Below are positions 1 to 64,000 of a DNA stretch of 64,000 bases, one piece after another. The position numbers and the translations under genes were made by a program. The notes under the pieces are model-generated. The model was not told the origin of the DNA and did no database searches. It saw only the letters and a program-made list of their open reading frames with translations. Within the stretch, counting starts at the first letter, position 1, and the number at the start of each line of letters is the position of its first letter. The DNA is from Escherichia coli (lineage in GTDB: Bacteria; Pseudomonadota; Gammaproteobacteria; Enterobacterales; Enterobacteriaceae): NCBI RefSeq assembly GCF_036507355.1, contig NZ_AP027877.1. One strand, written 5' to 3'.

Positions 1-1446
<1,446 letters not shown>

Positions 1447-1609
1447 TTAAACGGCTTAACAAAAATCCAGTAATATGGATTAAAAAGCAGACTAAACCCC
1501 AAATATTTCTTATGTTTTACTTTAGACCTATTCACGGTGGTTATTGTGTGCAAATACGCCTCTTGTTACAACCTTAACCCCAATGACCGATTTTCGGGAG
1601 AGCGACACC

Positions 1610-2248
1610 ATGAGTTTATTTGATAAAAAGCATCTGGTTTCCCCCGCCGATGCCCTGCCTGGACGTAACACCCCGATGCCCGTAGCCACGCTGCATGCGG
1701 TCAACGGTCACTCAATGACCAATGTACCTGACGGAATGGAGATTGCCATTTTTGCGATGGGTTGTTTCTGGGGTGTGGAGCGTCTGTTCTGGCAGTTACC
1801 CGGCGTTTACAGCACCGCCGCAGGTTATACCGGCGGCTATACGCCAAATCCGACTTATCGGGAAGTGTGCTCCGGTGATACTGGTCATGCCGAAGCGGTA
1901 CGCGTTGTTTACGATCCTTCCGTCATCAGCTATGAGCAGTTGCTACAGGTATTTTGGGAGAATCACGATCCCGCCCAGGGAATGCGTCAGGGCAATGACC
2001 ACGGCACGCAGTATCGTTCAGCGATTTATCCGCTGACCCCAGAACAGGATGCCGCAGCTCGCGCCAGTCTGGAACGTTTTCAGGCGGCGATGCTTGCCGC
2101 CGATGACGATCGTCGCATCACCACGGAAATCGCTAACGCCACACCGTTTTATTATGCCGAAGATGACCACCAGCAATATCTGCATAAAAACCCATATGGT
2201 TACTGTGGAATTGGCGGAATTGGCGTCTGTCTGCCGCCGGAAGCATAG
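1610..2248 (+). CDS. msrA: Peptide methionine sulfoxide reductase A
   Basis: ORF track 1544..2248; internal ATG at 1610 gives [18 protein letters not shown]..., 212 aa, GCFWG active-site motif. Confidence 0.95.
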
Positions 2249-2293
2249 CGTTACGGGTACAAATGTAGTTTGTTGATAAAGTGCTCTTTGTCT

Positions 2294-2397
2294 ATGCCTG
2301 ATGCGGCGTAAACGACTTACCAGGCCTACAAAATCGTCCAAATTCAATATATTGCAAGGACTGCGTAGGCCTGATCGGCATAGCGTATCAGGCAGTT
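2294..2397. repeat. REP/BIME-like palindromic units in msrA-ytfL spacer
   Basis: GC-rich imperfect palindromes of the gcctgatgcggcg...aggcctac and gtaggcctgatcggcatagcgtatcaggc type. Confidence 0.55.
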
Positions 2398-2570
2398 TTG
2401 CATTTTTCAGCTGTCTGAATTTTAACCCTCTGGCGGCTTTACAGTACCTTACGCTATACTAGCCACTGAAAATGCCGGTTCACTTTCTTCGAATCGGCTT
2501 TCAATGTGTATTTCACACAAATTAATCAACTTCCCCTTCCGAGGATCTGGCCTGAAAGGTCGGATAAGAT

Positions 2571-3914
2571 ATGTTAAACAGTATTTTAGTCATACTCTGC
2601 TTGATCGCTGTAAGTGCGTTCTTCTCGATGTCCGAGATCTCGCTTGCCGCCTCACGCAAAATCAAACTTAAACTGCTGGCTGATGAAGGCAATATAAATG
2701 CCCAACGCGTTCTGAATATGCAGGAAAATCCCGGCATGTTCTTTACCGTGGTCCAAATCGGTCTGAACGCAGTGGCGATTCTCGGCGGTATCGTCGGTGA
2801 TGCGGCATTTTCTCCAGCTTTTCACAGCCTGTTCTCCCGCTATATGTCGGCAGAGCTCTCTGAGCAACTGAGCTTTATTCTCTCTTTCTCGTTAGTGACT
2901 GGCATGTTTATCCTGTTTGCGGATTTAACCCCGAAACGCATCGGTATGATTGCGCCAGAAGCTGTGGCTTTGCGTATCATCAACCCGATGCGCTTCTGCC
3001 TGTACGTTTGCACCCCGCTGGTGTGGTTCTTCAACGGCCTGGCGAACATAATCTTCCGTATTTTCAAACTGCCAATGGTACGTAAAGATGACATCACTTC
3101 TGATGACATCTACGCGGTAGTGGAAGCCGGTGCGCTGGCGGGCGTGTTACGTAAACAGGAACACGAGCTGATTGAAAACGTCTTTGAGCTGGAATCCCGT
3201 ACCGTTCCGTCTTCAATGACACCGCGTGAAAACGTGATTTGGTTTGATCTCCACGAAGATGAGCAAAGCCTGAAGAATAAGGTGGCGGAACATCCGCACT
3301 CTAAGTTCCTCGTCTGTAATGAAGATATTGACCACATCATCGGTTATGTCGATTCTAAAGACCTGCTGAACCGCGTGCTGGCTAACCAAAGCTTGGCACT
3401 GAACAGCGGCGTACAAATTCGCAACACGCTGATTGTGCCGGATACGTTAACCCTTTCAGAGGCGTTGGAAAGTTTTAAAACCGCAGGTGAAGACTTCGCG
3501 GTGATCATGAACGAGTACGCGCTGGTGGTGGGGATCATCACCCTCAATGACGTGATGACCACGCTGATGGGCGATCTGGTCGGTCAGGGGCTGGAAGAGC
3601 AGATTGTCGCCCGTGATGAGAACTCATGGCTGATTGACGGCGGCACCCCAATTGACGACGTCATGCGCGTGCTGGATATTGACGAGTTCCCGCAGTCGGG
3701 CAACTACGAAACCATCGGCGGCTTTATGATGTTTATGCTGCGTAAGATCCCGAAACGCACCGATTCGGTGAAATTCGCCGGCTACAAATTTGAAGTGGTG
3801 GATATCGATAACTACCGCATCGACCAGCTGCTGGTGACCCGGATCGACAGCAAGGCCACCGCCCTTTCGCCAAAACTGCCTGACGCTAAAGATAAAGAAG
3901 AAAGCGTCGCGTAA
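2571..3914 (+). CDS. ytfL: UPF0053/CNNM-type inner membrane protein (CBS pair and CorC_HlyC domains)
   Basis: ORF track 447 aa; hydrophobic N-terminus; family call from recognised sequence. Confidence 0.9.
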   Translation: MLNSILVILCLIAVSAFFSMSEISLAASRKIKLKLLADEGNINAQRVLNMQENPGMFFTVVQIGLNAVAILGGIVGDAAFSPAFHSLFSRYMSAELSEQLSFILSFSLVTGMFILFADLTPKRIGMIAPEAVALRIINPMRFCLYVCTPLVWFFNGLANIIFRIFKLPMVRKDDITSDDIYAVVEAGALAGVLRKQEHELIENVFELESRTVPSSMTPRENVIWFDLHEDEQSLKNKVAEHPHSKFLVCNEDIDHIIGYVDSKDLLNRVLANQSLALNSGVQIRNTLIVPDTLTLSEALESFKTAGEDFAVIMNEYALVVGIITLNDVMTTLMGDLVGQGLEEQIVARDENSWLIDGGTPIDDVMRVLDIDEFPQSGNYETIGGFMMFMLRKIPKRTDSVKFAGYKFEVVDIDNYRIDQLLVTRIDSKATALSPKLPDAKDKEESVA

Positions 3915-3930
3915 CCCCCAGAAACATCAA

Positions 3931-3951
3931 CGGCTCCTGAATCAGGAGCCG
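3931..3951. terminator. Hairpin between convergent ytfL and ytfK, probably bidirectional
   Basis: cggctcctg-aat-caggagccg, 9-bp perfect stem. Confidence 0.55.
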
Positions 3952-3956
3952 TCTTA

Positions 3957-3990
3957 TTACTGCATAGCACTTTTTACTGCATAGCACTTT
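3957..3990. repeat. Perfect 17-bp tandem duplication (TTACTGCATAGCACTTT x2)
   Basis: Units at 3957-3973 and 3974-3990 are identical and directly adjacent, ending 2 nt before the ytfK stop codon. Confidence 0.9.
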
Positions 3991-3992
3991 GG

Positions 3993-4199
3993 TTAAGCCA
4001 TCTCTGTTTGCAGACGCATAACCTGACGGTTAACTTCGGACATCACTGACAAATGCAGCTTATCCTTCACTTTTGGGATAAGAATCTTACCCTTATCAAA
4101 TTCAAAAGCGCCAACGTCCTTGATGTATAACCGTCCACGGAACAGGATCTTTACGTACTTCGCCACCTGAAGTGGGTTGTACCGTTGGAAAATTTTCAT
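3993..4199 (-). CDS. ytfK: Small protein YtfK (68 aa)
   Basis: ORF track 3993..4265; internal ATG at 4197-4199 gives [16 protein letters not shown]...; SD ggaga upstream. Confidence 0.9.
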
Positions 4200-4523
4200 T
4201 GTTATCTCCTGCTGAGTATTACGCCTGTGCGGTGCCACAATCGGCCCAACTATTATGAGGCGCAAATTTTAATGCTTAGTGACTATAGACTATCCGGGCA
4301 ATGTTTCCACCGCGTATAACTTTTTTTACCTAAAGGTTACAATTATTCAGAATTATCTTTTTACCGAAGCGCGGTCTTCAGTATAAGCATTCATTTTTCA
4401 TATGATTTGTGCGCTTGACCGCAAACTGGCATCACACTTGCGGGAAATTCGATAAATAGCACATATGATTAAAACTCAGACCCAAGTGGTCGGATCACCT
4501 GCATATCATAAGAAGGAAACACC

Positions 4524-5078
4524 ATGACCCTACGCAAGATTCTGGCACTCACCTGCCTGCTGTTGCCGATGATGGCTTCCGCACATCAGTTCGAAACCGG
4601 TCAGCGAGTGCCGCCGATTGGCATTACCGATCGGGGCGAGTTGGTGCTTGATAAAGATCAGTTTAGCTACAAAACCTGGAACAGCGCGCAGTTAGTGGGA
4701 AAAGTGCGAGTACTGCAACATATTGCTGGTCGCACCTCTGCAAAAGAGAAAAACGCGACGCTGATTGAAGCGATTAAATCAGCGAAGTTACCGCACGATC
4801 GTTACCAGACCACCACCATTGTTAACACCGACGACGCGATTCCGGGTTCCGGCATGTTTGTGCGCAGCAGTCTGGAGAGTAATAAAAAGCTTTATCCCTG
4901 GTCGCAGTTTATTGTCGATAGCAATGGCGTCGCGCGCGGTGCCTGGCAGCTGGATGAAGAAAGTTCTGCTGTAGTGGTGCTGGATAAGGATGGTCGCGTG
5001 CAATGGGCCAAAGACGGGGCGCTCACACCGGAAGAGGTGCAGCAAGTGATGGACCTGCTGCAAAAGTTGCTCAAATAA
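4524..5078 (+). CDS. ytfJ: Periplasmic protein YtfJ with signal peptide
   Basis: ORF track 184 aa; N-terminus MTLRKILALTCLLLPMMASA is signal-peptide-like; SD aaggaaa. Confidence 0.9.
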   Translation: MTLRKILALTCLLLPMMASAHQFETGQRVPPIGITDRGELVLDKDQFSYKTWNSAQLVGKVRVLQHIAGRTSAKEKNATLIEAIKSAKLPHDRYQTTTIVNTDDAIPGSGMFVRSSLESNKKLYPWSQFIVDSNGVARGAWQLDEESSAVVVLDKDGRVQWAKDGALTPEEVQQVMDLLQKLLK

Positions 5079-5110
5079 TGGCAATAACATAAATTCTGCA
5101 AAAATAATTT

Positions 5111-5139
5111 TCCCCTATCGTTATCTATGGGATAGGGGA
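5111..5139. terminator. Hairpin between convergent ytfJ and ytfI
   Basis: tcccctatc-gttatctatg-gatagggga inverted repeat. Confidence 0.5.
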
Positions 5140-5167
5140 ATTAAGTCTCTGAGTTCTTACGCCGAAC

Positions 5168-6079
5168 TCATACTGGTAACGCTAGTTGCTCTTTTTTAAA
5201 CGCCTCAATGGTCGATTTATATTTCTCGCAAATCTTTTCTTTGGTAATATCACTATCTGCGGCCAGATTCGCACTTACTATCGCATCCACTTGTTCGGCT
5301 AATTCGACTTGTTGGCAACCTGCATTAACCAGAAAATTATAAATAAGAGAGTAATCTTCATCCTCCAAAACAACAGAGGAACCATTACGAAAACGTTCAT
5401 CCCCTCCATAGATTTTAAGCGCAAAGCCCAAAGATTCTATGACTATGGCAAAATTATCATCAATTATTTTTTCGTAAATATACCATCCATCGCATTCTTT
5501 AATTCCACCTCCTGGTATTTGGAGTTCAAATTTACCCCGTTTTAATTTGCTTACTATATCCTCCAATAAGGCATAACCTAAAGACACGTCACCAATCGCC
5601 TGGTGAATATAACCTTTAATCCTTTTCGGTATGTCAGACTGTTTTTTCTGCAGAATATCCCAGGCATACAATCGTCTGTTTTGTTCTAACGGAAATTCAC
5701 GGTTTTTGAAATCCATGAATGAGTTATACTCATTTATTGTTATGGGGATTTCTTCGTATTCAAATCCACTGCCTCGCAATGTCATTGTATATTCGGCACC
5801 GTTATCTTTAAGGCTGAAACTGATAAGAAACTTATCCATGGCTTTAACAGTTTCATTTTTTGATGAAAGCACTTGATAACTACTTTTATCAATCTGAGTT
5901 GCGCAACGAAAGAACTCCCGCAAAGTTAACAGGCTATCATAATTTGAAATCCAATCTTTTTTATTAAATGCATGCTGGATATTGTTAAAAAAATTGTTTG
6001 AATGTGTTTTTGTATACGAAGACTTTACAAATAACTCCACCGCACCAATAAAATTATTGTGTCTGATCCTGGGTAACAT
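5168..6079 (-). CDS. ytfI: Uncharacterised protein YtfI (low-GC gene)
   Basis: ORF track 303 aa; AT-rich coding and upstream region; no motif recognised. Confidence 0.8.
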   Translation of the reverse strand: MLPRIRHNNFIGAVELFVKSSYTKTHSNNFFNNIQHAFNKKDWISNYDSLLTLREFFRCATQIDKSSYQVLSSKNETVKAMDKFLISFSLKDNGAEYTMTLRGSGFEYEEIPITINEYNSFMDFKNREFPLEQNRRLYAWDILQKKQSDIPKRIKGYIHQAIGDVSLGYALLEDIVSKLKRGKFELQIPGGGIKECDGWYIYEKIIDDNFAIVIESLGFALKIYGGDERFRNGSSVVLEDEDYSLIYNFLVNAGCQQVELAEQVDAIVSANLAADSDITKEKICEKYKSTIEAFKKEQLALPV

Positions 6080-6290
6080 ATGACAACCTTATTTTATTTG
6101 GTTACTTTATGTCGCCATTAAATATCTCATTATAAAAGTAAACTATCAAAAAACGCTCATTATTAAAATGTAACTTATTAGCAATTGAATTTTTGCACTT
6201 TAAATACAATCTCTTTTTATTTATAACTTTTTAGGTTGGGAGAAATCAGGATGGCAGAATCAGGAAATACACTGTTTCTGCCATCTGAAT

Positions 6291-7031
6291 TTAGTAAATA
6301 GACACTCTGAACCCCGGATTCAGGAACGACTCGCGCGGAGTGTAATCCAGCGGTTTACCCTGCCAGTCGTGAACATGCGCTCCGGCAGCTGCAGCCACAG
6401 CATGTCCAGCGGCGGTGTCCCAAATATTCGTTGGTCCGAAGCGCGGGTACAGCTGCGCCTGTCCTTCCGCCACCAGGCAGAATTTCAACGAAGAGCCGAT
6501 GGACGTGGTCTGATGTTCGCCAAGCTGTTGCAGATACTCTTTCAGCTCCGCATCTGCATGGGAACGGCTGATAACCACCAGCGGCGGGCGCGCATCGCGG
6601 ACCTGAATCTGCTTGCGCACACCGCACTCTTCTTTCCAGGCCTTGCTTTCTGCCGCGCTGTACATTACGTTCATTACCGGCGCATACACCACACCTAAAA
6701 TCGGTTTGCCATGGTCAATGAGCGCAATGTTAACGGTGAATTCGCCATTACGTTTAATAAACTCTTTCGTACCATCCAGCGGGTCTACCAGCCAGTAACG
6801 CTGCCAGTGCTGACGGACTTCCCAACCAGGAGGATCTTCTTCAGAAAGGACCGGAATATCCGGTGTCAGCGTACGTAAACCGTCCATGATAACGGTGTGT
6901 GCGGCAATATCCGCTGCCGTTACCGGAGAATTGTCCGCTTTGCTGACGACGTCCATCGGTTTCGTCCCGTCGTAGACCTGCATAATGGCATCGCCTGCAT
7001 TCCGTGCAAGCTGGCATACTTGATCTAACAT
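6291..7031 (-). CDS. cysQ: 3'(2'),5'-bisphosphate nucleotidase CysQ
   Basis: ORF track 246 aa; inositol-monophosphatase family, WLVDPLDGT motif. Confidence 0.95.
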
Positions 7032-7222
7032 TTCTCCACCTCGTCTCTGTGAGCGGTGTTAACTTATTGTTTTACTTATACCCTATCATTAATGAATGCG
7101 CCAACTGTGATAGTGTCATCATTTTCAAAGCGTAAAATTGTGGCATTCTTCACTGTTCTATAAGTAAGACGTTTATTCTCCCTTTTCTTTCGTATTCCCG
7201 ATGATAAAAGGATGTCCCTGAT

Positions 7223-7231
7223 GATTAAGTT
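7223..7231. repeat. IS1 target-site duplication, left copy (GATTAAGTT)
   Basis: 9-mer immediately left of IS1 left inverted repeat, identical to 8000-8008. Confidence 0.9.
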
Positions 7232-7286
7232 GGTGATGCTGCCAACTTACTGATTTAGTGTATGATGGTGTTTTTGAGGTGCTCCA

Positions 7287-7562
7287 GTGGCTTCTGTTTC
7301 TATCAGCTGTCCCTCCTGTTCAGCTACTGACGGGGTGGTGCGTAACGGCAAAAGCACCGCCGGACATCAGCGCTATCTCTGCTCTCACTGCCGTAAAACA
7401 TGGCAACTGCAGTTCACTTACACCGCTTCTCAACCCGGTACGCACCAGAAAATCATTGATATGGCCATGAATGGCGTTGGATGCCGGGCAACAGCCCGCA
7501 TTATGGGCATTGGCCTCAACACGATTTTACGTCACTTAAAAAACTCAGGCCGCAGTCGGTAA
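7287..7562 (+). CDS. insA: IS1 InsA
   Basis: ORF track 91 aa, [40 protein letters not shown]... Confidence 0.95.
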
Positions 7563-7984
7563 CCTCGCGCATACAGCCGGGCAGTGACGTCATCGTCTGC
7601 GCGGAAATGGACGAACAGTGGGGCTATGTCGGGGCTAAATCGCGCCAGCGCTGGCTGTTTTACGCGTATGACAGGCTCCGGAAGACGGTTGTTGCGCACG
7701 TATTCGGTGAACGCACGATGGCGACGCTGGGGCGTCTTATGAGCCTGCTGTCACCCTTTGACGTGGTGATATGGATGACGGATGGCTGGCCGCTGTATGA
7801 ATCCCGCCTGAAGGGAAAGCTGCACGTAATCAGCAAGCGATATACGCAGCGAATTGAGCGGCATAACCTGAATCTGAGGCAGCACCTGGCACGGCTGGGA
7901 CGGAAGTCGCTGTCGTTCTCAAAATCGGTGGAGCTGCATGACAAAGTCATCGGGCATTATCTGAACATAAAACACTATCAATAA
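7481..7984 (+). CDS. insB: IS1 InsB reading frame (expressed as InsAB' by -1 frameshift)
   Basis: ORF track 167 aa overlapping insA 3' end in the -1 frame. Confidence 0.9.
7538..7544 (+). other. IS1 programmed -1 ribosomal frameshift motif A AAA AAC
   Basis: ttaaaaaac lies in the insA frame (L-K-N) within the insA/insB overlap. Confidence 0.8.
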
Positions 7985-7999
7985 GTTGGAGTCATTACC

Positions 8000-8008
8000 G
8001 ATTAAGTT
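8000..8008. repeat. IS1 target-site duplication, right copy (GATTAAGTT)
   Basis: Identical 9-mer immediately right of IS1 right inverted repeat. Confidence 0.9.
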
Positions 8009-9954
8009 TAGCGCAACGCTCCTGGCCACGCTGATTGCCGCCAGTGTGAATGCAGCGACGGTCGATCTGCGTATCATGGAAACCACTGATCTGCATAGCA
8101 ACATGATGGATTTCGATTATTACAAAGACACCGCCACGGAAAAATTCGGACTGGTACGTACGGCAAGCCTGATTAACGATGCCCGCAATGAAGTGAAAAA
8201 CAGCGTACTGGTCGATAACGGCGATTTGATTCAGGGGAGTCCGCTGGCCGATTACATGTCGGAGAAAGGATTAAAAGCAGGTGATGTTCATCCGGTTTAT
8301 AAGGCGCTGAATACGCTGGATTATACGGTCGGTACACTCGGCAATCATGAATTTAACTACGGTCTGGATTACCTGAAAAATGCGCTGGCGGGAGCGAAAT
8401 TCCCTTATGTAAATGCCAACGTCATTGACGCCAGAACCAAACAGCCAATGTTTACACCGTATTTAATTAAAGATACCGAAGTGGTCGATAAAGACGGAAA
8501 AAAACAGACGCTGAAGATTGGCTATATTGGCGTCGTGCCGCCGCAAATCATGGGCTGGGATAAAGCTAATTTATCCGGAAAAGTGACGGTGAATGATATT
8601 ACCGAAACCGTGCGCAAATACGTGCCTGAAATGCGCGAGAAAGGTGCCGATGTCGTTGTCGTTCTGGCGCATTCCGGGCTGTCTGCCGATCCGTATAAAG
8701 TAATGGCGGAAAACTCAGTTTATTACCTCAGTGAAATTCCGGGCGTTAACGCCATTATGTTTGGCCATGCTCACGCCGTTTTCCCGGGTAAAGATTTTGC
8801 TGATATCGAAGGGGCTGATATCACCAAAGGCACGCTGAATGGTGTTCCGGCGGTAATGCCGGGCATGTGGGGCGATCATCTTGGTGTGGTCGACTTACAA
8901 CTCAGTAATGACAGCGGTAAATGGCAGGTGACGCAAGCGAAAGCGGAAGCACGACCGATTTACGACATCGCTAATAAAAAATCCCTCGCGGCGGAAGACA
9001 GCAAGCTGGTAGAAACACTCAAAGCCGATCACGATGCCACACGCCAGTTCGTCAGCAAGCCAATCGGTAAATCTGCCGACAATATGTATAGCTATCTGGC
9101 GCTGGTGCAGGACGATCCGACCGTGCAGGTGGTGAACAACGCGCAAAAAGCGTATGTCGAGCATTACATTCAGGGCGATCCGGATCTGGCAAAACTGCCG
9201 GTGCTTTCAGCTGCCGCACCGTTTAAAGTTGGTGGTCGCAAAAATGACCCGGCAAGCTATGTAGAGGTGGAAAAAGGTCAGCTGACTTTCCGTAATGCCG
9301 CCGATCTTTATCTCTATCCCAATACGCTGATTGTGGTGAAAGCCAGCGGTAAAGAGGTGAAAGAGTGGCTGGAGTGCTCCGCCGGACAGTTTAACCAGAT
9401 TGATCCCAACAGCACGAAACCACAGTCACTCATCAACTGGGACGGTTTCCGCACCTATAACTTTGATGTTATTGATGGTGTGAATTATCAGATTGATGTT
9501 ACCCAGCCCGCCCGTTATGACGGCGAGTGCCAGATGATTAATGCCAATGCGGAAAGGATTAAGAACCTGACCTTTAATGGCAAGCCGATTGATCCGAACG
9601 CTATGTTCCTCGTTGCCACCAATAACTATCGCGCTTACGGCGGCAAATTTGCCGGTACGGGCGACAGCCATATCGCTTTTGCTTCACCGGATGAGAACCG
9701 CTCGGTGCTGGCAGCGTGGATTGCTGATGAGTCGAAACGTGCGGGGGAAATTCACCCGGCGGCAGATAACAACTGGCGTTTAGCACCGATAGCTGGCGAT
9801 AAGAAACTGGATATCCGTTTCGAAACCTCTCCGTCAGATAAAGCCGCAGCGTTTATTAAAGAGAAAGGGCAATATCCGATGAATAAAGTCGCGACCGATG
9901 ATATCGGGTTTGCGATTTATCAGGTGGATTTGAGTAAGTAAAACACTTCTTTTT

Positions 9955-10065
9955 CGGCCTATAAATCATCAATCGCATCCGGCATTTATTGGCGGATGCG
10001 ATGCTGGTGCATCTTATCCGCCCTACAAGTCATACACCGTAGGCCGCGTATCCGGCAGTTATGCC
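9955..10065. repeat. REP/BIME-like palindromic units downstream of cpdB
   Basis: gcatccggcatttattggcggatgcg and gtaggccgcgtatccggcag type palindromes. Confidence 0.55.
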
Positions 10066-10439
10066 GCACGTTCATCCCGCACCGCTAACACCTCGGGCAA
10101 ATTCAACTCAATCCAGTCCGCCAGTGCAGCAACCTTTTCGCTCACCTGCTCGCCCAGCGGCGTGAGGCTATATTCCACATGCGGCGGCACCACCGGATAC
10201 GCGATACGGTTAAGAAAACCATCCTGCTCTAGCGCCTGTAACGACTGCGCAAGCATCTTTTCACTCACCCCGCCCATTTTGCGCCGCAGGTCGCTAAAGC
10301 GATGAGTACCTTCGCGTAGCGCCACCAGAATCAACACCCCCCAACGGCTGGTGACGTGTTTCAACACCTCGCGCGACGGGCACTGTTCCGCAAAGAGATT
10401 ACCCTCTTTCAGTTGTTGCGACAGGCTAACCTGACTCAT
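10059..10439 (-). CDS. ytfH: HxlR-family transcriptional regulator
   Basis: ORF track 10059..10550; internal ATG at 10437-10439 gives MSQVSLSQQLKEGNLFAEQCPSREVL..., 126 aa. Confidence 0.9.
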   Translation of the reverse strand: MSQVSLSQQLKEGNLFAEQCPSREVLKHVTSRWGVLILVALREGTHRFSDLRRKMGGVSEKMLAQSLQALEQDGFLNRIAYPVVPPHVEYSLTPLGEQVSEKVAALADWIELNLPEVLAVRDERAA

Positions 10440-10527
10440 TTCATACTTACCTTTTTGTATGTACTTACTAAAAGTAAGTTTAGGTGTTAGCGTATTTAAA
10501 CACAAGACAAAACGATGGAGACTTCCC

Positions 10528-11388
10528 ATGATCGCTATTACTGGTGCCACTGGCCAACTTGGTCACTATGTTATTGAATCCTTGATGAAAACGGTTCCTG
10601 CCAGCCAAATAGTGGCTATCGTTCGTAATCCGGCAAAAGCCCAGGCCCTGTCAGCACAAGGCATTACCGTGCGTCAGGCTGACTACGGCGATGAAGCCGC
10701 ACTGACATCTGCACTTCAGGGAGTGGAAAAACTACTGCTGATCTCTTCCAGCGAAGTGGGTCAACGTGCCCCGCAGCATCGTAATGTTATTAATGCCGCA
10801 AAGACGGCTGGCGTGAAATTTATCGCTTATACCAGCCTGCTACATGCAGATACCTCCCCGCTCGGCCTCGCCGATGAGCACATTGAGACGGAGAAAATGT
10901 TGGCTGATTCTGGCATCGTTTACACCCTGCTGCGCAACGGCTGGTACAGCGAAAACTACCTCGCCAGCGCCCCGGCAGCACTGGAACACGGCGTATTTAT
11001 CGGTGCGGCGGGCGATGGCAAAATCGCCTCAGCAACGCGGGCAGATTATGCGGCAGCTGCGGCACGCGTGATTAGCGAAGCCGGTCACGAAGGCAAGGTT
11101 TACGAACTGGCGGGCGATAGTGCCTGGACGTTGACACAGTTAGCGGCAGAGCTGACCAAACAGAGCGGCAAACAGGTTACCTATCAAAATCTGAGCGAAG
11201 CCGATTTCGCCGCGGCACTGAAAAGCGTCGGACTGCCCGACGGACTGGCGGATATGCTGGCGGATTCTGACGTTGGCGCATCGAAAGGCGGTCTATTTGA
11301 TGACAGCAAAACGCTTAGCAAATTGATTGGCCGCCCAACGACAACGTTAGCCGAAAGCGTAAGCCATCTTTTTAATGTTAATAACTAG
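10528..11388 (+). CDS. qorB: NAD(P)H:quinone oxidoreductase (NmrA-like)
   Basis: ORF track 10459..11388; ATG at 10528 gives MIAITGATGQLGHYVIESL... (Rossmann GxxGxxG); SD gatggag. Confidence 0.9.
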   Translation: MIAITGATGQLGHYVIESLMKTVPASQIVAIVRNPAKAQALSAQGITVRQADYGDEAALTSALQGVEKLLLISSSEVGQRAPQHRNVINAAKTAGVKFIAYTSLLHADTSPLGLADEHIETEKMLADSGIVYTLLRNGWYSENYLASAPAALEHGVFIGAAGDGKIASATRADYAAAAARVISEAGHEGKVYELAGDSAWTLTQLAAELTKQSGKQVTYQNLSEADFAAALKSVGLPDGLADMLADSDVGASKGGLFDDSKTLSKLIGRPTTTLAESVSHLFNVNN

Positions 11389-11495
11389 TTAATTAAAGTG
11401 GCATCCTCCCGCATCCTCTCTGATAATGACGGGATGCCGGGAGCAATCATGTCTGCTTCCTGAACTTTCTTCTGACAGACCAATGGATGCCAGTA

Positions 11496-12461
11496 ATGAT
11501 TAGCGGCGTGCTGTACGCCCTGTTAGCAGGGTTGATGTGGGGGCTTATTTTTGTCGGGCCGTTGATCGTGCCGGAATACCCGGCGATGTTGCAGTCGATG
11601 GGGCGTTATCTGGCGTTAGGGTTAATTGCGCTGCCCATTGCCTGGCTGGGACGCGTGCGTCTGCGTCAGTTGGCGCGTCGCGACTGGCTTACCGCTTTGA
11701 TGCTCACTATGATGGGCAACCTCATTTATTACTTCTGCCTTGCCAGTGCCATTCAACGTACTGGCGCGCCTGTTTCCACGATGATTATCGGCACCCTGCC
11801 GGTGGTCATTCCTGTCTTTGCCAATCTGCTTTATAGCCAGCGCGACGGCAAACTCGCGTGGGGAAAACTCGCCCCGGCACTGATTTGTATTGGCATCGGC
11901 CTGGCGAGTGTGAATATTGCTGAGTTAAACCACGGACTCCCCGATTTTGACTGGGCACGTTATACCTCTGGCATCGTGCTAGCGTTAGTTTCCGTGGTCT
12001 GCTGGGCATGGTATGCCCTGCGCAACGCCCGCTGGCTGCGGGAAAATCCCGACAAACATCCGATGATGTGGGCAACAGCGCAGGCGCTAGTCACACTGCC
12101 GGTTTCACTTATCGGCTATCTCGTCGCTTGTTACTGGCTGAATACGCAAACGCCGGACTTCTCCCTACCCTTTGGCCCCCGTCCGCTGGTGTTTATTAGT
12201 CTGATGATTGCGATAGCCGTGCTTTGCTCATGGGTTGGCGCACTCTGCTGGAACGTCGCCAGCCAGCGATTACCGACAGTGATTCTCGGGCCGCTGATTG
12301 TTTTCGAAACGCTGGCAGGTTTGCTGTACACCTTTTTACTCCGCCAGCAAATGCCGCCGCTAATGACGCTGAGCGGTATCGCGCTGTTAGTGATTGGCGT
12401 GGTCATCGCGGTCAGAGCAAAACCAGAAAAACCTTTAACTGAATCTGTCTCAGAAAGTTGA
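11496..12461 (+). CDS. ytfF: DMT/EamA-family inner membrane transporter
   Basis: ORF track 11487..12461; polytopic hydrophobic protein; start taken at the fourth codon, uncertain. Confidence 0.85.
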   Translation: MISGVLYALLAGLMWGLIFVGPLIVPEYPAMLQSMGRYLALGLIALPIAWLGRVRLRQLARRDWLTALMLTMMGNLIYYFCLASAIQRTGAPVSTMIIGTLPVVIPVFANLLYSQRDGKLAWGKLAPALICIGIGLASVNIAELNHGLPDFDWARYTSGIVLALVSVVCWAWYALRNARWLRENPDKHPMMWATAQALVTLPVSLIGYLVACYWLNTQTPDFSLPFGPRPLVFISLMIAIAVLCSWVGALCWNVASQRLPTVILGPLIVFETLAGLLYTFLLRQQMPPLMTLSGIALLVIGVVIAVRAKPEKPLTESVSES

Positions 12462-12519
12462 CACGCTGGCAGTGAGTTAAATAAGCCTCTGCTACGTAAG
12501 GGTTATAGCTTTTGCTTTA

Positions 12520-12542
12520 AAGATGCATTTAAAATACATCTT
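12520..12542 (+). promoter_or_regulatory. Probable NsrR operator in the ytfE promoter
   Basis: Near-palindrome AAGATGCATTTAAAATACATCTT about 27 nt upstream of the ytfE ATG; ytfE is a known NsrR target. Confidence 0.6.
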
Positions 12543-12568
12543 ATCTTATTAAGAATGAGGTATCAGCT

Positions 12569-13231
12569 ATGGCTTATCGCGACCAACCTTTAGGTGAACT
12601 GGCGCTCTCTATTCCTCGCGCTTCAGCTCTGTTTCGTAAATATGATATGGATTACTGCTGTGGCGGTAAGCAGACGCTGGCGCGCGCGGCGGCACGTAAA
12701 GAACTGGATGTTGAGGTCATTGAAGCTGAACTGGCAAAGCTCGCTGAACAACCGATTGAGAAAGACTGGCGTAGCGCCCCGCTGGCAGAAATCATTGACC
12801 ATATCATCGTGCGCTACCACGATCGTCACCGCGAGCAGTTGCCGGAGCTGATCCTGCAAGCGACTAAAGTCGAGCGCGTTCACGCCGACAAACCGAGCGT
12901 GCCAAAAGGGCTGACAAAATACCTGACTATGCTGCATGAAGAGCTTTCCAGCCACATGATGAAAGAAGAGCAGATCCTCTTCCCGATGATCAAACAAGGC
13001 ATGGGCAGCCAGGCAATGGGGCCAATCAGCGTAATGGAAAGCGAGCACGATGAAGCGGGTGAACTGCTGGAAGTGATCAAACACACGACCAATAACGTCA
13101 CACCGCCGCCGGAAGCCTGCACCACCTGGAAAGCGATGTATAACGGCATTAATGAACTGATTGATGACCTGATGGATCACATCAGCCTGGAAAACAATGT
13201 ACTGTTCCCACGCGCGCTGGCGGGTGAGTGA
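12569..13231 (+). CDS. ytfE: Iron-sulfur cluster repair di-iron protein (RIC)
   Basis: ORF track 220 aa, [33 protein letters not shown]... Confidence 0.95.
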
Positions 13232-13238
13232 TCTAAAA

Positions 13239-13263
13239 GCTGGATGGCATTGCGCCATCCAGC
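13239..13263 (-). terminator. Rho-independent terminator downstream of cycA
   Basis: gctggatggc-attgc-gccatccagc 10-bp stem; T-run follows on the minus strand. Confidence 0.6.
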
Positions 13264-13275
13264 ATGATAATGCGG

Positions 13276-14688
13276 TTATTTCCGCAGTTCAGCAGCCCGC
13301 TTCTTACCAATAAACAGCCAGCCCAACCCCAGCGCGATAAACCACAGCGGGGTAACCAGCAGCGCCTGGCGAGTGTCATCTTCCAGTGTCAGCAACACGA
13401 CCACGAACACAAAGAACGCCATACATACCCAGCACATCAGCTTGCCGAGCGGCATCTTGTAGATCGACTTCTCATGCAGATGAGGACGCTGTTTGCGGTA
13501 CACCAGGTACGAGCAAAGGATAATTGTCCAGACGAACATAAACAGAATCGCGGAAACGGTTGTAATCATCGTGAACGCGCCAATCACACTAGGATTCACA
13601 TACAACATCACCACGCCGCCGAGCAGACAGATACACGAGAACGTCAGCCCTTTCGCGGGTACTGCGCGCTTAGAAAGTTTAGCGAACGCTTTCGGCGCAA
13701 CACCTTCCTGCGCCAGACCAAACAGCATACGGCTGGTAGAGAAGACGCCGCTGTTAGCGGAAGACGCCGCAGAGGTCAGCACCACAAAGTTGATCACGCT
13801 GGCTGCCGCAGGCAAACCTACCAACACAAACAGTTCAACAAACGGGCTTTTCTCCGGGACTACCGAACTCCACGGCGTCACGGACATAATCACAATCAGC
13901 GCGAAGACGTAGAACATAATGATACGGATCGGAATGGAGTTAATCGCGCGTGGCAGTGATTTCTCTGGATCTTTGGTTTCCGCAGCTGTTGTACCTACCA
14001 GCTCAATCCCCACGAAAGCGAAAACCGCTATCTGGAATCCGGCAAAGAAGCCACTTAAACCTTTCGGGAACCAGCCGCCGTCATTCCACAAATGCGCGAA
14101 TGACGCTTCCACACCAGTCGGTGACTGAAAGTGCATCGCCACCATGACCAGGCCGACGACAATCAGCGACACAATGGCGACGATTTTGATCATCGCAAAC
14201 CAGAACTCCATCTCACCGAACATTTTCACGGTGGCGAGATTGAGCGTCAGCAGCAGCACTATCACCGCCAGCGAGGCGACCCAGTCGGAGAGATCGGGGA
14301 ACCAGAACTGAGCATAAGCCGTGATCGCCACCACGTCTGCCATACCGGTTACAACCCAGCAGAACCAGTAAGTCCAGCCGGTGAAATATCCTGCCCACGG
14401 CCCGAGTAAATCGGAAGCGAAGTCACTAAAAGATTTGTATTCCAGATTCGAAAGCAGCAATTCCCCCATTGCCCGCATCACGAAAAAGAGCATAAAACCA
14501 ATGATCATATAAACGAAAATGATCGACGGCCCGGCAAGGCTAATCGTTTTGCCAGACCCCATAAACAACCCCGTACCAATGGCACCGCCAATGGCAATAA
14601 GCTGAATATGTCGGTTTGTGAGATTGCGCCGTAGCGACTGTTCAGCCGGAGCCTGATCATCGGCAACGACTTTTACCTGATCTACCAT
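13276..14688 (-). CDS. cycA: D-serine/D-alanine/glycine:H+ symporter (APC family)
   Basis: ORF track 470 aa. Confidence 0.95.
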   Translation of the reverse strand: MVDQVKVVADDQAPAEQSLRRNLTNRHIQLIAIGGAIGTGLFMGSGKTISLAGPSIIFVYMIIGFMLFFVMRAMGELLLSNLEYKSFSDFASDLLGPWAGYFTGWTYWFCWVVTGMADVVAITAYAQFWFPDLSDWVASLAVIVLLLTLNLATVKMFGEMEFWFAMIKIVAIVSLIVVGLVMVAMHFQSPTGVEASFAHLWNDGGWFPKGLSGFFAGFQIAVFAFVGIELVGTTAAETKDPEKSLPRAINSIPIRIIMFYVFALIVIMSVTPWSSVVPEKSPFVELFVLVGLPAAASVINFVVLTSAASSANSGVFSTSRMLFGLAQEGVAPKAFAKLSKRAVPAKGLTFSCICLLGGVVMLYVNPSVIGAFTMITTVSAILFMFVWTIILCSYLVYRKQRPHLHEKSIYKMPLGKLMCWVCMAFFVFVVVLLTLEDDTRQALLVTPLWFIALGLGWLFIGKKRAAELRK

Positions 14689-14996
14689 GTTTTTTTCTTC
14701 CTGTACCTGTCTGTGTTGTTCAGGCTCTACGGCCTTTAGTCAGTCTATGATACGACGAATCTGTATCGGGACTCATCGATATTAGGTAACAATACGCGGG
14801 ATGAATACTAAGATTTAGATCTAATGTTAATTTTATGTTTAAAGTGAGTGTCATATCACGGTGATAACGCGAAACAGCTCACAAAAATACACGCTTACGG
14901 GGTCTTTGCAACACAAAATAGCGCCGTTTGGCAAACTGAAGGGTTTATTGCTGAATGCCTGCTCCCCTCTGGTTCGAGGGGAACAGAATGCGCTGC

Positions 14997-15617
14997 TTAG
15001 AGGATTTCCAGCAGTTCGACTTCAAACACCAGGGTGCTGAACGGAGGGATGGATGCGCCTGCGCCGCGCTCGCCATATGCCAGTTCCTGCGGGATAGTCA
15101 GTTCCCATTTAGAACCTACCGGCATCAGAGTCAGTGCTTCAATCCAGCCAGGGATCACGCCATTAACCGGGAATTCAGCGGGTTCACCACGAGCAACAGA
15201 GCTGTCAAACACGGTGCCGTCGATCAGTTTACCGGTGTAATGAACACGAACGCGGTCGGTACGTGCCGGAATTGCGCCTTCACCCTGGTTGATCACGCGG
15301 AATTGCAGGCCAGATTCGGTGCTATTCACACCTTCTTTTTTGGCGTTTTCTTCCAGGTATTTCACACCTTCAGCAGCCATCGCCTGGAAACGCTGACGAC
15401 GAACGGCATCGGCGCGTTCGTGGATTTCACGCAGCGCGCGATGCACCACATCAACCGGAACAGCCGGATGTTTGCCTTCCAGCGCATCGGCAATACCTGC
15501 AACCAGTGCTTCTGGCAGCAGCCCTTCCAGGCCAGATTCACTCAGTTGTTGCCCTACCTGCAAACCAATGCCGTAGCTTGCTTGCGCTTCGATGGTGTCA
15601 AAAGTTGGGGTGGTCAT
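14997..15617 (-). CDS. fklB: FKBP-type peptidyl-prolyl cis-trans isomerase
   Basis: ORF track 14997..15776; internal ATG at 15615-15617 gives [20 protein letters not shown]..., 206 aa. Confidence 0.95.
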
Positions 15618-15834
15618 CGTATTTCCTTTCTTAGGGTATAAAGTAGCGGGCAGCATATCAGCCACACTTCTTTGGGTAAAACTTTGTCGCGGGAATGATG
15701 ACAAATCACGGGGAAAAAGAAACAATAGCAATATCCCGTATGAATATAATAAAGGCGGGTTTACCACGGACATCATAGCGTTAGCTTATTCATAGGCTAT
15801 GATTGAGGAACAAGACGCGGAGCAGGAGGAAACC

Positions 15835-16473
15835 ATGCCCGGGCGCTTTGAACTAAAACCAACCCTGGAGAAAGTCTGGCACGCGCCGGACAATTTTCGC
15901 TTCATGGACCCGCTGCCGCCGATGCATCGTCGGGGGATCATTATTGCCGCCATTGTATTGGTGGTCGGATTTCTGCTTCCATCTGATGATACGCCCAACG
16001 CGCCGGTGGTGACGCGTGAAGCGCAGTTAGATATTCAGTCGCAATCACAACCGCCGACAGAAGAACAGCTGCGGGCGCAATTAGTCACACCACAAAATGA
16101 TCCTGATCAGGTGGCTCCGGTCGCTCCAGAACCTATACAGGAAGGCCAGCCAGAAGAACAGCCGCAAACTACCCAAACGCAACCATTCCAGCCAGATAGC
16201 GGAATTGATAATCAATGGCGCTCTTACCGTGTCGAACCCGGTAAAACGATGGCGCAGCTGTTCCGCGACCACGGACTGCCCGCTACCGATGTCTATGCAA
16301 TGGCGCAGGTAGAAGGCGCGGGTAAGCCGCTGAGTAATTTGCAAAACGGGCAGATGGTGAAAATCCGCCAGAACGCCAGCGGCGTGGTGACGGGCTTAAC
16401 CATTGATACGGGGAATAATCAACAGGTCCTGTTTACCCGCCAGCCGGATGGCAGTTTTATTCGCGCGCGGTAG
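15835..16473 (+). CDS. ytfB: OapA/LysM-domain cell-division-associated protein
   Basis: ORF track 15799..16473; ATG at 15835 gives [21 protein letters not shown]..., 212 aa; SD aggagga. Confidence 0.85.
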
Positions 16474-16783
16474 ATGAAGGGTCAACCAGAAGCCAGCTAA
16501 GGATTGTCTCTTTGATGACCTTACGTCTGGCTTCCAGTGCCTGGGGTGAAACCATACTGATGTGATAAACCAGGCCAAGCGTATGCTGGTTGATCAAATA
16601 ATATCCCCCAAGCGCAGCAATATTAATATTCACCTGCAATGGGTCGATATCTGGCTTAAAAATATTGTGTTTCTTCCCTTCATCCAATAAGGATTCCATT
16701 AACTGCAAGTGCGCATGGTTAATTTCTAAGAGACGCTGTGATTTTGCATAATGCACACCTTTACTTTGATTTTCACTATGCAC
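16457..16783 (-). CDS. ytfA: TetR-family regulator C-terminal-like fragment (likely pseudogene)
   Basis: ORF track 108 aa; overlaps ytfB 3' end by 17 nt; no N-terminal HTH region. Confidence 0.6.
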
Positions 16784-17131
16784 AATTTTTAAAAACCAGG
16801 GATTAGCAATATAATAATCCCATGTAAAATAAATAATTTTCTCAATGGCTTTTTGTGGCTGGTTAACCTGCTGATTAACGAATACACCGATACCGACAGC
16901 GTAGAATAATTACATACCGCACAACAAGAATGTACGGTGTAAGGCGTGGAAGTCATTTTCTCCCCGGGTGCATCGTTATATCCGTGATGAGCGATTTTTG
17001 ATATTAATATCTTTCACCATCCGCTATTTTCACTACTTCAGAAAACAAACTTATTTTTATTAATATCGATTCTTTATTCTGTAAACATTCAGCTGAGATA
17101 TTTATAAAAACATTAAACAGGCAACGATACA

Positions 17132-17926
17132 ATGACATTACCAACCACTATTTATTCATTTCCTGCATATTCACCCCGTTTTTCGTCCACCGACAAACCA
17201 GTAAAATTAAAAATTCATCAATACGCACGCGCTACATTACTTTCAAATCGTGGAAGAGATCATAATTGCGATGGCAGACGTACTGTTGAGATCCACAAAC
17301 TAGATCTCTCAGACTGGCAAGCATTCAATAAGCTAGCGACGAGGTGTAATGCTTACGATGGAATAACAATGAAGGGTGATAATTCTTTTGGATGGAACCA
17401 TGAAGCTACATTAGATAATATTCACGCCCAGAAATACAATAAAGCTTACGCGGGTGCGCGGTTAACCGCAGAACTGAAATATTTATTGCAAGATGTCGAA
17501 TCCTTCGAACCCAACAGTAGATACACAATACACGAGGTTGTTTTGGGACCTGGTTATGGTACTCCAGACTATACCGGCCAAACGATAGGATACGTTGTAA
17601 CCCTTCCTGCCCAAATGCCTAATTGCTGGTCATCTGAACTACCAACAATCGATCTTTATATCGACCAACTTCGCACTGTTACAGGCGTTTCTAATGCCCT
17701 CGGATTCATCATTGCTGCATTGCTAAACGCGTATTCTGATTTACCCCATGATTTGAAAATTGGTCTGCGTTCCTTATCAAGTTCAGCCGCAATCTACTCG
17801 GGTTTGGGTTTTGAGCGAGTGCCGCAGGAGCGAGACATCAGTTGCGCTCATATGTATCTAACGCCAGCAAACCATCCTGACTTATGGACACAAGAGAATG
17901 GTGAATGGATCTACTTGCGAAATTAA
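17132..17926 (+). CDS. yjfZ: Uncharacterised protein YjfZ
   Basis: ORF track 264 aa; preceded by about 350 bp of AT-rich DNA; weak RBS. Confidence 0.8.
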   Translation: MTLPTTIYSFPAYSPRFSSTDKPVKLKIHQYARATLLSNRGRDHNCDGRRTVEIHKLDLSDWQAFNKLATRCNAYDGITMKGDNSFGWNHEATLDNIHAQKYNKAYAGARLTAELKYLLQDVESFEPNSRYTIHEVVLGPGYGTPDYTGQTIGYVVTLPAQMPNCWSSELPTIDLYIDQLRTVTGVSNALGFIIAALLNAYSDLPHDLKIGLRSLSSSAAIYSGLGFERVPQERDISCAHMYLTPANHPDLWTQENGEWIYLRN

Positions 17927-17946
17927 TGCCTGACGAAAAATAGAAA

Positions 17947-17976
17947 GCAAAACGCCGACCAGTGGTCGGCGTTTTT
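17947..17976. terminator. Hairpin terminator between convergent yjfZ and rplI
   Basis: aaaacgccgacc-agt-ggtcggcgttttt: perfect stem flanked by A-run and T-run. Confidence 0.7.
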
Positions 17977-17996
17977 ACGTCTCGTTGAATAACGAA

Positions 17997-18458
<462 letters not shown>

Positions 18459-18487
18459 TCAAAGTCGTATTAATGGACCGTGACCGA

Positions 18488-19034
<547 letters not shown>

Positions 19035-19040
19035 CAGAAA

Positions 19041-19454
<414 letters not shown>

Positions 19455-19762
19455 TTATTCAGCCTCCTGTCTGGGTCAGCCGAATCCCGGGGAGGCAAGG
19501 AACGTGTTAAAGGTCGGCTGAAAAATGACGCGTTATAGTACTTGTATGCCCCGCTAAACTCAAGGGCGGAGCAGAAATAAATCTCCCCTTTCGCAAATAA
19601 CCTCTAAACCGCTGATTTGAAGTTCATCACATTCCGTCACAGTGTTTTTTCGAACAACTGCATCAGAAATGGTCACCATCAACTTCTTTATCATTGATTA
19701 AAATTAAATCAGAAGATCATCACAGAGGAGAGCACATAAAGTCAGCCGTCGAGGAGGTATCT

Positions 19763-20038
19763 ATGTTCAGTCGAGTTTTAGCCCTTCTGGCTGTGCTTTT
19801 GCTAAGTGCAAATACATGGGCAGCCATTGAAATTAATAACCACCAGGCCAGAAATATGGACGATGTGCAAAGCTTAGGCGTGATTTATATCAATCATAAT
19901 TTCGCCACTGAAAGCGAAGCGCGTCAGGCATTAAATGAAGAGACAGATGCGCAGGGCGCAACGTACTACCACGTAATTCTGATGCGGGAACCGGGGAGTA
20001 ACGGCAATATGCACGCCAGCGCGGATATTTATCGCTAG
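19763..20038 (+). CDS. yjfY: DUF1471 (YhcN/BhsA-like) small periplasmic protein
   Basis: ORF track 19694..20038; ATG at 19763 gives MFSRVLALLAVLLLSANTWA (signal peptide), 91 aa. Confidence 0.85.
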   Translation: MFSRVLALLAVLLLSANTWAAIEINNHQARNMDDVQSLGVIYINHNFATESEARQALNEETDAQGATYYHVILMREPGSNGNMHASADIYR

Positions 20039-20078
20039 CACCAGGTATAACCAACGAAACATTGCCATAGTTTGCTTT

Positions 20079-20105
20079 GCCCCCTTCGCAGGGGGCATTT
20101 TTTTG
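20079..20105 (+). terminator. Rho-independent terminator after yjfY
   Basis: gcccccttcgcagggggc hairpin followed by atttttttt. Confidence 0.75.
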
Positions 20106-20167
20106 AAAAACGGCTGCGGAATCAGACCAGTTATCTCCCGAAGAAGGAAATTTCCGCAGCGCGTGTT

Positions 20168-20847
20168 TTACTTCTGCCCGTAATAAGCGTTGGGACCGTG
20201 CTTACGCATGAAGTGTTTATTCATCAGGTAGCTGTCGATGTGATTGAGTTGTGGGTTAATGCCGCGGGCAATCCACGCCATTTTCGCCACTTCTTCCATC
20301 ACCACCGCGTTATGCACCGCATCGTGAGCATCTTTCCCCCAGGCGAACGGCCCGTGCTGATACACCACAATTCCCGGCGTATGCAGCGGCTCGGCGTTGC
20401 CCAGCGTTTCGATAATCACTTTGCCGGTGTTCAGTTCATACTCGCCCTGCACCTCTTCTTCGCTTAACCCGCGCGTACACGGAATGTCGCCAAAGAAGTA
20501 GTCGGCGTGCGTGGTGCCTAACGCCGGGATCGCCAGCCCCGCCTGCGCCCATGCGGTAGCATGAGTTGAGTGGGTATGGACAATGCCGCCAAGCGACGGG
20601 TAACGACGGTAGAGTTCAAGATGCGTCGCGGTGTCGGAAGACGGACGATATTCCCCTTCCACCACCTTACCGCTCATATCGACCACCACCATATCGTCTG
20701 CTTTCATGGGGCGACGCCGCTGGGCTTGATCACCACCAGCCCGCGTTCGCGGTCGATAGCGCTGACGTTGCCCCAAGTAAAGGTCACCAGCCCATAGCGC
20801 GGCAGATCCATGTTGGCTTCAAACACCTGCTGTTTTAGCTTTTGCAT
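20168..20847 (-). pseudogene. ulaF: L-ribulose-5-phosphate 4-epimerase (class II aldolase family), apparently frameshifted
   Basis: N-terminal 47 codons ([46 protein letters not shown]) end at TGA 20704-20706; the rest ([18 protein letters not shown]...YYGQK) continues in another frame to 20168. Confidence 0.75.
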
Positions 20848-21701
20848 TATGCCGCCTCCACCATGCCCGCTTTCGCCATGCGCGCTTTCACCCAATCACG
20901 CGCTTTCGCCACTTCTGCCGCCGGGTCTTCCGCCGTTTCGCTCCACATCTCAATCAGGTATGGCCCGCAATAGCCACTCTGTTTGAGCGTTTCGAAACAA
21001 CGTTCGAAATCCACTACACCTTCGCCAAACGGCACGTTTTTGAAGACGCCCGGTTTGGTGTCTTTCACATGCACCGCGACGATATGCCCGATTCCGGCCT
21101 GCAACTCCATCTGCACGTCGTTATCCCACGCCGACAGGTTGCCGATATCCGGGTAGAGCTGGAACCACGGATTGTTGAGATAGTGCGCGTAGCCCAGCGC
21201 CTTGCTGATGGAGTTCATCAACGGATAATCCATGATCTCCATCGCCAGCGTCACCTGCGCGCGGCTTGCCATCTCAACGCTCTCTTTCAGGCCGTCACGG
21301 AAACGACGACGCGTTTCGTTATTGGCTTCCTGATAGTAAACGTCATAGCCCGCCAGCTGGATCACGCGAATACCGACATCCTGGGCGAACTGGATAGCTT
21401 TACGCATAATCTCCAGCCCCTGCGCCCGCACCGCGTCATCTTCACTGCCCAGCGGGAAACGACGATGAGCAGAAAGGCACATGGACGGCACGCGCACGCC
21501 GGTTTCAACAATCGCATTGACCAGCGCCAGACGCTGCTCGCGGCTCCAGTCGAGGCGCGACAGGCGCTCGTCCGTTTCATCTACCGACATCTCGACAAAA
21601 TCGAAGCCCAACGTTTTTGCCAGTTGCAGGCGTTCCAGCCAGCACTCCCCGGCGGGGAGCGCTTTTTCATAGATGCCAAGCGGGATTTGTTTGGACAACA
21701 T
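20847..21701 (-). CDS. ulaE: L-ribulose-5-phosphate 3-epimerase
   Basis: ORF track 284 aa; stop overlaps ulaF start (TAATG). Confidence 0.95.
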
Positions 21702-21710
21702 ATCCGCTCC

Positions 21711-22361
21711 TTAGCCCCACAGTTCAGCGATGGAACGTTTGAACTGACGTGCGGCTTCCACCGGAGAAGCGGCATCACGGATACTACGGCCCGCGATAAA
21801 GACGTGAATCGGAATGCCTTTGAACAGCGGCAGATCTTCCAGCGCCAGGCCTCCGGTGACGGTGACTTTGAAGCCCATATCGGAAAGACGTTTGATCGCG
21901 GTGATGTCCGCTTCGCCCCACGCCACGCCTGCGGCCTGCGCGTCACGGCTGCGGTGATAAACCACCTGCTGAATGCCTGCATCGCGCCACTGTTGCGCCT
22001 GTTCCCAGGTCCAGTAACCGGTCAGTTCGATCTGCACGTCGCCGTTAAACTCTTTTGCCACGTCCAGCGCGCCTTTGGCGGTGTTGATATCCGCACAGCA
22101 AATTACCGTCACCCAGTCAGCGTTGGCTTCGAAGCACATACGCGAAAGGATTTTGCCTGCATCGGCAATTTTGGCGTCTGCCAGTACGATTTTGTGCGGG
22201 TAGAGCGCTTTCAGGTCACGAACCGCACGCACGCCTTCGCCCACGCACAGAATGGTGCCCACTTCGATAATGTCGACTTCTTCGGCAATCAGGCGAGTGG
22301 TTTCGTAGGCGCTATCCATAGTCTGGTTGTCCAGCGCGACTTGCAACATCGGTAATGACAT
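21711..22361 (-). CDS. ulaD: 3-keto-L-gulonate-6-phosphate decarboxylase
   Basis: ORF track 21711..22514; internal ATG at 22359-22361 gives [24 protein letters not shown]..., 216 aa. Confidence 0.95.
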
Positions 22362-22374
22362 GTTCAATTCCTTC

Positions 22375-22839
22375 TTAAGCTGCCGCGTTGGTGCGGTCAA
22401 TGAGATCCAGTACTTCCTGCTCGGTACGGCAGGCGCGTAAACGGTCAAAATTCTCTTCATCTTCAAACAGGTTGACGATCTGCATGATACCCACTTCCTG
22501 GTGAGTATTGGCATCGACCGCCGCCATGGTGATGAGGATATCCACCGGATCGTTGTCGTCGTGGTTAAATTCCAGCGGCTTTTTCAGCGTTACCAGAGAG
22601 AAACCGGTTTTCTTAACACCCTCTTCCGGCCGCCCGTGCGGCATCGCCAGCCCCGGAGCGATAACGAAATAAGGGCCAAACTGTTCCACGCCATCCAGAA
22701 TCGCCTGGTAATAGCGCGGCTCGACAACGTCCGCCGCCACCAGCAGATCGACGCCGATTTTCACCGCGTCCTGCCAGGTTTCAGCTTCAGCCTGCAGGCG
22801 GATGGATTTATTTACAGCCAGCGAATCACGTAATTTCAT
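22375..22839 (-). CDS. ulaC: Ascorbate-specific PTS EIIA component
   Basis: ORF track 154 aa. Confidence 0.95.
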
Positions 22840-22848
22840 GGCGCGTCC

Positions 22849-23154
22849 TTACTTCACGTCCTGCGGGAAATGCTCTTTGATCACTTCCAGCAGTTTCGGG
22901 CCAAAGTCGGCAGGAGAGAGCATGTTGCGCACGCCAACCACGTATTTGTTGCCGGTCACGGTGATTTCGCCCGCAATGTGCGTAGAAGCGATGATGATAT
23001 CCGCGCCACTCAACTCGCTTTTGTACTCGCCAACCGCGCAGCTGTTTACCGTATGGTCAATGTTTGATTGGGTTAAAAACTGGTCCACTTTCATCTTCAT
23101 GATCATGGAACTGCCTTGTCCGTTGCCACACACAGCCAGAATACGTACGGTCAT
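22849..23154 (-). CDS. ulaB: Ascorbate-specific PTS EIIB component
   Basis: ORF track 22849..23160; start [16 protein letters not shown]..., 101 aa. Confidence 0.95.
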
Positions 23155-23169
23155 AATCAAAACTCCTTA

Positions 23170-24921
<1,752 letters not shown>

Positions 24922-25986
24922 ATGAGTAAAGTGAAAAGTATCACCCGTGAATCCTGGATCCTGAGCACTTTCCCGGAGTGGGGTAGCTGGTTGAATGAAG
25001 AAATTGAACAAGAACAGGTCGCTCCTGGCACATTTGCGATGTGGTGGCTTGGCTGCACCGGGATCTGGTTGAAATCGGAAGGTGGCACCAACGTTTGCGT
25101 TGATTTCTGGTGCGGCACTGGCAAACAAAGTCACGGTAACCCGTTAATGAAACAGGGTCACCAGATGCAGCGCATGGCTGGCGTGAAAAAACTGCAGCCA
25201 AACCTGCGTACCACCCCGTTTGTTCTTGATCCGTTTGCGATTCGCCAGATCGACGCGGTACTGGCGACTCACGATCACAACGATCATATCGACGTTAACG
25301 TCGCTGCTGCCGTGATGCAGAACTGTGCTGATGACGTACCGTTTATCGGACCGAAAACCTGTGTGGATTTGTGGATTGGCTGGGGCGTACCGAAAGAGCG
25401 TTGCATCGTGGTCAAACCGGGCGATGTAGTAAAAGTGAAAGACATTGAAATTCATGCGCTTGATGCTTTCGACCGTACTGCACTGATCACCCTGCCTGCC
25501 GATCAAAAAGCGGCTGGCGTACTGCCAGATGGCATGGACGATCGCGCGGTGAACTACCTGTTCAAAACGCCTGGCGGCTCCCTGTATCACAGCGGCGACT
25601 CCCACTACTCTAACTATTATGCGAAGCACGGTAACGAACATCAGATCGACGTGGCGTTAGGATCGTACGGCGAAAACCCGCGCGGTATCACCGACAAAAT
25701 GACCAGCGCCGATATGCTGCGTATGGGTGAAGCGCTGAATGCGAAAGTGGTTATCCCGTTCCACCACGATATCTGGTCAAACTTCCAGGCCGATCCGCAA
25801 GAGATCCGCGTGCTGTGGGAGATGAAAAAAGATCGCCTGAAGTATGGCTTCAAGCCGTTTATCTGGCAGGTGGGCGGCAAATTTACCTGGCCGCTGGATA
25901 AAGACAACTTCGAGTACCACTATCCGCGCGGTTTCGATGATTGCTTCACTATTGAACCGGATCTGCCGTTCAAGTCATTCCTGTAA
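24922..25986 (+). CDS. ulaG: L-ascorbate-6-phosphate lactonase (metallo-beta-lactamase fold)
   Basis: ORF track 24916..25986; ATG at 24922 gives [20 protein letters not shown]..., 354 aa. Confidence 0.95.
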
Positions 25987-26093
25987 TCTGTCATTTATAC
26001 CGGGTAGCGTGGAGAAGTTCGCGCTATCCGGCGTAGTATTTCCTGGCTATTTCAAATATCATCTAAAAAAATCAAATTTTATCGGAATAGCTC

Positions 26094-26849
26094 ATGACTG
26101 AAGCACAAAGACATCAAATCCTCCTGGAAATGCTCGCACAATTGGGCTTTGTGACCGTTGAGAAAGTCGTTGAGCGTCTGGGAATTTCGCCTGCCACTGC
26201 GCGACGCGATATCAATAAACTTGACGAAAGCGGCAAACTGAAAAAAGTGCGCAATGGCGCAGAAGCTATTACCCAACAGCGCCCGCGCTGGACGCCGATG
26301 AATCTGCATCAGGCGCAGAATCACGATGAAAAAGTACGTATCGCTAAAGCGGCCTCGCAGCTGGTTAATCCGGGCGAAAGCGTAGTCATCAACTGCGGCT
26401 CCACCGCGTTTCTGCTTGGGCGGGAAATGTGTGGCAAGCCAGTGCAAATCATCACTAATTATCTACCGCTGGCAAATTACCTGATCGATCAAGAACATGA
26501 CAGCGTGATCATTATGGGCGGACAGTACAACAAAAGTCAGTCCATCACTTTAAGCCCGCAGGGCAGCGAAAACAGTCTCTATGCCGGGCACTGGATGTTT
26601 ACCAGCGGAAAAGGGCTGACCGCAGAAGGGTTGTATAAAACCGATATGCTGACAGCAATGGCAGAGCAGAAGATGCTGAGCGTGGTAGGGAAACTGGTGG
26701 TACTGGTTGATAGCAGTAAGATTGGCGAACGCGCGGGAATGCTTTTTAGCCGTGCCGATCAAATCGATATGCTTATCACCGGCAAAAATGCTAACCCGGA
26801 AATCCTGCAACAACTGGAAGCGCAAGGGGTCAGCATTCTGCGTGTTTAA
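26094..26849 (+). CDS. ulaR: DeoR-family repressor of the ula regulon
   Basis: ORF track 251 aa; N-terminal HTH and DeoR C-terminal domain. Confidence 0.95.
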
Positions 26850-27595
26850 AGATGCTGGCGGAAAAATGTCACGGCAGCATCTAACGCCTCAGGCGTAATG
26901 CGGTGACGCACGCCTGGCTGCCATGAACAGGTTAGCAGTTTATCCCGTCCCGTCTCGCTTAAGGCCTGCTGCAAACGTAGTGATTCGTCGGCAGGCACAA
27001 CGTCATCGTCGAGGCCATGCCACAGCAGTAGAGGTCTGTCACTAAGTTGTTCCAGGTGGTTTGTCGCTTCCCACTCTGCCAGCGGCGCGACAATGTTATT
27101 GAATTCATTCTGCTGTGCTGTCGTTTCAGGTATCAGCGGTGGAAACAGTGAACGGGCGAGCGATGTAAAATAGCCCGATCCCATCATGCTGGCGGTACAT
27201 TTCACCGTGGGGTGGCGAGCGGTAATTCCCAGTGCCGTCATCGCGCCCATCGACGCGCCACCGACTGCCAGACGGTCATCAAGCAGCCAGTTTTCTTCGG
27301 CTATTGCCGCACGTAAAGTAGTGAATTCCTGCATACTTTGTAGCAAGATTTGCCAGAATTGATTTAACCGCCGCGCTGCGTCACCACTAAAACGACTACC
27401 GTGATCGGGCGCATCCGGCATGATCACCCGCAAACCAGCCTGCGCCAGCGCAACGGCAAAATAGCTATACACCAGACTGGACGAAGTAAAGCCGTGATAA
27501 AAAATCGCGCACGGTAACGGGGTATCTTTTTGTCCGACAGGATAAGCATGAAGAACGGGAATATCTGCCAGCTCGCGTGATTCTATTTCAATCAT
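26846..27595 (-). CDS. yjfP: Esterase (alpha/beta hydrolase)
   Basis: ORF track 249 aa; GASMG nucleophile-elbow motif. Confidence 0.9.
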
Positions 27596-27776
27596 CTGTC
27601 TCTCCTTTTTGTCTGGTATGACATGAAGAAATCCTTAGCACAAGTTTCTGCTGGCGGTATTAGTTCATAATGTTGAGATGTGGGTTACGCTTTCGTCACG
27701 TTTTCATTCGAAAATCGCGTACCAGGTAACAATTCGGGAACATTCCCCCAAAGTTAAATTAATAAGGCACTACACT

Positions 27777-28106
27777 ATGGTTAGCAGGAAACGTAATAGC
27801 GTTATTTACCGGTTTGCCAGTTTATTATTGGTGTTGATGTTAAGTGCCTGTAGCGCACTGCAAGGTACGCCACAGCCAGCACCGCCAGTAACCGACCATC
27901 CGCAAGAGATTCGCCGCGACCAGACGCAAGGGTTACAGCGAATAGGTAGCGTAAGCACGATGGTTCGGGGTTCTCCGGATGACGCATTAGCAGAAATCAA
28001 AGCGAAAGCTGTCGCTGCAAAAGCTGATTATTACGTTGTCGTCATGGTGGACGAAACCATCGTGACAGGACAGTGGTATTCACACGCCATTTTGTACCGT
28101 AAATAA
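27777..28106 (+). CDS. bsmA: Biofilm stress and motility protein A (DUF1471, lipoprotein-like signal)
   Basis: ORF track 27678..28106; ATG at 27777 gives MVSRKRNSVIYRFASLLLVLMLSAC..., 109 aa. Confidence 0.9.
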   Translation: MVSRKRNSVIYRFASLLLVLMLSACSALQGTPQPAPPVTDHPQEIRRDQTQGLQRIGSVSTMVRGSPDDALAEIKAKAVAAKADYYVVVMVDETIVTGQWYSHAILYRK

Positions 28107-28254
28107 ATCAGACAACTTACATAGTCAGCTTTACATTGCTTTGCGTCCCTATGCGTTTACCTGTGCACAATAAATTACCGGCTGGAAGCCTGGGCGTTTA
28201 TTACCGCGATGGAATGCCCTGCAACATGTGGGGAAACGAAAAATGGAGCTGACG

Positions 28255-28530
28255 ATGAAACAATTACTTGCCTCACCCTCGCTGCAATTAGTGACTTATC
28301 CTGCGAGCGCCACGGCACAGTCTGCAGAATTCGCCAGTGCTGACTGCGTGACGGGCCTGAATGAAATAGGTCAGATCTCAGTTAGCAATATTTCAGGGGA
28401 TCCGCAGGACGTGGAACGTATCGTGGCGTTAAAGGCCGATGAACAAGGTGCGTCATGGTACCGCATTATTACCATGTACGAAGACCAGCAGTCTGATAAC
28501 TGGCGCGTACAGGCGATACTGTATGCATGA
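28255..28530 (+). CDS. yjfN: DUF1471 small periplasmic protein
   Basis: ORF track 28228..28530; ATG at 28255 gives MKQLLASPSLQLVTYPASATA..., 91 aa. Confidence 0.85.
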   Translation: MKQLLASPSLQLVTYPASATAQSAEFASADCVTGLNEIGQISVSNISGDPQDVERIVALKADEQGASWYRIITMYEDQQSDNWRVQAILYA

Positions 28531-28564
28531 GTGTCATCTACAGCAAATGAACAATGCCGGATGC

Positions 28565-28599
28565 GGCGCGAGCGCCTTGTCCGGCCTACAATTTTCACA
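28565..28599. repeat. REP element
   Basis: gccggatgcggcgcgagcgccttgtccggcctac. Confidence 0.7.
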
Positions 28600-28646
28600 T
28601 ATTTCATTGAGTTAATCGAAACCAGCGTCGCATCAGTCGTATACGC

Positions 28647-30272
28647 TTACACACACACTCCCCCCGTCGCCCGCAGCAATAAATCATTCTGGATCTGCTC
28701 TGACAACCGTACGCCGCCGCGCGTATCTAACATCACCTGACACCACGCCTGCGCCATTGGCGGAGAGGCATATTTCAACATTTGCGCACCGCAGCCCAGC
28801 AGGAATAGCTGATGAGTAATCTCTCGCCCCAGTTCTTCAGCTGGCTTACGCAGCTGCTGCTGTAAACGACGAACCGCGCGATCAAAATAGCGATCCTGCC
28901 CTTTCACTTCCACAAATGCTTCCGACAATAAGTCGTATACGCCCGCTTGCTTATTGAGAACGCGCAACACATCCAGGCACATAATATTGCCGGAACCTTC
29001 CCAAATACTGTTTACCGGCATCTCCCGGTAAAGCCGCGGCAGCTCGCTCTCCTCGCAATAACCAATGCCGCCCAGCACCTCCATCGCTTCGGCCACAAAC
29101 GGCATACCTCGTTTGCAGATCACAAATTTTGCCGCAGGCGTAAATAAACGCGCCCACAGGGCTTCTTTGGCATCGGCACGCCGGTCCCACGCTCGCGCAA
29201 GACGAAACAGCAACGCCGTTTGCCCTTCAAGCTGAAGTGCCATGCGACTTAAGACATGACGCATAAGGGGCTGTTGGATCAATGGATTACCAAAAACATG
29301 GCGTTGATGTGCATGATAAATCGCCAGCGAAAATGCACGGCGCATCATGGCATGGCTACCCAGGGCGCAATCAAAACGCGTCATCCCCCCCATTTTCAGG
29401 ATCAGACGAATTCCTTCCCCTTCCTGCCCCAATAACCAGCCAATGGCATCCTGAAACTCCACTTCGCAACTGGCGTTAGAGCGATTACCCAGCTTATCTT
29501 TCAGCCGCTCGAGGCGAATCGCGTTGCGTTGCCCGTCAGGCAAAAAGCGCGGCACAAAAAAGCAGGACAGACCGCCCGCGGTCTGCGCCAGCACCAGATG
29601 CGCATCGCTTTGCGGCACCGAGAAAAACCATTTATGCCCCACCAGCCGATAAGAGCCATCTTCCAAACGCTCTGCACGGGTGGTGTTGCTCATGACATCG
29701 GAACCGCCCTGCTTTTCCGTCATTCCCATGCCAATCAACAAACCGCGTTTTTGCCCACCTGGCAATAAGTGAGAATCGTAGCGATCGCTCAACAGCGGCG
29801 TGGTCCAGTCCTGAAACGGCGCGGGTAACATCTGTAACAACAATGGCGTGGCGGCAAAGGTCATCGTTATTGGACATAACGACCCAGCCTCAACCTGCGC
29901 ATGTAACATAAAACGCGCCGCGCGCGCCACAAATGCGCCGGAGCGAGCGTCTTCTTCCCAGGCAAGATTGTGCACCCGATTGGTACATAGTGCCTGCATC
30001 AGCAGGTGCCAGGCGGGGTGAAAACGCACATCGTCCAGACGGCGTCCTTGCGCATCGTAGCGCAATAATTCAGGCGGATTCACATTCGCCAGCCGCCCCA
30101 GTTCAAGGGATTCAGCCGTTCCTAACTGCTGACCAATACTGGCTAGAAAATCGCTATCCCAGCCAGCACCTTCACGCGTTACCGCTTCGCAAAGCGCGCC
30201 ATCAGACAGGTATAAGTTGCTGTTATTTAATGGTATAGCTTGATTAAAAACGATGTGAGTTTGCCAGTGCAC
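28647..30272 (-). CDS. aidB: Adaptive-response protein AidB (acyl-CoA dehydrogenase family)
   Basis: ORF track 28647..30290; start taken at GTG 30270-30272 (VHWQTH...), 541 aa. Confidence 0.92.
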   Translation of the reverse strand: MHWQTHIVFNQAIPLNNSNLYLSDGALCEAVTREGAGWDSDFLASIGQQLGTAESLELGRLANVNPPELLRYDAQGRRLDDVRFHPAWHLLMQALCTNRVHNLAWEEDARSGAFVARAARFMLHAQVEAGSLCPITMTFAATPLLLQMLPAPFQDWTTPLLSDRYDSHLLPGGQKRGLLIGMGMTEKQGGSDVMSNTTRAERLEDGSYRLVGHKWFFSVPQSDAHLVLAQTAGGLSCFFVPRFLPDGQRNAIRLERLKDKLGNRSNASCEVEFQDAIGWLLGQEGEGIRLILKMGGMTRFDCALGSHAMMRRAFSLAIYHAHQRHVFGNPLIQQPLMRHVLSRMALQLEGQTALLFRLARAWDRRADAKEALWARLFTPAAKFVICKRGMPFVAEAMEVLGGIGYCEESELPRLYREMPVNSIWEGSGNIMCLDVLRVLNKQAGVYDLLSEAFVEVKGQDRYFDRAVRRLQQQLRKPAEELGREITHQLFLLGCGAQMLKYASPPMAQAWCQVMLDTRGGVRLSEQIQNDLLLRATGGVCV

Positions 30273-30355
30273 TGTGTCTCCCTCCATCAATGGCAGTCAC
30301 CATTAGTATGGTCACTGCCATGGATTCATGACAGAAAGAGATTGCTAAAACATTC

Positions 30356-31519
30356 TTATCCAGCAATGTAATGCGGAACGAAACGTGAGGTGTCTTTGGT
30401 GATCAGCGTGTTATCTTCACGGATCCCCATTCCGCACGCTTCATCATCGACAATCCAGCTACCGATGAGTGTGTAGCTATCGCCAAACCGCGGCAGAGGT
30501 TGAAACGCCTGGTAGATCATCGGTTCATCGGCGTAATCACCATCAGCGTGGTCAACGACGTTATTCTGGCCGTCGAAAATGGTGACATTTCCGCCTTCGC
30601 GCGAGTAGATCGGTTTACGCACATAGCTTTCGCCAGCGGCAATCTGCGGTTTTTCACCCTCAAACCAGGATGCAAGAAGGTTAGGATGACCAGGGAAGAA
30701 GCGCCAAAGCAGCGGCATTAGCCCTTTATTACTCAAGATACTTTTCCATAACGGCTCCACCCATTGCTCGCGACGCTTGCGCAGCAGCGGACCATTATCG
30801 TCACGCATCATCCACTCCAGCGGATACAGCTTAAATGCACGCTGGATGACATTATCATCAAGATCGGTCAGTACGCCGCCGACGCCCAAACCGAGATCTT
30901 CAATGTAGATAAACCGCGACTCCTGCCCTGCCTGCTGGGCGCAGTCCTGCAAGTACAGCACGGTACTCCTGTCTTCATCGGTGTCCTGACAGCAGCAAAA
31001 ATAAAACGGTTCCCGACTGTAAAGCTCACTAAAGCGCGAAATCAGGCGTTCCTGAATAGCATTGTACTGATCGGCATCACGGGGAATAATGCCGCTGCGC
31101 CGGGCATCCTCCAGCCACAGCCACTGGAAATAAGCCGACTCGTACAATGAAGTCGGCGTATCGGCGTTGTACTCCAGCAGCTTCACCGGCGCATTGCCAC
31201 ACCAGGCAAAATCCATCCGTCCATACAGCGAAGGATCGCGTGCGCGCCAGCTTTCAGCGATCACATCCCAGTACAACGGCGGGATCGCCAGTTGCGTCAG
31301 GATCTCTTCATCTTTTACCGCGCGATCCACCACCTCAAGGCACATCTGATGCAGTTCCGCAGTCGGTTTTTCGATCTGCTCTTCAATCTGGCGCAGAGTA
31401 AAGCGGTAAGCCCGACTCTCATCCCAATAGATTTCATTGTCGATGATATGAAAGTCGAAACCGTTGTCAGCGGCGATCTGGTCCAGATCCCGCCGCACAG
31501 GAACGTTGTGTCTCAGCAT
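30356..31519 (-). CDS. yjfC: Glutathionylspermidine synthase-like ATP-grasp protein (no amidase domain)
   Basis: ORF track 30356..31534; start MLRHNVPVRRDLDQIAAD..., 387 aa. Confidence 0.85.
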   Translation of the reverse strand: MLRHNVPVRRDLDQIAADNGFDFHIIDNEIYWDESRAYRFTLRQIEEQIEKPTAELHQMCLEVVDRAVKDEEILTQLAIPPLYWDVIAESWRARDPSLYGRMDFAWCGNAPVKLLEYNADTPTSLYESAYFQWLWLEDARRSGIIPRDADQYNAIQERLISRFSELYSREPFYFCCCQDTDEDRSTVLYLQDCAQQAGQESRFIYIEDLGLGVGGVLTDLDDNVIQRAFKLYPLEWMMRDDNGPLLRKRREQWVEPLWKSILSNKGLMPLLWRFFPGHPNLLASWFEGEKPQIAAGESYVRKPIYSREGGNVTIFDGQNNVVDHADGDYADEPMIYQAFQPLPRFGDSYTLIGSWIVDDEACGMGIREDNTLITKDTSRFVPHYIAG

Positions 31520-31521
31520 GA

Positions 31522-32160
31522 TTAGCCTCCCCAATGCCCACGGGCGCTGGAAGAACGACCATAGCCGCCGCGCGAAACGGTTGACGCTTTTTTGGTGGTA
31601 AAGCCGCCTGAAGAGTAAGACTCTTTTTTGCCAGAACCGGAGCGCCAGGAGTAATCACCGGAAGTGTTGCGCCAGACGGGGCGGGAAGCAAATGAGGATC
31701 CGCCGCTGTTATAGACGAACGGCTCATCGCGATCTTTACGAATAACCCGGCTTAACAAAAATCCAGAAACGACCGGGATCCAACTCTGTTCAACATTGTC
31801 GTAGTAGCAATTTTCGTACTTAGACTGACAGTTCTGCTGAGTCATATTCTTCGGAACATCGGCATAAAATGCTGCTTTGGCGTTGTTCCAGCCACGCGCG
31901 CAAATGTCGGCATTATTACCGTCATCAATACAATCCTGCACAGTCGAGTAAAACGTTCCGTCGCCGTCGTTATCGACATCGCTACTTTCACTCCATCCTT
32001 TGACTATTAAAAAAGCGGCACCGCCCATTAGCGCCAACGTTAAGTATTTTTGTGCGTAACGATTGCGACGCGGTTCAAAAGGATTATTCGGTCTGCCAAT
32101 GCGACTGATCGCTCCGTGACCAATTTTACTGTTATTTCTTGATTTGCGTTTTCTGGCCAT
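31522..32160 (-). CDS. yjfM: DUF1190 protein
   Basis: ORF track 212 aa; basic N-terminus, one TM segment, Gly/Ser-rich C-terminus. Confidence 0.85.
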   Translation of the reverse strand: MARKRKSRNNSKIGHGAISRIGRPNNPFEPRRNRYAQKYLTLALMGGAAFLIVKGWSESSDVDNDGDGTFYSTVQDCIDDGNNADICARGWNNAKAAFYADVPKNMTQQNCQSKYENCYYDNVEQSWIPVVSGFLLSRVIRKDRDEPFVYNSGGSSFASRPVWRNTSGDYSWRSGSGKKESYSSGGFTTKKASTVSRGGYGRSSSARGHWGG

Positions 32161-33244
32161 GATCGTCCATTACCATGTCATACATGGCTGCGTTAAAAAT
32201 ACCACCAGCCAGTGCGGCGGTTCCCATAAACATTCCTGCTGCGGTATTGTGATTAATAATTTTTTCGCTTAATGCGGGCATATAAAGTCTGACACCAGCA
32301 AAAACGAGTAACTGAATCACTAGTGCAATCCCGCCCCAGGCGAAATAGTCTGGAATACTCACCGCATTGATTGCCGCACTGGATAAGGGGATCACGTAAC
32401 CCAACAATGTACCGCTGAATGCCAGTGACGCCGCGGTATTATTGTTTTTGATTAATTGCCATTCGTTGTGCGGTGTAATTTTGGAGTAGATAAACAGAAA
32501 AATAATCACCATAGCCACGCCAATAAAAAAATAGGCACTAAAGGCAAGAAGTGAATCCAGTATATGCATTGTAAACGTCCTTGTAATTAACCAATAATAT
32601 GAAGTGATGTCAGCGGGATATCGACACCCAGCGCGCGAAAATAACCACTCTGGCTCGCCGAGATCGTTAAAAGATTCCTCACCATTTAACAGCAAATATT
32701 CGTAAGTATCTTCGGTCACTTGCCGCTGGTAACCCATGGTAAAATTATGGACTTCCCATTTGGCATGGTTTTGATTTTCTACTTTTTCCAGCATGTAGAC
32801 GGGTTCGATATTTCCCGGTTCTTCGCTGTTAAAAAATCGCTGCCAGCGTTTTTCCTGCCAGTTTAAGGTCATTGCCCCCATCGCTTTGGCGTTGATCGCC
32901 TCGCGCCAGTGACTCTCTTTACTGATACCGTAGCTCTCTTCATAGACAAAGAGCTTGATATCATCAATGTCATCAATATCTTCGCCGCCGGTGGTATTGA
33001 TTTGCAGAAACTCATCGCCTGAAGTGTAGTAGCGGAAAATCTGGCTACCGCCGCCCAGATCGATGTGACTGACAGCGGCTACCGTAAATTCCTCACCCGG
33101 CAGCGCAATCAGCAATTCATCTTCCAGCAAACGAAACGCTAACGTGTCGAGCGTAAAGCCACTATTAAGATGAAGGCCCAGCGGACCGCGAGCGATTGCA
33201 GGCTTATTATCCTTGCCAAACAGACGCTGGAAAAAACCAGACAT
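32132..33244 (-). CDS. yjfK-yjfL: Single 370-aa ORF joining a YjfK-like (DUF2491) N-terminal part to a YjfL-like (DUF350) C-terminal part
   Basis: ORF track 32132..33244 continuous; internal ATG at 32567-32569 (MHILDSLLAF...) preceded by aagga SD marks the yjfL start; the upstream 225 codons are YjfK-like. Confidence 0.7.
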   Translation of the reverse strand: MSGFFQRLFGKDNKPAIARGPLGLHLNSGFTLDTLAFRLLEDELLIALPGEEFTVAAVSHIDLGGGSQIFRYYTSGDEFLQINTTGGEDIDDIDDIKLFVYEESYGISKESHWREAINAKAMGAMTLNWQEKRWQRFFNSEEPGNIEPVYMLEKVENQNHAKWEVHNFTMGYQRQVTEDTYEYLLLNGEESFNDLGEPEWLFSRAGCRYPADITSYYWLITRTFTMHILDSLLAFSAYFFIGVAMVIIFLFIYSKITPHNEWQLIKNNNTAASLAFSGTLLGYVIPLSSAAINAVSIPDYFAWGGIALVIQLLVFAGVRLYMPALSEKIINHNTAAGMFMGTAALAGGIFNAAMYDMVMDDHGQKTQIKK

Positions 33245-33294
33245 ATTTTATCCTTAAAATAGTTGCCAGCCTTGCAGTGAGGCTGGCAAAAAAA

Positions 33295-33993
33295 TTACTC
33301 GCCCTGTTGGCGTTGCAGTCTTGCTAATACATCCTGGGCGCTACTTTTATTGCTACCGCCAATTCCGGCTTCCGCCAGCTTTTCATCAAGATCGCGACCG
33401 TCTGCGACTTTCTCCAACTGTGCGGCAGCATCCAGGCGAGCCTGACGTTCGGCCTGACGCGTTTGCAGGCGTTTTAAGGATTCTGCCGCTGTCGAAACGC
33501 TGGAAGATGCGCCAACGGTAGAGGTTGTTACAGCCTGTTGTGCACGCTGCATGGCTTCAGTGGCTTTAACGACTTCCATTTGCTGCTCAAACTGAGCGAT
33601 ACGCTGCGCTGTCGCTGTAACTGCTTTTTCCACGCCATCACGGGAGACTTCCAGATTCGACAACACTTGCTCTTCAGCGGTAATGAGATTCTCAAGGCGC
33701 GCGATTTCTTCAGCAACTTCGTTAATCAACGACGGATTAACGTTCTTGCTTAACGCTTCCAGCGCACGGGCTTCCAGACTGGCTTTGCGCTCACGTAAAT
33801 CTTTCAGCTTATCGTGACTTAATTTCACCCGCGCCAGCAGATCAACGCGAGATTTTCCGGCTTTATCGAGTTCAGCTTTAGCGTCACGAATATACTGTTC
33901 CAGCATGCGCACACCCTGGGTTTCTTCAATGGACTCTTCCGCCTGGGAGATAAACGATTTCCCCAGCGTAAATAAACTTTTTAAAATTCCCAT
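33295..33993 (-). CDS. yjfJ: PspA/IM30-family protein
   Basis: ORF track 232 aa; coiled-coil-rich. Confidence 0.9.
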   Translation of the reverse strand: MGILKSLFTLGKSFISQAEESIEETQGVRMLEQYIRDAKAELDKAGKSRVDLLARVKLSHDKLKDLRERKASLEARALEALSKNVNPSLINEVAEEIARLENLITAEEQVLSNLEVSRDGVEKAVTATAQRIAQFEQQMEVVKATEAMQRAQQAVTTSTVGASSSVSTAAESLKRLQTRQAERQARLDAAAQLEKVADGRDLDEKLAEAGIGGSNKSSAQDVLARLQRQQGE

Positions 33994-34011
33994 AAATACC
34001 CGTCCTTGTAA

Positions 34012-34413
34012 TTAGTGTGAATATTCTTCTGTAATTTCAGCCAGATCCAATGCGTTATCTACCAGCGAGGTTATCTCAAGCAGGATATCTTCAAGAGAAG
34101 ATTTAAGCGATAACGCCCCGAAAACAATGTAATACTCTTCCTGTTGCACGCTGGAGATTCCTACCGATGACAACGGCATCATCTTCTGATTTCTTAATAA
34201 GAAGGTATTAAATTCATCTGGATTGCTGATACTACTTACCGGACAAATAAAGGTTTCGATAACCATTTGGCGGGAAGTAAAAAGAATATTGATTTGCAAA
34301 TCGCCATAATCATTCATTTTAATAATTAATGCGTTCTCGCTATTTGTTACATCAATATTTTGTTCATGTACAGTTTGCAGCGCCGTCGCCAGCGCCAACG
34401 GATTCCATGTCAT
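34012..34413 (-). CDS. yjfI: DUF2170 protein
   Basis: ORF track 133 aa. Confidence 0.85.
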   Translation of the reverse strand: MTWNPLALATALQTVHEQNIDVTNSENALIIKMNDYGDLQINILFTSRQMVIETFICPVSSISNPDEFNTFLLRNQKMMPLSSVGISSVQQEEYYIVFGALSLKSSLEDILLEITSLVDNALDLAEITEEYSH

Positions 34414-34539
34414 ATATTATTCCATATAGATTAAGTTTAAATATTAATAAAATGAATATTTGCAATACGTAATTATCTTACCAGCTATAGACAAAAAAAA
34501 ACCATCCAAATCTGGATGGCTTTTCATAATTCAGAGGAA

Positions 34540-35271
34540 CTAGCTGCGCTGACGCACCGCTTCAAATAAGCAAATTCCGGTTGCAACCGAAACGTTCAGG
34601 GAAGAAACACTTCCTGCCATTGGGATGCTGATCAACTCATCGCAATGTTCACGGGTCAGGCGACGCATACCTTCACCTTCCGCGCCCATCACCAGCGCCA
34701 GGCGTCCGGTCATTTTGCTCTGAAAGAGTGTATGATCCGCCTCGCCTGCCGTACCGACGATCCAGATATTCTCTTCCTGCAACATACGCATGGTGCGCGC
34801 AAGGTTAGTCACCCGAATCAGTGGAACGCTTTCTGCCGCGCCGCAGGCTACTTTTTTCGCCGTGGCGTTGAGCTGTGCGGAGCGATCTTTCGGCACAATC
34901 ACCGCGTGAACGCCAGCGGCGTCCGCGCTACGCAGGCACGCGCCGAGGTTGTGCGGATCGGTTACACCGTCGAGGATCAGCAGGAACGGTTGATCGAGCG
35001 AAGCGATCAGATCCGGCAGATCGTTTTCCTGATACTGACGTCCTGGCTTCACGCGGGCGATAATGCCCTGATGCACGGCACCGTCGCTTTTCTCGTCGAG
35101 ATATTGGCGGTTTGCCAACTGGATAACCACGCCCTGAGACTCAAGGGCATGAATCAGCGGTAACAGACGTTTATCTTCACGGCCTTTTAAAATAAAGACT
35201 TCCTGAAAACGTTCAGGGGCGCGCTCCAGCAGGGCCTGCACTGCGTGGATGCCGTAAATCATTTCGCTCAT
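34540..35271 (-). CDS. rlmB: 23S rRNA (guanosine-2'-O)-methyltransferase (SpoU family)
   Basis: ORF track 243 aa. Confidence 0.95.
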
Positions 35272-35295
35272 TAATGTACTCGTTGTTTACGTTTT

Positions 35296-35395
35296 GCCTG
35301 ATGCACTACGTTTATCCGGTCTACATGATCCCTGCAATATATTGAATTTGCGTGATTATGTAGGCCGGATAAGGCGTTCACGCCGCATCCGGCAT
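35296..35395. repeat. REP/BIME-like palindromic units between rnr and rlmB
   Basis: gcctgatgcactacgtttatccggtctac and gtaggccggataaggcgttcacgccgcatccggca. Confidence 0.65.
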
Positions 35396-35451
35396 GAACA
35401 AAGCGCATTTTGTCAGCAATCTAACCCTCTTCTGTTTGAAGAGGGTAATGA

Positions 35452-37893
35452 TCACTCTGCCACTTTTTTCTTCGCCGCACGCTTCGCTTTGGTCGCTGCA
35501 GCTATTTTCTGCGTTTTCGCCGATGGCTTTTTCGCTTTTCTCGCGTCTTTCTTCGCTGCTTTCGGCTTCGTTTTTTTCTCACCGCGGAAGGCGCTGTCTG
35601 GCTCAAAGTTTACCTTTTTACCGACCTGACGACGCTTGCCGCCTTTTTTACCTGCATCGCCTTTTTTCGCTTTCTCGCGCGCCGTTTTACCGACGTTGCG
35701 CGGTGCGCGTTCGCTGGAGATCAGGCTAAAGTCGATTTTGCGCTCGTCCATATTAACCGCTTCGACGCGAACTTCCACGCGATCGCCCAGGCGATAAGTC
35801 TGACCGCTGGATTCACCCATCAGGCGTTGCCCTACCTGGTCAAAGCGATAGTAGTCATTGTCCAGCGAAGAGACATGGACCAGACCATCGATGAACAAGT
35901 CGTCCAGACGGACGAAGAAGCCAAAGCCAGTGACGCTGGAAATTACGCCTTTAAAGACGTTACCTACCTGGTCGAGCATAAAGTCACACTTCAGCCAGTC
36001 AGCCACATCGCGCGTTGCTTCGTCGGCACGACGTTCTGCCATCGAACAGTGCTGACCCAGTTGCAGCATCTCTTCCATCGAATAATGGTAGCCGCCGGTT
36101 TCAGTGGTGTTACCCTGATGCCCCTGCTCTTTCGCCAGCAGATACTTAATGGCGCGGTGCAGCGTCAGGTCAGGATAACGACGAATCGGCGAAGTAAAGT
36201 GCGCATAGGACTGCAATGCCAGACCGAAGTGACCACGGTTTTCCGGATCGTAAATCGCCTGTTTCATCGAGCGCAGCAGCATGGTTTGCAGCATTTCTGC
36301 GTCAGGACGATCGGCAACAGACTCCAGCAACTCTGCATAGTCGCGCGGTTCCGGCTTGTTACCGCCCGGCAATTCCAGCCCCAGTTCCGCCAGCACTGAA
36401 CGGAAAGAGGTAATCGCTTCGGTGCTCGGCTTGTCGTGAATACGGAACAGTGCCGGTTCTTTGGCTTTCTCAACGAAACGCGCCGCCGAGATATTCGCCA
36501 GAATCATGCACTCTTCAATTAACTTGTGCGCGTCGTTACGCTGGGTCTGTTCGATACGCTCAATACGGCGTTCAGCGTTGAAAATGAACTTCGCTTCTTC
36601 GCTCTCAAATGAGATCCCGCCGCGTTCTTCACGGGCTTTATCCAGCACTTTATAGAGGTTATGCAACTCTTCGAGATGCTTAACCAGCGGGGCGTACTGC
36701 TCGCGCAGATCCTGATCGCCCTGCAGAATATGCCAGACTTTGGTGTAGGTCAGACGCGCGTGAGAGCTCATCACCGCTTCGTAGAATTTGTAGCCAGTCA
36801 GGCGGCCTTTCGACGAAACCGTCATCTCGCACACCATACACAGGCGGTCTACCTGCGGGTTGAGCGAACACAGGCCGTTAGAGAGCACTTCCGGCAGCAT
36901 CGGGATAACCTGCGAAGGGAAGTACACCGACGTGCCACGGTTACGCGCTTCTCTGTCCAGCGGCGTTGGCGGACGCACATAGTAGCTGACGTCAGCAATC
37001 GCGACCCATAAACGCCAGCCGCCGCCGCGTTTTTTCTCGCAGTAAACTGCATCGTCAAAGTCACGGGCGTCTTCGCCATCAATGGTGACCAGCGGTAAAT
37101 CGCGCAGATCAACACGGCCCGCTTTTGCTTCTTCCGGCACTTCTTCTTTCAGCCCGGCAACCTGTTGCTCAACAGCCTGCGGCCAGATGTACGGAATTTC
37201 ATGGGTACGCAGAGCGATATCAACCGCCATGCCGGTGCCCATATTGTCGCCCAGCACTTCGACGATTTTACCCACCGCTTTGGTACGGCGAGTCGGGCGT
37301 TGGGTCAGTTCAACAACCACCACAAAGCCCATCCGCGCGCCCATGATCTGATCGGGCGGGATTAAGATATCGAAGCTCAGACGGCTATCGTCAGGAACCA
37401 CAAAGCCGACGCCCGCTTCGGTAAAGTAGCGACCAACAATCTGGCTGGTTTTTGGCACCAGTACGCGGACAATACGCGCTTCACGACGACCTTTACGGTC
37501 AGCGCCCAGCGGCTGCGCCAGCACCTGATCGCCATGAATGCAGGTTTTCATCTGCTCGCTGGAGAGATACAAATCATCTTTACGCCCTTCAACCCGCAGA
37601 AAGCCGTAGCCATCACGGTGGCCAATAACGGTACCTTTCACCAGGTCGAGGCGTTCCGGCAGCGCATAGCACTGACGACGAGTAAAGACCAGTTGACCAT
37701 CGCGCTCCATCGCGCGCAGGCGGCGACGCAGGCCTTCAAGCTGCTCTTCGCCTTCAATGTGCAGTTCTACCGCCAGCTCATCACGGCTGGCCGGTTTTTC
37801 ACGTTTGGTTAAATGTTCGAGGATAAATTCCCGACTAGGGATGGGATTCGCGTATTTTTCAGCTTCGCGTTCCTGGAAAGGATCTTGTGACAT
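35452..37893 (-). CDS. rnr: Ribonuclease R
   Basis: ORF track 35452..37935; ATG at 37891-37893 gives [23 protein letters not shown]..., 813 aa; SD ggagg; lysine-rich C-terminal tail. Confidence 0.95.
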
Positions 37894-37931
37894 CTCGGTT
37901 CCTCCGTTGTCATCTCTGATGAAGATTTTCG

Positions 37932-38357
37932 TCACTCCACCAGCAATAATTTATAAAGCGGTTGATTCTCTTCAACCAAATCGGCAAGCGTGTAGTTATC
38001 CAGTTCCGTAAGAAAACTTTGCACGGCCTTAGAAAGCGCCTGTTTCAACCGACAGGCAGGTGTAATGTGGCAAAACTCACTGCTGCAATTCACCAGCGAT
38101 AAGGGCTCCAGCTCGCGCACCACATCACCAATACGTATCGCACTCGCCGGTTTACCCAGGCGAATGCCGCCATTTTTTCCACGAACAGCAGTCACGTAGC
38201 CGGCACGACTAAGTTGATTGATTATTTTGACCATATGATTACGGGAGACGCCGTAGACGTCAGTCACTTCAGAAATACTGGTCATCCGCCCTTCTGGCAA
38301 TGACGCCATGTAGATCAGCGCACGTAATCCGTAATCAGTGAAACTCGTTAACTGCAC
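37932..38357 (-). CDS. nsrR: NO-sensing Rrf2-family repressor
   Basis: ORF track 141 aa; overlaps rnr start by 4 nt. Confidence 0.95.
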
Positions 38358-38561
38358 ATCAACCTCAAAAGGGAAATCGGGAAAAAATACATTTATATTG
38401 ATGATAAACCAGCCACAAGCTGTGTCGCTAATTTATTTCAGTTCGGGGAAGGAAAAAAGCGAGGATTTAACACTGTGTCGGATAGCGTAATGGCTTAACC
38501 GACACAGCAATGTATCACACTGTTAGCCCGGCAGGCAAAATATCTGCCAGGCGTACCAGAA

Positions 38562-39863
<1,302 letters not shown>

Positions 39864-39866
39864 TCA

Positions 39867-39882
39867 AAATCACCGTTTGCTT
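39867..39882 (-). promoter_or_regulatory. Possible PurR box upstream of purA
   Basis: Minus-strand AAGCAAACGGTGATTT resembles the PurR consensus aCGCAAACGtTTtCnT; by-eye match only. Confidence 0.4.
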
Positions 39883-39963
39883 AAAAATGGATTCTACCAT
39901 CGCTTTTTCAGAGTTACAGCACTTTTTGCACTCAAAAATGACCTCGATCAGTCTGTTTTTTGT

Positions 39964-40161
39964 TCAGCCAATCGTTTTCCTCAACATGTAGTAGACCACA
40001 ACGCCCGCAACCACAAGTCCACCGCCAAAACGACGTAAAATATTATCGGGCAAATTGGTCATCGCAGAGATCATCTTCTTCCATGCCTTCGGGTAAAGCA
40101 TCGGCCCTAAACCTTCCAGTACCAAAACCAGGGCAAGCGCCAGCCAGATTGTCGAATTCAT
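39964..40161 (-). CDS. yjeT: DUF2065 small membrane protein
   Basis: ORF track 65 aa. Confidence 0.85.
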   Translation of the reverse strand: MNSTIWLALALVLVLEGLGPMLYPKAWKKMISAMTNLPDNILRRFGGGLVVAGVVVYYMLRKTIG

Positions 40162-40176
40162 TCATTATCCTTATAG

Positions 40177-40213
40177 AAAAAGAAAACCACCGACATCCCT
40201 GAGGATGCGGTGG
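40177..40213 (-). terminator. Rho-independent terminator after hflC
   Basis: ccaccgcatcctcagggatgtcggtgg hairpin followed by TTTTCTTTTT on the minus strand. Confidence 0.7.
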
Positions 40214-40242
40214 CTTTATTGACCTGTACCGCAGTCGTTATA

Positions 40243-41247
40243 TTAACGCGTTGCGGAAGTCGGCGTCTTCATGTAGCGGAAGAAATCGCTATCCGGGCTC
40301 ATGACCATCACGTCCTGATTGCCAGAGAAGCTGTTCTCATAAGCACGCAGGCTACGGATGAATGCGTAGAAGTCCGGATCTTTACTGAATGCATCAGCAA
40401 ACAGTTTGGCTGCTTCGGCATCGCCTTCACCACGCATGATACGGCCCTGACGCTCAGCTTCTGCCAGCGTTCTGGTCACTTCATAGTCGGCAGTCGCGCG
40501 CAGTTTTTCCGCTTCTTCCTGACCTTGTGAACGGTGACGACGCGCTACCGCTTCACGCTCGGCGCGCATACGGTTGTAGATCGCTTCAGACACTTCGGTC
40601 GGCAGGTTGATCTGCTTGATACGCACATCGACAACTTCAATACCCAGCGCCGCCATACTGTTCGGGTTGATGACCGGAACTTTGCCCTTCGTCTCAGCCG
40701 TTACGCGCTCTGCCGCTTCGGCAATGGCGTTATCCGCTGCCGGGGTAGTAACTTCATCTTCTGTACCCGCAGAACCGGAGTTCAGCGCGTCACGTACTTC
40801 GAGGGTCAGACGACCACGGGAATCGGTGACGATGTCTTTCACGTCCAGGCGACCAATTTCAGAACGTAGACGGTCAGAGAACTTACGTTTCAACAGCACT
40901 TCCGCTTGCGAAATGTCGCCACCACCCGTTGCCAGGTAGTAACGGCTGAAATCGCTGATGCGCCATTTGATGTAAGAGTCGACGATCAGGTCTTTCTTCT
41001 CTTTGGTCACAAAGCGGTCGGCCTGGTTGTCCATGGTCTGAATACGTGCGTCGAGCATTTTCACCGTTTCAATGAACGGTATCTTGAAATGCAGACCCGG
41101 CTCATAAACCAGAGGTTTGTTGTCATCGTCACGCAGTACCTTACCAAAACGCAGCGTAATACCGCGCTCACCTTCTTTGACGACAAAGACAGACATGTAA
41201 AGCACTACCAGCACGATGATGATAATCGCGATAACTGACTTACGCAT
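40243..41247 (-). CDS. hflC: FtsH modulator HflC
   Basis: ORF track 334 aa. Confidence 0.95.
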   Translation of the reverse strand: MRKSVIAIIIIVLVVLYMSVFVVKEGERGITLRFGKVLRDDDNKPLVYEPGLHFKIPFIETVKMLDARIQTMDNQADRFVTKEKKDLIVDSYIKWRISDFSRYYLATGGGDISQAEVLLKRKFSDRLRSEIGRLDVKDIVTDSRGRLTLEVRDALNSGSAGTEDEVTTPAADNAIAEAAERVTAETKGKVPVINPNSMAALGIEVVDVRIKQINLPTEVSEAIYNRMRAEREAVARRHRSQGQEEAEKLRATADYEVTRTLAEAERQGRIMRGEGDAEAAKLFADAFSKDPDFYAFIRSLRAYENSFSGNQDVMVMSPDSDFFRYMKTPTSATR

Positions 41248-41249
41248 CG

Positions 41250-42509
41250 TTATTCCCCCTGACGCTGGTAGTCGTTACGCTGCGCGTTGGCGCGGCGTTG
41301 GTCCATAATATCGCCCTGACTAGTGGACGACGTGTTGCTTGCTCCACTGGTTGTGGAGGAAGAGGCTGGCGGCAGACGCAGCAGATTGCTGGCACCGTTA
41401 TCGCTCTTCGCCGCAGGGGCGTTACCACCTTTCAGCATCTGGTCTAACGGCAGAACCATCAGGTTGCCACCTTTATCGTTAACCAGCACTTTGCGGGTGT
41501 TACCCAACACTTTTTCCATCGTCTCGATATACAGACGCTCGCGAGTAATTTCAGGCGCGGCTTTATATTCCGGCAGAAGTTTAGCAAAGCGCGCCACTTC
41601 ACCCTGAGCTTCCAGGATGGTCTGGGCCTTGTACGCACGCGCCTCTTCGAGGATACGTTGCGCCTGACCGTTCGCACGCGGCTGAACTTCATTGGTATAC
41701 GCTTCTGCTTCACGAATGTATTGCTGTTCGTTTTCACGCGCGGCAATCGCATCGTCAAACGCCGCTTTTACTTCTTCCGGCGGACGAGCAGCCTGGAAGT
41801 TGACGTCCAGCAGCGTGATACCCATGTCATACGGACGAATCGTCTCTTCCAGTTCGCGCTGAGTATCGCTACGAATCACGGTACGACCTTCCGTCAGAAT
41901 GCGATCCATGGTGTATTTACCGATAACTCCACGCAGGGCGCTGTCGGTAGCCTGACGCAGGCTGTCATCCGGGCTGGTCACGCTATACAGATATTTTTCC
42001 GGATTGGTGACGCGGTACTGCACGTTCATCTCAACGCGCACTACGTTCTCGTCCGACGTCAGCATCACACCAGAAGCGGCCAGTTCACGCACGGCTTCCA
42101 CGTTCACCGGTTTGACTTCGTCGATAAACGTCGGTTTCCAGTTCAGACCCGGCTCAACCAGATGGCTGAATTTACCAAAGCGTGTTACCACGCCGCGTTC
42201 GGCTTCTTTAATGGTATAGAAACCACTGGCCGCCCAGATAATGACAATCGCTGCCGCTGCGATGGTAACGACACGACCGCCAAGCTGCGGGCGCGGGCCT
42301 TGCGATGAACTGCCACCGCCAGATCCGGTGCCTTTACCGCCGCCCAGACCACCGAGCTTTTTGCTCAGTTTGCGGAAGATATCATCTAAATCAGGTGGCC
42401 CTTGATCGCGACCGCCTTTGTTTCCATTTCCCTCAGAGTTGCCGCCAGGTTTGCTGCTTCCCCACGGGTCGCGGTCTTGTCCGTTATTACCGGGCTGATT
42501 CCACGCCAT
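41250..42509 (-). CDS. hflK: FtsH modulator HflK
   Basis: ORF track 419 aa. Confidence 0.95.
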   Translation of the reverse strand: MAWNQPGNNGQDRDPWGSSKPGGNSEGNGNKGGRDQGPPDLDDIFRKLSKKLGGLGGGKGTGSGGGSSSQGPRPQLGGRVVTIAAAAIVIIWAASGFYTIKEAERGVVTRFGKFSHLVEPGLNWKPTFIDEVKPVNVEAVRELAASGVMLTSDENVVRVEMNVQYRVTNPEKYLYSVTSPDDSLRQATDSALRGVIGKYTMDRILTEGRTVIRSDTQRELEETIRPYDMGITLLDVNFQAARPPEEVKAAFDDAIAARENEQQYIREAEAYTNEVQPRANGQAQRILEEARAYKAQTILEAQGEVARFAKLLPEYKAAPEITRERLYIETMEKVLGNTRKVLVNDKGGNLMVLPLDQMLKGGNAPAAKSDNGASNLLRLPPASSSTTSGASNTSSTSQGDIMDQRRANAQRNDYQRQGE

Positions 42510-42594
42510 GTTTGTGCTCCATATTTGTTATGCGGTGATCCCTGTTGTCTTTCGACGCCAGAGGATATGACTCCACGCTTCAGACGCTACGCCG

Positions 42595-43875
42595 TTAGAT
42601 CAGGTAATCGATCAACGCCGGTTCTTGTTTACAGAGGCGACGCCAGTCAACGATCGGCATACGAACTTGCAGACTTACGCTGCCGTCCTCCTCCATCCAC
42701 TCTTTTTCTATTGCCTGAAGCTGATAAAAACGACTTCTCAGACGCCCTTCCTGCGGTGGTAGACGCAATGTATGCTGCGCCACCTCGCCGGAAAGCCGCT
42801 CCGTCAAAGCCTGAAAAAGCTGTGGTATCCCCGCTCCGGTCTGTGCGGAAAGCCAGACACGGATCGGTTTGTTCTCTTCGTCCCGATCAATACGCGGTTC
42901 GAAATCTTCCAGCATATCGATCTTGTTCATCACCAGCAGGGTTGGGATCTCGTGAGCGTCGATCTCTTCAAGAACCGTATTCACCGCTTCGATGTTTTCT
43001 TGTACACGCACATCCGCCGCATCAATGACGTGCAGCAGTAATGTGGCTTGCCGCGTCTCTTGTAACGTGGCTTTAAATGCTGCAACCAGATCGTGCGGCA
43101 GGTGGCGAATAAACCCTACGGTATCTGCCAACACGGTTTCACCGACATCTGCAACGTCAATACGCCGCAACGTCGGGTCGAGGGTGGCAAACAACTGGTC
43201 TGCCGCGTAGACCCGCGCTTCGGTGATGCGATTGAAAAGGGTAGATTTACCGGCGTTGGTATATCCCACCAGCGAAACAGTAGGAACGTCGGCTTTGATA
43301 CGCGATTGCCGCCCCTGCTCACGCTGCTTTTCAACTCTTTCCAGGCGCGACTGTATCTGCACGATGCGATTACGCAACAAACGACGGTCGGTTTCGAGCT
43401 GGGTTTCACCCGGACCACGCAAACCTATCCCGCCTTTCTGTCTTTCAAGGTGGGTCCAGCCACGCACCAGGCGCGTAGCCAGATGGCGCAGCTGCGCCAG
43501 CTCAACCTGCAACTTACCCTCATGGGTACGCGCACGTTGGGCGAAAATATCTAAAATAAGGCCGGTGCGGTCGATAACACGACACTCGCACAAACGCTCC
43601 AGGTTACGCTCTTGCGCCGGGCTCAGGGCATGGTCAAAAAGAACGACCGAAGCACCCGTCGCTTTGACAGCTTCCGCAATTTCAACTGCTTTACCTTCAC
43701 CTACAAAATACTTTGGGTGCGGCGCTTTACGGCTACCGGTAATCACCTGCAATGCTTCGACACCGGCGGAAGAGACCAGAGATTCAAACTCCTGGAGGTC
43801 TTCCATATCTTTGTCTTGCGTAAAATAGATGTGTACCAGTACCGCCTGCTCACCAGCATCATAACGGTCAAACAA
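42595..43875 (-). CDS. hflX: GTPase HflX
   Basis: ORF track 426 aa; G-motifs GYTNAGKST and DTVG. Confidence 0.95.
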
Positions 43876-43951
43876 GCGTATAACCCTCTAAATAGATCAG
43901 CGGGGAACGCAGGATCGCTGGCTCCCCGTGTAAAAAAAACAGCCCGAAACC

Positions 43952-44272
<321 letters not shown>

Positions 44273-44345
44273 TTATATGCTTATTTGTACTTTGAACCTT
44301 TCGATTCTGAAAAAATTGCGCACGATACGTCTCAATTGTACACAT

Positions 44346-45296
44346 TCAGCCTGCGATAGCACCAACAACCTGTAATACTTCGTCACGCGCCTGTTCTGGT
44401 TTTTCACTATCAAGCCAGTGAACCCCTTCCCAACCACGCAGCCAGGTTATCTGCCGCTTCGCCAACTGTCTCGTGGCGCAAACACCTCGATAAACCATTT
44501 CATCGTATGAGATTTCGCCTTCAAGGTAAGACCACATCTGGCGATAACCCACGCAACGAATGGAAGGCAAGTCCGTATGCAAATCTCCTCGGGCAAAAAG
44601 CGCCCGGACTTCTGCTTCAAAACCTGAAGCCAACATCTGATGAAAACGCTGCTCAATGCGTTGATGGAGCAGTTCACGGCTCGCCGGGGCGATGGCGAAC
44701 TGATGCACCTGATACGGTAGAGCGTCTCCTGACGTTTGCGTCAGTTCCGTTAAAGTTTTACCCGAAATGAAAAAAACTTCCAGTGCCCGGGAAAGCCTTT
44801 GTGGATCATTTGGATGAATCCTTGCTGCCGCAACCGGATCTACCTCCTGAAGTTGACGATGCAATGACTCCCAACCTTGCTCTGCCGCCTGTTGCTCAAT
44901 TCTGGCCCGCACTTCCGGGTCTGCCGACGGTAGCGGCGATAACCCTTCCAGCAATGCCTTGAAATACAACATCGTACCGCCCACTAACAGTGGGATCCGC
45001 CCCGCCGCGGTGATATCGGCCATTTCCGCCAGCGCATCGCGGCGAAAATCAGCAGCCGAGTAAGCCTGCGACGGATCGCGAATATCCAGCAATCGGTGCG
45101 GCGCGGCGAGTAACTCTTCAGCGTTCGGCTTCGCCGTCCCGATATCCATCCCTTTGTAAATAAGGGCAGAATCAACGCTTATCAACTCTACTGGTAAAAT
45201 TTTACGCAGCTCAATGGCTAACGCCGTTTTACCGGAGGCCGTCGGCCCCATCAAAAAAATCGCCTTAGGCAGGCTCGCCTTACTGATATCACTCAT
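44346..45296 (-). CDS. miaA: tRNA dimethylallyltransferase
   Basis: ORF track 316 aa; P-loop GPTASGKT. Confidence 0.95.
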
Positions 45297-47136
45297 CTTT
45301 CAGGGCTTTTATCGCCGGATGTAAATCAACAGATTGTAACAGACCACCCGGCGGCGTTTTCACAAGTTGCGGACATAACCGTTCCACGTCCGCCAGCAGG
45401 GTTATGGCCTGTGCCATTGACCACTGTGCATGTTCGCTCATCAGATTTCGTGCAATCCACTGCGCAATATTGCCAGGTTCGAATACGGACTGCTTCGCCA
45501 GGTAGCCTATCAGTTCAGGAATCAAGATTTGTAAATTTTGTTGGCGTAAGGGTAAAGGCACGGCCCTGATGGTCACATGCTGTGCATCTGACTGGAAATC
45601 AATACCCAATTCCGCCAGGGCAGACTGCGCTTTTTCTAATGCCGATTTTTCTTCGCCAGAAACTTTTAGCCGCAACGGAATCAGCAACGGCTGGGCGCAA
45701 ACGGGCGCTTCACCCGGCGTCAGTTGTACCTGACGCAGCCAACGTTCTGCCACTGGCAAGGCTAAAAGTGAAATGTTGCCGTCGCGCTCCAGCAACGCAC
45801 AGTCGGAATGGACGATAGTCAGTACCCGACCAAAACTCTGACTGTTCGCCGCAAGTGCAGGTTCCTGCGGTTCCGGCGCTTTTGGTTTTTGCATCGGCGC
45901 GGGCGTTTGCAAAAGCAGGCGATACACTTCACCTTGCTGTTTCTGGTAGCCTGGCTGCGCATTCGGCCAGGGGGCAGCCGGACGACTGCCTGAGGCGGGC
46001 GCAGGAGAGTAGCGCGGAGCTACCGGCTCACGAGCTGCCGGTTCTGCAAAGTGATTGCGCCCCGCCGCCACGCGGTTTTCCGGAATGGGACGCGGTGCAG
46101 GTTGGGGTTCATCGTCCAGCGGTAGCGGCGTTTCCAGTTGCTGTTGTAGCACGCTCAGCACGCCCTGATAGATAAAATCATGCACCAGACGCGACTGATG
46201 GAAACGCACTTCGTGTTTGGCGGGGTGTACGTTGACGTCCACCTGATGCGGGTCGATCTCCAGATACAACACAAACGCCGGTTGTTGATCGGCCCCCAGT
46301 TTGTCTTCGCAGGCCTGGCGGATCGCATGATTGATCAGGCGATCGCGCATCATGCGACCATTCACGTAGCAATACTGAATTTCTGCCAGGGCGGGCGTGG
46401 TGTGATTCGGATCGGCCACCCAGCCGCGCAGGGTGAGATCGCCGTGTTGCCATTCAATCGCCAGCGCTTGTTCGAGAAAAGCGGTGCCACAAATCGCGCC
46501 TAAGCGCCGTTCTTTTTGCCCGCCTTCCGGCACTGCGCGGTACTGACGCACAATTTTACCGTTATGCGACAGGTTGATCGTGACGTCGAAACGCGCCAGC
46601 GCAATGCGGCGGATGATTTCATCGATATGGTTAAATTCGGTTTTCTCGGTGCGCAGGAATTTGCGCCGCGCCGGGGTGTTGTAGAACAGATCCAGCACCT
46701 CCAGCGTCGTTCCCACCGGATGCGCCGCCGGTTTAACCGTCACTTCCATATCGCGCCCTTCGGCATAGGCCTGCCAGGCTTCCTGCTGTTCTGCGGTGCG
46801 TGAAGTGAGCGTCAGGCGGGAAACCGAACTGATACTCGCCAGCGCCTCACCGCGAAAGCCCAGGCTGATAATGGCTTCGAGATCGTCCAGAGAGGCGATT
46901 TTACTGGTGGCATGACGAGCCAGCGCCAGCGCCAGCTCATCTTTTTTGATACCGCAGCCGTTATCACGAATGCGGATAAGTTTCGCCCCACCGCGTTCGA
47001 TATCAATATCGATACGCGTCGCACCTGCATCGAGGCTGTTTTCCACCAGTTCTTTGACTACCGACGCAGGTCGCTCGACCACCTCACCTGCGGCAATCTG
47101 GTTCGCCAGTTGTGGCGGTAAGACCTGAATTGGCAT
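45289..47136 (-). CDS. mutL: DNA mismatch repair protein MutL
   Basis: ORF track 45289..47139 (MMPIQ...); start taken at the second Met, 615 aa; overlaps miaA by 8 nt. Confidence 0.95.
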
Positions 47137-47145
47137 CAATCGTCC

Positions 47146-48483
47146 TTAGTTTGGCAGCGTGCGATCTGGCGTCGTCACCGTACTGGCCGTTTGTGCCGTT
47201 GCCCCCTGCGGCGCAGATTGCATCGGATGCGCAAGGAAATAATTGCGCAGGCCTTTGTAAATGGCTTCTGCCAGCTGTTGTTGGTAATCGTCGCTCGCCA
47301 GCAAACGTTCTTCGCTGTTGTTGCTGATAAAACCGGTTTCGACCAGTACTGATGGGATATCCGGCGAACGCAGAACGCCAAGGCTGGCATGTTCTGGTCG
47401 GCGTTTATGTATTTCGCCAATGCGTTGCAACTGACTGATCATACTGGTCGCTACATCATACCCTACCCGCTGGGAATGACCGAACTGTAAATCCAGCACC
47501 GCCTGGCTTAAATAGGGGTCAGACTGACTGTTCGCCAGCACATCGCCCGCGCCGCCCAGCAGCTCCGACTGTTTCTCATGCTGTTCCAGCCAGCTTGCCA
47601 TCTCGCTGTTTGCACGACGGTTTGAGAGCACCCATACGGAAGCGCCAGTCGCACTGCGGTTCGGTGCGGCATCAGCGTGAATCGACACGAGGAAATTGGC
47701 GTTTTGCTTACGTGCCACATCGCTGCGCCCCATCACCGAGATAAAGTAATCCCCGTCACGGGTTAAAACGCCTTTAAACATCGGATCGTCATTGAGCAAA
47801 GTACGCAATTTACGCGCGATGGCGATGGTGACATTTTTCTCCCGCGTACCACCGGGGCCGATAGCGCCAGGGTCCTGACCGCCGTGTCCGGCATCAATAG
47901 CGATGATAATTTTATCGCCAGTGTTAGCCGTCGCGCGCGCTGCCGGACGCGTTACCGTATTACTGCTGATAACACCCGTAGTGCGGTTACTTTCCGTTTT
48001 AAACGGATTGCGCGCCGGTTCGCTGACGCGCGGTGCGACAACCGCAGGCGTTTCAACGCGTTTCGCAACCACAGGCGGCGGAGGAGGCGGTGGCGGCGCA
48101 TCGGCGTTAATCGTAAAGACGACAGTGTAATTGCTGCCATTCTGCCGCTTCACCGCTTCGGTTTTACCATTTTCGGTAAGATCGACCACCAGCCGTAGCG
48201 TTTGTGCATCTTTAGGCGTTCCGGAGCGAATCGCCTTCACCAGATTATTACCGCTGAACAACAACGGCAGTCCCTGAATCACGCCCGTTTGTTTGATATC
48301 GAGCGCCACGGTGCGTTTGCTTTGATGGCTAAACGCATAATCAGGATCGCCAATAAAACTCAACGTTATCCGCGCCTGTTGATTACCGTTAGAAACCTGA
48401 ATATCAGAGAGCGTCGCGGCACCCACCTGCGCGCACAGCAGCAGCAACGTCGCTACCAACCAATTTCTGATGCGATACATCAT
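47146..48483 (-). CDS. amiB: N-acetylmuramoyl-L-alanine amidase AmiB
   Basis: ORF track 47146..48498; start [23 protein letters not shown] (signal peptide), 445 aa. Confidence 0.93.
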
Positions 48484-48501
48484 CCTGCCACCTTTCAAAG
48501 G

Positions 48502-50480
<1,979 letters not shown>

Positions 50481-50482
<2 letters not shown>

Positions 50483-51620
50483 GTCAGAGCCCCTCGATCT
50501 CAATCAGTTAGCGCAAAAAATTAAACAGTGGGGGCTGGAACTGGGCTTTCAGCAGGTAGGTATTACCGATACCGATCTCAGCGAGTCCGAGCCCAAACTG
50601 CAAGCATGGCTGGACAAACAATACCACGGCGAAATGGACTGGATGGCACGTCACGGTATGTTGCGCGCCCGCCCTCACGAATTATTGCCCGGTACGCTGC
50701 GCGTGATCAGCGTGCGGATGAATTACCTTCCTGCTAACGCCGCATTTGCCAGCACGCTGAAAAACCCCAAACTCGGCTATGTCAGCCGTTATGCGCTGGG
50801 CCGTGACTATCACAAACTTCTGCGCAACCGACTCAAAAAGCTGGGCGAGATGATTCAGCAACATTGTGTTTCGCTGAATTTTAGACCGTTTGTCGATTCT
50901 GCGCCTATTCTCGAGCGCCCGTTAGCTGAAAAAGCTGGGCTCGGCTGGACAGGTAAGCACTCACTTATCCTCAATCGCGAGGCCGGTTCGTTCTTCTTTT
51001 TAGGCGAATTGCTGGTCGATATTCCGCTGCCCGTGGATCAACCAGTCGAGGAAGGATGCGGCAAATGCGTGGCCTGTATGACGATTTGCCCGACCGGTGC
51101 CATCGTCGAGCCATATACCGTCGATGCTCGCCGCTGTATCTCTTATCTCACCATCGAACTGGAAGGGGCGATCCCGGAAGAGTTGCGACCGTTAATGGGA
51201 AACCGTATTTACGGTTGCGATGACTGCCAGCTTATCTGCCCGTGGAATCGCTATTCACAACTCACTACAGAAGACGATTTCAGCCCGCGTAAGCCGCTAC
51301 ACGCACCGGAACTCATTGAGTTATTCGCCTGGAGCGAAGAGAAGTTTTTAAAAGTCACGGAAGGATCGGCGATTCGTCGTATTGGTCACCTGCGTTGGCT
51401 GCGTAATATCACCGTAGCATTAGGCAATGCGCCCTGGGATGAAACGATTCTGGCGGCGCTGGAGAGTCGCAAAGGTGAGCACCCACTTCTTGATGAGCAC
51501 ATAGCGTGGGCGATGGCGCAGCAAATCGAGAGGCGAAATGCGTGCATAGTCGAAGTGCAATTGCCGAAAAAACAGCGTCTGGTTCGGGTAATTGAAAAAG
51601 GGTTACCGCGTGACGCCTGA
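50481..51620 (+). CDS. queG: Epoxyqueuosine reductase (4Fe-4S)
   Basis: ORF track 50373..51620; ATG at 50481 gives MSEPLDLNQLAQKIKQWG..., 379 aa; CxxCxxC ferredoxin motifs. Confidence 0.9.
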
Positions 51621-51889
51621 TTCATCCACAGCTTGTGAATAAAAATAAAAACGCATTGCAATTCAAGACGAATAAAATCGTCAAGTGATCGACTCGACAA
51701 AACGGAATCTTAATTTTTAACTTATCTATCAATAGGTTAAAAAAATACTATTCACCGTGCGAAGTTTCTTTGAAATTAAGATTACAGCCTGAGGCTGTGG
51801 ATAACTCTGTTTACAAGAGTTTGTCAGAGACAACAAAAACCAGCAATAACGCATCGCGTCGCTGTGGATATTTTATTGAGAGAAGAATT

Positions 51890-51965
<76 letters not shown>

Positions 51966-52000
51966 TTGGGTGGTCTGTGCCTTACAGCACTTTCAAATTT

Positions 52001-52076
<76 letters not shown>

Positions 52077-52112
52077 TTGGGTGGTCTGTGCTTTACAGCA
52101 CTTTTCAAATTT

Positions 52113-52188
<76 letters not shown>

Positions 52189-52398
52189 GTACTACTTAAT
52201 TTTGCTTTCGTAATTTTCGCATTTCTGCGTCGTTACGGGAGGCGCATTATACGAGAAATCTTTCCCTCTGCAACCCCCCTAAAAAATTTTTTTTGAGTTT
52301 TTATCTCAAGTGCTGAAATTATCAGCAAGACGTTCAATTTAGCGTCAAAATCACGCCGCCGCAAGTGGATTCCGGCGCTTACGTGACCAGCAAAAATT

Positions 52399-52944
52399 TT
52401 ACAGCTTGATAAAATGCTCGCGGTAGTAAGCCAGCTCCGCCACCGATTCACGGATATCATCCATCGCCTGATGCGTCCCCTGCTTGGTAAAACCATCCAA
52501 AATTTCCGGCTTCCAGCGGCGCGCCAGCTCTTTCAGGGTGCTGACATCGAGATAACGGTAGTGGAAGTAGGCTTCCAGCTCCGGCATGTATTTAAACAGG
52601 AAGCGACGATCCTGGCCGATGCTGTTACCGCAAATCGGCGATTTTCCCGCAGGCACCCACTGTTTTAAGAATTCGAGCGTTGCCAGTTCAGCTTCACGAT
52701 CGCCCATCGTGCTCGCTTTCACGCGCTCCACCAGCCCGCTGGCGGTATGGGTGCGCACGTTCCAGTCATCCATCAGCGCCAGCTGTTCATCAGACTGGTG
52801 TACTGCAATGGTCGGCCCTTCTGCCAGAATATTCAGGTTGGCATCGGTCACCAGCGTGGCAATCTCAATAATGCGATCGCGCTCGGGATCCAGACCGGTC
52901 ATCTCAAGATCGATCCAAATCAGGTTGTTTTCATTGGCACTCAT
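52399..52944 (-). CDS. orn: Oligoribonuclease
   Basis: ORF track 52399..53088; ATG at 52942-52944 gives [23 protein letters not shown]..., 181 aa. Confidence 0.95.
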
Positions 52945-53038
52945 GCTATTTTCCACCCATTCACAGTGACTATATTGATCCACAATTGCGTGTATCATAG
53001 ATGTTTTGCCCATCAGGGGCGACCAGGAGTCAGTACGA

Positions 53039-54091
53039 TTGAGTAAAAATAAACTCTCCAAAGGCCAGCAGCGCCGCGTGAACGCCAATCACCAGCGTCG
53101 TCTTAAAACGTCTAAGGAGAAGCCCGACTACGACGACAATCTGTTTGGCGAGCCTGATGAAGGTATCGTCATCAGCCGCTTTGGTATGCACGCTGATGTG
53201 GAATCCGCCGATGGCGACGTTCACCGCTGCAATATTCGCCGTACCATCCGTTCGCTGGTGACCGGCGACCGCGTAGTCTGGCGTCCGGGTAAACCGGCGG
53301 CGGAAGGCGTAAATGTCAAAGGGATCGTGGAAGCGGTGCATGAGCGCACCTCGGTGTTGACGCGTCCGGATTTCTACGACGGCGTGAAACCTATTGCCGC
53401 CAACATCGACCAGATTGTCATTGTCTCCGCCATTTTGCCGGAGCTGTCGCTCAATATTATCGACCGTTACCTGGTGGCCTGCGAAACCTTGCAGATTGAG
53501 CCGATTATTGTGCTCAATAAGATAGACCTGCTGGACGACGAAGGCATGGCGTTCGTCAACGAGCAGATGGATATCTACCGCAATATCGGTTATCGCGTAT
53601 TGATGGTTTCCAGCCATACTCAGGATGGGCTGAAACCGCTGGAAGAGGCGTTGACCGGGCGCATCAGCATTTTTGCCGGCCAGTCTGGCGTTGGTAAATC
53701 CAGCCTGCTGAACGCGTTGCTGGGGCTGCAAAAAGAGATCCTGACCAACGATGTCTCTGACAACTCGGGTCTCGGTCAGCACACCACGACCGCCGCACGA
53801 CTGTATCACTTCCCGCACGGCGGTGATGTGATTGATTCCCCTGGTGTGCGTGAGTTCGGCCTCTGGCACCTGGAGCCGGAACAAATCACTCAGGGTTTTG
53901 TCGAATTCCATGACTACTTAGGTCTGTGTAAATATCGCGATTGCAAACACGATACCGATCCGGGCTGCGCTATCCGGGAAGCGGTTGAGGAAGGAAAAAT
54001 CGCGGAAATCCGTTTCGAAAACTATCACCGTATTCTGGAAAGCATGGCGCAGGTAAAAACGCGTAAAAACTTTTCTGATACGGATGACTGA
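53039..54091 (+). CDS. rsgA: Ribosome small-subunit biogenesis GTPase RsgA
   Basis: ORF track 53006..54091; start taken at TTG 53039 ((M)[12 protein letters not shown]...), 350 aa; P-loop GQSGVGKSS. Confidence 0.9.
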
Positions 54092-54187
54092 CAATTAAGC
54101 TAACCGTCGTTAGAATCGTCCCCTTTTTTTCAGGATCCGGCATGTAGGCCGGATCAGGAACGACAAAACAATGGCCTGGAGGCTACC

Positions 54188-55156
54188 TTGTTAAATTCAT
54201 TTAAACTTTCGCTACAGTACATTCTGCCGAAACTATGGCTTACTCGCCTGGCGGGTTGGGGCGCAAGCAAGCGGGCAGGATGGCTGACAAAACTGGTTAT
54301 CGATCTGTTCGTTAAATACTACAAGGTCGACATGAAAGAGGCGCAAAAGCCGGACACCGCCAGCTACCGCACCTTTAACGAATTCTTTGTCCGTCCGCTG
54401 CGTGACGAAGTACGCCCAATCGATACCGATCCGAATGTCCTGGTTATGCCTGCCGATGGCGTTATCAGCCAGTTGGGTAAAATCGAAGAAGATAAAATCC
54501 TGCAAGCCAAAGGCCACAACTACAGCCTCGAAGCCCTGCTGGCAGGCAACTATCTGATGGCGGACCTGTTCCGCAACGGTACGTTTGTGACCACTTACCT
54601 CTCCCCGCGTGACTACCACCGCGTACACATGCCGTGCAACGGTATTCTGCGTGAAATGATCTACGTGCCGGGCGATCTCTTCTCCGTTAACCATCTCACC
54701 GCTCAGAACGTGCCGAATCTGTTTGCCCGTAACGAACGCGTGATCTGCCTGTTCGATACCGAATTTGGCCCAATGGCGCAGATTCTGGTCGGGGCGACGA
54801 TTGTAGGCAGCATTGAGACGGTCTGGGCGGGCACCATTACGCCGCCGCGCGAAGGTATCATCAAGCGCTGGACCTGGCCTGCCGGGGAAAACGACGGTTC
54901 TGTGGCACTGCTGAAAGGCCAGGAAATGGGTCGCTTTAAACTCGGTTCCACCGTTATCAACCTGTTTGCACCGGGTAAAGTGAATCTGGTTGAGCAACTG
55001 GAAAGCCTGTCTGTCACGAAAATTGGCCAGCCGCTGGCAGTATCTACCGAAACCTTTGTTACGCCAGACGCTGAACCGGCCCCGCTTCCTGCTGAAGAGA
55101 TCGAAGCAGAACACGACGCCAGCCCATTGGTTGACGATAAAAAAGACCAGGTCTAA
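54188..55156 (+). CDS. psd: Phosphatidylserine decarboxylase proenzyme
   Basis: ORF track 322 aa; LGST self-cleavage motif present. Confidence 0.95.
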
Positions 55157-55177
55157 TCCATCAAAGGAAACGCTGAC

Positions 55178-58100
55178 GTGCGCCTGATTATCACTTTTCT
55201 GATGGCCTGGTGCCTCAGTTGGGGGGCGTACGCCGCGACGGCCCCCGATAGCAAACAAATCACCCAGGAACTGGAGCAGGCAAAAGCGGCGAAACCCGCG
55301 CAGCCAGAAGTCATAGAGGCACTCCAGTCTGCCTTAAATGCGCTTGAGGAACGAAAAGGTTCCCTTGAGCGCATCAAGCAATATCAAGAAGTCATTGATA
55401 ATTATCCGAAACTCTCCGCTACTCTGCGCGCACAATTAAACAACATGCGTGACGAGCCGCGCAGCGTGTCGCCGGGGATGTCTACCGACGCGCTGAATCA
55501 GGAAATTCTCCAGGTCAGCAGTCAGTTGCTGGATAAAAGCCGTCAGGCCCAGCAAGAGCAGGAGCGCGCCCGCGAGATTGCCGATTCGCTGAATCAACTG
55601 CCGCAACAGCAAACCGACGCCCGCCGTCAGTTAAACGAGATCGAGCGCCGCCTGGGAACGCTTACCGGCAATACTCCGCTCAATCAGGCACAAAATTTCG
55701 CGTTGCAGTCTGACTCTGCACGTCTTAAGGCGCTCGTTGATGAACTGGAGCTGGCGCAGCTGTCTGCCAATAACCGCCAGGAATTAGCGCGCTTGCGCTC
55801 TGAGCTGGCTGAAAAAGAGAGCCAGCAACTGGATGCGTATTTGCAGGCCTTGCGTAATCAATTGAACAGCCAACGCCAGCTTGAGGCAGAGCGGGCGCTG
55901 GAAAGTACCGAATTACTAGCAGAAAACAGTGCCGATTTGCCGAAAGATATCGTCGCGCAATTCAAAATTAACCGCGAACTATCGGCGGCGCTGAATCAAC
56001 AGGCGCAGCGGATGGATCTCGTTGCCTCGCAACAGCGTCAGGCTGCCAGCCAGACGTTACAGGTCCGGCAGGCGTTGAATACGCTGCGTGAACAGTCGCA
56101 ATGGCTGGGATCGTCCAATCTGCTCGGTGAAGCGTTGCGGGCGCAGGTGGCACGGCTACCGGAAATGCCGAAACCACAACAGCTTGATACCGAAATGGCG
56201 CAGTTGCGTGTGCAACGGTTACGTTATGAGGATCTGCTTAATAAACAGCCGCTGCTACGGCAAATTCATCAGGCCGACGGTCAGCCGCTGACCGCTGAGC
56301 AAAACCGTATTCTGGAAGCACAGCTACGCACTCAGCGTGAGTTGCTGAACTCATTGTTGCAGGGTGGTGACACGCTACTGCTGGAACTGACCAAGCTGAA
56401 AGTCTCCAACGGGCAACTGGAAGATGCGCTGAAAGAAGTGAACGAAGCGACGCACCGCTATCTGTTCTGGACCTCTGACGTGCGCCCGATGACCATCGCC
56501 TGGCCGCTGGAAATCGCCCAGGATCTGCGTCGTCTCATTTCGCTGGACACCTTCAGTCAGTTGGGCAAAGCCAGTGTGATGATGCTGACCAGCAAAGAGA
56601 CGATTTTGCCGCTGTTTGGCGCGTTGATTCTGGTCGGTTGCAGTATTTACTCGCGCCGCTATTTCACCCGTTTTCTTGAACGTTCGGCGGCGAAAGTCGG
56701 CAAAGTGACTCAGGATCACTTCTGGCTGACGTTACGCACTCTTTTCTGGTCGATTCTCGTCGCGTCACCGCTGCCGGTGCTGTGGATGACGCTGGGTTAC
56801 GGCTTGCGCGAGGCGTGGCCTTATCCGCTGGCGGTCGCGATTGGCGATGGCGTAACGGCCACCGTGCCGCTGCTGTGGGTAGTGATGATTTGCGCTACTT
56901 TTGCCCGCCCGAACGGCTTGTTTATCGCTCATTTTGGCTGGCCGCGCGAACGTGTTTCTCGTGGGATGCGCTACTACCTGATGAGCATCGGGCTTATTGT
57001 GCCACTGATTATGGCGCTGATGATGTTCGATAATCTCGACGACCGCGAATTTTCCGGTTCGCTGGGACGGCTTTGCTTTATCCTCATTTGCGGTGCGCTG
57101 GCGGTGGTCACCCTCAGCCTGAAAAAGGCCGGGATCCCGCTGTATCTCAACAAAGAAGGCAGCGGCGACAATATTACCAACCATATGTTGTGGAACATGA
57201 TGATTGGCGCGCCACTGGTTGCCATTCTGGCGTCGGCGGTGGGTTATCTGGCAACGGCACAGGCGCTGTTAGCGAGGCTTGAAACCTCGGTTGCCATCTG
57301 GTTCCTGCTACTGGTGGTTTATCACGTTATCCGCCGCTGGATGCTGATCCAACGACGCAGGCTGGCGTTTGACCGGGCGAAGCATCGCCGGGCAGAGATG
57401 TTAGCGCAACGTGCGCGTGGCGAAGAGGAAGCACATCATCACAGTAGCCCGGAAGGGGCAATTGAAGTCGATGAAAGCGAAGTCGATCTCGATGCCATCA
57501 GTGCGCAATCCTTGCGGCTGGTGCGCTCAATTTTGATGTTGATCGCCCTGCTTTCGGTCATTGTGCTGTGGTCAGAAATCCATTCCGCTTTCGGCTTCCT
57601 CGAAAATATTTCGCTGTGGGATGTCACCTCCACGGTACAGGGCGTAGAAAGTCTGGAGCCGATAACCCTCGGTGCGGTGCTGATTGCCATTCTGGTGTTT
57701 ATCATCACCACGCAGCTGGTGCGCAACCTGCCCGCGCTGCTGGAACTGGCGATTTTGCAGCACCTGGATTTAACGCCGGGTACGGGTTACGCCATCACCA
57801 CCATCACCAAATATCTGCTGATGCTGATTGGCGGGCTGGTCGGCTTCTCAATGATTGGTATTGAGTGGTCGAAATTGCAGTGGCTGGTCGCCGCGCTCGG
57901 TGTTGGTCTCGGTTTTGGTTTGCAGGAAATTTTCGCCAACTTTATCTCTGGCCTGATCATCCTGTTCGAAAAACCGATTCGCATTGGCGATACGGTAACG
58001 ATCCGCGATCTTACTGGTAGTGTGACGAAAATTAACACCCGCGCCACCACCATCAGCGACTGGGACCGTAAAGAGATAATCGTGCCGAACAAGGCGTTTA

Positions 58101-58501
58101 TTACCGAGCAGTTTATTAACTGGTCGCTCTCTGACTCGGTTACGCGCGTGGTGTTGACGATTCCGGCCCCTGCCGATGCCAACAGTGAAGAAGTGACGGA
58201 AATCCTGCTCACCGCAGCGCGTCGCTGCTCGCTGGTGATCGACAACCCGGCACCGGAAGTCTTCCTGGTGGATCTGCAACAGGGGATTCAGATTTTCGAG
58301 CTGCGTATTTACGCCGCTGAGATGGGTCACCGTATGCCGCTACGCCATGAGATCCACCAGCTGATTCTGGCTGGCTTCCATGCTCACGGTATCGATATGC
58401 CATTCCCGCCCTTCCAGATGCGTCTGGAAAGCCTCAACGGTAAACAAACGGGGAGAACGCTGACGTCTGCGGGCAAAGGTCGTCAGGCGGGAAGTTTGTA
58501 A
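55178..58501 (+). CDS. mscM: Miniconductance mechanosensitive channel MscM (MscS family)
   Basis: ORF track 1107 aa; signal peptide, long coiled-coil periplasmic domain, multiple TM segments. Confidence 0.93.
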   Translation: MRLIITFLMAWCLSWGAYAATAPDSKQITQELEQAKAAKPAQPEVIEALQSALNALEERKGSLERIKQYQEVIDNYPKLSATLRAQLNNMRDEPRSVSPGMSTDALNQEILQVSSQLLDKSRQAQQEQERAREIADSLNQLPQQQTDARRQLNEIERRLGTLTGNTPLNQAQNFALQSDSARLKALVDELELAQLSANNRQELARLRSELAEKESQQLDAYLQALRNQLNSQRQLEAERALESTELLAENSADLPKDIVAQFKINRELSAALNQQAQRMDLVASQQRQAASQTLQVRQALNTLREQSQWLGSSNLLGEALRAQVARLPEMPKPQQLDTEMAQLRVQRLRYEDLLNKQPLLRQIHQADGQPLTAEQNRILEAQLRTQRELLNSLLQGGDTLLLELTKLKVSNGQLEDALKEVNEATHRYLFWTSDVRPMTIAWPLEIAQDLRRLISLDTFSQLGKASVMMLTSKETILPLFGALILVGCSIYSRRYFTRFLERSAAKVGKVTQDHFWLTLRTLFWSILVASPLPVLWMTLGYGLREAWPYPLAVAIGDGVTATVPLLWVVMICATFARPNGLFIAHFGWPRERVSRGMRYYLMSIGLIVPLIMALMMFDNLDDREFSGSLGRLCFILICGALAVVTLSLKKAGIPLYLNKEGSGDNITNHMLWNMMIGAPLVAILASAVGYLATAQALLARLETSVAIWFLLLVVYHVIRRWMLIQRRRLAFDRAKHRRAEMLAQRARGEEEAHHHSSPEGAIEVDESEVDLDAISAQSLRLVRSILMLIALLSVIVLWSEIHSAFGFLENISLWDVTSTVQGVESLEPITLGAVLIAILVFIITTQLVRNLPALLELAILQHLDLTPGTGYAITTITKYLLMLIGGLVGFSMIGIEWSKLQWLVAALGVGLGFGLQEIFANFISGLIILFEKPIRIGDTVTIRDLTGSVTKINTRATTISDWDRKEIIVPNKAFITEQFINWSLSDSVTRVVLTIPAPADANSEEVTEILLTAARRCSLVIDNPAPEVFLVDLQQGIQIFELRIYAAEMGHRMPLRHEIHQLILAGFHAHGIDMPFPPFQMRLESLNGKQTGRTLTSAGKGRQAGSL

Positions 58502-58608
58502 TGCATGAAGCTGCCAAATGATGTCAACGTGGCTCATTTAGCAGCTTAACATCATCTTCAGTTATCACCAGCCCCGGAGAATATCATCCATACGCATTAC
58601 TTCCTGAC

Positions 58609-58636
58609 AACTCATCGCCGGAGAGACGATGAGTTG
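58609..58636. terminator. Hairpin between convergent mscM and yjeM
   Basis: actcatcg-ccggagaga-cgatgagt inverted repeat. Confidence 0.45.
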
Positions 58637-58651
58637 CAGGATTTCATAGGA

Positions 58652-60154
58652 TCAGTCGAGAGCCAGTTCAGGTTTGTTCGCCATGCGACTGCAATAGTTC
58701 TGGTAAATCGCCATCGCTAACAGCGAGAAGAAGACAGGGCCGCCAATCATCCACAATGTGCTGTCCCAGTCTCCGGCTTCAACCACAGGCTGAATAATGG
58801 TGAAGACGTTCGCAAATGTCACCACCAGAACGACAACCACCGTCGCAATCATTGCCGACATACGCGTTTTGAAAATCACAAATGGTCTGTCGAGATCCTG
58901 ACGTGCTTTAAAGAATGGGAAAGCCAGCGCGAGGAACAGGTAAGGAAGCGTCATAGACACGTTCGCCATCAGCGTCAGCTTGTTAAAGAACGCCGATGCG
59001 GTACCGCCACCAAACGAAACCAGCAGGATGAAAACAGTAACCAACCCGCACTGCATCCACATGGCGATAGACGGCATCCCCATCGCATTCAGGCGCGTCA
59101 TCGGTTCCGGCCACAACGCTTTCGGCGTCCCCTGGATGATGGCTTTCAGCGGTGAATAGCAAAGCGTAAAGAACGCACCGGTATAGGCGAGGAACATCGA
59201 AAGTCCGGTAATACGCGCAAACCATACGCCCAGCGACAATGACGCTTCAGGTGACAAATGCAGTGCGTTACCCAGCGTCACCCCGAGGCTCTTCATCAGC
59301 ACATAGGTAATATTGCCAAGGTTAACGGAACCATTACTTAATACCTGCTGCCAGTTTGTGCTGACGCCCCATAAAAATATTGCCAGCGAATAACCGATTG
59401 AAATAACAATAGCGGCAAAAACAATACCTTTGGCAAAGTTCTTTTCTGGATTTTCCGTTTTATCGACCAGACCACCAACCGCTTCAATTCCGCCATAGGC
59501 AAAAATAGCAAATACCACAAACGATAGCATTGCCAGACCGGACTGATAACCCGGGTTCGGTGATGCAAGGAAATTAATATCCTGCGCGAAATGCCCACCA
59601 TTTAATAACAAAATAGTAATGCTTACTAACAGCAATACTAAATTCAGACACATTACTGCAATACCGCCCACCGCAGTAATGCGGGCAATTTTATTAATCC
59701 CCTTAGAAGCAACGACGGTGACCAGAATCATCCATGCCACTGCCAGCAGACCAACCACCTGCGTAGGCTCCAGTCCGGCAATACGCCAGTGCTGGGTCAT
59801 GTCGCTACCATAGAGGAATGTTGAGAACGGTACCCAAACTTTCGCGGAGGTACTCACCATCCAGATGATATAAGAGGAAAACCACATAAACGTACCAATG
59901 AAGGCAAAACGTGGTCCGACACTATTATTCATCCAGGAATAGATACCACCTTCTTCTTTGCGATAAGCAGCTCCCATTTCAGCCATCATTAAGGCGAATG
60001 GAATAAAGAATAACAATGCAGAAAATATATAAAAGGGAATCGCACTATAACCCATTAAGTAATAAGCCGATGGGCTATTGGCAAATCCAAATACGGAAGT
60101 AAAGATCATCAATATGAGTCCTATCAGACTCATCTTTTTTATCGTGTGAGGCAT
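58652..60154 (-). CDS. yjeM: APC-superfamily amino acid transporter
   Basis: ORF track 58652..60196 (GTG start); start taken at ATG 60152-60154 (MPHTIKKMSLIGLIL...), 500 aa. Confidence 0.88.
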   Translation of the reverse strand: MPHTIKKMSLIGLILMIFTSVFGFANSPSAYYLMGYSAIPFYIFSALLFFIPFALMMAEMGAAYRKEEGGIYSWMNNSVGPRFAFIGTFMWFSSYIIWMVSTSAKVWVPFSTFLYGSDMTQHWRIAGLEPTQVVGLLAVAWMILVTVVASKGINKIARITAVGGIAVMCLNLVLLLVSITILLLNGGHFAQDINFLASPNPGYQSGLAMLSFVVFAIFAYGGIEAVGGLVDKTENPEKNFAKGIVFAAIVISIGYSLAIFLWGVSTNWQQVLSNGSVNLGNITYVLMKSLGVTLGNALHLSPEASLSLGVWFARITGLSMFLAYTGAFFTLCYSPLKAIIQGTPKALWPEPMTRLNAMGMPSIAMWMQCGLVTVFILLVSFGGGTASAFFNKLTLMANVSMTLPYLFLALAFPFFKARQDLDRPFVIFKTRMSAMIATVVVVLVVTFANVFTIIQPVVEAGDWDSTLWMIGGPVFFSLLAMAIYQNYCSRMANKPELALD

Positions 60155-60372
60155 GAAACCATCCTTCATTTCAGCGCGTGTATAAAACGCGCCCACTGAA
60201 CTGCACTGCCCAACATTGAGCGGGCAGCGTAAAAACCAATACAGAATTGATACCTGGATGATATCAAATATCCAGTCTTAAATTGTGGCCTTTAACAGAA
60301 AAATGAAAACATATGCTACAGAATGGCGCTTATCACGCCATTCTTCGCTGTTAATTCAGTAATTTTTCAGAA

Positions 60373-61350
60373 TTATGCCCGGTCAACGCTAAAGGCGATG
60401 ACTTCAGCCAGTGTCTCCGCGCCCAGCGCCAACATCACCAGACGATCAACGCCTAATGCCACGCCGGAACAGTCAGGCATACCGACTTTCAAGGCTTCAA
60501 TCAGATTCTGGTCAATGGGGTGCTGCGGCAAACCGCGCACCGCGCGCTTACGGTTATCTTGTTCAAAGCGTTGTTGCTGCTCACGGGCATCCGTCAATTC
60601 ATGGAAACCATTCGCCAGCTCAATACCTTTATAATAAACCTCAAAGCGTTCAGCGACCCGATGATCTTCGGTACTGATTTGCGCCAGTGATGCCTGGCTG
60701 GCTGGAAAGTGGTACACAAAGGTCGGTTTTTCTTTACCAATATTTGGCTCTACGCCAAAGGTAAACAGCAATTGTAGCAACGTGTCGCGGTCTTCTTCGG
60801 TATCAGCAACATTGCTCAAATCCAGTTTCGCTGCCACTTCCCGCAGTTGCGTTTTGTCGGCAGAGAGCGGGTCAATTTCCAGATAACGCAAGAAAGCTTG
60901 TTGATAAGAAAGGCTTTCTGCTGCCGGGCAGTCCAGCACTTGTTGTAAGAGATCGTCCACCTCGTTCATCAACCGGTACATATCATAGTGCGGTCGATAC
61001 CACTCAAGCATAGTGAACTCAGGGTTGTGATAACGCCCCATCTCTTCATTACGGAAGCTGCGGCACAGCTGGAATACCGGCCCACAACCAGCAACCAGCA
61101 GGCGTTTCATATGGTATTCCGGGCTGGTCATTAACCAGAGATTCATCCCCTGCGAATGCCCGGGGCCAACGAAACGTGTCTCAAACGGGACCAAATGAAT
61201 ATCGGTTACCGTCGCCTGGCTCATACAAGGCGTCTCCACCTCCAGCACTCCACGATCGGCAAAGAAACGACGGATCTCCGCCATAATCGCCGCGCGTTTT
61301 AATAAGTTAGGAATGGATGCGCTCGGCTGCCAGGATGCCGTTTCGCTCAT
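60373..61350 (-). CDS. epmA: EF-P lysine-34 lysyltransferase (class II LysRS paralogue)
   Basis: ORF track 60373..61395; start [21 protein letters not shown]..., 325 aa. Confidence 0.93.
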
Positions 61351-61527
61351 AGTTAAATCTCCAGTTTTTGACAAGGGCACGAAGTCTACTCGCAACGCGA
61401 CGGCGAGACAAATTTTACGCAGGAATCAAACAGCGGTGGGCAGTAACTAAAAAAAGCACGATCTGATGGTTTAGTAATTAAATTAATCATCTTCAGTGAT
61501 AATTTAGCCCTCTTGCGCACTAAAAAA

Positions 61528-61543
61528 ATCGATCTCGTCAAAT
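61528..61543 (+). promoter_or_regulatory. Probable FNR-binding region of the frd promoter
   Basis: AAAAATCGATCTCGTCAAATTT about 140 nt upstream of the frdA start; by-eye match to a degenerate FNR dyad. Confidence 0.5.
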
Positions 61544-61674
61544 TTCAGACTTATCCATCAGACTATACTGTTGTACCTATAAAGGAGCAGTGGAATAGCG
61601 TTCGCAGACCGTAACTTTCAGGCACTTACCCTGAAGTACGGGGCTGTGGGATAAAAACAATCTGGAGGAATGTC

Positions 61675-63483
61675 GTGCAAACCTTTCAAGCCGATCTTGC
61701 CATTGTAGGCGCCGGTGGCGCGGGATTACGTGCTGCAATTGCTGCCGCGCAGGCAAATCCGAATGCAAAAATCGCACTAATCTCAAAAGTATACCCGATG
61801 CGTAGCCATACCGTTGCTGCAGAAGGGGGCTCCGCCGCTGTCGCGCAGGATCATGACAGCTTCGAATATCACTTTCACGATACAGTAGCGGGTGGCGACT
61901 GGTTGTGTGAGCAGGATGTCGTGGATTATTTCGTCCACCACTGCCCAACCGAAATGACCCAACTGGAACTGTGGGGATGCCCATGGAGCCGTCGCCCGGA
62001 TGGTAGCGTCAACGTACGTCGCTTCGGCGGCATGAAAATCGAGCGTACCTGGTTCGCCGCCGATAAGACCGGCTTCCATATGCTGCACACGCTGTTCCAG
62101 ACCTCTCTGCAATTCCCGCAGATCCAGCGTTTTGACGAACATTTCGTGCTGGATATTCTGGTTGATGATGGTCATGTTCGCGGCTTGGTAGCAATGAACA
62201 TGATGGAAGGCACGCTGGTGCAGATCCGTGCTAACGCGGTCGTTATGGCTACTGGCGGTGCGGGTCGCGTTTATCGTTACAACACCAACGGCGGCATCGT
62301 TACCGGTGACGGTATGGGTATGGCGCTAAGCCACGGCGTTCCGCTGCGTGACATGGAATTCGTTCAGTATCACCCAACCGGTCTGCCAGGTTCCGGTATC
62401 CTGATGACCGAAGGTTGCCGCGGTGAAGGCGGTATTCTGGTCAACAAAAATGGCTACCGTTATCTGCAAGATTACGGCATGGGCCCGGAAACTCCGCTGG
62501 GCGAGCCGAAAAACAAATATATGGAACTGGGTCCACGCGACAAAGTTTCTCAGGCCTTCTGGCACGAATGGCGTAAAGGCAACACCATCTCCACGCCGCG
62601 TGGTGATGTGGTTTATCTCGACCTGCGTCACCTCGGCGAGAAAAAACTGCATGAACGTCTGCCGTTCATCTGCGAACTGGCGAAAGCGTACGTTGGCGTC
62701 GATCCGGTTAAAGAACCGATTCCGGTACGTCCGACCGCACACTACACCATGGGCGGTATCGAAACCGATCAGAACTGTGAAACCCGCATTAAAGGTCTGT
62801 TCGCCGTGGGTGAATGTTCCTCTGTTGGTCTGCACGGTGCAAACCGTCTGGGCTCCAACTCCCTGGCGGAACTGGTGGTCTTCGGCCGTCTGGCCGGTGA
62901 ACAAGCGACAGAGCGTGCAGCAACTGCCGGTAATGGCAACGAAGCGGCAATTGAAGCGCAGGCAGCTGGCGTTGAACAACGTCTGAAAGATCTGGTTAAC
63001 CAGGATGGCGGCGAAAACTGGGCGAAGATCCGCGACGAAATGGGCCTGGCTATGGAAGAAGGCTGCGGTATCTACCGTACGCCGGAACTGATGCAGAAAA
63101 CCATCGACAAGCTGGCAGAGCTGCAGGAACGCTTCAAGCGCGTGCGCATCACCGACACTTCCAGCGTGTTCAACACCGACCTGCTCTACACCATTGAACT
63201 GGGCCACGGTCTGAACGTTGCTGAATGTATGGCGCACTCCGCAATGGCACGTAAAGAGTCCCGCGGCGCACACCAGCGTCTGGACGAAGGTTGCACCGAG
63301 CGTGACGACGTCAACTTCCTCAAACACACCCTCGCCTTCCGCGATGCTGATGGCACGACTCGCCTGGAGTACAGCGACGTGAAGATTACTACGCTACCGC
63401 CAGCTAAACGCGTTTACGGTGGCGAAGCGGATGCAGCCGATAAGGCGGAAGCAGCCAATAAGAAGGAGAAGGCGAATGGCTGA
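61675..63483 (+). CDS. frdA: Fumarate reductase flavoprotein subunit
   Basis: ORF track 602 aa, GTG start preceded by SD ggagg; FAD motif [13 protein letters not shown]. Confidence 0.97.
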
Positions 63484-64000
63484 GATGAAAAACCTGAAAA
63501 TTGAGGTGGTGCGCTATAACCCGGAAGTCGATACCGCACCGCATAGCGCATTCTATGAAGTGCCTTATGACGCAACTACCTCATTACTGGATGCGCTGGG
63601 CTACATCAAAGACAACCTGGCACCGGACCTGAGCTACCGCTGGTCCTGCCGTATGGCGATTTGTGGTTCCTGCGGCATGATGGTTAACAACGTGCCAAAA
63701 CTGGCATGTAAAACCTTCCTGCGTGATTACACCGACGGTATGAAGGTTGAAGCGTTAGCTAACTTCCCGATTGAACGCGATCTGGTGGTCGATATGACCC
63801 ACTTCATCGAAAGTCTGGAAGCGATCAAACCGTACATCATCGGCAACTCCCGCACCGCGGATCAGGGTACTAACATCCAGACCCCGGCGCAGATGGCGAA
63901 GTATCACCAGTTCTCCGGTTGCATCAACTGTGGTCTGTGCTACGCCGCGTGCCCGCAGTTTGGCCTGAACCCAGAGTTCATCGGTCCGGCTGCCATTACG
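63476..64000 (+). CDS. frdB: Fumarate reductase iron-sulfur subunit, 5' part (continues beyond window end)
   Basis: ATG at 63476 overlaps the frdA stop; translation [32 protein letters not shown]... with Cys clusters, open to position 64000. Confidence 0.93.

Follow-up and report, generated by a model that had tools for sequence, protein, structure and literature searches.

The yjfK and yjfL genes of Escherichia coli read as a single open reading frame (ORF) of 370 codons in the 64-kb stretch of DNA analyzed here (hereafter, the window). With a probability of about 0.82, this ORF is the result of a genuine, clonally inherited, degradative frameshift that joins yjfK to yjfL, would abolish the function of YjfK and would create a conflict with the predicted membrane topology of YjfL. 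Under the scenario that we favor, a 2-bp deletion within the last 14 yjfK codons (site 1) would move the ribosome into the yjfL frame, the deletion would have been preceded by a +1 change (T>CA) near the stop codon of yjfL (site 2), and the two sites together would produce the 370-aa ORF that ends 26 nt inside yjfM. Damage appears more likely than a new function given that the product would consist of a YjfK without its conserved C-terminal motif and a YjfL with a 225-residue N-terminal extension.

The yjfIJKLMC operon in the window

The window represents a normal stretch of the E. coli chromosome (tamB ... ula ... yjfIJKLMC ... hfq ... frd) that is collinear with complete genomes and is 99.2% identical to the best complete genome over 22 kb. 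To our knowledge, no member of the yjfIJKLMC operon has a demonstrated biochemical function. The gene order and the flanks of the operon in the window are the same as in wild-type E. coli, and the other members are intact: yjfI (DUF2170, 34012-34413, minus strand) and yjfJ (PspA/IM30, 33295-33993, minus strand) are located upstream of the fused ORF, and yjfM (DUF1190, 212 aa, 31522..32160, minus strand) starts inside it. Compared with the wild type, yjfK and yjfL are joined, YjfK lacks 14 residues, and 17 new residues take the place of CMTW at the end of YjfL. The products of these genes, namely YjfI (CesT/Tir-like), YjfJ (PspA/IM30), YjfK (DUF2491), YjfL (DUF350, 4TM), the lipoprotein YjfM (DUF1190) and the ATP-grasp protein YjfC, which is similar to GSP synthetase, have been described as a PspA-associated, polyamine-linked neighborhood (PMC11237479), and yjfIJKL has been proposed to be a heat-tolerance operon that forms one regulon (PMC12492005).

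The region from yjfI to yjfC (30356-34413) shows mosaic divergence between O145-like and K-12-like relatives. The yjfM gene has 0-1 differences in 610 positions from O145-like strains but 25-28 in 610 from K-12-like loci, whereas for yjfC the relationship is reversed (33-53 differences from O145-like and 9-12 from K-12-like sequences). These opposite patterns indicate a recombination breakpoint near the yjfM/yjfC boundary.

Anatomy of the fused ORF

The fused ORF occupies positions 32132..33244 on the minus strand (370 codons followed by TAA) and encodes a protein with a predicted mass of 41.7 kDa. A Pfam search identifies DUF2491 (PF10679) at residues 4-203 (model positions 1-197 of 210, E = 3.7e-67) and DUF350 (PF03994) at residues 229-354 (model positions 3-132 of 133, E = 4.9e-31). 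The presence of both domains indicates that this is not a chance ORF and bears out the original prediction that one 370-aa frame spans yjfK and yjfL. The YjfK-derived part (residues 1-205, 32630..33244, minus strand) does not differ from the most frequent E. coli YjfK in this segment and ends with A205, encoded by the GCT codon at 32630-32632. Pairwise alignments place site 1 at 32630..32637 (minus strand), where the deletion junction (32630|32631) adjoins a CGCGCGC tract (32631-32637). There follows a linker of 20 out-of-frame codons (GCRYPADITSYYWLITRTFT, residues 206-225, 32570..32629, minus strand), which matches nothing and takes the place of the conserved YjfK C-terminus LGVDIPLTSLHIIG. 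The old yjfK stop codon, TAA at 32587..32589, falls within the linker out of frame. When the alternative frame is read after the tract, the sequence ...FRALGVDIPLTSLHIIG is followed by this same TAA, which is the normal C-terminus of the 219-aa YjfK, as had been anticipated. The predicted peptides across the fusion junction are ...FSRAGCR and YPADITSYYWLITR.

The signals for separate translation of yjfL are retained: the Shine-Dalgarno sequence AAGGA (32578..32582, minus strand) is intact 8 nt 5' of the native ATG (32567-32569, minus strand), which encodes residue 226 of the fusion. The coordinates previously assigned to A205, the tract, AAGGA and the yjfL ATG all hold on re-reading of the sequence. 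The YjfL-derived part (32186..32569, minus strand), delineated by translation and the Pfam match, comprises YjfL residues 1-128, which correspond to fusion residues 226-353. It is followed by site 2, a T>CA change (net +1) at 32185..32186 on the minus strand, and by a new 17-aa tail, MYDMVMDDHGQKTQIKK, with the terminal TAA (residues 354-370, 32132..32185, minus strand) in place of CMTW and its stop.

The geometry of the locus accounts for the continuity of the frame. In normal E. coli, the yjfL frame is free of stops for 33 codons 5' of the ATG, i.e., from about codon 193 of yjfK, so that translation from the yjfK start can run through the linker into and through yjfL, and any -2/+1 indel in the last 27 or so yjfK codons fuses the two genes.

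The 2-bp deletion at site 1 and its origin

Alignment with the E. coli genomes RM9872 and Z1323HEC0422 shows TTTTCGCGCGCG-TT-GGG in the reference and TTTTCGCGCGC-T-GGG in the window, i.e., 2 bp are lost at the 3' edge of the CG tract. The same 2-bp gap at the frame junction is present in comparisons with at least 11 other loci, and the length of this indel is not divisible by three. The frameshift was thus correctly located at the GC tract in the original prediction, which ascribed it to the gain or loss of one GC unit; this second part stands only if the ancestor carried a particular synonymous allele. Relative to the common allele, CGCGCGCG-TT-GGG, the window sequence CGCGCGC-T-GGG lacks GT (frame -2). 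All 11 unfused relatives first sampled carry GCGCGCGTT at site 1, so that the minimal event is the loss of GT, which is not a repeat unit. There is, however, a synonymous Leu206 CTG allele in E. coli, (CG)4C-TGGG, whose carriers read GCGCGCGCT; the window is exactly one CG/GC unit away from it. This allele matches a 95-nt hypothetical ancestor at 100% in at least 8 complete genomes (77 records at 99% or higher). An unfused junction would read CGCGCGCGTT or CGCGCGCGCT.

The CTG allele was not found among the nearest relatives of the window that were sampled, all of which carry TTG, and the CTG strains are no nearer to the window than others (16 differences in 675 bp of yjfK). Slippage by one GC unit is a possible, but not the minimal, origin of site 1. 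The yjfK gene of the window has five private substitutions, all of them synonymous, which makes an earlier T>C change plausible. As judged from the aligned alleles, site 1 may have originated either in one step (loss of GT) or in two (T>C followed by slippage). The repaired 219-aa YjfK is present in 54,911 blocks of the collection. The identity of residues 1-205 to the commonest YjfK, together with the exclusively synonymous private substitutions, points to purifying selection on yjfK until recently.

The +1 change at site 2

At site 2, the reference sequence GCAGCT-TGTATG (GCAGCT-TGTATGACATGGTAA) is replaced in the window by GCAGCCATGTATG (T>CA, net +1; alignment with RM9872 and Z1323HEC0422), so that the last four YjfL residues and the stop codon (CMTW*) are exchanged for the 17 new residues. 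Because of this frame change, the fused ORF is 13 codons longer than a simple fusion of yjfK and yjfL and overlaps yjfM: the new stop codon (32132-32134) is located 26 nt inside yjfM (ATG at 32158-32160), which creates a 29-nt overlap (32132-32160). Site 2 and the broken genes nearby were missed in the original prediction.

Three metagenomic contigs (L016-L018) encode a standalone 145-aa YjfL with exactly the same tail and, adjacent to it, an intact 219-aa YjfK. These contigs have AGCCA at site 2 and an intact site 1, and are 97-98.7% identical to the window. Among 5,426 complete RefSeq genomes, none has the site-2 allele at full length, and a fusion with the normal CMTW end was not found in the collection. 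To judge by these sequences, the site-2 allele evidently is tolerated and circulates on several, rarely sampled backgrounds, and the 2-bp deletion is probably clone-specific and later than site 2, an order suggested by a small number of contigs from metagenomes, none of which is closely related to the window. Another 145-aa protein (P0023) was considered as a YjfL with the extended tail but proved to be a YjfL with a rearranged N-terminus.

A real allele of a narrow lineage

The deletion is real in the DNA and is clonally inherited, as established at the level of assemblies. The original prediction had left room for a miscall in the tract, with the genes actually separate, and short GC-rich repeats are indeed a classic site of indel errors. 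Furthermore, the junction is shared by no complete RefSeq E. coli genome: a search with the 80-nt junction finds the deletion in 0 of 4,959 matching genomes, and the best match, at 97.6% identity, differs by the 2-bp gap itself. The same search disposes of the possibility, raised at the outset, that reference genomes would show a continuous frame, because none of the 4,959 has the deletion that joins yjfK to yjfL. Nevertheless, six contigs that stem from different assemblies and sequencing runs encode the identical 370-aa product. One of these, a 4.64-Mb chromosome, encodes exactly this protein as BED24104.1 (VEE46_38720), and five further contigs do likewise. All three loci that were fetched contain both indels. 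The draft assembly GCA_905398585.1 (L002) matches the window without a single difference over 7,113 bp, and the Logan assemblies of SRR17480487 (L003) and SRR31122001 (L004) differ from it by one SNP each, at different positions (31901 and 29782, respectively), which means that the latter two are not copies of one assembly. The fused allele is thus shared by three genotypes that differ by single SNPs. The 22 kb compared with the best reference include 179 substitutions but only three indels, namely sites 1 and 2 and one in an intergenic poly-A run; hence the window assembly is not error-prone, and the surrounding sequence shows neither scattered frameshifts nor another coding indel. On these grounds a sequencing or assembly error is extremely improbable. 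The derived, fused state appears confined to a narrow lineage, represented by six contigs of one clone, and its persistence in at least three slightly diverged genotypes implies that the allele is not strongly deleterious.

Predicted effects on YjfK, YjfL and yjfM

The frame changes at residue 206, and YjfK loses its last 14 residues. The lost tail is conserved in homologs with 26-54% identity (consensus S-x-G-V-D-L...V-I-G); G207 occurs in 90% or more of the homologs, and the C-terminal motif is retained in 10 of the 11 aligned. The DUF2491 domain of the fusion is therefore incomplete, its last 13 model positions, with the C-terminal S-x-G-V-D-L...V-I-G segment, being unmatched. In the AlphaFold2 model of YjfK (pLDDT 89.8, pTM 0.84), one strand (198-209) straddles the frameshift point and another (215-218) follows it, and both belong to blocks with pLDDT of 92-97. 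According to this model, approximately 1.3 predicted beta-strands of YjfK are replaced by unrelated sequence. A comparison of the model with the PDB yields no match at E <= 0.001; the structures retrieved (avidins, PYL receptors, OmpW) have a TM-score of about 0.2 and provide no functional lead.

In YjfL, the Lys and Arg residues are confined to the loop 28-45 and to the vicinity of residues 93-106, so that, by the positive-inside rule, both termini are predicted to be periplasmic. This predicted N-out topology would be at odds with an extension of 225 cytoplasmic residues in which R208 and R222 immediately precede TM1. Because the yjfL Shine-Dalgarno sequence and ATG are intact, free YjfL (the 145-aa form, 15.8 kDa) is probably still produced by internal initiation at its own start. 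In normal genomes, yjfL and yjfM are separated by a 9-nt gap, which in the window is converted into the 29-nt overlap. The location of the yjfM start inside the upstream ORF, which is also seen in the L016-L018 backgrounds, may weaken translational coupling. Taken together, the lost conserved residues and strands and the predicted topology suggest that YjfK is probably impaired, and the level of YjfL is possibly reduced. It is the loss of the conserved tail and strands, along with the topology conflict, that leads us to read the fused allele as degradative.

Recurrence of the fusion in Salmonella

The fusion in the window is a further case of a known, recurrent yjfK-yjfL event. In the Salmonella Enteritidis PT13a strain 21027, yjfK is joined to yjfL as the result of an 11-bp deletion at its 3' end (PMC3220660), and a yjfK-yjfL fusion by an 11-bp deletion is also reported for strain LK5 (PMC4454671). 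The Salmonella and E. coli cases involve an orthologous gene pair and a deletion at the yjfK 3' end with the same effect on the frame (-11 is equivalent to -2 modulo 3), and both are strain-level polymorphisms. They differ in that the Salmonella deletion removes 11 bp and reportedly the yjfL ribosome-binding site, whereas the window loses 2 bp and keeps the Shine-Dalgarno sequence and the ATG; moreover, in the window, a second, +1 lesion alters the YjfL C-terminus. The open 33-codon geometry explains why yjfK-yjfL fusions recur in different species. The recurrence could reflect tolerance or even benefit rather than a large mutational target alone. A paper on Shigella sp. JZ001 was considered as another precedent and set aside, yjfL there being only a genomic-island label.

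The locus also resembles ordinary enterobacterial frameshift pseudogenes and 'fused ORF' annotations in that it involves a non-triplet indel that is rare among conspecifics, clonal, and located near an insertion sequence and other frameshifts. Most frameshifts, however, meet a stop within a few codons, whereas the alternative frame in the window is open for 33 codons into the start of the next gene.

An exhaustive phmmer search started with the 370-aa protein against 1.84 billion representative proteins detects no DUF2491-DUF350 fusion among the best 150 of 930 hits, where a true two-domain relative would have had the top score. Each of these 150 hits covers one half of the query, apart from a few junction-spanning entries that are short, error-laden fragments or upstream-extended calls. 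The candidates for natural fusions P0041, P0058, P0059 and P0106 were rejected for this reason. Three more proteins, P0016, P0018 and P0020, proved to be other aberrant YjfK chimeras rather than fusions of YjfK with YjfL: YjfK residues 1-211 with an unrelated sequence, residues 1-142 with the C-terminal part of YjfJ, and residues 1-122 with the C-terminal part of YjfM, respectively. These chimeras suggest that parts of the operon were deleted or misassembled in other E. coli assemblies.

Alternative explanations

The fusion could, in principle, be functional and possibly advantageous, with the membrane protein YjfL serving as a tether for the soluble, beta-rich YjfK. In its favor, yjfK and yjfL are neighbors that are conserved together in operons of the PspA/polyamine type (PMC11237479) and share a regulon (PMC12492005), a fusion arose independently in Salmonella Enteritidis, the allele persists in the clone, and the product keeps 197 of the 210 model positions of DUF2491 as well as DUF350 almost in full. 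Against this stand the lack of the DUF2491-DUF350 architecture among the best 150 hits, the loss of the conserved YjfK C-terminus and its structured strands in favor of a linker that is simply out-of-frame sequence, and the predicted N-out end of YjfL, a poor anchor for a cytoplasmic domain. The allele is also rare and occurs amid other, plainly inactivating lesions. We therefore consider a functional fusion unlikely. It also appears unlikely that YjfK-YjfL is a stable, working chimera in which tethering is tolerated or favored, as the recurrence in E. coli and Salmonella Enteritidis might suggest. If it were, the chimera would be a 'Rosetta stone' indicating that YjfK and YjfL, partners of the PspA-like YjfJ system, are physically complexed at the inner membrane.

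Two further possibilities concern the sequence around the tract. A phase-variation switch, with the (CG)n tract toggling the genes between the separate and the fused state, would fit a change at a dinucleotide tract that is one CG/GC unit away from the CTG-allele background. Yet the tract is merely 3.5-4 units long, and typical contingency repeats are far longer. The tract length is identical in the window, L002, L003 and L004, thousands of complete genomes show no length variation at the junction, and relative to the common TTG allele the lost GT is not a repeat unit; such a switch can be given hardly any credence. The other possibility is +1 slippage at UUA-UUU-UCG (32636-32644), where tRNA-Phe would re-pair on UUU-U and YjfK would be partially rescued. 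A U4 run does lie directly 5' of the deletion, and the +1 frame reads CGC GCG CUG GGU..., encoding RALGVDIPLTSLHIIG*, so that the product would be a near-native YjfK without Ser203 that ends at the old TAA (predicted peptide ...EWLFRALGVDIPL...). However, this rescue is purely conjectural, the U4 run is ancestral and is not linked to frameshifting in normal genomes, and spontaneous +1 slippage usually occurs at well below 1%, which makes appreciable rescue very unlikely. The locus does not qualify as a case of programmed frameshifting or recoding either: the orthologs are separate ORFs without interruption, and only the clone shows the discontinuity. A degradative frameshift inherited within the clone thus remains the preferred explanation.

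Other lesions and indels in the window

Several other differences from the reference are detectable in the 64-kb window. In cpdB (plus strand, ATG at 7221), which encodes 2',3'-cyclic-nucleotide 2'-phosphodiesterase, a 768-bp IS1 (7232-7999) is inserted after codon 3 and disrupts the gene. The insertion is flanked (7221-8010) by a 9-bp target-site duplication, GATTAAGTT, on both sides and is absent from the reference NZ_CP148339.1. The ulaF gene (20168..~20850, minus strand) has a 7-bp deletion at about 20710 (TTTCGTA on the plus strand in the reference) that shifts the frame after approximately codon 46 and splits the 228-aa UlaF into two ORFs, one for the N-terminal part (63 aa, 20704..20895) and one for the C-terminal part (202 aa, 20168..20776). 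At about 16564, between yjfZ and ytfB, the window is without a 1.7-kb IS200/IS605 tnpA-tnpB insertion that splits a TetR-family gene in the reference. The remaining indels are an in-frame GGC insertion in amiB (48092), a 17-bp tandem duplication in the ytfK/paeA intergenic region (3957), and one additional A in the yjfI-rlmB intergenic poly-A run (34493). The tRNA-Gly cluster (~51999-52190) differs from the reference by one repeat unit of about 117 bp, and hence in tRNA-Gly copy number; a difference of a similar kind has been reported for Salmonella LK5 (PMC4454671). Four disruptive lesions among approximately 60 genes, as seen in a comparison with a single reference, suggest a lineage that is losing genes.

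Implications

The 'hypothetical protein' BED24104.1 should be understood as the product of a yjfK gene that a frameshift has joined to a variant yjfL, and not as a new two-domain family. The clone carries a natural allele in which yjfK is truncated at the C-terminus and tethered to yjfL, and which could be used to probe the yjfIJKLMC operon, a PspA-like system and a candidate for heat tolerance.

Follow-up and report, generated by a model that had tools for sequence, protein, structure and literature searches.

A conserved polyproline tract of variable length opens the interdomain linker of the septal amidase AmiB

The septal amidase AmiB of Escherichia coli carries eight consecutive prolines, and we consider it very probable that they constitute a conserved polyproline segment that opens the interdomain linker after the AMIN domain, that is maintained at the protein level under a loose constraint on length, that needs EF-P for its translation and that likely serves as a spacer, with the proximity of epmA being incidental. 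The tract starts approximately three residues past the last AMIN strand and heads a disordered linker of approximately 65 residues. All of the sampled Enterobacteriaceae AmiB proteins have kept it as a protein feature, and its length in E. coli drifts from 5 to 11 prolines by in-frame insertion or deletion of 3, 6 or 9 nt. The prolines would most likely adopt a short, stiff polyproline-II rod of approximately 2.5 nm, which would keep the AMIN domain apart from the flexible linker and the catalytic domain. Ribosomes require EF-P for efficient passage over the tract. This translational cost would be tolerable because little AmiB is made and EF-P normally suffices, to judge from the wild-type asymmetry of approximately 1 at amiB (described below). 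The location of epmA, 11.9 kb away, would be a by-product of chromosome organization and would lie outside this mechanism. The features on which the argument depends are collected in Table 1; the window is the whole 64-kb stretch of DNA that was analysed.

Table 1. Positions, in window coordinates, of amiB, the parts of its product and the genes discussed with it
Feature	Position	Strand	Description
amiB, septal N-acetylmuramoyl-L-alanine amidase	47146..48483	minus	445 aa + stop; NCBIfam NF007751 equivalog
AMIN domain (septal targeting, peptidoglycan-binding)	48148..48405	minus	AmiB residues 27–112; Pfam PF11741
Inter-domain linker, headed by the proline tract	47905..48102	minus	AmiB residues 128–193; coil in AlphaFold2 model
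Eight Pro codons	48073..48096	minus	AmiB residues 130–137; translation PPPPPPPP
Amidase_3 catalytic domain	47245..47904	minus	AmiB residues 194–413; Pfam PF01520
mutL	45289..47136	minus	begins 9 nt past the amiB stop, same strand
tsaE and nnr	48502..50482	minus	directly upstream of amiB; nnr-tsaE-amiB-mutL string
epmA, EF-P--(R)-beta-lysine ligase	60373..61350	minus	325 aa + stop; NF006828, TIGR00462, Pfam tRNA-synt_2 core

Around the tract the minus strand reads GAT GCG CCG CCA CCG CCT CCT CCG CCG CCT GTG GTT, in which the inner eight codons, CCG CCA CCG CCT CCT CCG CCG CCT, encode the prolines, and the protein context is NADA-P8-VVAK. The initial annotation correctly reported eight proline codons in amiB and aptly called them a degenerate CCN run, given the mixture of CCG, CCA and CCT codons, but the coordinates that it assigned, 48074–48097, miss the reading frame by one base and would give AATASSAA. 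Polyproline stalling motifs comprise at least three consecutive proline codons in the translated frame, and amiB has eight. At the proline frequency of the window (4.5%), runs of at least eight prolines are expected by chance approximately 2e-5 times per proteome of 1.35 million residues; the P8 run is beyond chance. A search for (CCN)5 on both strands of the 64 kb returned four overlapping matches, all of them within the tract, compared with 0.06 expected, and only two of the 60 mapped window genes encode three or more consecutive prolines: amiB (P8) and ytfE (PPP). At 48073–48098, Tandem Repeats Finder reported an imperfect 9-nt period (2.9 copies, 82% matches). The P8 tract of AmiB is a textbook extreme among the polyproline motifs of E. 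coli, and both the run and its dependence on EF-P were already known. An antisense open reading frame on the plus strand (47884–48198, 104 aa), the translation of which contains RRRRRRWRR, mirrors the CCN run inside the well-supported amiB and was rejected as a gene.

The identity of the gene is clear. The product scores 978.3 bits against its NCBIfam equivalog (cut-off, 532), which covers residues 1–445 of 445, and shares 99.6% identity with the product of the amiB gene that RefSeq annotates in E. coli strain 7/2; the start at 48483 gives the N terminus MMYRIRNW. Pfam searches found both an N-terminal AMIN domain, with a match that barely exceeds the threshold (20.8 bits; cut-off, 20.5), and a C-terminal Amidase_3 domain (164.7 bits, E = 2.8e-48). 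AmiB also matches PDB entry 8c0j (E = 5e-143), the sole AmiB structure in the Protein Data Bank, which spans residues 190–422; the proline tract lies outside it. In the window, amiB occurs in the order tsaE–amiB–mutL, and tsaE is upstream of amiB in all 16 of the E. coli loci fetched. A scan of positions 47000–52500 for promoters and terminators returned none exceeding the shuffled expectation.

For the region between the two domains we drew on an AlphaFold2 model of AmiB, built on a 37-species alignment; the model is poor (mean pLDDT, 51.5) and was consulted solely to see where the AMIN strands end and which stretch is disordered. In this low-confidence model the AMIN β-strands reach E118–127 (window position 48103), and residues 128–191 have no secondary structure, with pLDDT values below 50 over residues 131–189. 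The modelled limits of AMIN and linker are consistent with the Pfam domain limits, and they place the start of the tract approximately three residues past the AMIN end, at the head of the disordered linker. In the cryo-EM study of FtsEX–EnvC–AmiB, a 40-residue linker between the AMIN and catalytic domains was left unbuilt and termed flexible (PMC10214136). The linker around the tract is poorly conserved: some E. coli and Shigella strains have in-frame deletions of 25–31 aa, and a 10-aa duplication is also tolerated.

The tract itself is conserved across the family. In a set of 80 Enterobacteriaceae loci, with one genome per species, a proline tract occurs at the same position in 80 of 80, directly after ..FTI[ND]AD-x. 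The longest unbroken run comprises three prolines in one locus, four in two, five in 12, six in 16, seven in 14, eight in 29 (the modal length), nine in five and ten in one. The 37-species alignment shows no variation at P134 and P135 and conservation of 90% or more at P133, P136 and P137, and the adjacent linker positions vary. The 23 species that have a pure P8 tract encode it with 23 distinct DNA versions. Because synonymous sites are saturated and the prolines are nonetheless kept, selection acts on the encoded peptide or its translation, and not on the DNA repeat. The codon CCC makes up only 17 of the 577 tract codons, compared with 10.6% of the proline codons in the other window genes (binomial p = 1e-11, for species that are not independent); it is probably avoided because C homopolymers would be slippery and prone to frameshifting.

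More-distant amidases mark the limit of this conservation. Of 123 representatives of more-distant amidases with an N-terminal region, only two have runs of at least five prolines, and the closest of the distant amidases (68% and 58% identity) have no proline run at the tract position. Because relatives at 68% identity or below lack it, the tract is dispensable for amidase function as such. The tract is thus an Enterobacteriaceae-specific, family-level feature, held by protein-level selection, and is not general to AMIN-amidases.

Within E. coli, the length of the tract is polymorphic. Of 5,426 complete E. coli genomes, 5,425 gave a match to a 120-nt query with the tract at its centre; divergent matches were fetched, after which allele-specific queries were run. 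The resulting counts, which derive from identity bands and match spans, are inexact but accurate to a few genomes. P8, the allele of the window, K-12, O157:H7 and UTI89, accounts by subtraction for approximately 83% of genomes. The most frequent alternative, PPSPPP followed by Met, was found at 99% identity or more in 711 genomes (approximately 13%), including ATCC 25922, from which it follows that an unbroken run is dispensable. P6 occurs in approximately 143 genomes and P5 in 19, including E2348/69. P7 occurs in at least 41 genomes as three independent alleles: a single allele is identical in all 30 O145:H28-like genomes, and two more, with other deletions or on other backgrounds, are found in at least 11. 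P11 occurs in one genome, EC42405, and is a 9-nt duplication (CCG CCA CCG) on an allele that is only eight substitutions away over 1.5 kb; a duplication of this size fits the imperfect 9-nt period seen by Tandem Repeats Finder. In total, approximately 17% of genomes carry something other than P8, with a range of 5 to 11 prolines.

Every one of these changes in tract length is in-frame, in multiples of 3 nt. The in-frame length variation that had been raised as a possibility is thus real, with P5, P6, PPSPPP, P7, P8 and P11 alleles in E. coli, and the length is not invariant among the 5,425 genomes compared. The same 111-nt P5 core is found on two amiB backgrounds that are 43–45 substitutions apart, which indicates either short-tract recombination or convergence. 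Overall, the tract seems to change slowly, with new lengths becoming fixed in individual lineages, and not to switch rapidly. The census adds to what was known of amiB that the tract is length-polymorphic in E. coli through recurrent in-frame insertions and deletions. Together with the linker deletions of 25–31 aa, the P5–P11 alleles imply that the constraint on length is loose, as expected of a spacer.

EF-P of E. coli is active only after β-lysylation of Lys34 by EpmA, with β-lysine made by EpmB. Strain BW25113, in which the profiling by asymmetry score was done, is a K-12 derivative, and K-12 MG1655 carries the identical P8 tract in amiB. A 2015 paper identified the amiB run as the longest stretch of prolines in E. 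coli and recorded a sharp rise in wild-type ribosome footprints on it (PMC4402525). A later study (Nat Commun 2024) gauged stalling strength with an asymmetry score, defined as the ribosome occupancy before a motif divided by the occupancy after it (PMC11611912). Across the six PPP positions and one PPV position of amiB in BW25113, this score is 1.0–1.24 in the wild type, 6.7–10.5 in Δefp, 1.0–2.9 in ΔefpL and 3.8–6.7 in Δefp with EfpL overproduced (PMC11611912 Supplementary Data 3B). Without EF-P, the ribosome density past the amiB tract therefore drops 7–10 fold relative to the density ahead of it, and the claim that a tract of this length needs EF-P is borne out by published data. GFP reporters agree in direction, as a PPPPPP insert lowered expression 16–21 fold in Δefp and a PPP insert lowered it 4.7 fold (PMC3638311).

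These data concern ribosome occupancy. In the supplements of PMC11611912, amiB appears in the ribosome-profiling sheet only, and it is absent from those of PMC4140641 (Elgamal 2014), PMC5811046 (Qi 2018) and PMC5021804 (Elgamal 2016). The literature searched, the scope of which lay outside Peil 2013, Woolstenhulme 2015 and Doerfel 2013, yielded no AmiB protein level in efp, epmA or epmB mutants. The role of EpmA as the β-lysine ligase of EF-P, on which the initial annotation relied, is established knowledge; we infer from it that amiB in particular depends on EpmA.

The window does contain epmA, as had been noted; the gene lies on the minus strand, and equivalog matches confirm it. Its product scores 603 bits against NF006828 (cut-off, 264) and 438.6 bits against TIGR00462 (cut-off, 286.9). 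It resembles a class II lysyl-tRNA synthetase without the anticodon-binding domain, with the match confined to the catalytic core (positions 169–483 of LysS), and the gene is annotated as epmA in E. coli strain 7/2, with which the window is collinear at 97–98.5% identity. From the epmA stop (60373) to the amiB start (48483) is 11.9 kb, a distance that holds nine protein genes and three tRNA genes in mixed orientation; those listed are yjeM, mscM, psd, rsgA, orn, three tRNA-Gly(GCC) genes, queG, nnr and tsaE. The genes epmA and amiB belong to separate transcription units. Past epmA, strain 7/2 has epmB and efp another 7–8 kb away, such that epmB, efp, epmA and amiB fall within approximately 23 kb.

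This clustering could be taken to mean that the strongest EF-P client was selected to lie near the EF-P activation genes, through co-regulation or gene-dosage coupling. The span of approximately 23 kb in the collinear strain is in its favour, because such proximity has a probability of approximately 0.5–1% for one pre-specified gene pair, although the comparison here is post hoc. Against it stand the separate transcription units, the mixed orientation and the number of intervening genes, and the synteny within Enterobacteriaceae is inherited and hence offers no independent support. Moreover, PP motifs occur in 22 of the 60 window genes, so any window would contain potential EF-P clients. We know of no shared regulator of, or regulatory connection between, amiB and epmA. 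Selection for their linkage is exceedingly improbable in our view, and the co-location of epmA and amiB is most likely a coincidence.

A different possibility is that slowing of the ribosome is itself selected, either so that the AmiB level follows EF-P activity or so that there is time for signal-peptide targeting or handling of the AMIN domain before the remainder of the protein is synthesized. Such a pause would accord with the footprint peak that is present on the tract even in the wild type (PMC4402525), with the strong EF-P dependence of amiB and with the retention of the tract family-wide although polyproline motifs are generally counter-selected. The position of the tract, which also suits the spacer reading, could be taken in this way: E. 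coli shows an enrichment of polyproline motifs between −2 and +9 residues from domain ends, and a role in co-translational folding has been proposed for them (PMC5811046); a tract that begins approximately three residues past AMIN falls inside that zone. However, the wild-type asymmetry of approximately 1.0–1.2 implies that EF-P, when present, keeps the tract from limiting throughput, which argues against constitutive throttling of amiB, and the natural P5 to P11 and PPSPPP alleles are all tolerated. Because AmiB is exported first and then folds in the periplasm, a pause for folding in the cytoplasm would bring no obvious benefit. To our knowledge, there is no condition in which modulated EF-P activity controls AmiB, and we regard a regulatory pause as unlikely. 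At the other extreme, the tract could be neutral filler, a low-complexity stretch of a disordered linker with no function of its own. The poor conservation of the surrounding linker, with its 25–31-aa deletions and 10-aa duplication, and the lack of a tract in more-distant amidases would both be expected under this reading. It is difficult to reconcile with the retention of the tract position in 80 of 80 loci while third codon positions have become fully randomized (all 23 of the P8 DNA versions being distinct), or with the contrast between the invariant or nearly invariant P133–P137 and their variable neighbours, and we judge it very unlikely.

The repeat might instead act as a contingency locus, in which a hypermutable simple sequence changes length and thereby yields useful AmiB variation. 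The P5, P6, P7, P8 and P11 alleles, among which P8 gave way to P7 independently at least three times and a 9-nt stretch was duplicated once, and the detectable, if imperfect, 9-nt period are what such a locus could leave behind. Contingency loci are perfect tandem repeats of identical units, whereas the amiB tract has mixed codons, an 82% repeat match and a paucity of CCC, features that lower slippage. They also switch frame and vary within clones, but all of the amiB variants are in multiples of 3 nt, which precludes on/off switching; the alleles are fixed in lineages, as illustrated by the one P7 allele in 30 of 30 O145-type genomes, and approximately 83% of genomes retain P8. With an imperfect repeat, lineage-fixed alleles and in-frame changes only, we rejected this reading as highly improbable. 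The tract is thus like phase-variable repeats in being a short, length-polymorphic repeat within a coding sequence, and unlike them in these three respects. A spacer that is maintained as protein, with a loosely constrained length, remains the explanation that we prefer.

The allele series also bears on the genes downstream of amiB. [quoted passage not shown] If so, EF-P status would be tied to cell separation, mismatch repair and Hfq levels, and the serine-interrupted lineages (ATCC 25922 among them) would be freed from that coupling. We consider this quite unlikely. The C/G ratio near the tract peaks at 1.3–1.56 and G remains at 23–31%; with only moderate C-richness, there is no convincing rut-like site at the tract. 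No data on mutL expression in Δefp were found in the literature or in the supplement of PMC5021804. In any event, the P5–P11 alleles provide a natural series for asking how the length of a polyproline tract in a periplasmic enzyme balances the cost to translation against the function of the linker.

Among known EF-P clients, the closest likenesses are the XPPX stalling motifs of CadC, AtpD and CpxA, which amiB resembles in having consecutive proline codons, a pile-up of ribosomes in Δefp and partial relief by EfpL. Clients of this type are listed in the same table as amiB (PMC11611912); amiB differs from them in having the longest run of the genome, with eight prolines (PMC4402525). The likeness to the domain-boundary motifs of Qi et al. 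2018 lies in the position of the tract within their −2 to +9 zone; that study takes a statistical approach, neither its text nor its supplements mention amiB, and its rationale of co-translational folding is ill-suited to a protein that folds only after export (PMC5811046). The E. coli paralogue AmiC (PDB 4bin) has the same AMIN–linker–amidase layout as AmiB, and its catalytic domain matches that of AmiB (E = 7e-49). AmiC has no polyproline run in the table of the top 29 motifs, and its sole pair motif, PPA, is without an EF-P effect (PMC11611912); the tract is specific to AmiB.

Two further systems frame how the AmiB tract might be understood. The polyproline motif of CadC has a regulatory use, as reported by Ude et al. 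in 2013, and we know of nothing comparable for AmiB. In TonB, a (Glu-Pro)n(Lys-Pro)n region forms a stiff, proline-rich spacer between domains of an envelope protein. The AmiB tract may be analogous to it, differing in that it is a pure and much shorter homopolymer that heads a flexible linker.

An identical 111-nt core surrounds the five-proline (P5) version of the AmiB tract in the E. coli loci from E2348/69, O157:H7 TR01 and 14EC033, and the two amiB backgrounds that carry this core differ by 43–45 substitutions over 1.5 kb. The occurrence of the same core on such diverged backgrounds suggests that the tract region may have moved between phylogroups by short-tract recombination. The amiB locus of ‘E. 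coli’ SCPM-O-B-7615 has around 100 substitutions in 1.5 kb relative to all others, and its six-proline (P6) codon string is the same as that of E. albertii; this strain possibly belongs to a cryptic clade or is mislabelled. Two assemblies titled Chryseobacterium sp. (L064) and Collinsella sp. MAG (L071) contain amiB genes of Enterobacteriaceae or E. coli type, with the PPSPPP allele in the latter, and both are probably contaminated.

Codon use within the tract was compared across the 80 Enterobacteriaceae amiB loci that represent one genome per species. CCC is strongly avoided, accounting for 17 of 577 tract codons versus 10.6% in the other genes of the window. A pure eight-proline tract (P8) occurs in 23 of these species and is encoded by 23 distinct DNA versions.

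The length of the linker, the disordered stretch that the tract opens, is strikingly tolerant of change. AmiB variants P0007–P0017 from E. coli and Shigella (414 or 420 amino acids) have lost 25–31 linker residues in frame, between ..PR(VSEPAR) and ATANTG, downstream of the tract, and retain P8. In Escherichia whittamii, ten residues are duplicated directly after P8, with one copy reading VVAKRVEAPP.

In E. coli strain 7/2, which is collinear with the window, epmB and efp lie 7–8 kb past epmA, just outside the high-coordinate end of the window, so that epmB, efp, epmA and amiB together cover approximately 23 kb of the chromosome.

Elsewhere in the window, the ulaF frame that opens with MQKLKQQVF... 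ends after ...KPSGVAP and the remaining protein is encoded in a different frame; this apparent frameshift is either an error in the sequence or the mark of a pseudogene. The IS1 element, which has matches to the Pfam families Zn_ribbon_InsA, HTH_Tnp_IS1 and DDE_Tnp_IS1, is absent from the corresponding site in strain 7/2. In that strain, a disrupted TetR-family gene in the yjfZ–ytfB interval contains a TnpB (InsQ) gene along with the remnant of an IS200/IS605 tnpA, and the window counterpart lacks this insertion.

Locations of features in the window and in related loci
Feature	Location	Strand	Description
IS1 element	window 7031-8001		between cysQ and cpdB; InsA ORF and InsB' in -1 frame
Counterpart without the insertion	window ~16470-17130		corresponds to L098:15060-17208
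tnpA remnant and TnpB (InsQ) gene	L098:15060-17208		strain 7/2
ulaF	window ~20171-20854	-	reading frame seemingly shifted near codons 47-50
amiB, E. whittamii	L020:2001-3365		duplication after P8

Follow-up and report, generated by a model that had tools for sequence, protein, structure and literature searches.

The 150-bp mscM-yjeM spacer of an Escherichia coli strain, very probably a deletion scar within a long-standing yjeN-yjeO presence/absence polymorphism

The interval between mscM and yjeM in Escherichia coli K-12 (locus b4156-b4159) carries two small genes, yjeN and yjeO, which together form a sigma-E-induced unit (PMC2731931). yjeO is an accessory gene which has been associated with growth in milk (PMC11390585), and yjeN appears in a list of uncharacterised genes (PMC9976479). 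Functional work on yjeN, yjeO or DUF2645, the family to which YjeO belongs (E 3.8e-41), was not found in the literature, and no paper mentioning DUF2645 is present in the library searched. Small K-12-specific segments of this type were reportedly catalogued as 'K-islands' in the O157 genome comparisons of 2001.

In K-12-lineage genomes the distance from the mscM stop to the yjeM stop is 705 bp; strain O16:H48 PG20180050 (L001) was used as the reference for this lineage, and DH1 and MC1061 derivatives were also among the matches. Read from mscM, the interval consists of a 28-nt spacer with a GCCGGAT..ATCCGGC hairpin, yjeO (315 bp), yjeN (315 bp) and a 51-nt spacer with a stem-loop, after which yjeM follows. 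The yjeN and yjeO reading frames share 4 nt, and yjeM, yjeN and yjeO all lie on the yjeM strand. A first-pass annotation had placed yjeN and yjeO here in K-12 from the sequence of locus names, and both are found in exactly this interval. The window (the whole 64,000-nucleotide stretch of E. coli DNA that was analysed) has the same flanking genes in the same orientation and chromosomal position as K-12, and its yjeM-proximal hairpin is in the same place. However, the 705 bp with intact yjeN and yjeO in K-12 are represented in the window by 150 bp of another allele family, in which only a 5′ remnant of yjeN is present.

Both flanking genes of the window are intact in the ORF list. mscM (formerly yjeP; 55178-58501, plus strand) encodes 1107 aa, ends with the stop codon TAA at 58499-58501 and aligns end to end with the annotated mscM of E. 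coli genomes. yjeM (58652-60154, minus strand) encodes 500 aa and ends with TGA at 58654-58652; with 862.9 bits its product is above the cut-off of 400 for the NCBIfam YjeM equivalog, and Pfam AA_permease_2 is also matched. The two genes are convergent and the gap between them, 58502-58651, is 150 bp, exactly as the first-pass annotation had given it from the ends of mscM at 58501 and yjeM at 58652. The same annotation had counted a single hairpin in the gap; there are in fact two strong ones (58508-58547 and 58602-58641, referred to here as hairpins 1 and 2). A terminator scan of 58300-58900 returned 0 intrinsic terminator sites, Rfam gave no match at E<=1 on either strand of 58200-59000, and the promoter-like sites in the scanned region were two weak, low-scoring consensus matches (9/12). 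The scar has 2-3 private substitutions, with a best identity of 98.3% over 121 bp among complete E. coli genomes. Over 24 kb (36000-60000), none of 5,426 complete E. coli genomes exceeds ~99.1% identity to the window, which probably comes from a lineage outside that collection, such as Shigella or a rare E. coli lineage.

Two deep E. coli allele families, W (...SRMANKPELALD) and K (...SRVAKNPQWAVE), can be told apart by the final 10 codons of yjeM together with the hairpin that follows (window 58652-58690 and 58602-58641; L001 2760-2840). In the W family the YjeM C-terminus reads ...MANKPELALD and the hairpin CAACTCATCG/CGATGAGTTG, and in the K family these are ...VAKNPQWAVE and GCCCTATCGTC/GACGATAGGGC. 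The yjeM C-terminus in the window is W-type (...SRMANKPELALD).

The gap contains what is left of the start of yjeN. The motif AGGAAG (58600-58605, minus strand), read from the sequence as the former yjeN ribosome-binding site, lies 8 nt upstream of an ATG at 58591-58589, a placement which is the same in intact yjeN alleles. The remnant itself (58541-58591, minus strand) has ~17 codons that can be aligned, extending to ~58536 against the Salmonella allele, and the ~50 nt after the ATG are ~70% identical to the yjeN 5′ end, amounting to ~17-19 decayed codons. In shuffling controls the local-alignment score was reached by 0/2000 shuffles for yjeN of N66, K-12, L005 and S. enterica and by 2/2000 for that of E. 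albertii, and there is a 17-nt exact match between the remnant and the yjeN of L005. A frameshift reduces the remnant to an 8-codon mini-ORF, MDDILRGW, with a stop at codon 9 that ends at 58565; with one frameshift allowed, it reads MDDILRG-VITEDDVKLLNE against MDDASRDPVITEDEIRELQF in YjeN. In the haplotype alignment the short form and intact W alleles run collinear from yjeM across hairpin 2 and into the yjeN start. Collinear residual homology with a broken frame is what marks a gene remnant, and the scar has both.

Hairpin 2 (58602-58641, minus strand) corresponds to the yjeM-yjeN intercistronic stem-loop and has a perfect 10-bp core (58608-58617 / 58627-58636) and a folding dG of -27.2 kcal/mol on the minus strand (z -7.4). 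N66, L005 and E. albertii share this stem-loop at 98-100% identity, and it has come down unaltered from the intact operon. In E. albertii this identity of the W-type hairpin is seen even though the flanking genes differ by ~9%. Its consensus has 12 pairs, 5 of which are changed on both sides with pairing kept between the K and W families, as in a conserved RNA stem-loop with compensatory changes; the 9 sequences compared amount to about two allele families, so these are few independent events. A stable hairpin directly behind the yjeM stop occurs in most yjeM-bearing species, with differing sequence.

Hairpin 1 (58508-58547) is specific to the short form. It has 14-bp arms (13/14 paired) and a 12-nt loop, and its dG is -20.6 kcal/mol on the plus strand and -23.1 kcal/mol on the minus strand (z -3.6 and -4.2). 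The hairpin is formed because its left arm (58501-58521) is an inverted near-copy of 58534-58555: against the reverse complement of the latter it has 19 matches in 23 columns, a score equalled in 1/5000 shuffles. In blastn-short searches the left arm matched only the short-form loci L004 and L006, and the whole of 58502-58547, searched against long-form alleles and 80 outgroup loci, had matches only in other short forms. The distal ~36-50 nt of the gap, on the mscM side, are without significant similarity to yjeN or yjeO, which leaves the exact breakpoints uncertain.

The junction is a strain-variable site, as the first-pass annotation had proposed. Among 5,426 complete E. coli genomes, the short scar (same junction, at least 95% identity) is found in 2,394, or ~44%, a proportion which reflects sequencing bias and not natural frequency, and 3,030 have a match of any kind to the K-12 yjeN-yjeO interval and contain yjeO; together these classes make up 5,424 genomes, a split of ~44:56. 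Coverage of the K-12 interval reaches 80% or more in 2,152 genomes, which gives the approximate number with both yjeN and yjeO, in two deep allele families; the K-type yjeN interior is present in 1,885 and the W-type interior (at least 95% identity) in 268. Around 878 genomes have yjeO without most of yjeN, a figure obtained by subtraction and not by direct query for the junction, and ~48 of these are in an 80-90% identity band which includes a rare form described below. The flanks are 95-99% identical in E. coli strains with and without the yjeN-yjeO segment, the pattern expected of a presence/absence polymorphism. The difference in length is smaller than the roughly 1 kb first assumed, being 555 bp relative to K-12 and 568 bp relative to the closest intact allele.

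Five forms of the locus can be distinguished in E. coli. Form A is the K-type intact locus of K-12. Form B, the W-type intact locus with the yjeM 3′ end and hairpin as in the window, occurs in N66, the type strain ATCC 11775, and O18 and APEC strains. Form C is K-type with yjeN deleted and yjeO kept (ST131 EC958, strain 042), and form D, the W-type short locus, is that of the window, O157:H7, O55:H7, O145:H28, B7A and clone D i2. The O157:H7 junction has the same structure as the window scar and a near-identical sequence, and in annotated short-form genomes, O157:H7 included, yjeM comes straight after mscM. The rare form E has the order yjeM, truncated yjeO, IS630-family pseudogene, 237-aa lysozyme-like gene, second, full DUF2645 gene and mscM.

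Form C resembles the window in that a loss at the mscM-yjeM locus has left a remnant, but it is an independent deletion of ~263 bp in the K family, which removed yjeN only and kept yjeO and the terminator hairpin. Its deletion joint lies at a TTCC microhomology (EC958 L002 2448-2544 versus L001 2495-2775). The EC958/042-type locus also has a separate 12-nt deletion nearby and retains the last ~19 yjeN codons upstream of yjeO. Both yjeO and yjeN have a 16-nt motif, ATAGCGCAnAnnAAAC, at their 3′ ends, at a distance of 326 nt from each other (L003 2148-2163 and 2474-2489; L001 2146-2161 and 2472-2487), where it encodes ..LRYQ.. and ..MRYS..; this may be coincidence or may reflect past recombination between cassettes.

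Outgroups were collected with the MscM C-terminus, taking one genome per species, which gave 80 Enterobacteriaceae loci. Both yjeN and yjeO accompany yjeM in E. albertii (flanks ~91% identical to the window) and in L005, a divergent lineage deposited as E. coli (flanks ~94%). A second such lineage, E69, also deposited as E. coli (flanks 92.9%), has the same short scar at 89% identity, with hairpin 1 and with derived remnant substitutions common to E69 and the E. coli short form. Salmonella enterica has yjeM and yjeN but no yjeO, many genomes having yjeN intact (L085-L087), and in the type strain of S. enterica subsp. arizonae (flanks ~82%) yjeN is frameshifted (L020 6355-6659). In Intestinirhabdus alba a 3′ fragment of yjeO (aa 72-103) lies in a 231-bp gap (L065 6229-6324). 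The Intestinirhabdus and arizonae cases are independent decay at this locus in other genera.

We consider it very probable that the 150-bp spacer is a deletion scar within a long-standing presence/absence polymorphism, and the sequence evidence points to the short form having been derived by loss rather than being ancestral. Loss is favoured because the yjeN ribosome-binding site, the ATG and ~17-19 codons are retained, because both genes are present in E. albertii and in a divergent lineage, and because there are no flanking repeats or mobile ends. The converse, that the short junction is ancestral and that K-12 and its relatives gained yjeN-yjeO as an islet, could draw on the mscM-epmA interval being empty in ~32 of the 80 Enterobacteriaceae species and holding only yjeM in ~27, and on DUF2645 cassettes being clearly mobile, since they occur at various chromosomal sites, in a prophage and beside IS630. 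Yet an empty site would hold nothing of yjeN, which also occupies the same place in Salmonella, and in the K-12 and N66 long forms yjeN-yjeO has neither flanking direct or inverted repeats nor a target-site duplication; long forms also lack a transposase, except in the rare SX48-type variant. Nothing therefore suggests insertion of yjeN-yjeO by a mobile element, and a gain, already largely refuted by the yjeN remnant, is very improbable. Thus, where the first-pass annotation had left open whether this strain lacks an islet or K-12 gained one, the loss stands and the gain does not. Most genera of the family do lack yjeN and yjeO, so the genes were gained at some earlier time. That the junction might be an assembly artefact of the window can practically be dismissed, given the same junction at 95% identity or above in 2,394 complete genomes. 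As to the stem at the joint, it might be proposed that hairpin 1 is a selected stand-in for a lost bidirectional terminator of mscM and yjeO, or another functional RNA element, as its stem is stable (dG -20 to -23 kcal/mol, z ~-4) and it is placed right behind the mscM stop codon, is kept in E69 and is invariant in five E. coli strains of differing backgrounds. This seems unlikely, since the terminator scan and Rfam returned nothing, the two arm mismatches in E69 are uncompensated, and invariance within E. coli is as expected for young neutral sequence. Neither hairpin is followed by a U-tract on either strand, so hairpin 1 is not a canonical intrinsic terminator.

A related question is where the deletion took place. 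The scars of O157:H7, clone D i2, ST2747, MIN6 and XH990 have the same junction with a few substitutions, and this shared structure in five strains of differing backgrounds indicates a single origin. The deletion either predates the split between E. coli and the E69 lineage or crossed lineages by recombination. The decay of the short allele could have happened in a different Escherichia lineage, with homologous recombination then bringing the allele into E. coli, or the transfer could have run in the reverse direction, and to this we give some credence, short of an even chance. Identity to intact W alleles switches sharply from ~70% (58541-58605) to 98-100% (58606-58651), the remnant being ~70% identical to any extant yjeN 5′ end; E69 has the same scar although its flanks differ by 7%; and the scar is present in strains labelled with differing pathotypes and serotypes (O157:H7, clone D i2, B7A). 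On the other hand, the ~11% by which the E69 and E. coli scars differ slightly exceeds the difference between the flanks, which fits vertical descent and neutral drift equally well, and the analysis turned up no donor lineage carrying an intermediate form. Decay in situ and import of an already decayed allele cannot be separated by the contrast between ~70% and 98-100% identity, and because identity switches from ~70% to ~99% at hairpin 2, the age of the deletion is not readable from the flanks. Both this age and any selective reason for the persistence of the scar are matters that we infer.

Under the reading as a deletion, the ancestral Escherichia order would have been mscM on one strand facing yjeO, yjeN and yjeM, in that sequence, on the other. 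The three minus-strand genes would have formed a co-oriented unit with the 4-nt yjeN/yjeO overlap and the stem-loop between yjeM and yjeN. One event in the W family would then have deleted ~0.6 kb, removing yjeN from about codon 18-20 onwards, the whole of yjeO and the 30-nt spacer between mscM and yjeO, including the GCCGGAT...ATCCGGC hairpin. Left behind would have been hairpin 2, the ribosome-binding site and ATG of yjeN, ~17-19 yjeN codons, since decayed, and ~36 nt at the junction. The leftmost 21 nt of this junction would be an inverted copy of the adjacent remnant, giving hairpin 1, and this one 21-nt inverted repeat suggests that the joint may have been made by a fold-back or template-switch event.

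Across the 80 Enterobacteriaceae species, the interval between mscM and epmA is a hot spot for small cassettes. It is empty (44-163 bp) in the ~32 species mentioned above and has yjeM only in a further ~27, while a DUF2645 gene is present in ~10, mostly after a translationally coupled ORF of ~237 aa which is decayed or absent in a few. Two Citrobacter species have yjeM together with the ~237-aa/DUF2645 pair, one further species has a 4.7-kb sugar-utilisation insert, and Intestinirhabdus has the yjeO 3′ fragment. One Enterobacter species (Enterobacter sp. BIGb0383, L061 6226-7196) has an antitoxin gene with a SocA/Panacea domain (Pfam E 3.9e-25) and, as its partner, an ORF of 133 aa; here the hot spot is occupied by a conflict-type cassette of another kind. 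The rare form E of E. coli (SX48, L088 801-4776; L089-L092), found in ~48 complete genomes and accompanied in SX48 by IS3, looks like a new effector-immunity cassette displacing an old immunity gene.

YjeN, one of the two missing proteins, has 104 aa and homologues in Escherichia and Salmonella only, and no relatives were found in Pfam, NCBIfam, PADLOC or PDB sequences; its AF2 model (pLDDT 57.5) is too poor for a fold search. The idea that YjeN is a decayed piece of the lysozyme-like gene described below was rejected (BLASTP E 2.4, hhalign probability 0.4%). YjeO has hydrophobic segments at ~5-24 and 56-73 and a third which is aromatic-rich. The loop between segments one and two is acidic (net charge -6), and the second segment is followed by RKKR.

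Outside Escherichia, DUF2645 genes lie directly behind a gene for a ~235-aa protein, overlapping it or 0-3 nt apart, in all loci that have that gene. An immunity gene placed immediately downstream of its effector gene and co-oriented with it has this same arrangement. There are 132 homologues of the ~235-aa protein in Enterobacterales, uniform in length, and the protein has no hydrophobic signal segment. Its AF2 model (pLDDT 82.8) predicts a lysozyme/SLT fold, which would be a toxic enzymatic one, and a Glu in an AVxEVGG motif is nearly invariant. The pair adjoins hcp in 3/8 contexts at or away from the mscM site (Dickeya, Xenorhabdus and Pectobacterium) and hcp is absent from the others; in Dickeya the order is hcp, then the effector candidate, then DUF2645. 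Elsewhere the pair is a moron in a P2-like prophage (Yersinia) or sits at unrelated sites (Photorhabdus, Winslowiella). Together, this analysis suggests that DUF2645 and the ~235-aa lysozyme-like protein could be a T6SS effector-immunity pair, although the pair may act in lysis or secretion instead.

It is tempting, if still speculative, to extend this to E. coli. yjeO may be an orphan immunity gene against Hcp/T6SS-linked ~235-aa lysozyme-like effectors which circulate in Enterobacterales and repeatedly land downstream of mscM, with the scar representing its loss and the whole being a long-lived polymorphism, possibly under balancing selection. Such selection would set the cost of the gene against protection from effector-armed neighbours. 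If yjeO does confer immunity, susceptibility to one class of peptidoglycan-degrading effectors would not be the same in the 44% of sequenced E. coli with the scar as in K-12-like strains.

For the window itself the scar is of little consequence, as mscM and yjeM are both intact, and the short/long difference is an ordinary, essentially known accessory-gene polymorphism which is evident from public annotation. With the direction now clear, as a loss, and the scar common to Escherichia lineages, the junction can serve as a practical neutral marker and illustrates the persistence of a presence/absence polymorphism.

The described systems closest to the proposed role of yjeO are the T6SS islets, and the locus differs from these in several respects. 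The window itself has no counterpart of a T6SS islet such as that of the Pantoea hcp island or Tse3-Tsi3 (PDB 4luq). YjeO is a polytopic membrane protein, whereas the immunity protein of T6SS pairs is usually soluble and periplasmic, and in K-12 yjeO is preceded by the unrelated yjeN. The DUF2645 pattern does, in turn, resemble that of the Pantoea hcp island, where Hcp-linked T6SS effector-immunity islets are found with displaced orphan immunity genes (PMC9796082).
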